Assembly (NCBI RefSeq): GCF_000009705.1
Contig: NC_003272.1
Location: 3,900,001-3,932,000 of the forward strand
DNA: 32,000 nt
Reading direction: 5' to 3'
From: Nostoc sp. PCC 7120 = FACHB-418
GTDB taxonomy: Bacteria; Cyanobacteriota; Cyanobacteriia; Cyanobacteriales; Nostocaceae
The translations under genes were made by a program, and so were the position numbers. Each line of letters starts with the position of its first letter. Position 1 is the first letter of the stretch. The notes beneath the pieces are model-generated. The model saw only the letters and a program-made list of their open reading frames with translations. It was not told where the DNA came from and made no database searches. This document shows, one piece after another, positions 1 to 32,000 of the stretch.

Positions 1-27
1 GAGATTCAAATATAGTAAGGAAAAATA

Positions 28-843
28 ATGGTACGACCGCGCAAGCTCTTTGCTCAACATTGGCTCAAAAGTGAGAAGGCACTCGACGCAATTGTGAAGG
101 CGGCAGAGTGTAGTACAAATGACCGCATCCTAGAAATCGGCCCCGGTACAGGTATTCTGACTCGGCGTTTATTACCTGCGGTGCAGTCTTTAGTTGCAGT
201 AGAAATAGACAGAGATTTATGTGAACTATTAGCTAAACAATTAGGAAAGAAAGAAAATTTTTTATTGTTACAGGGAGATTTCCTGACAATAGATTTAGCC
301 GCAAATTTAGGATCATTTCCTAAGTTTCAAAAGCCTAATAAAGTAGTTGCTAACATTCCCTACAACATTACTGGGCCGATAATAGAAAAACTATTAGGAA
401 CTATTTCTAATCCCAACCTCGAACCATTTGACTCCATAGTATTGTTAATACAAAAAGAAGTAGCCGAAAGGTTATATGCTAAATCTGGATCAAGAACATT
501 TGGGGCATTATCGGTCAGGGTACAATATTTAGCTGATTGTGAATTTATCTGCGATGTCCCTGCGAGTGCATTTCATCCACCACCAAAAGTAGATTCCGCA
601 GTTGTTAGATTGCGTCCTCGACAGATAGAAATTCCTGTTAATGACCCAAAACGACTAGAGAATTTGGTAAAGTTAGGATTCGGTGCGAAACGTAAAATGC
701 TACGGAATAATTTGCAATCGGTGGTAGACCGCGATCGCCTGAGCCAATTGCTGGAACAATTAAATATAAACCCCCAAGCCAGAGCTGAAGACATCAGCAC
801 TCAGCAATGGGTAAAATTAGCAAACTTGTTGGGAGTAGAGTAA
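28..843 (+). CDS. rsmA: 16S rRNA (adenine-N6,N6)-dimethyltransferase RsmA/KsgA
   Basis: 271-aa ORF with ATG start. Has the SAM-binding motif 'ILEIGPGTGILT' and the 'VANIPYNITGPI' motif typical of the KsgA/Erm family. Conserved cyanobacterial neighbourhood with ispE. Confidence 0.9.
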   Translation: MVRPRKLFAQHWLKSEKALDAIVKAAECSTNDRILEIGPGTGILTRRLLPAVQSLVAVEIDRDLCELLAKQLGKKENFLLLQGDFLTIDLAANLGSFPKFQKPNKVVANIPYNITGPIIEKLLGTISNPNLEPFDSIVLLIQKEVAERLYAKSGSRTFGALSVRVQYLADCEFICDVPASAFHPPPKVDSAVVRLRPRQIEIPVNDPKRLENLVKLGFGAKRKMLRNNLQSVVDRDRLSQLLEQLNINPQARAEDISTQQWVKLANLLGVE

Positions 844-876
844 TTTCAGATTTTGGATTTTCGATAAAAGTCAAAT

Positions 877-912
877 CCCCGTCCCCAGTCCCCAGTCCCC
901 AATTCCCATTCC
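877..912. repeat. STRR1-type tandem heptamer repeat (CCCCAGT/CCCCAAT units)
   Basis: Read directly: cccc gt / ccccagt / ccccagt / ccccaat / tcccatt. The repeat ends 1 nt before the ispE ATG at 913. Confidence 0.8.
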
Positions 913-1866
913 ATGCGTTCCTACAAATTAATTGCTCCCGCCAAAATTAACTTGTATCTAGAAATCATCGGCGACAGACCCGATGGGTATCATGAGTTAG
1001 TGATGATATTGCAAAGTATCGACCTAGCCGACGAGATTGAAATACATTCCCTCAGCAGTGAAACTATCCACGTTCATTGCAACCACCCACAAGTTCCCAC
1101 AGACAAAAGTAATCTCGTATATCGCGCCGCCGAACTGATGGTGACAAGATTTCCTGAAGCCTTCACGAAACATGGGGGTGTAGATATTACCGTTCACAAA
1201 CATATTCCCGTAGCAGCTGGCTTGGCTGGAGGTTCAACTAACGCCGCAGCTGTGTTAGTCGGGATAGATTTACTTTGGAACTTGGGACTAACCCAAACAG
1301 AACTAGAAGAGTTAGGCTCTACTCTTGGTTCCGACGTACCATTTTGTGTGGCTGGTGGTACAGTCATCGCCACAGGTAGAGGAGAACAACTTTCCCCCTT
1401 GCCCAGTTTGGATCATATATATATAGTATTAGGCAAATATCGCAGCTTAGAAGTTTCCACCGCCTGGGCATATAAAAACTACCGTCAAGAATATGGTAGT
1501 ACTTATCTTAGAGATACCAATGACTTAGCCTCCCGCGCCGCCGCAGTTCATTCAGGTAGTATAGTTAAGGCTATTGTAGAAAAAGATGCTGTAGCGATCG
1601 CCCAAAGACTGCACAATGATTTAGAGAAAGTAGTATTACCTTCCTATCCGCAAGTTTTGCACCTCCGAGAATTGTTAGCATCTCAACCAGGTGTTATCGG
1701 AACCATGATGTCTGGTTCAGGCCCTTCAGTATTTGCTCTGTGTGAAACTCAAGCACAAGCAGAACAAGTTCAGCAGCAAGTAAGACAAACAATTCCCGAC
1801 GAAGATTTAGAATTATTTGTAACTCGCACAATTACACATGGGATTCAAGTTGTGGGTAATGGGTAA
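913..1866 (+). CDS. ispE: 4-diphosphocytidyl-2-C-methyl-D-erythritol kinase
   Basis: 317-aa ORF. N-terminal '[11 protein letters not shown]', 'GYHEL', and the GHMP-kinase ATP motif '[17 protein letters not shown]'. Confidence 0.9.
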
Positions 1867-1869
1867 CTT

Positions 1870-2187
1870 ATGAACAACGAAACTCAACAAACAGATACAT
1901 CAGGACAAGTTCCACCTACGCCATTACGCTGCATAACAGGAGCAGGTATTTCTGGCGGAATGGGATATGCTTTGTATTTATTAATGATATCCATCGCTAC
2001 AACCTTTGCCAAAAAACCCATCCACTCGGATAACCAGTTAGTTATCAGCTTGACCTCTGCTGTGCGTACCTTGGTAGTTGGGATAGTCGCTTTGGGAACA
2101 GGGATATTTGCTATAGTGACAATTGGTTTGTTAGCATTAGCCGTACAACTGTTAGTGCAGCAGTTGATAAAACCTAAAAGTAATTAA
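1870..2187 (+). CDS. DUF3082-family small membrane protein
   Basis: 105-aa ORF starting 4 nt after the ispE stop. Two predicted TM helices and the motif 'PTPLRC..GA......Y....SIA.TFA.KP', which I recall from cyanobacterial/plastid DUF3082 proteins. Confidence 0.7.
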   Translation: MNNETQQTDTSGQVPPTPLRCITGAGISGGMGYALYLLMISIATTFAKKPIHSDNQLVISLTSAVRTLVVGIVALGTGIFAIVTIGLLALAVQLLVQQLIKPKSN

Positions 2188-2188
2188 A

Positions 2189-2258
2189 GGGTATAAATGT
2201 TTTAAACCCCTACACCCTTACACCCGGTCTCAACAGACAATCTGGGTGCGTAAGTCCT
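2189..2258. mobile_element. Partial (one-arm) copy of a MITE-like intergenic element
   Basis: About 70 nt closely similar to the right arm of the 11967-12077 element ('...ttacaccc(g/a)gtctcaacagacaa(t/c)ctgg(g/a)tgcgtaagtcct'). It fills the gap between the convergent DUF3082 and AraC-regulator genes. Confidence 0.5.
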
Positions 2259-2260
2259 AA

Positions 2261-3154
2261 TTAACTCCGGCTAGTCAATAAGCATTTTTCCGATTGAGGA
2301 CAAACATCAATCAGTTGTGGCTTCAGATTTCTACCAGACTGGAGCGATTGTTGCTGTTTTCTCCAAGCTTTAGGAGGTAAACCGTGATGTTGGCGAAATT
2401 GGCGAGAGAAATGACAAGCATTTTGATAACCCAGCGCTGTCGCAATCTGTTCGATGGTTTTATTAGTATTCCTTAGTAGAGGACGCGCTGCGGCCATTCG
2501 CCGCTTGAAAATCCAGGCGTTTACCGTATCCCCCGTTTCTCTAGCAACTCTACTAGTTAGATAAGCTGGTGAATAACCAACCGCAACAGCTACATTTGAT
2601 AATGTAATTCCTTGATGATAATGAGCTTCTATATAATCAAAAACTTCCTGAAGGTGGGGAATAGAGGGAAAAATTGCTTCAGAGTCTACAGCGAGGGATT
2701 CGGTAAGTTGATGGGATTTAGTTGCATACCAATACCTGAGTAAAGCTTGCTTTTCTAAACGGATAGCGATCGCTTTGAGTATTTCCTCTATAGTAGAAGG
2801 CTTAGTAATATAGTCATCAGCTCCCAACTCCATACCCTTGCGAAGACCGCCTTTTTCATGGCTCCCAGTGAGAAAAATAAAGGGAATAATCGCGGTCAGA
2901 GGATCTTGGCGTAGCACATTTAAAACATCGTAACCATCCATATCAGGCATCATAATATCGCAGATAATCAAATCTGGTAAATATTTTTGTGCCTGTTGAA
3001 TACCAGCCGCACCGTTTTCAGCTGCTATACCATCAAAACCTCTAGCCTCAAGCACCGCTAAAAAGAGATTGCGACTATCGCTATCATCTTCAATAACCAG
3101 GATTGTTTTCGATGATTCGTTTGTCATTTTTCCATCACTAAGATTGGTGGTCAT
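2261..3154 (-). CDS. Response regulator, CheY-like receiver plus AraC-type HTH output
   Basis: Receiver motifs 'ILVIEDDSDS', 'DLIICDIMMPDMDG', 'ITKP'. C-terminal AraC HTH ('LSNVAVAVGYSPAYLTSRV', 'YQNACHFSRQFRQHHGLPPKAWR'). The start is ambiguous: TTG 3166, ATG 3154 or ATG 3127. Confidence 0.85.
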   Translation of the reverse strand: MTTNLSDGKMTNESSKTILVIEDDSDSRNLFLAVLEARGFDGIAAENGAAGIQQAQKYLPDLIICDIMMPDMDGYDVLNVLRQDPLTAIIPFIFLTGSHEKGGLRKGMELGADDYITKPSTIEEILKAIAIRLEKQALLRYWYATKSHQLTESLAVDSEAIFPSIPHLQEVFDYIEAHYHQGITLSNVAVAVGYSPAYLTSRVARETGDTVNAWIFKRRMAAARPLLRNTNKTIEQIATALGYQNACHFSRQFRQHHGLPPKAWRKQQQSLQSGRNLKPQLIDVCPQSEKCLLTSRS

Positions 3155-4855
3155 TTCAGTTACCAATAGAAACTATCAGCCATATAGAAAAACTGGGTGT
3201 CCTTTCCTCAAGCAAGGTAAAAATCACCACCTAAACAGGTGTACAACGCTTCAGCCCCCAATCAAATGTTATGGCTAGGAAAAATTGAGAAACAAATTCA
3301 GAGAAATTATTATTGCCACGTTTCATATTCTTATTGGCTCCTGCTAATCAGACTTAATAATATGAAGGCACTTACAGTTATTGAAATGAAGACTAGATAA
3401 TTTTTAATCAATAAATCACTAAAACGTTGCCTTTTTTCATATTTCTCATGTCAACTCATTAAAACAAACATTTTTCCCTTGCTTTATTCAAGTAAATAAT
3501 ATTTACATTTGTCGCTTATCTTGTGATAGCTCATAAGTTAATCATCCCATAATTTTCATGGGAAAGAATTATGTATTATCTAAGTGGCATCAAAATTAAA
3601 TATAAACCTAATCAATAAAAAAGATGGTGCGTAAGAAAATGTCCTTATTGATAGTTTTATTTCACATTATATAGAGACATATATTTACTTGATTTCTCTA
3701 AAGAGATTTAAAAGATAATATTAAACTAGAATCATCATAGATTGCCTATAACATTTTTTAATAGCTTAGAAGTAATTTGTCTTCATCAAAAACAAGTAGT
3801 AATATTGCAGTCCGGTAAATAATGGGTTATCTAAAATAAACGAATTTTTAGCTCCTAAACAGAAGTTTTACTATTTTAATTTATATCGGATTTAACTATA
3901 TAATAACAGTCCGGGTCATCTGTCAGAGGGAGTACCTTTCCTTCCCATCATCCTTCTCAATAGTTATCACTTATCTGTCGAAAGAAGTATAAAATATTAA
4001 GCTATTTTGTAACCAAATATACATTTACTGCCGAATAAGGCTTGTTTAGCCACAAGTATGACAACTACCACGTAAGCTTAATACCATCCTAATAAGCTGC
4101 TCATGGTTTCTCAAAAAAATGTAGCATCTCCAATCTGCTCTCATTTGATTGGGGATAAAACATCGTACAATTCCTCTCTTTAATCGAGTGTTCAGTATTA
4201 AATTGTTGAATTACAAGCATCGACAGGCATAAAAAATTGGCTGAGAAGAAAAAGAATATATCAATTTAAATTTTTTCGATTAGCAATATATTTTTATGTC
4301 TCGGATTGTTTGTTACAAACTCAATAATTGAATATTGCTAGTGTAAATAATAATGCTCGCAACTATAAGTCTGATTTATTTCTATTGGTGTATAAATAGA
4401 AATAATTGCAAATTCACAAAAAGATAAAAACTTTTATTTTTTATTTGGACTTTAAATGGTATCATTTTATTCCGCCACATATTACTTAGATAATAAAGTT
4501 AAAAAAAGCCAGTAAATTTAAATAAAGAAAAAAGAGATATGTCTATCAAAAAATTGATCATATATCTACTGCCAAAGATTGAGTAATCTTAGCAAAGAAG
4601 TTGCTTCTGCAAAACGGTTCATTTTTAGGGGCGGGTTTAACTAGATATTTATTAAGCAGATAAAAATGCTCACTGGCTAAATTCACCCCTATTTTCAAAA
4701 ATAGCGATCGCCTACAACCGACCAGAAAAAGTCCACTTTTATCTGTGGTTGAGCATTTGCAAAGGCTTCTGTAGGAAATGTTTTGTGCTGTTTTTCCTAT
4801 GCTGTAGTGTCAAAATCTTCTTTTGGAGATAGTGAAATTGGTTTGATTGTTGAAT

Positions 4856-4872
4856 GATGGGTTACACCCCTC
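4856..4872. promoter_or_regulatory. Candidate HetR-box-like inverted repeat (GATGGG-N5-CCCCTC)
   Basis: 'gatgggttacacccctc' compared with the hetP-promoter HetR site GAGGGGTCTAACCCCTC as I recall it. 11 of 12 arm positions match and the spacing is identical. It lies 73-89 nt upstream of the trpE(G) ATG. Confidence 0.3.
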
Positions 4873-4944
4873 AATCAGCGATCGCCAAAAGTAGGGCGAA
4901 CCGTTCGCGCTATACTCCCTCCAACACACAGAAAAGAAAAGACA

Positions 4945-7131
4945 ATGAATTACTATACACTTGCTTACACAACCCTTGGTAACGTGCGCGTATCTCGTAG
5001 CACAACCGAGGTGAAGATGGACACTGCACTAGATGAAATTCTCTTTCACCTAAATCAAGTACGTGGAGGTTTGTTAACCAGTAGTTACGAATATCCAGGG
5101 CGATACAAAAGATGGGCGATTGGATTCATTAATCCCCCATTACAACTGACAACAAGAGAGAACGCATTTACCATCTCTTCACTCAATCCTCGCGGACAGG
5201 TGCTACTACCAACCTTGTTCCAGCATCTATCAGCCCAGTCGCAACTACAACAAATCAGCCTCAATCATGACTACATCACAGGTGAAATTCGACCCACAAA
5301 ACAGTTATTCACAGAAGAACAACGGAGTAAACAACCGTCAGCCTTTACAGTCATCCGCGAAATTCTCCAGATTTTTGCGAGTGATGAAGACGAGCATTTA
5401 GGGTTATATGGTGCATTTGGTTACGACTTAGTATTTCAATTTGAACCAATTCCCCAAAAAATTGCTCGTCCCGCAGACCAACGGGATTTAGTCCTGTATC
5501 TACCCGATGAACTCATAGTTGTAGATTACTATCTACAAAAAGCATATCGTCACCAGTATGAATTTGCCACAGAACATGGCAACACCGAGCATCTTCCACG
5601 GACAGGCCAGTCCATCGACTACCAGGGTAAACATCTTCTACCAAACCAAACTGCTGACCATCAACCAGGAGAATATGCCAACCTAGTTGAGCAAGCACTC
5701 GACTACTTCCGCCGGGGTGACTTATTTGAAGTAGTTCCTAGTCAAAACTTTTTTACAGCCTGTGAACAATCACCCAGTCAACTATTCCAGACCTTAAGGC
5801 AAATTAATCCTAGTCCTTATGGATTTCTGTTGAATTTGGGTGGTGAATATCTCATAGGTGCATCACCAGAAATGTTTGTGCGAGTTGATGGTAGGCGAGT
5901 GGAAACCTGTCCCATTAGTGGCACTATTAGACGGGGAGAAGATGCTTTAGGCGACGCTGTACAAATTCGTCAGTTGCTTAACTCCCATAAAGATGAAGCC
6001 GAGTTAACAATGTGTACTGACGTAGACCGCAACGATAAATCGCGGATTTGTGAACCCGGTTCAGTCAGGGTGATTGGTCGTCGCCAGATTGAACTGTACA
6101 GCCACCTCATTCATACAGTAGACCATGTAGAAGGGATACTGAGGCCGGAATTTGACGCTTTAGATGCCTTCTTGAGTCATACTTGGGCAGTTACAGTCAC
6201 AGGCGCACCCAAACGAGCCGCCATGCAGTTCATCGAACAGCATGAACGCAGCGCCCGTCGTTGGTATGGGGGAGCAGTTGGTTATTTAGGCTTTAATGGT
6301 AACTTGAATACCGGATTAACCTTGCGGACAATTCGTTTACAAGACTCCATCGCCGAAGTGCGAGTTGGTGCAACAGTCCTTTACGACTCCATTCCGTCAG
6401 CCGAAGAAGAGGAAACAATTACTAAAGCGACTGCATTATTTGAGACCATTCGCCGTCATACCACTGCCAATAAAACTCAAGGAAACGATAGTCATCGCCC
6501 TGGGGATATCGCCCACAATAAGCGTATCCTCCTCATCGACTACGAAGATTCATTTGTTCACACATTAGCCAATTACATCCGCACCACCGGCGCAACCGTC
6601 ACCACCCTACGTCATGGTTTTGCTGAATCATATTTTGATGCAGAACGCCCAGACTTAGTGGTATTGTCTCCCGGCCCTGGTAGACCCAGTGACTTCCGAG
6701 TTCCCCAAACGGTTGCAGCCTTGGTAGGTCGAGAAATCCCCATTTTTGGCGTTTGTCTGGGATTACAAGGCATAGTGGAAGCTTTTGGCGGAGAATTAGG
6801 CGTGCTTGATTATCCCCAACACGGTAAACCCGCACGGATTTCAGTGACTGCACCTGATTCTGTGCTGTTTCAAAATTTACCAGCATCCTTCATCGTGGGT
6901 AGATACCATTCCTTATTTGCCCAACCCCAAACTATACCCGGTGAACTCAAAGTCACAGCGATTTCTGAGGACAATGTAATTATGGCAATTGAACACCAAA
7001 CACTACCTATAGCCGCCGTCCAATTTCATCCAGAGTCAATCATGACCCTAGCAGGAGAAGTTGGTCAGACAATCATTAAAAATGTGGTGCAGACATATAC
7101 CCAAACTTTAGAAACATCAATTTACTCTTAG
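4945..7131 (+). CDS. trpE: Fused anthranilate synthase, component I (TrpE) plus glutamine amidotransferase (TrpG)
   Basis: 728-aa ORF. Chorismate-binding motifs 'SPEMFVR', 'GAPKRAAMQFIEQHE', 'GGAVGYLGFNG'. C-terminal class-I GATase with 'FGVCLGLQG' and 'VQFHPES'. The N-terminus 'YTT.G...V.R' and 'YEYPGRY.RW' resembles rhizobial-type TrpE(G) fusions. Confidence 0.9.
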   Translation: MNYYTLAYTTLGNVRVSRSTTEVKMDTALDEILFHLNQVRGGLLTSSYEYPGRYKRWAIGFINPPLQLTTRENAFTISSLNPRGQVLLPTLFQHLSAQSQLQQISLNHDYITGEIRPTKQLFTEEQRSKQPSAFTVIREILQIFASDEDEHLGLYGAFGYDLVFQFEPIPQKIARPADQRDLVLYLPDELIVVDYYLQKAYRHQYEFATEHGNTEHLPRTGQSIDYQGKHLLPNQTADHQPGEYANLVEQALDYFRRGDLFEVVPSQNFFTACEQSPSQLFQTLRQINPSPYGFLLNLGGEYLIGASPEMFVRVDGRRVETCPISGTIRRGEDALGDAVQIRQLLNSHKDEAELTMCTDVDRNDKSRICEPGSVRVIGRRQIELYSHLIHTVDHVEGILRPEFDALDAFLSHTWAVTVTGAPKRAAMQFIEQHERSARRWYGGAVGYLGFNGNLNTGLTLRTIRLQDSIAEVRVGATVLYDSIPSAEEEETITKATALFETIRRHTTANKTQGNDSHRPGDIAHNKRILLIDYEDSFVHTLANYIRTTGATVTTLRHGFAESYFDAERPDLVVLSPGPGRPSDFRVPQTVAALVGREIPIFGVCLGLQGIVEAFGGELGVLDYPQHGKPARISVTAPDSVLFQNLPASFIVGRYHSLFAQPQTIPGELKVTAISEDNVIMAIEHQTLPIAAVQFHPESIMTLAGEVGQTIIKNVVQTYTQTLETSIYS

Positions 7132-7149
7132 TGGTAATGGGTAATATAG

Positions 7150-7187
7150 CTGTTGACAGTTAACTGTTGACAGTTGACTGTTGACAG
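7150..7187. repeat. STRR3-type repeat (ACTGTTG / CAACAGT units, partly palindromic)
   Basis: 'ctgttgacagtta actgttgacagttg actgttgacag', directly after the trpE(G) stop. Confidence 0.7.
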
Positions 7188-7277
7188 ATTTGAAAGTCTT
7201 GTTTTATCAGGGTTTGATGTTAGCTGGATGTTTTAATCTATCTGGCTACAGCTATAAATGTAATTCTCTTCTCCATC

Positions 7278-7305
7278 ACCAATTACCAATTACCAATTAC
7301 CAATT
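7278..7305. repeat. Tandem heptamer ACCAATT x4 (complement TTGGTAA, STRR2-like)
   Basis: Four perfect consecutive copies read directly. The same repeat recurs at 18111-18133. Confidence 0.85.
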
Positions 7306-7339
7306 TTCAAACCATCAAATAAAATCATCAGGGGAAGTT

Positions 7340-7585
7340 ATGTATCAGGAAGACATTTACAATTCACAGAACGTTAAGAAAATAAATAATGAGCAAGTAG
7401 ACCAAATTATTAAATCAATAATTGCCGGAAAGTATTCTTGGGCTTGCGTTTTACTGCTGCGCTACTCTGGTTATAACCCCATAGATTACATCCCTTACCG
7501 TACTTATATTCGCTTACTCAAAAACAACTGTCTGGGTGGGAAAAATCAAGAAGGCAGAAATGACTCTCAAGAGGTCTTGATTTGA
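7340..7585 (+). CDS. Short HetP-family protein (heterocyst commitment regulator homolog)
   Basis: 81 aa from the internal ATG at 7340, preceded by 'aggggaag'. '[37 protein letters not shown]' matches the conserved HetP core (..[35 protein letters not shown]) as I recall it. The upstream part of the 134-aa track ORF is translated STRR repeat and starts at TTG. Confidence 0.8.
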
Positions 7586-7636
7586 ACCACATCTGAAAAA
7601 AGATGTTTTAAATGATGCTGAATACTTGAATTCTTG

Positions 7637-7746
7637 TTGTAGGGGAGTAACAAGAAATCCCCTACAAACCCGCAGCTTGTTAGTAAATATTGGATATAAG
7701 AACATAGGGAATAATGGCCCCCACACCCCTATACCCTTATACCCTT
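7637..7746. repeat. Degenerate copy of the MITE-like family, including a 10-bp-stem hairpin
   Basis: 'ttgtagggga'(7637-7646) pairs with 'tcccctacaa'(7658-7667). 'ccccacacccctatacccttataccc'(7718-7746) resembles the 'cccctacacccttacaccc' core of the 2189 and 11967 elements. All share the 8-mer tgtagggg/cccctaca. Confidence 0.4.
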
Positions 7747-7781
7747 TCTTAATTATCCCCTCTCCAGATTCGTAGCAGGTT

Positions 7782-8627
7782 ATGATGTTGTACCCTAGCG
7801 CCATTAATACCAACCGTCTGCAACCAATTATTAGAGAAATTGTTTGGCAGAAAAAGCAAGAAGTTGCACAACTACACCAACAGATGTCATTGGCTTCTTT
7901 ACAACGCCAATTAACTGCTGCGCCAACCGTGCGGGATTTCTTGACAGCTTTGCAGCAAAATCCTTACCAACCTAGCCTGATTGCAGAAATACAAAAAGCC
8001 TCACCCAATCATGGCATGATTCGCGCTGATTTTGATCCAGTAGCGATCGCCAAAGCTTATGAACGAGGTGGTGCAGCTTGTCTATCAGTAGTGACAGATA
8101 GCTCATTTTTTCATGGTAGTTTTGAAATTCTCCGTGCTATCCGCCAACGGGTTCCACTACCCATATTATGCAAAGAATTTATTATCGACCCCTGCCAAAT
8201 TTATTTAGCACGAGCAGCAGGAGCCGATGCAGTACTATTAATTGCAGCCATTCTCACAGACAGAGAACTAAAAGATTTTTTGCGAATAATTCACTTTTTG
8301 GGAATGAATGCCTTAGTCGCAGTTCATAGTTTAGCTGAACTAGATAGGATACTTAAATTAGACGATGTTCGCTTAATCGAAATTAATAACCAAAGCCTGC
8401 AAGATTTTACCACAGATATCAGTACCACCCAAAACTTATTAACAGCCAGGCGATCGCATCTACAAAACTTGGGTATCACCGTCGTCAGCGAATCTGGATT
8501 GTATACACACACAGATTTATCCTTAGTAGCGGAAGCTGGCGCAAATGCAGTGATAGTTGGAGAATCTTTAATTAAAGAACAAGATATCGAGCAGGCTGTA
8601 CGTTACCTGCTTACAGGGGATAAATAA
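7782..8627 (+). CDS. trpC: Indole-3-glycerol-phosphate synthase
   Basis: 281-aa ORF. 'IAEIQKASPNHGMIR', 'GGAACLSVVTDSSFFHGS', 'PILCKEFIIDPCQIYLARAAGADAVLLI', and 'IEINNQSL' (for the usual INNRDL). Confidence 0.9.
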   Translation: MMLYPSAINTNRLQPIIREIVWQKKQEVAQLHQQMSLASLQRQLTAAPTVRDFLTALQQNPYQPSLIAEIQKASPNHGMIRADFDPVAIAKAYERGGAACLSVVTDSSFFHGSFEILRAIRQRVPLPILCKEFIIDPCQIYLARAAGADAVLLIAAILTDRELKDFLRIIHFLGMNALVAVHSLAELDRILKLDDVRLIEINNQSLQDFTTDISTTQNLLTARRSHLQNLGITVVSESGLYTHTDLSLVAEAGANAVIVGESLIKEQDIEQAVRYLLTGDK

Positions 8628-8727
8628 TATCATGTCCAGTTGAAACTAGAGAAAAACTTCTGGTAGTTATCAGGAAATAGCTGAGAACAAATTGTAGTAT
8701 CAACTACTTATCTCAGCGAAACCCTGA

Positions 8728-8756
8728 CCCCTGGACAAACCAGGGGTTTTTATTTT
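8728..8756 (+). terminator. Rho-independent terminator downstream of trpC
   Basis: 'cccctgg acaaa ccagggg' (7-bp GC-rich stem, 5-nt loop) followed by 'tttttatttt'. Confidence 0.75.
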
Positions 8757-8824
8757 ACTCATCACTGTTTATTCTGGTAATACGACAATTGGCCTTTTTG
8801 CATATGCGATCGCCAGAAATAACA

Positions 8825-9049
8825 TCAATATCTGAGAATTATCATTTGATAAAATCCCCTGTGTTTTGCTTGGGCTAACCAGTTTGTCCCAAAGGTAATT
8901 TTATCTAACTGCCCGTTAGAGGTGGATGCTTGATTACTATTGGCACAGGCAGCAATCATACTGCTAGCAAGGCAAATAGAACTACATTGAATAAATTGAT
9001 GGCGACTAAGGCGATGAACAGGTGTTAATGCGGGTGGTGATGGATACAT
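8825..9049 (-). pseudogene. Truncated N-terminal remnant of an NMT1/THI5-like ABC substrate-binding lipoprotein
   Basis: 74-aa ORF with a lipobox-like 'MIAAC', then 'KITFGTNWLAQAKHRGFYQ', as in nitrate/sulfonate/bicarbonate-type binding proteins. The ORF stops about 6 aa later, and the roughly 250 aa expected beyond that point are absent. Confidence 0.4.
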
Positions 9050-9121
9050 AGAATAAGAGAATGTTCCTTTTTCAGGTTGAACTCAGTATTCTAAAGATGC
9101 TGAATCCTCCTTCATCAGTTT

Positions 9122-9592
9122 TTAGCTGAGTCGGAAAGTACACTCTAAAATTAATTTTTGATTGACTAAAGAGTATGGCTGAATTTCCAAGGCACGTTTA
9201 AAAGCTTTGATAGCTTTAGCATACTTACCTAGCGCCGCATAACATAAACCGATACCATGAAGTGCGCCAAAATGTACTGGATTAATTTGAATGACCATTT
9301 GACAATCAGCCAGGGATTTTTGATATTCTCCCATACTGTAATAGAGAAAAGCCCGTCGATTCCAAGCCTCTGCAAAATCTGGTTGTTCTTGGATTAATTG
9401 TGTGAGCATTACTTCAGCTTCAGTAATTTCCCCGGCATCCAGTAATTTTTGACTCTGATCAATTTTCTCTAACCCATACATTCCCTTTTGTTGAAACCAA
9501 ATCCGCCAGAGTTTTTTTGTGGCTTGTTCCCGAACTAAAGCATCAGAATGTTTCAAATCTTCAAGTAAAGAACTAATTGATGAAGAATCCAT
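9122..9592 (-). CDS. TPR-repeat protein
   Basis: 156-aa ORF with at least three TPR-like units ('AEAWNRRAFLYYSMGEYQKSLADCQMVIQINP', 'HGIGLCYAALGKYAKAIKAFKRALEIQP'). Confidence 0.8.
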   Translation of the reverse strand: MDSSSISSLLEDLKHSDALVREQATKKLWRIWFQQKGMYGLEKIDQSQKLLDAGEITEAEVMLTQLIQEQPDFAEAWNRRAFLYYSMGEYQKSLADCQMVIQINPVHFGALHGIGLCYAALGKYAKAIKAFKRALEIQPYSLVNQKLILECTFRLS

Positions 9593-10901
9593 GAATTTTA
9601 GAATGATGTTTGTCAGTAATTGTCTCCTTTTATCAAGGTATCAACTTTCGTCGGAAATTGCTTAAGTCAATTTTAAATTCCTCATAAAAATTCTTCGGTG
9701 ATCATAGCAAATTCAGCAAGGGACATGAGATTTTTGGTATTAAGTAATACTCTTGAGCCATAGATTGGCAGATGCACCCTTAAGTAGGGAGGAATTAGAA
9801 CATCAAAGTTTTAAAAACAAAAACTGACTATTAGTGATTGACAAATTCTCAGTAATGAATGGTTCATAAAAAAAATTACAAAACAGTAGTAATGATGCTG
9901 AAGCCAAACAGCTTTCCGGGGCGGTATCCCTATTATCCGTAGCCAATGGGATGCACATTCCCCTGTGGAATCATCTTCATAACCTGATCCTATTCCACAT
10001 CTTTTTGCGTTTGCAGTTGACAGTTAACCGTCAACTGTCCAGAAACCGTACAAGTGACTATGTATTCTTACCTTCGTTCCTATTGAGTACGATTTCAAGG
10101 TTCACACGACTTTGGGCAGCGAGATATGATCCTAATAGCCCTATGTTGACAAGATTTACATTTATCGATGTGGAATATACTGGAAGTATGAGATATAGGC
10201 AATGTTCTTTTCATTTTGCACAACATTGAAAATCTTCACCACAAGAAGTTGGAGTTTTCCATAGCTGTCATGTCATTACCAAAAATCCTTCAATAGAAAT
10301 ATACTCAATAGAGTCTAAAATTGGTGAATAAGCATATAAACGCATAGAACCATACACAACCCATTTATCAGGTTCTTTAGCATATAAAGCATTATTCCTC
10401 ATTCACCAAGTCAATCAAGCTGATATATTAAATAGGAAGACACAAATAAACTTAATTATATTAAGTCAATATCAAGATGAGATAAATTATAACCTTTTTC
10501 TCCTGCTTGAGCAAAATAATAAATAATCACTGGGGCGTACTTATGATATTTGATATATGTAGCTTATTTATTTAAGTAACTGCTGCCCAGAGGACAAATT
10601 ATGGAAATAAATTTGAGTTCGTAACTGAATCATCATCTTCATAAAATATCTATATTTTCTATATAAAAAATTCAAAAAATATAGGGTATGATATCACGGT
10701 ATAAATTTTAATTTTCAATAGTAAAATATAACAGTTAGCCAATCAGTACAGATGAAAGGTGACCACAACACTGAAGGATCAAAGTTTTAAGTACATTATC
10801 TGCTTGCAATGTATACACAGGAAGTATTTTCTATTTACCTATAACTTGAATACTTATTGATTGCCTCAGTCACAAAACTTGTCGATCACACTTAGAAAAT
10901 A

Positions 10902-11306
10902 ATGGGAAACCCAACTATTGGACAATTAGAAAGAGAGATTTCACAACGGGTCAGTTCTCTGTATAATGAGAAGCTGGGACAGAGACCCAGCCAAATTATT
11001 TGTCACTTTTTTGATTCTGAATTGGTGATTTCTTTAGAAAATTCAGTTACCCAAACTGAGCGTACACTGTTGGATGGAGGTCATGAAATTTTAGTCGAAC
11101 AAATAAGAATATTGCTAGATAAAATAATTAAAAGAGAACTACAAATCTTGATCGAGAAAGTGATTGGTAAGCCTATTCTCGATTTGATGAGCAATACTAA
11201 TTTAGCCACAGGTCGTACAGGCATCATCGTGATTTTAGACGAGTTACCCACAGTACGCAATCCAGAATCTATTCCGAAAGTAAACTGGAAGAATGTCGCC
11301 GATTAA
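10902..11306 (+). CDS. DUF2294-family protein
   Basis: 134-aa ORF. 'GQLEREISQRVSSLYNEKLGQRPSQI.CHFFDSELVISLENSVTQTERTL' fits the DUF2294 pattern as I remember it. Confidence 0.65.
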   Translation: MGNPTIGQLEREISQRVSSLYNEKLGQRPSQIICHFFDSELVISLENSVTQTERTLLDGGHEILVEQIRILLDKIIKRELQILIEKVIGKPILDLMSNTNLATGRTGIIVILDELPTVRNPESIPKVNWKNVAD

Positions 11307-11691
11307 CATAATGAGTAATCAAAGTATTTAACTGAATAAAATTATATGGTTTGGTAATGTAGTCATCAGCACCTGTAAGAAAAAGGTGGTCTTGATTCTG
11401 CACCAAAATAAAAGGTATAACAGCAATAATGGGAATATTTGCTGTTTTTGAGTCTTGCTTGAGGTGATTAATTACTTGGCTACCACTTAAATCCGACAGT
11501 ATCATATCTAATATGATGAGATCCGGTTTTTGAGTTTGTGCCAAAATAATTGCTCTAACTCCTTGCTTGGCACAAATACAATCGTAGTTTAAAGTTTTCA
11601 TGTGGGAATTGAGCAGTTCCAAATTATGCAGATTTTCTTCTGCAACTAAAATCAATGGCCGTCTATCCATAAAAAAATAGTCACCCTTCAT
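11269..11691 (-). CDS. Single-domain CheY-like response regulator
   Basis: 'LILVAEEN', 'PDLIILDMILSDLSG', 'ADDYITKP'. The start is ATG 11691 or, more likely, ATG 11670 ('MDRRPLILV'). The 3' end overlaps the DUF2294 gene by 38 nt. Confidence 0.85.
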   Translation of the reverse strand: MKGDYFFMDRRPLILVAEENLHNLELLNSHMKTLNYDCICAKQGVRAIILAQTQKPDLIILDMILSDLSGSQVINHLKQDSKTANIPIIAVIPFILVQNQDHLFLTGADDYITKPYNFIQLNTLITHYVNRRHSSSLLSE

Positions 11692-11966
11692 GCAAGGCTA
11701 TACACCCAAAATTCACTACTCGGTCGAGTATTATAAATCACTCCCAATAATGGACGTCTTTTTTAGTAAGTGATTTGACGGATGTACGAGGCTGACTTCA
11801 CGCGGCTGAGTGCGGCTTGACATGGCTGGCTCGTATGTTCTTGACTAGGTTGAACATTTACGCTGATGTTGAGGGTAAACTGTAACAAGCTAGTAAGTAT
11901 ATCAAGTTAATATCTTGATTCTAAATTAATACTATAGTCAAGTGGTAATTGCAACTTAACTATGTT

Positions 11967-12077
11967 AGGACTTACGCATGAAAACGAGAAATCAAGGGTT
12001 TGGAGAAGGGTGTAGGGGTGTCAATGTTTAAAACCCTTACACCCAGTCTCAACAGACAACCTGGATGCGTAAGTCCT
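11967..12077. mobile_element. MITE-like element (111 bp) with 13-bp terminal inverted repeats
   Basis: 'aggacttacgcat'(11967-11979) and 'atgcgtaagtcct'(12065-12077) are exact reverse complements. The internal arms 'aagggtgtagggg' and 'cccttacaccc' are also complementary. It encodes no ORF. Related copies lie at 2189-2258 and 7637-7746. Confidence 0.6.
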
Positions 12078-12150
12078 ATAGCTATTCAGGAGAGCTAACA
12101 TTAATAGTATGAATTGCTAGGGTTTCATCACTTCTACGACAGCCCGTCTC

Positions 12151-12181
12151 TTGACATAGGTATTCAATTAGAATTATTCTC
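12151..12181 (+). promoter_or_regulatory. Putative sigma70-type promoter with an overlapping Fur-box-like sequence
   Basis: TTGACA(12151-12156), 18 nt, then TATTCT(12175-12180). 'ttcaattagaattattctc' matches about 12 of 19 positions of the GATAATGATAATCATTATC consensus. It lies about 80 nt upstream of the permease gene. Confidence 0.3.
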
Positions 12182-12260
12182 ACTCTTAGTAGATTTGATA
12201 TCCATTACCACTATATTCCTATTACGTCAAGCATCTATTATCAGCAGTCCAGATTAATCC

Positions 12261-13298
12261 ATGAAACTAAAGCAGCGACAGCAAAAAATGTTCAAGAATG
12301 TTAGCGCTGCTTCTAGAAATGAAGCGCGGGTATTTTTAGCTACTTTATTTTTAGTTGTTGTTCTCATTTTGGCAGTAGGCGCTTCTTTATCGTTTGGTGC
12401 TGTCCCCATGACACCAGAACAATTGTGGCTAGCGATTTGGCGACAGGGAGAGCAAATTTATCAAACCATTCTGTGGGACTTGCGCCTACCAAGGACTATA
12501 GCAGCGATTTTGGTGGGTGCAGCTTTAGGAATGTCAGGTTCCCTACTCCAGGGAATGTTACGCAACGGACTAGCCGACCCCTTTTTACTGGGGATTTCTG
12601 CGGGTGCTGGTTTGGTAGCGATCGCCATGTTTAGTTTAGGGGTATTCTTAGCTTGGGTTCCCTTGGCGGCCTGGGTTGGGGGAGTACTGACTACAGTGAT
12701 TGTCTATTTTTTAGCCAGGACTGGGGATGGTATTTCTGTAGAAAGGTTGATTTTGGGTGGTGTGGCGGTAAGTGCCATGTTTGGGGCGATACAGTCTGTG
12801 TTGCTACTGTTAACAGAAGATGGCAGGATACAGGCCGCCTTAAATTGGCTGATTGGCAGTTTAAATGGCCGGGGATGGGCAGAAGTGACTACGGCTGGTG
12901 CTTATATTAGTGTGGCATTAGTCTTGGGATGTTTATTAGCGCGATCGGTGAACTTATTGAACCTGGGGGATGAATTAGCCGTAAGTTTGGGAGTTTCCTT
13001 GGGGCGATCGCGCATTTTCATCGGCGGAGTTGCTACACTATTAGCCGCAGGTGCCGTCAGTATTGGCGGCTTGATTGGTTTTGTTGGTTTAATAGTACCC
13101 CACGGTATCCGCTTACTAGTAGGCACAGATTATCGCGCCGTCTTACCACTCAGCGCCTTGGGAGGTGCATTAGTCATGACCATTGCAGACTTACTTTCCC
13201 GTCTGGGTGCAGTAGAACTCCCAGTTGGTTCCGTCACCGCGTTGCTAGGTTCACCGTTATTTATTTGGTTACTTTATCGTCGTAAAAGCGGAATTTGA
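12261..13298 (+). CDS. FecCD/BtuC-family ABC transporter permease (iron-chelate/heme/B12 type)
   Basis: 345-aa polytopic ORF. 'LRLPRTIAAILVGAALGMSGSLLQGMLRN.LADPFLLGISAGAGL' and a C-terminal 'ELPVGSVTALLGSPLFIWLL' typical of the family. Confidence 0.9.
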   Translation: MKLKQRQQKMFKNVSAASRNEARVFLATLFLVVVLILAVGASLSFGAVPMTPEQLWLAIWRQGEQIYQTILWDLRLPRTIAAILVGAALGMSGSLLQGMLRNGLADPFLLGISAGAGLVAIAMFSLGVFLAWVPLAAWVGGVLTTVIVYFLARTGDGISVERLILGGVAVSAMFGAIQSVLLLLTEDGRIQAALNWLIGSLNGRGWAEVTTAGAYISVALVLGCLLARSVNLLNLGDELAVSLGVSLGRSRIFIGGVATLLAAGAVSIGGLIGFVGLIVPHGIRLLVGTDYRAVLPLSALGGALVMTIADLLSRLGAVELPVGSVTALLGSPLFIWLLYRRKSGI

Positions 13299-13322
13299 AC
13301 TTCTTGATTACGAATTATTCTT

Positions 13323-14102
13323 ATGCCTCTAGAAACGCAAAACTTAACGGGTGGATATACAGCGAAAACTGTAGTTAATAACATCTCCTTAGCAATTGAA
13401 AAAGGTGAGTGGTTGAGTTTAGTAGGTGCGAATGGTTCTGGTAAATCTACCCTACTAAAACTCATGAGTCGTTTATTAGTTCCCCAAACAGGAATTGTAT
13501 TATTAGATGGGAAAGCAATTCATACTCAACCCGCCAATATTGTCGCTCAAAAATTAGCCTTATTACCCCAACAGCAAGCAATTCCTCCAGGGTTAACAGT
13601 CAGGCAATTGGTATCTTTAGGGCGTACCCCGCACCAACCTTGGTGGCAATGGGAATTAAATGTAGAAGATAGAGAAAAAATTGCTGAGGCTTTACATTTA
13701 ACTCAGATGGAAAGCTATCAGGAACGTTTAGTAGAGCAACTTTCTGGCGGTGAAAGACAAAGAGCTTTTTTAGCCCTAGCTTTAGCCCAAGACCCGCAAA
13801 TTCTCTTATTAGATGAACCCACAACTTATTTAGATATTCGCTACCAATTAGAACTATTAGAACTATTGAAAAATTTGAATCAAAAGCCAGGGATTACGAT
13901 TTTAACCGTTTTACATGAAATCAACTTAGCTGCTAGATATAGTTCTCGGATTGCTCTACTTTATCAAGGTAATATTTTTGCTTTAGGAGAACCAGAAATT
14001 GTTCTCACACCAGAAAATTTAGCTGAAGTGTTAGGCGTAGAAGTTGCCATCTTGAATACTCCTGTAGGATTGCAAATTTGTCCATTAGCGCCGATTCAAT
14101 AA
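13323..14102 (+). CDS. ABC transporter ATP-binding protein (FecE/HmuV/BtuD type)
   Basis: Walker A 'GANGSGKST', signature 'LSGGERQR', Walker B 'ILLLDEPT', H-loop 'VLHE'. Confidence 0.9.
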   Translation: MPLETQNLTGGYTAKTVVNNISLAIEKGEWLSLVGANGSGKSTLLKLMSRLLVPQTGIVLLDGKAIHTQPANIVAQKLALLPQQQAIPPGLTVRQLVSLGRTPHQPWWQWELNVEDREKIAEALHLTQMESYQERLVEQLSGGERQRAFLALALAQDPQILLLDEPTTYLDIRYQLELLELLKNLNQKPGITILTVLHEINLAARYSSRIALLYQGNIFALGEPEIVLTPENLAEVLGVEVAILNTPVGLQICPLAPIQ

Positions 14103-14158
14103 AAATTTTGTCGGTAATATATACATACGTAAGTAAATATAAATGATATTTATATGGT

Positions 14159-14177
14159 AAACATGATAATCATTATC
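14159..14177. promoter_or_regulatory. Fur box
   Basis: 'aaacatgataatcattatc' matches 16 of 19 positions of the classical Fur consensus GATAATGATAATCATTATC, with the last 15 nt perfect. It sits in the 320-bp gap upstream of the TonB-dependent receptor gene. Confidence 0.6.
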
Positions 14178-14358
14178 AAAAAATGTTATACTAAACATTG
14201 CTAATGAATCAGCATCTACCTAAAGTAATGATCAAAATAAAACCTGCATCGCAGAGATATTAAAAACCACCAAAAATTGGATTTTTTACAGAATCTCATA
14301 CCAATAATATTCACCCAATTCATAAATAGATGAAGGTAAATATTATGACTTCATTTTG

Positions 14359-14380
14359 CCATTAATCATCATATTAATGG
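14359..14380. promoter_or_regulatory. Perfect 8-bp inverted repeat (ccattaat-N6-attaatgg) in the receptor gene leader
   Basis: Read directly. It lies 43 nt upstream of the ATG at 14423. This could be an operator or a 5'-UTR hairpin. Confidence 0.3.
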
Positions 14381-14422
14381 CGTAATTTTCATGCGTCTTA
14401 ATTTTTTTGCTGAGGAGAATTC

Positions 14423-17056
14423 ATGAAATATTATTTGTTCACAGCAGTTTTGGCGGTGACAATTCCTATAGCTGCACTGGGAAATGAAATACCAGTCAAT
14501 AATAATCCAGTTAATCAGGTAGAAAATGCCAAGTTAACTGAAATCAAAGCCATTAATCTTGAGGAAGTTGACAAAGGAATCAGCATCATCATAGAAACAG
14601 CTAGTGGAGAAATTCCTGAAGGGGAAATTATTGAAAATAGCACCGACGTAGTTATTAAATTAAGCAATGTCAAACTAAATCTTCCTGACGGTAATAACTT
14701 CATCAAAGATAAACCCATTCCGGGAATCAATTCTCTCACCGTTACTCAACAATCTGCAACAGAAGTAGAAATCAAAATCGTTGGAGATGGAACATTACCA
14801 AACGTTGAACAACGAGAAAGTCAAAAGGGACTGGCGTTGAGTGTCATACCCACACCTAAAGCAGTAGCAGCAGAAAATACCATAGAACTCAACGTCGTGG
14901 GAAACCGTGACGCAAATGAAACAGCACCGGCTAACGTCACCATTATCGATAGGGAACAAATAGAAAAACAACAAGCGCGAGATGTCAGAGACTTATTGCG
15001 TTATGAACCAGGGATTTCCGTACCCTATGACAGTCGCGGTGGTTTACAAGGAATCAACTTGCGAGGGTTGAGTGGAAATCGCGTCAATCTGCAAGTAGAT
15101 GGTATTCGTCTACCTTATGAATATAGCTATGGTGCTACTCGTTTGGGTAGAGACTTTGTAGATATTGAAACCTTAAACGCTTTAGAAATTTTCCGAGGAA
15201 ATAATTCCGCAGTATTAGGAAGTGACGCGTTAGGTGGAACAGTTAATTTTGCAACCGCTAGAACTGGAAGTCTATTAGAGAATATTGGTAAAGACTCTTA
15301 TACAAGTGTTCGCGCACAATATAGTAGTAAAGATAGCGGTTTTGTCGGAACATTTGTCCAAGCAAATCGGTTGGATAATATCGACACTCTATTTATCTAT
15401 ACCCGACGTGATAGTGGGTCACTAAAAGTAGCTGGAGGAAACAGCATTTATCAAGATGACCAAGATAGAACCCGCAATAACTTTCTAGGAAAATTAACTT
15501 ATAACTTTAACCAGGAAAGTTTTCTGGAATTGACTGGAGAATATTTCAACAACATTACTGATAGTCGATTCTCCACCGCCAACTTACCAGGAATGGTGTT
15601 TGAAGCTTCAACTCAAGATTTACAAGAAGAAGTCACAACAACTCGTAGCAGATTTAGTCTGGGATATCAATACGATAATCCCAACAGCAAATCATGGTTG
15701 CAATTTGTCCGTGCGAATCTTTATTACCAAAATGCAATTATCGAAGAAGATAGTAACAGGAGTGTCCGCAGTGCGGGAACTATCAGAACAGAAGCAGCAG
15801 ATAAGGATTTAACCGACAGAATTTTTGGGGCAAATGTTCAACTCCGCAGTGATTTTAATATAGGGGATATCAAAAATAGTCTCACCTCTGGGTTAGAAAT
15901 TTCCCACAACTACAACGAACGCAATTACTTTAACTTTATTACCACCACAGGCACAAGAGTAAATGCAGCCGGATTCCCCCAGAAAGACTTTCCTGATAGC
16001 GATACTTTCCGCCTTGGTACTTACTTACAAAATGAAATTTCCTTTGGTGATGGTAAAGTAAAATTAATCCCTGGCTTGCGCTTTGATGTTTACAACTTAA
16101 GCACAGCAAATAATCCTGAATTTACACAAAAACAGCAAGGCGTTGACGCGGTAAATTATTCCACATCTGCACTTTCTCCCAGCTTAGGAATTGTCTATGA
16201 ACCATCTCCAGGATTAACATTATTTAGTAGATATTCCCGTGGGTTTCGTCCCCCACTATATAGCGAACTAAATTTTGCTTTTCGCGCTGATATTCCATTA
16301 CGCCCCCATAAAGGTATTTCTAACCCCAATTTACAAGCAGAAACCAGCAATAACTTTGAACTAGGATTACGTAGCCGTTCCCAACAATTTGATTTTGATA
16401 TTACTGGCTTCTACAACCGTTATAGAAACTTCATTGAACCATCTGTATTTGTTGGTTTTGACACCAATGATTTCGGGACATTTAGAACGGCTGGAAGAGC
16501 GATTCCTTTCCAGATTTTTCAGGCGCAGAATATACCAGATGCAGAAATTTTTGGCTTAGAAATTAAAACAGCTTACCGATTTAGTCCAGAACCTGGTGGT
16601 TTTAGCTTAAAAGGCGCTTTAGGTTGGCAAATTGGTAATGATTTAACCAAAGATATCCCCTTAACTACGATTAATCCTTTACAAGCAGTTATTGGTTTAG
16701 GATATCAGTCCCCAAATGATACATGGGGTGCAGAATTAATCGGTACTTTTGTCGCCCAAGCTAGAGAACAAGCATTAGTTGATGACCAAACTAGTGTACA
16801 GAATGGTGGACAAGCAACCAGAAAAATCGATTTTTATGAACCTGATGCTTATACCTTAGTGGATCTTGTTGGTTACTACAATATCAATCCCCATCTCACA
16901 TTAACGGCTGGTGTTTATAACATCTTCAATACTGAATATTATCAGTATGCGGATGTGCGGACAATTAATAGTAATGCTACCGCTTTTGCGGCGCAACGGG
17001 GGCGTTATGCTCAACCTGGGACAAATTTCGCTATTAGTTTGAATTGGAGATTTTGA
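14423..17056 (+). CDS. TonB-dependent outer-membrane receptor with N-terminal AMIN-like extension (possibly heme type)
   Basis: 877 aa. Signal peptide, an extra domain of about 140 aa, plug motifs ('IDREQIEKQQARDVRDLLRYEPGI', 'NLRGL..NRV...VDG'), 'GFRPP', 'NPNLQAE', and a C-terminal '...FAISLNWRF' ending in an aromatic residue. SD 'gaggag' precedes the ATG. Confidence 0.9.
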   Translation: MKYYLFTAVLAVTIPIAALGNEIPVNNNPVNQVENAKLTEIKAINLEEVDKGISIIIETASGEIPEGEIIENSTDVVIKLSNVKLNLPDGNNFIKDKPIPGINSLTVTQQSATEVEIKIVGDGTLPNVEQRESQKGLALSVIPTPKAVAAENTIELNVVGNRDANETAPANVTIIDREQIEKQQARDVRDLLRYEPGISVPYDSRGGLQGINLRGLSGNRVNLQVDGIRLPYEYSYGATRLGRDFVDIETLNALEIFRGNNSAVLGSDALGGTVNFATARTGSLLENIGKDSYTSVRAQYSSKDSGFVGTFVQANRLDNIDTLFIYTRRDSGSLKVAGGNSIYQDDQDRTRNNFLGKLTYNFNQESFLELTGEYFNNITDSRFSTANLPGMVFEASTQDLQEEVTTTRSRFSLGYQYDNPNSKSWLQFVRANLYYQNAIIEEDSNRSVRSAGTIRTEAADKDLTDRIFGANVQLRSDFNIGDIKNSLTSGLEISHNYNERNYFNFITTTGTRVNAAGFPQKDFPDSDTFRLGTYLQNEISFGDGKVKLIPGLRFDVYNLSTANNPEFTQKQQGVDAVNYSTSALSPSLGIVYEPSPGLTLFSRYSRGFRPPLYSELNFAFRADIPLRPHKGISNPNLQAETSNNFELGLRSRSQQFDFDITGFYNRYRNFIEPSVFVGFDTNDFGTFRTAGRAIPFQIFQAQNIPDAEIFGLEIKTAYRFSPEPGGFSLKGALGWQIGNDLTKDIPLTTINPLQAVIGLGYQSPNDTWGAELIGTFVAQAREQALVDDQTSVQNGGQATRKIDFYEPDAYTLVDLVGYYNINPHLTLTAGVYNIFNTEYYQYADVRTINSNATAFAAQRGRYAQPGTNFAISLNWRF

Positions 17057-17067
17057 AGAGATTAGTC

Positions 17068-17955
17068 ATGAATAAACATCTGATATTATGGGCGATGTCT
17101 TTTTTGGTGACTGTTAATTTATGGGGTTGTGCAAATAATCCAAATAACTCTACAGCCACAGATACAAAACAGGCTGCATCGCAACCAATCAAATTAGCAA
17201 CCAGGGTAGTAGCATTGACACCGTTAGGTGCAGATTTAATCTACAACTTGGATAAAAGCAAACTATTGGCTGTTCCGGCTGGCAGATATACCGATGTAGT
17301 GGCTAAAGCTAAATTTGCTCAATTACCGAGAATTGGCGGGAGGGGTAACATTAACTTAGAAAAAATTGTGGCTTTAAAACCAGATTTAGTCATTGGTTCA
17401 GAAACATTTCAAGGTCAGATTTTAAATAAACTCAAGGAATTAGGAATTAACACAGTTTCTCATGAAACGAGGAGTTGGCAAGATTTGAAAACTTTGACAG
17501 AAGATTTAGCTGGACGTATCGGTGCTGACCCGAAACCAATTTTAGATAAATACCAATCCTTTATAGCTCAAATTCCCGAAAATGGTAAATCTGTTTTAGT
17601 ATTAGTTAGTACTCAGCCAACCTTATCCCCTAATAGAAATAGTTGGTCTGGTGATTTATTAGAAAAATTTCAATACAAAAATGTCACAGGGGATTTACAA
17701 GCTAATACTAGATTTCAAGGTTATTTAACTCTCTCACAAGAGCAAATATTGGCTACTAATCCAGAGAAAATATTTATCATGGAATCTGATAATGTGAATC
17801 CAGATGATTTTAAAAAACTACCTTTTTGGAATCAACTAAAAGCAACACAAAATAACCAAGTCTACATTTTCCATCATGATGGTTTAATTAGTCCTACTAG
17901 TGTGAATACAGTAGAAGAGGTGACTAATAAATTACGTCAGACAGCATTGAATTAG
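17068..17955 (+). CDS. Periplasmic binding lipoprotein of the iron-chelate/heme ABC transporter (FecB/HmuT/BtuF fold class)
   Basis: Lipobox 'NLWGC'. 'RVVALTPLGADLIY', 'LKPDLVIGS', 'NPEKIFI'. I prefer ATG 17068 to the TTG 17044 start in the track, which overlaps the receptor gene. Confidence 0.85.
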   Translation: MNKHLILWAMSFLVTVNLWGCANNPNNSTATDTKQAASQPIKLATRVVALTPLGADLIYNLDKSKLLAVPAGRYTDVVAKAKFAQLPRIGGRGNINLEKIVALKPDLVIGSETFQGQILNKLKELGINTVSHETRSWQDLKTLTEDLAGRIGADPKPILDKYQSFIAQIPENGKSVLVLVSTQPTLSPNRNSWSGDLLEKFQYKNVTGDLQANTRFQGYLTLSQEQILATNPEKIFIMESDNVNPDDFKKLPFWNQLKATQNNQVYIFHHDGLISPTSVNTVEEVTNKLRQTALN

Positions 17956-17997
17956 GGACTAAGCTTATTCTGCTTTTAAGTTGCAAAATCCATCGTG

Positions 17998-18022
17998 AGG
18001 GCTGTTGACCGTTGACAGCCCT
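17998..18022 (+). terminator. Hairpin downstream of the binding-protein gene
   Basis: 'agggctgt' / 'acagccct' form an 8-bp stem with a 9-nt loop (STRR3-like core). It is followed by 'tatt' only, with no strong U-tract. Confidence 0.35.
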
Positions 18023-18110
18023 TATTAGCCGTTATGCAATTTAGGCGCGCCTTAGCTGAGTACCACAAGTCAGAATAGCCTAAGGCGTAGCAATGGTCTG
18101 TTTTTTACTA

Positions 18111-18133
18111 TTACCAATTACCAATTACCAATC
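18111..18133. repeat. Tandem heptamer ACCAATT (2 perfect copies plus 1 imperfect)
   Basis: The same unit as at 7278-7305. It lies 21 nt beyond the stop of the metK-like gene. Confidence 0.8.
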
Positions 18134-18153
18134 CCCGCAGATATCCTGAAATT

Positions 18154-19338
18154 TTAAAACAAACCTACCTTATCTATTTTTTCCCAAGGTAAATCGATAT
18201 CCTGTCTACCTACATGACCATAAGCCGCTAGTTTTCTATAAAATCCCCCTTTAGTTAATGAGGGTAGATGTCTTAAATTAAATTGTTTCAGAATACCTGC
18301 TAAACGAAAATCAAAGTGCTTTTCTAATAAGACGGTGATATCTTCATCTGAGATTTTACCTGTTCCAAAAGTTTCTACTTGGACGCTTACAGGTCTAGCC
18401 AGTCCGATAGAATAACTTAGTTGTACTTCACATTCATCAGCTAAGTTTGCAGCGACTACATTTTTAGCAGCATAACGGGCGACATAAGCACCTACTCTAT
18501 CTATTCTGATGGGGTCTTTACCACTTAAAGCCGAACCACTGTGTTTGGAATATTCACCATAGGTATCTATGGCGTTTTTTCTCCCAGTTAAACCAGAATG
18601 TACCGCCGGGCCGCCAACTATAAAAGGGCCATCGGGATTAATAAATATTCTAGTTTTTTCATCTGGTTTAATTTCTTCATCAGCAAATACAGGATAAATT
18701 ACGGTTTCTCTAATATCATCTTGTAATTGCTTTAAGTCTGGTTTTCCCGGTTTATTTTGGCTGGCAATTACTGTAATACTATGGATTCTATAGGGTAGGC
18801 GATTTTTATATTCAACACCTACTTGAGTTTTGCCATCAGGAGTTAAGTAACTTAAAAGATTTTGTCTTCTAACTTCACTAATTTGTCTAGCTAATTTGTG
18901 TGCCAACCAGATTGGTAATGGCATGAGGGTAGAGGTTTGATGACAGGCAAAGCCGAAGACTGTGGCTTGGTTGGTAACAGTAATTTGTTCTATTTCTGCA
19001 TCTGATAGTTTGTGTTCATTAAATAAGTGATATGGATCAGGAGGCAATTCTTTTAGGCTGGTCAATATACTACAATTTTTACCGTTAAATTCCATTTGTT
19101 CATAACCAACCTGATCAATAACTTGTCTGGCTATGTTTGTAAAATCAACATTAGTATTAGGTTCAAATCTGGCGGCTATAAATACAATACCTGTGGATGC
19201 AGCGCATTCGGTAATGACTCTAGCGTAGGGGTCTTGTTGTAAAAAGCGATCAACGATCGCATCACTAATCTGATCACACAGTTTATCAGGATGCCCCTCA
19301 GTTACAGATTCAGATGTAAACATGAAATCTTTTTTCAT
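18154..19338 (-). CDS. metK: S-adenosylmethionine synthetase family protein, divergent paralog
   Basis: 394 aa. 'FTSESVTEGHPDKLCDQISDAIVD', 'TPDGKTQV', 'GLTGRK', 'SGKDP..IDR', 'AAYGHVGR' match MetK. The universal 'GAGDQG' is replaced by 'TVTNQA' and 'GGPMGD' by 'GGPAVH'. Confidence 0.85.
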   Translation of the reverse strand: MKKDFMFTSESVTEGHPDKLCDQISDAIVDRFLQQDPYARVITECAASTGIVFIAARFEPNTNVDFTNIARQVIDQVGYEQMEFNGKNCSILTSLKELPPDPYHLFNEHKLSDAEIEQITVTNQATVFGFACHQTSTLMPLPIWLAHKLARQISEVRRQNLLSYLTPDGKTQVGVEYKNRLPYRIHSITVIASQNKPGKPDLKQLQDDIRETVIYPVFADEEIKPDEKTRIFINPDGPFIVGGPAVHSGLTGRKNAIDTYGEYSKHSGSALSGKDPIRIDRVGAYVARYAAKNVVAANLADECEVQLSYSIGLARPVSVQVETFGTGKISDEDITVLLEKHFDFRLAGILKQFNLRHLPSLTKGGFYRKLAAYGHVGRQDIDLPWEKIDKVGLF

Positions 19339-19348
19339 AATTCACCTT

Positions 19349-19390
19349 GGGGATTGGGGATTGGGTACTAGGGATTAGGGACTGGGGAAT
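19349..19390. repeat. STRR1-type heptamer array (GGGGATT/AGGGACT..., complement of CCCCAGT-like units)
   Basis: Six consecutive heptamer units. The array spans the ATPase stop codon and the 36-nt ATPase/metK-like spacer. Confidence 0.75.
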
Positions 19391-22362
19391 ATCATCTTGC
19401 TTGCGCCAGTATTTTTGGTTGCTTCATTCACAATCAGAGGTAGTAAGGCACTACCACCAATTACCGCACCATCAACCAGATTAATGGGGGTAATCTTTAA
19501 TAAAGTTCTTAGGGGTGGGACAGCTACAGCGAGTAGTTGCAGGGCAAAAGAACCAGTGACCGCCGCAGTTAGGTAAGGATTATGTGGGAGTTTTTCGGAA
19601 CTAAATATGCTGTGTTTTTCGGAACGGCTACTAATTGTGTGTAGTAGTTGGGCTGTGGTTAGACCCATGAAAGCAATGGTGCTGGCTTGGGGACTGATAC
19701 CATATTTGAGGATGCCGTAACTGTATGCGGCTAGGGTACTTGCAGATATGGTGGCGGACTCAAAAGTGATTCTGCCAAAATCGGATTTTTTGATAATTGG
19801 TTCTGTTGGGTTGCGGGGTGGTTGACTTAATACCTCTGGTTCTGGCGCTTCCATCGCTAAGGATAAACCAGGGAAGATATCTGTAACTAAATTCAACCAA
19901 AGTAATTGAATTGCATTCAAGGGTTCGCCAATACCTACGGCGGTGGCGGTGGTCATGACCATGATTTCGCTGAGGTTGGTCGCTAGGAGGAAATGCACAG
20001 ATTTACGGATGTTGTTGTATATCGTTCGTCCCCGACTGACAGCGATAATCATGGTTTCCAGTCTGTCGTCTTCCAGGACGATATCTGCTACCTCACGGGC
20101 GACATCGGTTCCCCCTTTACCCATTGCCACCCCAACTTGGGCAGCTTTTAAGGCGGGGGCATCGTTAATGCCATCACCGGTCATGGCGACGACTTTACCT
20201 GCACCTTGCAAAGCTTGGACTACTTGCAGTTTATTACTGGGACTGATACGGGCAAATACATCTACTTTGTCGCTGAGGGCGGTTAAGGCTTCTGGGGTGA
20301 GGTTGTTGAGGTTGGTGGAGTCGAGAATTTCAAGTTGGGTATGACGGTTCAATTCTAATTCTTTAGCGATCGCATAAGCTGTTGGGCTTTGATCACCGGT
20401 TATCATGACGGTATCAATGCCGGCGTGATGGAAGTCGGCAATTAATGCTTTTGCACCCCTTCTAATTGGGTCTGCCATCCCTACTAAACCCAACCAAATC
20501 AGGTCTGTTTCATGGTTGCCGTTGTGGGATTCATCTATATGGTTGTAGGCTACACCCAACACCCGCAAAGCTTTACCCGCCATACGGTCATTTTCTATTT
20601 CCAGCATTTGTCGGTCTGCATCGGTTAAAGGCACTACCTGCCCATCCTTCATCCACCCTTGGCACATCTGCACCACTTCGCCGGGACTACCTTTAACAGC
20701 GACAAATTTATGTCCATTATGAGTCTCGTGGATGGTACTCATAATATTGCGGTTTTCCGATCGCAGATTCGTTTGTAGTAAAGGATACTTATCTTTTAGG
20801 GCGATCGCATCTACCCCCGCCGCAATTCCCATGTAAATTAAGGCGTTTTCTGTCGCTGAACCTGTGACTACATACTCACCATCGTCTCGACTCACTTCAC
20901 TTTCATTGCAGAGAACCGAGACATGAATCAGCTTTAACAGTTCATCGTACATATAGGGGTTAATATTTTCTCCCCCGGCGATGAACTCCCCATCTGTAAC
21001 TTTAATTTCCCGCGTGTTGGTGTGAATTTCTACCACCGACATTTTATTTTCCGTAATTGTCCCGGTTTTATCCAGGCAAATTGTCTGCACAGAACCCAAA
21101 GCCTCCACCGCACTCAAACTACGGACAAGGACTTTGTTTCGCCGCATATCACGGATACCCAAGGCTAAGGTTGTGGTGGCAATTGTCGGTAAACCTTCAG
21201 GAACAGCCGCTACAGCCAAAGATATGGATGATTTCAACATCTGCACTAAACCATATCCCCGCAGCACTCCCATACCAAACACCAGACCACAAAGACCCAT
21301 CCCAATGACTACCAATTGGCTACCCACCTGGTCTAGTTGTCTGGCCAGGGGTGTTTCTGTCGCATTGGCTGTACCTACCAGAGTTTGGATGTGTCCCATT
21401 TCCGTAAATTGTCCAGTGGCTACAACCGCCGCCAATCCTTGACCACCGGTGATATAAGTTCCCCTGTAAATCATATTTAGGCGATCGCCTAATGGTACAT
21501 CCTCACCTGTCAAAAATGCCGTATTTTTACTGGCAGGGAGACTTTCACCAGTTAAAGCCGATTCATCAATACTTAAATTATCCGCCTCAATCAGTCTGGC
21601 ATCTGCCGCTACATAGCTACCTGGTTTGAGAATTAAAACATCGCCCACAACTACATTTTCTACAGGAATTTCTTGCGCCTTGCCATCTCGCATCACCCAA
21701 GCTGACGTTTGTTCTTGGTGCTTGAGAGAGTGGATGATGCGTTCTGACTGAGTTTCTGTAGCGTAGCCAATCACAGCATTTACACCAACCACACCTAAAA
21801 TAACTACAGCATCAATCAACCCTCCAGTAAAAACCGATACACCAGCCGCCACACCCAGCAAAGCTACAGGTAAAGACTTGAACTGGTCAACTAAGATGCT
21901 GAAACTAGAACGTATCTCCGTTTCCGAAAGGATATTCGCCCCATATATACTCAAATTAGCGGCGGCAGACTCACTGGATAACCCTGATGCAGAGGTGTTG
22001 AAGGTATCCACAACCGTGCTGGCTGGCATAAGATGCCAATTCTCACTTCTTTGCTGTTTAACACCACTTATTTGTTTGGATTTCTTAATAATTTTGTTAG
22101 ATTTAAATGGCTGAACTTGCTGATGAATTTTCCGGTAATTTAATATAACTTGATCAATTAAATTGGCAATCTGCTTGTAATTATATTTTGGCGAAAACAA
22201 TACAAGCACATTACCTGTGGAGATATTAGCAGAAACATTAATTATTTCTGGTTGATTGACAAGCGATCGCTCCAAATATTCCTTGAGAGACAGTGAATGA
22301 TAAAGTTCTTTTACCTTATATCTCGCTCTCCCTTTGACCCCAGTATGTATTGCTTGAATCAC
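19375..22362 (-). CDS. P2-type cation-transporting ATPase (Ca2+/PacL-like) with an extra N-terminal domain
   Basis: 995 aa. 'LTGES', TM4 'PEGLP', phosphorylation site 'DKTGTITENKM', 'MITGDQ', 'TGDGINDAPALK'. GTG start at 22362 with 'aggag' 11 nt upstream. Confidence 0.9.
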   Translation of the reverse strand: MIQAIHTGVKGRARYKVKELYHSLSLKEYLERSLVNQPEIINVSANISTGNVLVLFSPKYNYKQIANLIDQVILNYRKIHQQVQPFKSNKIIKKSKQISGVKQQRSENWHLMPASTVVDTFNTSASGLSSESAAANLSIYGANILSETEIRSSFSILVDQFKSLPVALLGVAAGVSVFTGGLIDAVVILGVVGVNAVIGYATETQSERIIHSLKHQEQTSAWVMRDGKAQEIPVENVVVGDVLILKPGSYVAADARLIEADNLSIDESALTGESLPASKNTAFLTGEDVPLGDRLNMIYRGTYITGGQGLAAVVATGQFTEMGHIQTLVGTANATETPLARQLDQVGSQLVVIGMGLCGLVFGMGVLRGYGLVQMLKSSISLAVAAVPEGLPTIATTTLALGIRDMRRNKVLVRSLSAVEALGSVQTICLDKTGTITENKMSVVEIHTNTREIKVTDGEFIAGGENINPYMYDELLKLIHVSVLCNESEVSRDDGEYVVTGSATENALIYMGIAAGVDAIALKDKYPLLQTNLRSENRNIMSTIHETHNGHKFVAVKGSPGEVVQMCQGWMKDGQVVPLTDADRQMLEIENDRMAGKALRVLGVAYNHIDESHNGNHETDLIWLGLVGMADPIRRGAKALIADFHHAGIDTVMITGDQSPTAYAIAKELELNRHTQLEILDSTNLNNLTPEALTALSDKVDVFARISPSNKLQVVQALQGAGKVVAMTGDGINDAPALKAAQVGVAMGKGGTDVAREVADIVLEDDRLETMIIAVSRGRTIYNNIRKSVHFLLATNLSEIMVMTTATAVGIGEPLNAIQLLWLNLVTDIFPGLSLAMEAPEPEVLSQPPRNPTEPIIKKSDFGRITFESATISASTLAAYSYGILKYGISPQASTIAFMGLTTAQLLHTISSRSEKHSIFSSEKLPHNPYLTAAVTGSFALQLLAVAVPPLRTLLKITPINLVDGAVIGGSALLPLIVNEATKNTGASKMIFPSP

Positions 22363-23023
22363 AGCAATCTCTACTCCTGTAACGCCCTGAACAAGTGCAA
22401 TCTTTGATATGTAGCCCCTTCTGATTAATTATAGTTATTAAGCATACTCTTTTTGATAACAGCAACTGTTAAGACTTCCAAATTTATATTTTCAATCCAT
22501 GAACAAGGAATTAAACTCCACCTATCCCAGAGCCACTCTGTCTTGAAAAGTTCTGATGTCTGAGGCATCAGACTTTTCGCTGCGTTTAAAATTCGACCCT
22601 CCAGCCATAACCTAATATTCACATTTAGATTAAGTTTTATAAAACCATCAAAAACAAAAGTATACTCAAGATTGTGATCAAAGTTGTGACATCTGATGGT
22701 GGTTTCAGTCTATCTGTCATCAAGCTTTAATCATCTAGAACGGTACTTAAATAAACCACTGTTTCCATCAGCCTAAAGTTATAGAGTCAACTTCATAGAT
22801 ATTAAATAGTAGTTTCTTTCATCTCCAGCGAAATTAGGCATTGTCTGCGTATCACGATTGTTTTCTATAAACAAGTAACTAAAGAAAGATAATTACTGGT
22901 TAATTCTTGACTAAATTATCCCTTGAGTTTGAAATAATTATTAAAGAAAAATGCTACTACTAGTAAGTGGCTTTAAAGCTCAGAAATCATAAAAAACACA
23001 GACAACATAGAGTAATTAAATAG

Positions 23024-23482
23024 ATGACAACTTCTACAGATCGTAATCAACAAGTTCAACAGTTAAAAGAACTCATTGCAGACATGGATTACGCCATGTT
23101 AACTACTGTCGATGATGATGGTAGTTTGCACAGTCGCCCGATGTACTTCAATGGTGATATTGATGCTGAAGGTACACTCTGGTTTTTTACCTCAGCCAGT
23201 TCTCACAAAGTCTTGGAAATTGAACACCGTCAACAGGTGAATGTGAATTTCTCATCACCAAATCAGCAAAGCTTTATTTCTATTTCAGCTACAGCAGAAC
23301 TAGTAAAAGAACGTCAGAAAATTCAAGCACGATGGAAATCAGAATTGGAAACTTGGTTCCCTCAAGGATTAAATGAACCAGATATTGCTTTGCTAAAAGT
23401 GAATATCAAAAGAGTTGATTACTGGGATGACCAGTCTAATTTTCATGCAAAAAGTATGAGTGGTCTAGGAGAAAACATTTAA
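23024..23482 (+). CDS. Pyridoxamine 5'-phosphate oxidase-family FMN-binding protein (general stress protein 26-like)
   Basis: 152 aa. '...YAMLTTVDDDGSLHSRPM...WFFT...S.K...I.....V' and 'ALLKV....VDYWD' fit the pattern. Confidence 0.75.
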   Translation: MTTSTDRNQQVQQLKELIADMDYAMLTTVDDDGSLHSRPMYFNGDIDAEGTLWFFTSASSHKVLEIEHRQQVNVNFSSPNQQSFISISATAELVKERQKIQARWKSELETWFPQGLNEPDIALLKVNIKRVDYWDDQSNFHAKSMSGLGENI

Positions 23483-23727
23483 TCAACCAAGCCCTAGCTG
23501 AGGGTAACCAATGACCAACGTCAACCCTTTTGGCAGTTTCTCATGGGGGAGATACCACGCGAACACCAACGCAGTGCGTCTCCTACCTATATTTAATAAA
23601 TTAAGTAATTAATCCTATATTTTAACTAAACTCATGCCCATAACTTTGCGCTAAACTTAGATATATTGGCATAAAAATCTCTGGCAGTAAGTCTTCTCGT
23701 TAAATACCTTTGTTTACTCCAGAAACC

Positions 23728-24066
23728 ATGTCTCAAGAACATGACGAATCAATCGAGATTCAGCAATTAGCCAGCCTGAAACCAACACACTTTGCTGATT
23801 TAATAAGAACAGCACAATTGGTTTTTGATCCAGCCAGTGGAGTATCAGGCAGATACGTAGAAGTAGACTGGCAAGAATTCGGCATGAGCGATAACGTAGC
23901 AGCGAATCTCAAATCGCTCGGTGAGCAATATCGCTACGCTTCACCAGGTATTTCCAGTGAAATAGTTTGGAGTCAACTAACTCCAGAAACTCGGACATGG
24001 TTTATCAAAAATAAAGATGAATTGTGGAAGTTTGAAGAAATCTTTCCAGCTTTAGACGAAGACTAA
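23728..24066 (+). CDS. Hypothetical protein
   Basis: 112 aa from ATG 23728 (the track ORF starts at TTG 23710). No family recognised. A strong terminator follows, which supports a real gene. Confidence 0.55.
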   Translation: MSQEHDESIEIQQLASLKPTHFADLIRTAQLVFDPASGVSGRYVEVDWQEFGMSDNVAANLKSLGEQYRYASPGISSEIVWSQLTPETRTWFIKNKDELWKFEEIFPALDED

Positions 24067-24101
24067 ACATCTTTTATAGTTCTTGACAGTAATATCAACA
24101 G

Positions 24102-24137
24102 ACACAGGGACACAATATATTGTGTCCCTGTGTTTTG
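24102..24137 (+). terminator. Rho-independent terminator
   Basis: Perfect 16-nt inverted repeat 'acacagggacacaata'/'tattgtgtccctgtgt', followed by 'ttt'. Confidence 0.8.
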
Positions 24138-24417
24138 GATCTGGTTTGATACCTTCCTTGTCAGTGGAGTTTTTTATGCGCCCAGGCTACGTCAACAAGA
24201 ATCAAAACAGATGCTTATAGCCAAGATGATGTTATCCAAGGATATATAAACTAATATTAATTAATGCTGCATTTTCTTTTTTAATTGTGTTATGAAATAC
24301 AGATTTTATACTTAGCTTTGTAGCATTTGCCCATTCTCAGCCATAGGTTTATCTCTAAACGTCAGTATTTCCGCAGTCGTCGCACCATTGTTAAGATAAT
24401 TTAAGAAACCCCTGTCA

Positions 24418-25622
24418 ATGAATCAAAGTTTAAGTATTAGTCCTACCCAGAAGGAAGCCACTAACGCCAGTCCTCTCATTGCCAAATTGCAGTTAATTGT
24501 CAAGCAAATTATCGTCCTCAGTACAGAAATGCTGCTAGCATTACCTCTGGGTTGGGCATTAACAAAGTTGCATTTTGGCGGAATTGCTTGGATATTTGGG
24601 GGAATTGCCGCCGGGACAGTAGTTTTGCAAGGATGTCGAGTTTTTTATAACTACTCTCCCCAGCCTAATCGCGTCGCCAGAAAAGTAGGAATGGGACTAG
24701 TGGGACTGACGGTTGGTGCATCAAACGCCAATATTAATCTAGATAGTCTTGTTTCGGGAATTCCTATATTTATTTTTCTCACCTTATTCTTGCTGTTATC
24801 TGGTATTGGCATTGGCTATATCTACTCCCGCTTAAGTAAAACCAACATATTAACAGCCATGTTGGCTACAGTTCCCGGTGGTGTAGGCGTAATGTCATCG
24901 ATCGCCGCCGATTATAATCGTAATGTCACGCTAGTAGCATTAGTACAAGCGATTCGCGTTACTTCCGTAGTCCTACTCATTCCCTTCGTTGCCAGAACAT
25001 CCGTTGGTGGTTACTTGAATTCACCCACACTTCCAGTTAAAGGCGTGTTAATCGATTTTGCCGCATCACAACTAGGATTATTGGCAGTGGTGCTGGTACT
25101 CACAGGAATCATTGTTTATCTAGCAATAACATTCAAGATTCCGGCCGGAGAGTTTTTTGGTGCATTAGTTCTGGGTGCAACATTCAACTCTTTGCTAGAT
25201 CACTTACCTTTTGTCAGTGATATTCACTTCCATCCGCCACTATTGGTGAATATTATCGGTCAAATGTTGCTAGGAATCACCATTGGTGAATATTGGGGGG
25301 AAAAACCTAATTTTGGCAAAAAACCGTAGGTTACGCCTTGATGTCTGTATTCATGACCTTGGTTGCCGGAGCGATCGCTGCTACTCTAGCTATGCAGTTA
25401 TCCTCATGGGACTGGTTGACTTGTTTGTTAGTCACAGCGCCAGGCGGATCAGCAGAAATGATACTAGTTTCCTTAACCTTAAATCATAATGTGGAAGTCG
25501 TCACAACAGGTCATTTAGTCAGGCTGATTGCCATTAACAGTTCTTTACCATTGTGGCTATTTTTATTCCGTCGTTTTGATGGATTACGGGAAGCTAAAGC
25601 TACAAAATACAACATTAAATAA
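24418..25622 (+). pseudogene. AbrB-family (PF05145-like, duplicated) membrane protein interrupted by a frameshift
   Basis: ORF 24418-25329 holds repeat 1 ('LATVPGGVGVMSSIAADYNRNV.LVA.VQ..R') and the start of repeat 2. ORF 25338-25622, in another frame, holds the end of repeat 2 ('LVTAPGGSAEMILVSLTLNHNVEVV...HL.R'). The frames rejoin if the A6 run at 25318-25323 were A7. Confidence 0.7.
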
Positions 25623-25727
25623 TTGTTTACTGAGGATTCAGCACTCATTACTATTTCCTCCTTTGGCTAATACCATCTATACTATGTACTTAAAATTTGA
25701 TAATCAAATTTAAGTAGACGCAAAGTT

Positions 25728-25937
25728 ATGATTTCTCATGATAGGGATGCAACTTCCGTTGTAAATCAACTGCTGCGACAAATCAAAATTAAGGAAAATC
25801 AACTGAAAATTGCCCAAGACTCTAATATGCTCTATGTAGCTCAAGCATTAGAGACACAGTTGCTAGAATTGCGATCGCAATTATCGGAACCGCCAGACCT
25901 GGAATTTCAAGCATTGATGAGTTTATTAGACGATTAA
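25728..25937 (+). CDS. Small hypothetical coiled-coil protein
   Basis: 69-aa ORF with heptad-like helical sequence. No family recognised. It lies 21 nt upstream of the DUF1838 gene. Confidence 0.4.
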   Translation: MISHDRDATSVVNQLLRQIKIKENQLKIAQDSNMLYVAQALETQLLELRSQLSEPPDLEFQALMSLLDD

Positions 25938-25958
25938 ATTTAGTGGTTAAACAAGTTA

Positions 25959-26774
25959 ATGGTTGCCCAAATCCAAGAACTAGATGCCCAGCATTGGGTG
26001 AAGACTCGCTCTTCCCTCGACCCTAATCAATCAACATTCCTCACCTGGACAGGGAAAATTTATGCCTTGATTCCAGGAGAAAAAAGAAAACTCCTCTTTA
26101 AAATGGTGGGAGTCAGCGTTAGTAGATGTCTACCTACAGATGCGGGTAGCTGGGATTTTACTTCTAGGGAACTCACCTATTACTTGAACCCAGAAAACGA
26201 CGAGATTTTACGTAAATGGGAAAATCCTTGGACAGGGGAGACAGTACCAGTTCTCCATGTCGCCAATAATCCCGTACAAGGTCACTTTCGAGGTAAATTC
26301 CCGGCTCAAGTTGAAGGTGAAACAACAACCTTTGTATTTGATATCTTTCCTACATACCCCAACCCCCTCGCCGAAGAACCACAATTTGCTGAATATAGCC
26401 CTTATCCAACTTATCAAGCAGCCGAATTATTTAAACTCACAGTCCCCACGGTAGATTTATTTAACGCAGAACTGCCAGCAGTTTCTCAACTCATACTCAG
26501 TTGGGATAGAATCGGTCAATGGTTGCCTTGGATGAAAATGGGCGATCGCCCAGGTAATCTGATCTATAGTGCTTTTGGCAGTAAAGTTAACGGTTTAACA
26601 GAATTACCCCACATATTACAAGAGGAAATTAATACCCGTGTTCCTTTATATAAACAAGCTCCGAAAGCATTTTTAGACGGCGAAGACATGACCTCTTGGC
26701 TATACTTCCAAAAGCACTTTCAGGCTTACCTAGCAGGTGAAATCTTTCCCCTCCCCGCAGATGAAGAAGTGTGA
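25959..26774 (+). CDS. DUF1838-family protein
   Basis: 271 aa. 'W.G.IYA..PGEK...LF...G.S..R', 'SRE...YL.P....IL..W.NPWTGE...V.HVAN.PV' as recalled for DUF1838. Confidence 0.7.
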   Translation: MVAQIQELDAQHWVKTRSSLDPNQSTFLTWTGKIYALIPGEKRKLLFKMVGVSVSRCLPTDAGSWDFTSRELTYYLNPENDEILRKWENPWTGETVPVLHVANNPVQGHFRGKFPAQVEGETTTFVFDIFPTYPNPLAEEPQFAEYSPYPTYQAAELFKLTVPTVDLFNAELPAVSQLILSWDRIGQWLPWMKMGDRPGNLIYSAFGSKVNGLTELPHILQEEINTRVPLYKQAPKAFLDGEDMTSWLYFQKHFQAYLAGEIFPLPADEEV

Positions 26775-26806
26775 GGCAGTTAACAGTCAACCGTCAACAA
26801 ACAATT

Positions 26807-27790
26807 ATGAAACTCCTAGAGGGGAAAGTGGCGTTAGTTACCGGCGCTACACGCGGTCTTGGTAAGGGAATTGCGATAGGACTTGGTGAAGCCGGCGCAA
26901 TTGTCTACATTACCGGACGTAGGCTGGATAATAACTCAACTTCTGGCAACGATGTCTCAGGCAGTCTTAATGAGACTAAAATAGCCGTTGAAGAAGCTGG
27001 TGGTATATGTATTCCTGTACAAGTAGACCACAGTAACGATGAACAGGTGCGTTTACTCTTTGAACGTATCCAAAATGAACAAAATGGACAGCTTGACTTA
27101 TTAGTTAACAATGCTTACGCCGGAGTGCAAGCATTAACCAATGCCCAGGGAAAACCCTTTTGGGAGAATGAGCCTAGCCTTTGGGATGCTTGTAACAATG
27201 TGGGATTGCGGAGCCACTATATAGCCAGTGTTTATGCTGCCCAAATGATGTCCAAACGACAGCAGGGATTGATTTGTACAATTTCCTCTTGGGGTGGGAT
27301 GGCTTATCTATTCGGTGCAGCTTATGGCGCAGGTAAGGCAGGATGCGATCGCCTAGCAGCTGATATGGCTGTAGAATTACAACCCTATAATGTAGCTTCC
27401 CTTTCCATCTGGCCAGGCATTGTTGGCACTGAACTCTTCTCCCGCCTCGCCTCAGAAATGAGCGACAATCACACAGATAACGGCAAAAATTCGGCGATCG
27501 CCGAGCGTTACAATTGGGAAACTCCCCTACTCACAGGTAGAGTCATAGCTAAACTCGCTGCTGAGACAAATGTCATCAATCGTACAGGACGCGTCCAAGT
27601 TGTTGCGGAACTAGCTAAACAATACAGTCTTGTGGATCAAGAAGGCAATTTACCTGTATCACTGCGCTCTCTCCGTTTTCTCATACCCTTGGCACTACCC
27701 ACATTGAGAAAGCATTCCTGGCTTATACCCGATATTAAAGTACCTTGGTCAATACTATTACTAAGTATCCTCAAATCACCGAAGATTTAA
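26807..27790 (+). CDS. Short-chain dehydrogenase/reductase (SDR) with a hydrophobic C-terminal tail
   Basis: 'KVALVTGATRGLGKGIA' (TGxxxGxG), 'NNAY', catalytic 'YGAGKAG'. ATG 26807 is preferred over the GTG 26771 start in the track. Confidence 0.85.
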   Translation: MKLLEGKVALVTGATRGLGKGIAIGLGEAGAIVYITGRRLDNNSTSGNDVSGSLNETKIAVEEAGGICIPVQVDHSNDEQVRLLFERIQNEQNGQLDLLVNNAYAGVQALTNAQGKPFWENEPSLWDACNNVGLRSHYIASVYAAQMMSKRQQGLICTISSWGGMAYLFGAAYGAGKAGCDRLAADMAVELQPYNVASLSIWPGIVGTELFSRLASEMSDNHTDNGKNSAIAERYNWETPLLTGRVIAKLAAETNVINRTGRVQVVAELAKQYSLVDQEGNLPVSLRSLRFLIPLALPTLRKHSWLIPDIKVPWSILLLSILKSPKI

Positions 27791-27809
27791 ATCTATTGAC
27801 TATTGAGCT

Positions 27810-28016
27810 TTAGTCATTAGCCGAACTTGATATTACGTCTCCAACCTCAAAAACTTGCCCCGCCACCGTCACGCGATCGCTTGATACTAACTTTCGTCCC
27901 CGTCGAGTTTCTACTGCACCATTAACTTTGACATCACCATCCATAATCATCAGCTTGGCTTGCCCTCCAGTCGGGGCTATACCGACTAACTTCAAAAACT
28001 GATCCAGTTTAATCAT
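27810..28016 (-). CDS. S4-domain RNA-binding protein (YbcJ-like)
   Basis: 68 aa from the internal ATG. 'IKLDQFLK..G...TGGQAK..I..G.V.VNG..ETRRGRKL...D.V' is the typical YbcJ/S4 motif. Confidence 0.8.
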   Translation of the reverse strand: MIKLDQFLKLVGIAPTGGQAKLMIMDGDVKVNGAVETRRGRKLVSSDRVTVAGQVFEVGDVISSSAND

Positions 28017-28099
28017 GCTTATCAGAATTAATTTATACTGAGCCAAAAAACAAGGACAGGTGCGGACACCCATCCCATAAATATACAACACCTAACTTT

Positions 28100-28537
28100 T
28101 TAAGCCTTTGTGTATTTCTCAATTAGTTTGGCAAAATCTGGCACTGCTTCCTCTACGTGTTGCTTGGCTGAACCACGAAATCTCTCGTAGGTTCCCCGCA
28201 CAATTTGCCGCTTCGAGTCCTTGACCCTGGCATCCGTAATACTAAGTAGCGCATCAGCCGTACGAGAGCGACTCTCCACCAAATGCCCAACAGCATCACC
28301 CTTTTGGACACCCTCACTCCAAATCGGATCAAGCGCCTCAAAACACTGTGGTAGGAGCTGCTCCACTACATGGGGTATATATCCAGGCTTGATTCCCTTC
28401 AGTGCGGCAAAAGCAGTCTTCAAGGTTATACCACTTATACCTGACTTGGAAGCGAGTTGTGCTTCTATCATATTGCAGCAATCCTCCACAACCAGAGCCT
28501 TTTTCTCTGGGTTCAAGAGTCCGTCACTAAGTCCCAT
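28100..28537 (-). CDS. Hypothetical protein (145 aa)
   Basis: Clean ORF with ordinary codon usage. No family recognised. Confidence 0.55.
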   Translation of the reverse strand: MGLSDGLLNPEKKALVVEDCCNMIEAQLASKSGISGITLKTAFAALKGIKPGYIPHVVEQLLPQCFEALDPIWSEGVQKGDAVGHLVESRSRTADALLSITDARVKDSKRQIVRGTYERFRGSAKQHVEEAVPDFAKLIEKYTKA

Positions 28538-28742
28538 TTCACTCCTCTTTGTTCGGTATCAAAGGTACTTGATGTTAATTCAATTATTTTTCCTACTGAG
28601 CAGGAAATTACAGAAAATACTATCAGATTGGTGATCATTTAACTTGAGTTCGACGGAACTTAACCTCAACCAATTACCTACAAGGGAAGGCTGCTCAAAA
28701 TCTATAACTGAGTACCAAAAAATCAGCGTTTTCAGCAAAATT

Positions 28743-29405
28743 TTAAATTTTTATACTCATGAGTAAACTAAATGTACCTCTTTCATACATAATAAATAAA
28801 CCCAAAGCGATCAGTATAAAAGGTATAAAAGTTTTGCTATGAAGGCTCAAAACATATGCGATAGGGGCTTGACGACTTAAAAGGTCAGCAGTAACACACA
28901 AAATTCCAACCATGAAAAAAAATACCCCTATAATCACTCCCAATGTAACCAGATTTTGTCCGGCAAATAAAGGAATATAAATACTAATATTGTCACCACC
29001 ATTAGCAACAGTTACGGCTCCTACTTTATAGACTTGAGGATGCAAAATACTAGATATAAAAGCTAATATAGGATTAGCAGGTGAAGACCCTTTTAAATCT
29101 GTAGTTACTGCTTGAATTTGGGTATTTTCCTGATCTTTTTTAACTAATTTTTTAATGCCAATTATTATAGGTAAAATTCCCAATAATCCTATGAATTCTC
29201 GCTGCACAAATAAGCCCCCAAAGAACCCTGGCAAACTAGCTAAAATGATAATTAAAAAACCAAGGAAATGACCGACCCAAATATGCGATCGCCGAAAATT
29301 CACATCTACCTGTGAGAACAGGAGCAGTAAAATAATAATATCATCGATATTGGTGGCTGCAAAGGCAACCAGACTTTCCGTAAAAGCCGTTAATAGCTGA
29401 TTCAT
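28743..29405 (-). CDS. CadD-family cadmium-resistance-type transporter
   Basis: 220 aa with about 5-6 TM helices. The N-terminal 'AFAATNIDDIIILLLLFSQ' is characteristic of the CadD family. Confidence 0.75.
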   Translation of the reverse strand: MNQLLTAFTESLVAFAATNIDDIIILLLLFSQVDVNFRRSHIWVGHFLGFLIIILASLPGFFGGLFVQREFIGLLGILPIIIGIKKLVKKDQENTQIQAVTTDLKGSSPANPILAFISSILHPQVYKVGAVTVANGGDNISIYIPLFAGQNLVTLGVIIGVFFFMVGILCVTADLLSRQAPIAYVLSLHSKTFIPFILIALGLFIMYERGTFSLLMSIKI

Positions 29406-29775
29406 GCTAAATTATTAAAAATTAAAAAAGGCAGTAGCCTATGACTTCGCCGAAGGTTATGTGGGAGGTTGATGACTCTAATTATCACCATACCAAGTGC
29501 CATTATTTGCCAACAGTAACTTAGTATTTTTTTGTAATTATCTACTCGTTTTTTACACTTTTATCAATTGGGTATGATGTTGCATATAAATTAATTTATC
29601 AGAAAACAATAGCTAATATTTTAACTCTTTATGGTAGAAAGATTGAGTCTTTCGTACTCATGGAATTTGGGGTTTTTATTTTTTTAAGTCAAGCCTGAAG
29701 TTGAGAAAAATTAGCTAGATTGCCAAGAAAAATATGCAGCGATTCAGCTTACCCTTTGCGAAGGAAAGCAAGCTA

Positions 29776-29805
29776 CAAAAGCTAAAAAGCCTATTCTATA
29801 GGCTT
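29776..29805 (-). terminator. Rho-independent terminator of the ccmP/pentapeptide transcription unit
   Basis: On the minus strand, 'aagcctat aga ataggctt' (8-bp stem) is followed by 'tttagcttttg'. It lies 42 nt past the pentapeptide gene stop. Confidence 0.7.
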
Positions 29806-29846
29806 CTCATCGATTGTATACAACCTGCTGCACTAGTTGTTGTGAA

Positions 29847-30653
29847 CTAATCATGCCTTGAAGAGTCAGGCATAATTGTTTCTTGGAGATTGACCCCATT
29901 GAGGTTAGCACCGTTCAAATTAGCCCCCCTAAGATTAGCACCGCTCAGATTAGCCCCTGCTAAATTAGCACTGGTGAGATTAGCCCAAGCTAAATCAGCG
30001 CCTCTCAAGTCAGCTGCGGTTAAATTTGCCCGAAATAGGTACGCACCTCCTAGATGTGCTTGATGTAAATTAGCTTTGTAGAAGTTGGCTTTGTAAAGGT
30101 AAGCTCCCATCACTTCGGCTTGATATAGATTTGCCTCGCTGAAATCAACCGCAATGAAATTAGCAGCGATAAGATTCGCAAAACAAAGGTTAGAGCGGAT
30201 GAGTTTTGCTCCAGCCAAATCAGCATCTCTCAAATCAGCACTACTGAAATCGGTACCAATTAAGTTAGCCTCCGTCACAATAGCACCCCGGAGATTGGCT
30301 CCACTAAAATCAGCACCAATGAAATGAGCATGGCTCAAATCTGCGTGTGTAAGTACGGATTGGCTCAAGTTAGCCACACTAAAATTAGCGGCACTCAAGT
30401 TAGCTTCACTGAGTTTTGCGTGGTGGAGATTGGCGCTACTGAGGTCAGCACCACTGAGGTTAGCACGTATAAGCAGAGCGCGACTTAAGTCTACTCGGCT
30501 TAAGTTAGCGCCTGCAAGATTTGCGCCTCTGAGGTTATTTTCTTGTAGGTTTGAGGTGCTGAGGTCTGGTTCAATTTGCGGATTTTTTTGTCTCCACTCA
30601 ATCCATCTCACTGCACCTGCTCGTAATAAAGCTAGATGCTCTAGATTTGCCAT
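29847..30653 (-). CDS. Pentapeptide-repeat protein
   Basis: 268 aa from ATG 30653 (SD 'aaggag'). More than 40 consecutive A(D/N)LxX pentapeptides ('ANLSGANLRGANLNGANLNG...'). Confidence 0.9.
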   Translation of the reverse strand: MANLEHLALLRAGAVRWIEWRQKNPQIEPDLSTSNLQENNLRGANLAGANLSRVDLSRALLIRANLSGADLSSANLHHAKLSEANLSAANFSVANLSQSVLTHADLSHAHFIGADFSGANLRGAIVTEANLIGTDFSSADLRDADLAGAKLIRSNLCFANLIAANFIAVDFSEANLYQAEVMGAYLYKANFYKANLHQAHLGGAYLFRANLTAADLRGADLAWANLTSANLAGANLSGANLRGANLNGANLNGVNLQETIMPDSSRHD

Positions 30654-30663
30654 TGTCTCTCCT

Positions 30664-31305
30664 TTACTCCTGGCGACCACTATGGGAATTGCTCCGGCCA
30701 GCAACGCTTTCTATGGCTGCTCTCGCTCCCGCCGCACCAGCGAGAATATCCCTTTCTTGCCCACCTAGATACAACCTGCCAAAGCTACCGACAGCTTGAA
30801 CTTCTAGGATGTTAATTGAGGCTGCTTTCTCGGCTTCATTGGCTGCTAAAGCAGCATAAGCAGCAGGCTCAACTTCTAATACATATAGAGTTTGCCCGGC
30901 TAGGAGTAGCTGTCCTCGTCGCGTCCGGTTAATCAATTGGGTTTGGTAAGCGTCTATATTCCTAATAATCTGGCTGGAAACAATTCGCGGTTTAATACAC
31001 TCTTCTCTTTTGACTCCTAGAGCCGCCAAAATCGCTTGACCAGCAGCTCGCGTTTCGCCTTGAGAGCCTGAATGTATTTCTAATAGACCGTACAATCTCT
31101 CAACTACTTGCACTCCAGGGCGGACAGAAGCAGCTTTGAGGGCTATGTCGGTAATTTTATTAATCTCGATACCAGGAGAAATTTCAATCCACAGTGATGT
31201 ATCTCCTGGTAATGGCAAGAAACCTTGGGCTACTGTTCCTATATAGGCCGCGTGTTGTGGTTGCAGGCTGTCGAGAAATACGAAACTGCGTAGTTCTATT
31301 CCCAA
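30664..31305 (-). CDS. ccmP: Carboxysome shell protein CcmP (tandem BMC domain)
   Basis: 213 aa with TTG start (SD 'ggagag'). '[39 protein letters not shown]', '[49 protein letters not shown]' closely match CcmP as I recall it. Confidence 0.8.
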
Positions 31306-31506
31306 GGTGATGCTCTCCAGTCATGAGGTTAAAGTAATATTTCGCAATATATGAATGTAACTTAAAACTACCATAAGGCTAGTACTACCTTTCAGCATCA
31401 TCCCAGGAATTACACCCATTAATTACTTTAAGTACTTGGTATTTTGATATTAATTCATCACAAAAGCTACAATAATATTAATATTAATTAATATTTAGCT
31501 GCGGCG

Positions 31507-32000
31507 ATGCTGAGACTGATTACTGACTTCGACGGCCCAATTATGGATGTTTCCGAAAGGTACTACCGTGTATACCTATTCTGTTTAGAGAAAACTCAAC
31601 ATCCAGGCCAGCCAGTACGGCAATTATCTAAAGCAGAATTTTGGCAGATGAAGCGTCAGCACCTTCCTGAAAAAGAAATTGCCCGAATTTCTGGTTTAGA
31701 TGAAGCACAAGCACAGGAATTTTCTCAATTGCGCCGTCAAACAGTGCATACAGAACCTTACTTTCAATATGACAGTCCTATCCCCGGCGCTTTAGACGTG
31801 TTGTTAAAGGTGCAACAATCTGGGGTGGATTTAGTTGTGATGACCATGCGTCGAGTTTGGGAACTGGACTATGCTTTCCAAAAATATGATTTAGGTCAAT
31901 TCTTCCCAGAAAATCGCTGTTATTGTCTCAGTAACGAATATGTGAAAACCCGCGACATTGATGATAAACCTTTGTTAATGCAAAGAGCTTTAGCCGAATT
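31507..32000 (+). CDS. HAD-superfamily hydrolase (partial, runs off the window)
   Basis: ATG 31507, open to the window end. HAD motif I 'LITDFDGPIMD', later 'VVMTMR'. Not in the supplied track because it is open-ended. Confidence 0.7.
   Translation, partial: MLRLITDFDGPIMDVSERYYRVYLFCLEKTQHPGQPVRQLSKAEFWQMKRQHLPEKEIARISGLDEAQAQEFSQLRRQTVHTEPYFQYDSPIPGALDVLLKVQQSGVDLVVMTMRRVWELDYAFQKYDLGQFFPENRCYCLSNEYVKTRDIDDKPLLMQRALAE

What the first reader, a model, noticed from the sequence alone, without database searches (positions are those of the whole stretch)
18154..19338. MetK paralog with substitutions at two catalytic acidic residues
Seen in the sequence: the ORF is clearly MetK-like (GHPDK, PDGKTQV, GLTGRK, SGKDP..IDR, AAYGH.GR). 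I aligned it by eye to E. coli MetK as I remember that sequence, anchored on 'EQ....FG(Y/F)A' and 'GGP....GLTGRK'. In that alignment the invariant GAGDQG loop reads TVTNQA (Asp118 equivalent becomes Asn123 here). GGPMGD reads GGPAVH (Asp238 equivalent becomes His247). HGGGAFSGKD reads HSGSALSGKD.

Established: D16, D118, D238 and D271 are catalytic or metal-binding residues in MetK, and the D-to-N mutants are severely impaired.

Inference: this is probably not the housekeeping AdoMet synthetase. It could be a pseudoenzyme/regulator or an enzyme with altered chemistry or substrate. I know of no described function for such a variant.
Basis: partly seen in the sequence, partly recalled or inferred. 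Interest (0 to 1): 0.7.

Follow-up and report, generated by a model that had tools for sequence, protein, structure and literature searches.

The report
MetK-like partner of a cation pump
This gene is annotated everywhere as the enzyme that makes S-adenosylmethionine, but it belongs to an undescribed, widespread sister family that has lost the methionine-binding residues, always sits directly behind a calcium-pump-like P-type ATPase gene, and so probably works with that pump.

Summary
HMMER alignments to solved MetK structures show GAGDQG→TVTNQA (Asp118→Asn123), GGPxGD→GGPAVH (Asp238→His247) and HGGGAF→HSGSAL.

It is not a one-off paralog. It is a monophyletic "H-type" MetK-like family found in Cyanobacteria, Nitrospirota, Thermodesulfobacteriota, Alpha- and Gammaproteobacteria, Acidobacteriota and Binatia.

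Family-wide switches, 171 H-type against 78 canonical sequences:
- Asp238→His (171/171)
- Lys269→Arg (170/171)
- Phe262→Leu (170/171)
- Glu55→Arg/His/Lys (161/171)

Gln98, the gating loop and the GAGDQG loop are not conserved. Asp118 is merely variable. The Mg/triphosphate residues (His14, Asp16, Arg244, Lys245, Lys265, Asp271) are kept.

Canonical MetK co-exists with it in the three genomes I could check. In an 80-locus genome scan, 54/54 H-type genes lie directly downstream of a P2-type ATPase, 23 of them with a 4-nt ATGA overlap. None of 26 canonical metK genes does. Most cassettes also carry CoBaHMA (HMA_2) and DUF5132 genes.

Best reading: it is not a SAM synthetase. It is a triphosphate-binding soluble partner of a CoBaHMA-tagged cation pump. 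The exact chemistry is unknown. I found no description of it in the literature held here. NCBI's metK equivalog model mislabels the whole family.

The parts
18154..19338 (-). H-type MetK-like gene (394 aa). It has the full three-domain MetK fold, the Mg/triphosphate site is retained, and the methionine site is remodelled.
   Evidence: Pfam PF00438/PF02772/PF02773. TIGR01034 395.8 bits. AF2 pLDDT 88.8, pTM 0.90. Foldseek TM 0.87-0.93 to MetK structures.
19282..19296 (-). GHPDK motif. His16 and Asp18 correspond to E. coli His14 and Asp16 (catalytic acid and Mg ligand). Retained.
   Evidence: Conserved in at least 90% of both the H-type and canonical sets.
19168..19170 (-). Arg57 in place of Glu55 (human Glu70), which binds the methionine alpha-amino group.
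   Evidence: R 126 / H 27 / K 8 of 171. Role of Glu70 from PMC6850014.
19045..19047 (-). Leu98 in place of Gln98 (human Gln113), the first gating-loop residue, which binds the methionine carboxylate.
   Evidence: Role from PMC6850014.
18964..18981 (-). TVTNQA in place of the invariant GAGDQG loop (Asn123 for Asp118).
   Evidence: This loop is variable across the H-type family.
18577..18615 (-). GGPAVHSGLTGRK. His247 replaces Asp238; Arg253 and Lys254 (Arg244/Lys245) are retained.
   Evidence: His in 171/171 H-type, Asp in 78/78 canonical. Coordinates verified.
18496..18543 (-). HSGSALSGKDPIRIDR. Gly258->Ser, Gly260->Ser, Phe262->Leu271 and Lys269->Arg278 are changed. Lys274 (Lys265) and Asp280 (Asp271, Mg ligand) are retained.
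19339..19374 (-). 36-nt spacer between the ATPase stop codon and the MetK-like start codon. It carries a Shine-Dalgarno-like AAGGTGA and CCCCAAT-type repeats. No promoter-like or terminator-like site was called in it.
   Evidence: In other genomes the two genes overlap (ATGA in 23 of 53).
19375..22362 (-). P2-type (SPCA/SERCA/LMCA1-like) P-type ATPase, 995 aa, encoded directly upstream on the same strand.
   Evidence: Pfam E1-E2_ATPase, Cation_ATPase_N/C, Hydrolase. Best PDB matches SPCA1 8iww at 1e-140 and Listeria LMCA1 6zhf. TGES, DKTGT, TGD, GDGxND and the ion-site residues are invariant in 49 partner ATPases.
22063..22362 (-). N-terminal CoBaHMA (Pfam HMA_2) domain of the ATPase, with the signature H6-x3-G-R-x-R-x-K.
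   Evidence: PF19991 at 26.8 bits, below the cut-off of 30. Custom HMM built from stand-alone cassette proteins gives E 9.3e-12. PF19991 = CoBaHMA according to bioRxiv 10.1101/2024.07.07.602159.

Best explanation
The gene encodes a member of an undescribed 'H-type' subfamily of the MetK (methionine adenosyltransferase) fold. It is not the cell's SAM synthetase. It is the dedicated soluble partner of a CoBaHMA-tagged P2-type cation-pumping ATPase.

Shown:
- The fold and the Mg2+/triphosphate-binding residues are kept: His14, Asp16, Glu42, Asp163, Arg244, Lys245, Lys265, Asp271.
- Every residue that holds methionine's alpha-amino and alpha-carboxylate groups is replaced, and the pocket turns from acidic to basic: Glu55->Arg, Asp238->His, Lys269->Arg, Gln98->Leu.
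- The gating loop and the GAGDQG loop are no longer conserved.
- A canonical MetK co-exists in the genomes checked.
- The gene is always the 3' neighbour of the ATPase, often with overlapping stop and start codons. It sits in a cassette that usually also encodes DUF5132 and CoBaHMA membrane proteins.

Inferred:
- The two genes are co-transcribed and translationally coupled, and the products act together, probably as a complex.
- The MetK-like protein still binds an Mg-triphosphate ligand (ATP or PPPi) and probably hydrolyses it.
- It places an anionic group, not methionine, in the remodelled pocket.
- In this way it couples nucleotide/polyphosphate status to the pump, or processes a ligand for it.
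- The pump's ion site is Ca2+-ATPase-like, and CoBaHMA and DUF5132 genes also flank the ccyA/cax calcium-carbonate biomineralisation locus in Microcystis. I therefore place the cassette in divalent-cation (Ca2+-type) handling.
For: Substitutions:
- Present under a HMMER alignment to solved MetKs.
- Family-wide: 171/171 His, 170/171 Arg278, 170/171 Leu271, 161/171 basic at Glu55. Triphosphate/Mg residues are at least 90% conserved in both sets.

Roles of the replaced residues:
- In hMAT2A, Glu70 and Asp258 bind the methionine N and Gln113 binds the methionine O.
- Methionine-site and gating-loop mutants keep tripolyphosphatase activity (PMC6850014).

Fold and phylogeny:
- Fold intact.
- Monophyletic clade outside canonical MetKs.

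Co-existence and constraint:
- Canonical MetK co-exists in the same genome in three cyanobacteria.
- Strong purifying selection: as conserved as MetK itself, and 72-75 % identical between Cyanobacteria and Nitrospirota.

Linkage to the ATPase:
- 9 of 9 hand-checked contexts across phyla with enough upstream DNA.
- Genome scan: 54/54 H-type against 0/26 canonical.
- Stop/start overlap of 4 nt in 23 of 53.
- Pairwise identities of ATPase and MetK-like correlate, r = 0.83, 48 pairs of genes.
- CoBaHMA and DUF5132 genes occur only in H-type loci.
- The ATPase catalytic and ion-site motifs are invariant in 49 partners.
- The window has a 36-nt spacer with an RBS and no promoter or terminator call between the genes.
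Against: - No biochemical or genetic data exist for any member.
- No physical interaction has been shown. Operon linkage does not prove a complex.
- Lys165 and the adenine-stacking Phe230 are kept in the window protein but not family-wide (99/171 and 63/171), so even nucleotide binding is uncertain for the family as a whole.
- The protein still passes NCBI's metK equivalog cut-off, and residual SAM synthesis cannot be excluded from sequence.
- The calcium assignment rests on ion-site residues only. TM8 has Gln in place of SERCA Glu908, plus an invariant His, and no Ca-ATPase equivalog cut-off is reached.
- The window itself lacks the DUF5132 and stand-alone CoBaHMA genes.
- Co-existence with a canonical MetK was checked in three genomes only, and not in the window's own genome.
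Confidence: 0.55

Rival explanations
1. It is an adenosyltransferase with a new nucleophile. It still attacks C5' of ATP, as MetK does, but with a non-methionine, anionic or amine-free substrate held by Arg57, His247 and Arg278. The product would be a new adenosylated metabolite used or exported by the cassette.
For: The catalytic acid His14, both Mg ligands, the ribose ligand Asp163 and the PPPi-binding Arg/Lys residues are invariant. The pocket substitutions are themselves nearly invariant, which is coordinated remodelling rather than decay. In the window protein, Lys165 and Phe230 are also kept.
Against: Adenine-site residues (Thr227, Phe230) and Lys165 are not conserved family-wide. The gating loop that closes over the substrates is variable. 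No biosynthetic genes recur in the cassette, only membrane proteins. A cation-type pump with intact Ca-like ion-site residues is an odd exporter for an organic product.
Confidence: 0.22
2. It is a catalytically dead pseudoenzyme. It serves purely as a structural or regulatory subunit, scaffolding or gating the pump without turning over any ligand.
For: The methionine site, the gating loop and the glycine-rich HGGGAF and GAGDQG loops are lost. The gene is obligately and tightly coupled to the ATPase gene. Precedents exist for P-type ATPases with accessory subunits (own knowledge: KdpC, Na,K-ATPase beta).
Against: All Mg/triphosphate ligands and His14 are invariant over phylum-level distances, which is hard to explain without ligand binding or chemistry. 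The protein is more conserved than its ATPase partner.
Confidence: 0.15
3. It is a genuine second SAM synthetase isozyme with an alternative mode of methionine binding, placed next to the pump by chance or for local SAM supply.
For: Passes TIGR01034 (395.8 bits against a cut-off of 309.4). Full fold. Annotated as methionine adenosyltransferase in all sources.
Against: All three methionine backbone ligands are replaced, with the charge reversed. From my recollection of Taylor & Markham 1999, E. coli D238N alone costs about 10^3 in kcat. The score is about 145 bits below canonical cyanobacterial MetK (540.7). No methyltransferase or SAM-using gene recurs in the cassette. Linkage of 54/54 against 0/26 is not chance.
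Confidence: 0.08

Closest known systems
Canonical methionine adenosyltransferase MetK / MAT (EC 2.5.1.6; TIGR01034; e.g. E. coli MetK 1RG9/7R2W, human MAT2A)
   Same: Three-domain fold (TM 0.87-0.93). 44-50 % identity. GHPDK, GLTGRK, SGKD..DR motifs. His14, Asp16, Glu42, Asp163, Arg244, Lys245, Lys265 and Asp271 retained.
   Different: Glu55->Arg, Gln98->Leu, Asp238->His, Lys269->Arg, Phe262->Leu. GAGDQG and HGGGAF loops lost. Gating loop unconserved. Not the housekeeping copy. Always encoded behind a P-type ATPase.
P2A/P2C Ca2+(/Mn2+)-ATPases (SPCA1 8IWW, Listeria LMCA1 6ZHF, SERCA)
   Same: The upstream gene has all P-type catalytic motifs. It also has the SERCA ion-site equivalents Glu309 (PEGLP), Asn768/Glu771 and Asn796/Thr799/Asp800.
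   Different: It has an N-terminal CoBaHMA domain. TM8 carries Gln where SERCA has Glu908, plus an invariant His three residues later. It scores below every NCBIfam Ca-ATPase equivalog cut-off. It has an obligate MetK-like gene partner, which I do not know for any characterised P-type ATPase.
CoBaHMA (Pfam HMA_2, PF19991) and DUF5132 proteins of the ccyA/cax neighbourhood in Microcystis (intracellular amorphous CaCO3 biomineralisation; Benzerara 2022, Gaschignard 2024, bioRxiv 10.1101/2024.07.07.602159)
   Same: The same two accessory families recur in the H-type MetK/ATPase cassette. In the window, CoBaHMA is fused to the ATPase N-terminus. Both settings are linked to Ca2+ transport genes.
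   Different: No calcyanin (ccyA) or cax is present here. The three held papers that mention CoBaHMA or DUF5132 and were searched for the term do not mention a MetK-like gene. Anabaena/Nostoc are not known iACC formers (own knowledge). The primary CoBaHMA paper could not be read.
Accessory subunits of P-type ATPases (KdpFAC for KdpB; Na,K-ATPase beta/FXYD; CDC50 for P4)
   Same: Conceptual analogy: a non-pump protein encoded with the pump and needed for its function.
   Different: Those partners are membrane proteins unrelated to MetK. Here the partner is a soluble enzyme-fold protein. The analogy comes from my own knowledge and was not tested.

Membership tests
MetK / methionine adenosyltransferase (functional SAM synthetase) | Three-domain MetK fold (PF00438, PF02772, PF02773) | tested here: met
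   Pfam E 5e-36 to 5e-56. AF2 model pTM 0.90. Foldseek TM 0.87-0.93.
MetK / methionine adenosyltransferase (functional SAM synthetase) | Mg2+ ligands Asp16 and Asp271, and triphosphate ligands His14, Arg244, Lys245, Lys265 | tested here: met
   Asp18, Asp280, His16, Arg253, Lys254 and Lys274 are present. They are at least 90% conserved in 171 H-type sequences.
MetK / methionine adenosyltransferase (functional SAM synthetase) | Methionine alpha-amino and carboxylate ligands Glu55, Asp238 and Gln98 (human Glu70, Asp258, Gln113) | tested here: not met
   They are Arg57, His247 and Leu98 here. His is 171/171 and position 55 is basic in 161/171. Roles are taken from PMC6850014.
MetK / methionine adenosyltransferase (functional SAM synthetase) | Invariant GAGDQG loop with Asp118, and HGGGAFSGKD loop | tested here: not met
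   TVTNQA and HSGSALSGKD here. Canonical sequences are 78/78 at each GAGDQG position; H-type sequences are variable.
MetK / methionine adenosyltransferase (functional SAM synthetase) | Conserved gating loop (Gln98, Ser99, Ile102, Val106) and Lys269 | tested here: not met
   Gating-loop positions are variable in H-type. Lys269->Arg in 170/171.
MetK / methionine adenosyltransferase (functional SAM synthetase) | Curated equivalog score (TIGR01034 cut-off 309.4 bits) | tested here: met
   395.8 bits for the window protein. Other H-type proteins score 324-343 and canonical cyanobacterial MetK scores 540.7. The cut-off does not separate the two families.
MetK / methionine adenosyltransferase (functional SAM synthetase) | Is the genome's housekeeping or sole metK | tested here: not met
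   A canonical MetK is also present in Pleurocapsa PCC 7327, Tolypothrix VB511288 and Hydrococcus NIES-593. This could not be tested for the window's own genome.
MetK / methionine adenosyltransferase (functional SAM synthetase) | Catalyses ATP + Met -> AdoMet + PPi + Pi | not testable with these tools
   Needs an enzyme assay or complementation.
P2-type Ca2+-transporting P-type ATPase (upstream gene) | P-type catalytic motifs TGES, DKTGT, TGD, GDGxND | tested here: met
   Present, and invariant in 49 partner ATPases.
P2-type Ca2+-transporting P-type ATPase (upstream gene) | SERCA Ca-site residues Glu309, Asn768, Glu771, Asn796, Thr799, Asp800, Glu908 | tested here: inconclusive
   Six of the seven equivalents are invariant (Thr799 is Ser or Thr). 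The Glu908 equivalent is Gln (45/49), with an invariant His at +3. The mapping to SERCA numbering is from my memory of SERCA motifs.
P2-type Ca2+-transporting P-type ATPase (upstream gene) | NCBIfam equivalog cut-offs (PMR1-, SERCA-, PMCA-type) | tested here: not met
   578 against 798, 552 against 703, 418 against 507 bits.
CoBaHMA / Pfam HMA_2 (N-terminus of the ATPase) | Match to PF19991; conserved His in beta0 and basic residues in beta1/beta2 | tested here: inconclusive
   PF19991 scores 26.8 bits, below the cut-off of 30. A custom HMM from stand-alone cassette CoBaHMA proteins gives E 9.3e-12. The 'H-TGVKGRARYKV' signature is seen by eye against the L010, L012 and L016 proteins. No structure model was made.

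The most novel reading that the evidence does not exclude
The H-type MetK-like protein is a new kind of P-type ATPase subunit: a soluble MetK-fold enzyme that has swapped methionine for an anionic ligand and controls or feeds a CoBaHMA-tagged Ca2+-type pump. The four-part cassette (DUF5132, CoBaHMA membrane protein, pump, MetK-like) would then be a widespread, unrecognised bacterial machine for sequestering or compartmentalising divalent cations, mechanistically related to the loci behind intracellular carbonate biomineralisation. Alternatively, the protein makes a so far unknown adenosylated metabolite.
Probability: 0.3. Interest if true: 0.85.

Novelty: new variant of a known kind. Interest (0 to 1): 0.72.

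Why it matters
- Annotation. A whole protein family, present in at least seven phylum-level groups, is labelled "methionine adenosyltransferase" because it clears the metK equivalog cut-off. Genome-scale metabolic models and metK copy counts inherit that error.

- Enzymology. MetK is one of the most conserved enzymes known, and a sister family with an inverted-charge substrate pocket and an intact triphosphate site is a natural experiment in how this fold can be repurposed.

- Transport. No characterised P-type ATPase that I know of has a soluble enzyme-fold partner. A 54/54 linkage, much of it translationally coupled, makes a concrete and testable prediction of a new pump accessory subunit.

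- Calcium handling. The cassette ties the enigmatic CoBaHMA and DUF5132 families, so far discussed only around cyanobacterial CaCO3 biomineralisation genes, to a defined pump. It does so in genetically tractable organisms such as Anabaena/Nostoc.

Tried and rejected
- Asp118->Asn as the key change: rejected. That position is variable within the family, and 23/171 members keep Asp.

- Recent duplication of the cyanobacterial metK: rejected. The clade lies outside all canonical MetKs and spans many phyla.

- Thr227->Asp236 as a switch to GTP: dropped. The position is not conserved family-wide.

- Glu44/Cys45/His247 as a new transition-metal site replacing the K+ site: not testable, because no model coordinates are returned. 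Strand geometry suggests Cys45 points away, so I dropped it.

- SAM or other riboswitch upstream: none. Rfam gives 0 hits in the window.

- Anti-phage defence role: no PADLOC match for either protein.

- DUF5132 or stand-alone CoBaHMA genes in the window: none found with custom HMMs.

- Literature: 8 full-text searches (MetK + P-type ATPase, MetK-like/paralog, DUF5132, CoBaHMA, HMA_2, Anabaena terms) found no description of the family or the linkage. The primary CoBaHMA paper (Gaschignard 2024, Proteins) is not held, so I cannot exclude that it mentions the MetK-like neighbour.

- L070 (Richelia) looked like an exception to the linkage. It is an in-frame deletion that fuses the ATPase to the MetK-like gene.

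- Complex prediction for MetK-like with the CoBaHMA domain or the ATPase: not possible with the tools here.
Full report
**1. The observation**

The ORF at 18154-19338 (-) is real (ATG start, TAA stop, 394 aa). It is unambiguously MetK-like:
- All three Pfam MetK domains match.
- TIGR01034 scores 395.8 bits.
- The AlphaFold2 model has pLDDT 88.8 and pTM 0.90.
- The model superposes on solved MetKs at TM 0.87-0.93.

- GAGDQG -> TVTNQA (Asp118 -> Asn123)
- GGPxGD -> GGPAVH (Asp238 -> His247)
- HGGGAF -> HSGSAL

Residues that are kept: His14, Asp16 (GHPDK), Glu42, Asp163, Lys165, Arg244, Lys245, Lys265 and Asp271.

**2. What the replaced residues do**

In human MAT2A the methionine main-chain N is held by Glu70 and, from the partner subunit, Asp258. 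The main-chain O is held by Gln113. Asp258 also binds the ribose O3'. Mutations in the methionine site or gating loop abolish AdoMet synthesis but leave tripolyphosphatase activity intact (PMC6850014). These residues correspond to E. coli Glu55, Asp238 and Gln98.

From my recollection of Taylor & Markham (J Biol Chem 1999), Asp16 and Asp271 are the Mg2+ ligands, while Asp118 and Asp238 belong to the methionine site. The D->N mutants lose about 10^3 in kcat for AdoMet synthesis but much less in PPPi hydrolysis.

So the window protein keeps the metal/triphosphate half of the bifunctional site. It has lost the methionine half and reversed its charge.

**3. It is a family, not an accident**

- The 120 closest database proteins (79-100 % identity; Nostocales, Chlorogloeopsis, Fischerella, Pleurocapsa/Hydrococcus) all carry His at the Asp238 position.
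- An exhaustive search of 1.84 billion cluster representatives found many further clusters at 38-58 % identity with the same signature.
- On a neighbour-joining tree these form one clade outside all canonical MetKs, including the cyanobacterial ones.
- A profile search and a scan of 185,579 species genomes extend the family to Nitrospirota/Thermodesulfovibrionales, Thermodesulfobacteriota (Desulfomonile, Syntrophobacteraceae, Desulfobacteraceae, Geobacteraceae), Binatia, Acidobacteriota, Gammaproteobacteria (Methylococcaceae, Chromatiaceae, Thiohalorhabdus) and Alphaproteobacteria (Roseomonas, Hyphomicrobium, Rhodospirillales).

Comparing 171 H-type with 78 canonical sequences:

| Position (E. 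coli numbering) | Canonical | H-type |
|---|---|---|
| Asp238 | Asp 78/78 | His 171/171 |
| Lys269 | Lys 78/78 | Arg 170/171 |
| Phe262 | Phe 71/78 | Leu 170/171 |
| Val270 | Val 76/78 | Ile 162/171 |
| Glu55 | Glu 75/78 | Arg/His/Lys 161/171 |

- These positions are near-invariant in canonical MetK but free to vary in H-type: Gln98, Ser99, Ile102 and Val106 (gating loop), every GAGDQG position, Gly258 and Gly260.
- Asp118 in H-type is N 66, V 29, D 23, so it is not diagnostic.
- Lys165 (99/171) and the adenine-stacking Phe230 (63/171) are kept in the window protein but not throughout the family.
- His14, Asp16, Glu42, Asp163, Arg244, Lys245, Lys265 and Asp271 are at least 90 % conserved in both sets.

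**4. Not the housekeeping enzyme, and under strong constraint**

I probed the database with a cyanobacterial MetK-like sequence written from memory. It served only as a probe, and every hit is a real database protein. It returned canonical 414-442-aa MetKs.

Three genomes carry both types:
- Pleurocapsa sp. PCC 7327: canonical P0366 and H-type P0094, both on the 4,986,817-bp chromosome.
- Tolypothrix campylonemoides VB511288: P0341 and P0082.
- Hydrococcus rivularis NIES-593: P0302/P0381 and P0095.

The window protein is only 49-50 % identical to these canonical enzymes. Between the same genome pairs the H-type protein is at least as conserved as MetK itself (84.8 vs 81.4 %, 85.0 vs 83.8 %). 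It is also 72-75 % identical between Cyanobacteria and Nitrospirota. It is therefore functional, not decaying.

In Anabaena PCC 7120 the annotated SAM synthetase seen in a proteome and in the FurC regulon is alr4124. I could not verify which type alr4124 is, and I could not search the window's own genome.

**5. Genomic context: the key result**

In the window the gene lies 36 nt downstream of a 995-aa P-type ATPase (19375-22362, -). The spacer has an AAGGTGA ribosome-binding site, and no promoter-like or terminator-like site is called in it.

The same arrangement holds in:
- Trichormus variabilis
- Pleurocapsa PCC 7327
- Chlorogloeopsis
- Roseomonas
- Thiohalorhabdus
- five metagenomic contigs carrying members only 41-58 % identical

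The remaining flanking genes are unrelated from one genome to the next.

The genome scan supplied its own control, because the search patterns also picked up canonical metK genes:

| Type | Loci | ATPase C-terminus directly upstream, same strand |
|---|---|---|
| H-type | 54 | 53, plus 1 in-frame ATPase-MetK-like deletion fusion (Richelia, L070) |
| Canonical (Clostridia, Chloroflexi, a Crocosphaera) | 26 | 0 |

- The stop-to-start distance is -4 (ATGA overlap) in 23 of 53 loci and is rarely above 100 nt. This pattern is typical of translationally coupled partners.
- Pairwise identities of the ATPases and their MetK-like partners correlate (r = 0.83, 48 gene pairs), so they have evolved, and probably moved, together.
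- Most H-type loci also encode a DUF5132 protein and one or two stand-alone HMA_2 proteins with a hydrophobic tail. No canonical locus does.
- The typical order is DUF5132 - CoBaHMA(TM) - [CoBaHMA-]ATPase - MetK-like - (CoBaHMA on the opposite strand).
- The Anabaena-type window has the minimal version: an ATPase with fused CoBaHMA, plus the MetK-like gene.

**6. The pump**

- Its closest solved relatives are SPCA1 (1e-140) and Listeria LMCA1.
- TGES, DKTGT, TGD and GDGxND are invariant in 49 partner ATPases.
- The equivalents of SERCA Glu309 (PEGLP), Asn768/Glu771 and Asn796/Thr(Ser)799/Asp800 are also invariant in all 49.
- The Glu908 equivalent is Gln (45/49), and an invariant His follows at +3.
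- It misses every NCBIfam Ca-ATPase equivalog cut-off.
- It is therefore an active cation pump of P2 type, Ca2+-like but of unproven specificity.

Its N-terminal ~100 residues match Pfam HMA_2 weakly (26.8 bits against a cut-off of 30). They match a custom HMM built from the cassette's stand-alone proteins strongly (E 9.3e-12). HMA_2 is the CoBaHMA domain, an HMA-like fold with a conserved basic patch proposed to bind anionic partners. CoBaHMA and DUF5132 genes flank, and are co-expressed with, ccyA and a Ca2+/H+ exchanger in Microcystis. That locus is the marker for intracellular amorphous CaCO3.

**7. Interpretation**

Shown:
- The family exists and has the signature described above.
- It co-exists with a canonical MetK in the genomes checked.
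- It is under purifying selection.
- It is obligately linked to the pump gene within a recurring cassette.

Inferred:
- Co-transcription and a physical or functional partnership with the pump.
- Retention of Mg-triphosphate binding, and probably hydrolysis.
- An anionic ligand in the remodelled pocket.
- A role in divalent-cation handling.

My confidence by level:

| Statement | Confidence |
|---|---|
| Dedicated partner in the ATPase cassette | about 0.95 |
| Not a SAM synthetase | about 0.85-0.9 |
| Specific model: triphosphate-binding or -hydrolysing accessory subunit | about 0.4-0.5 |

The main rivals are a new adenosyltransferase chemistry, a dead scaffold, and a true second SAM synthetase.

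**8. Comparison with what is known, and novelty**

- By fold and ancestry the protein belongs to the MetK superfamily. It fails the defining methionine-site, GAGDQG and gating-loop features, so it should not be filed as EC 2.5.1.6.
- It is filed that way everywhere, because H-type proteins score 324-396 bits against a cut-off of 309.4. Canonical MetK scores 541.
- No PDB entry returned by the sequence search is annotated as anything other than a SAM synthetase. I did not check those sequences for the His signature.
- Eight literature searches found no description of the family or of its ATPase linkage.
- The primary CoBaHMA paper could not be read, which leaves a small chance that the neighbourhood has been noted there.
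- I class it as a new variant of a known kind: a functionally divergent MetK-fold family and a P-type ATPase with an unprecedented partner.

Noticed in passing
window 14423-17955: A TonB-dependent receptor (AMIN + Plug + barrel, 877 aa) and a periplasmic binding protein (303 aa) sit between the MetK-like gene and the FecE/FecCD-type ABC genes. In the otherwise syntenic Trichormus variabilis locus (L001) these two genes are absent and the ABC ATPase directly abuts the MetK-like gene. This looks like an insertion or deletion of a siderophore-uptake pair.
   Followed up: partly
window 19339-19374 and about 18100-18150: Short tandem heptamer-type repeats flank the MetK-like gene. On the minus strand they read CCCCAAT/AATCCCC upstream and GGTAATT x3 downstream. 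They resemble the STRR repeats of heterocystous cyanobacteria (own knowledge).
   Followed up: no
L070:4177-6828 (Richelia sp. SL_2_1): A single 884-aa ORF joins the ATPase (up to about residue 897, lacking the last TM helices) in frame to MetK-like residues 128-394. This is an internal deletion, either gene decay in a symbiont or a MAG artefact.
   Followed up: partly
L016:925-6278 (Thiohalorhabdus methylotrophus): The full cassette lies immediately downstream of pstS-pstC-pstA-pstB-phoU and a histidine kinase. This may hint at a phosphate link, but it was seen in only one genome.
   Followed up: no
window 19375-22362, ATPase residues 905 and 908 (TM8): Across 49 MetK-linked ATPases, the position of SERCA Glu908 is Gln (45/49), and a His three residues later is invariant (49/49). 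This could mark a cation specificity different from classical Ca2+-ATPases.
   Followed up: partly
P0302 and P0381 (Hydrococcus rivularis NIES-593): This genome appears to encode two canonical MetKs (87 % identical) in addition to the H-type protein.
   Followed up: no
L057, L058, L060 (Methylococcaceae, Methylumidiphilus, Methylotetracoccus): The H-type cassette occurs in Methylococcaceae, the family recently reported to have acquired the calcyanin gene ccyA from cyanobacteria (bioRxiv 10.64898/2025.12.07.689555). These members have SGP instead of GGP before the His. The overlap in taxa may be coincidental.
   Followed up: no
window 30664-31305 (-) and 29847-30704 (-): A 213-aa ORF has a sub-threshold BMC-domain match (21.3 bits against a cut-off of 24.5). 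It lies next to a pentapeptide-repeat protein, and the two stop-to-stop ORFs overlap by about 40 nt.
   Followed up: no
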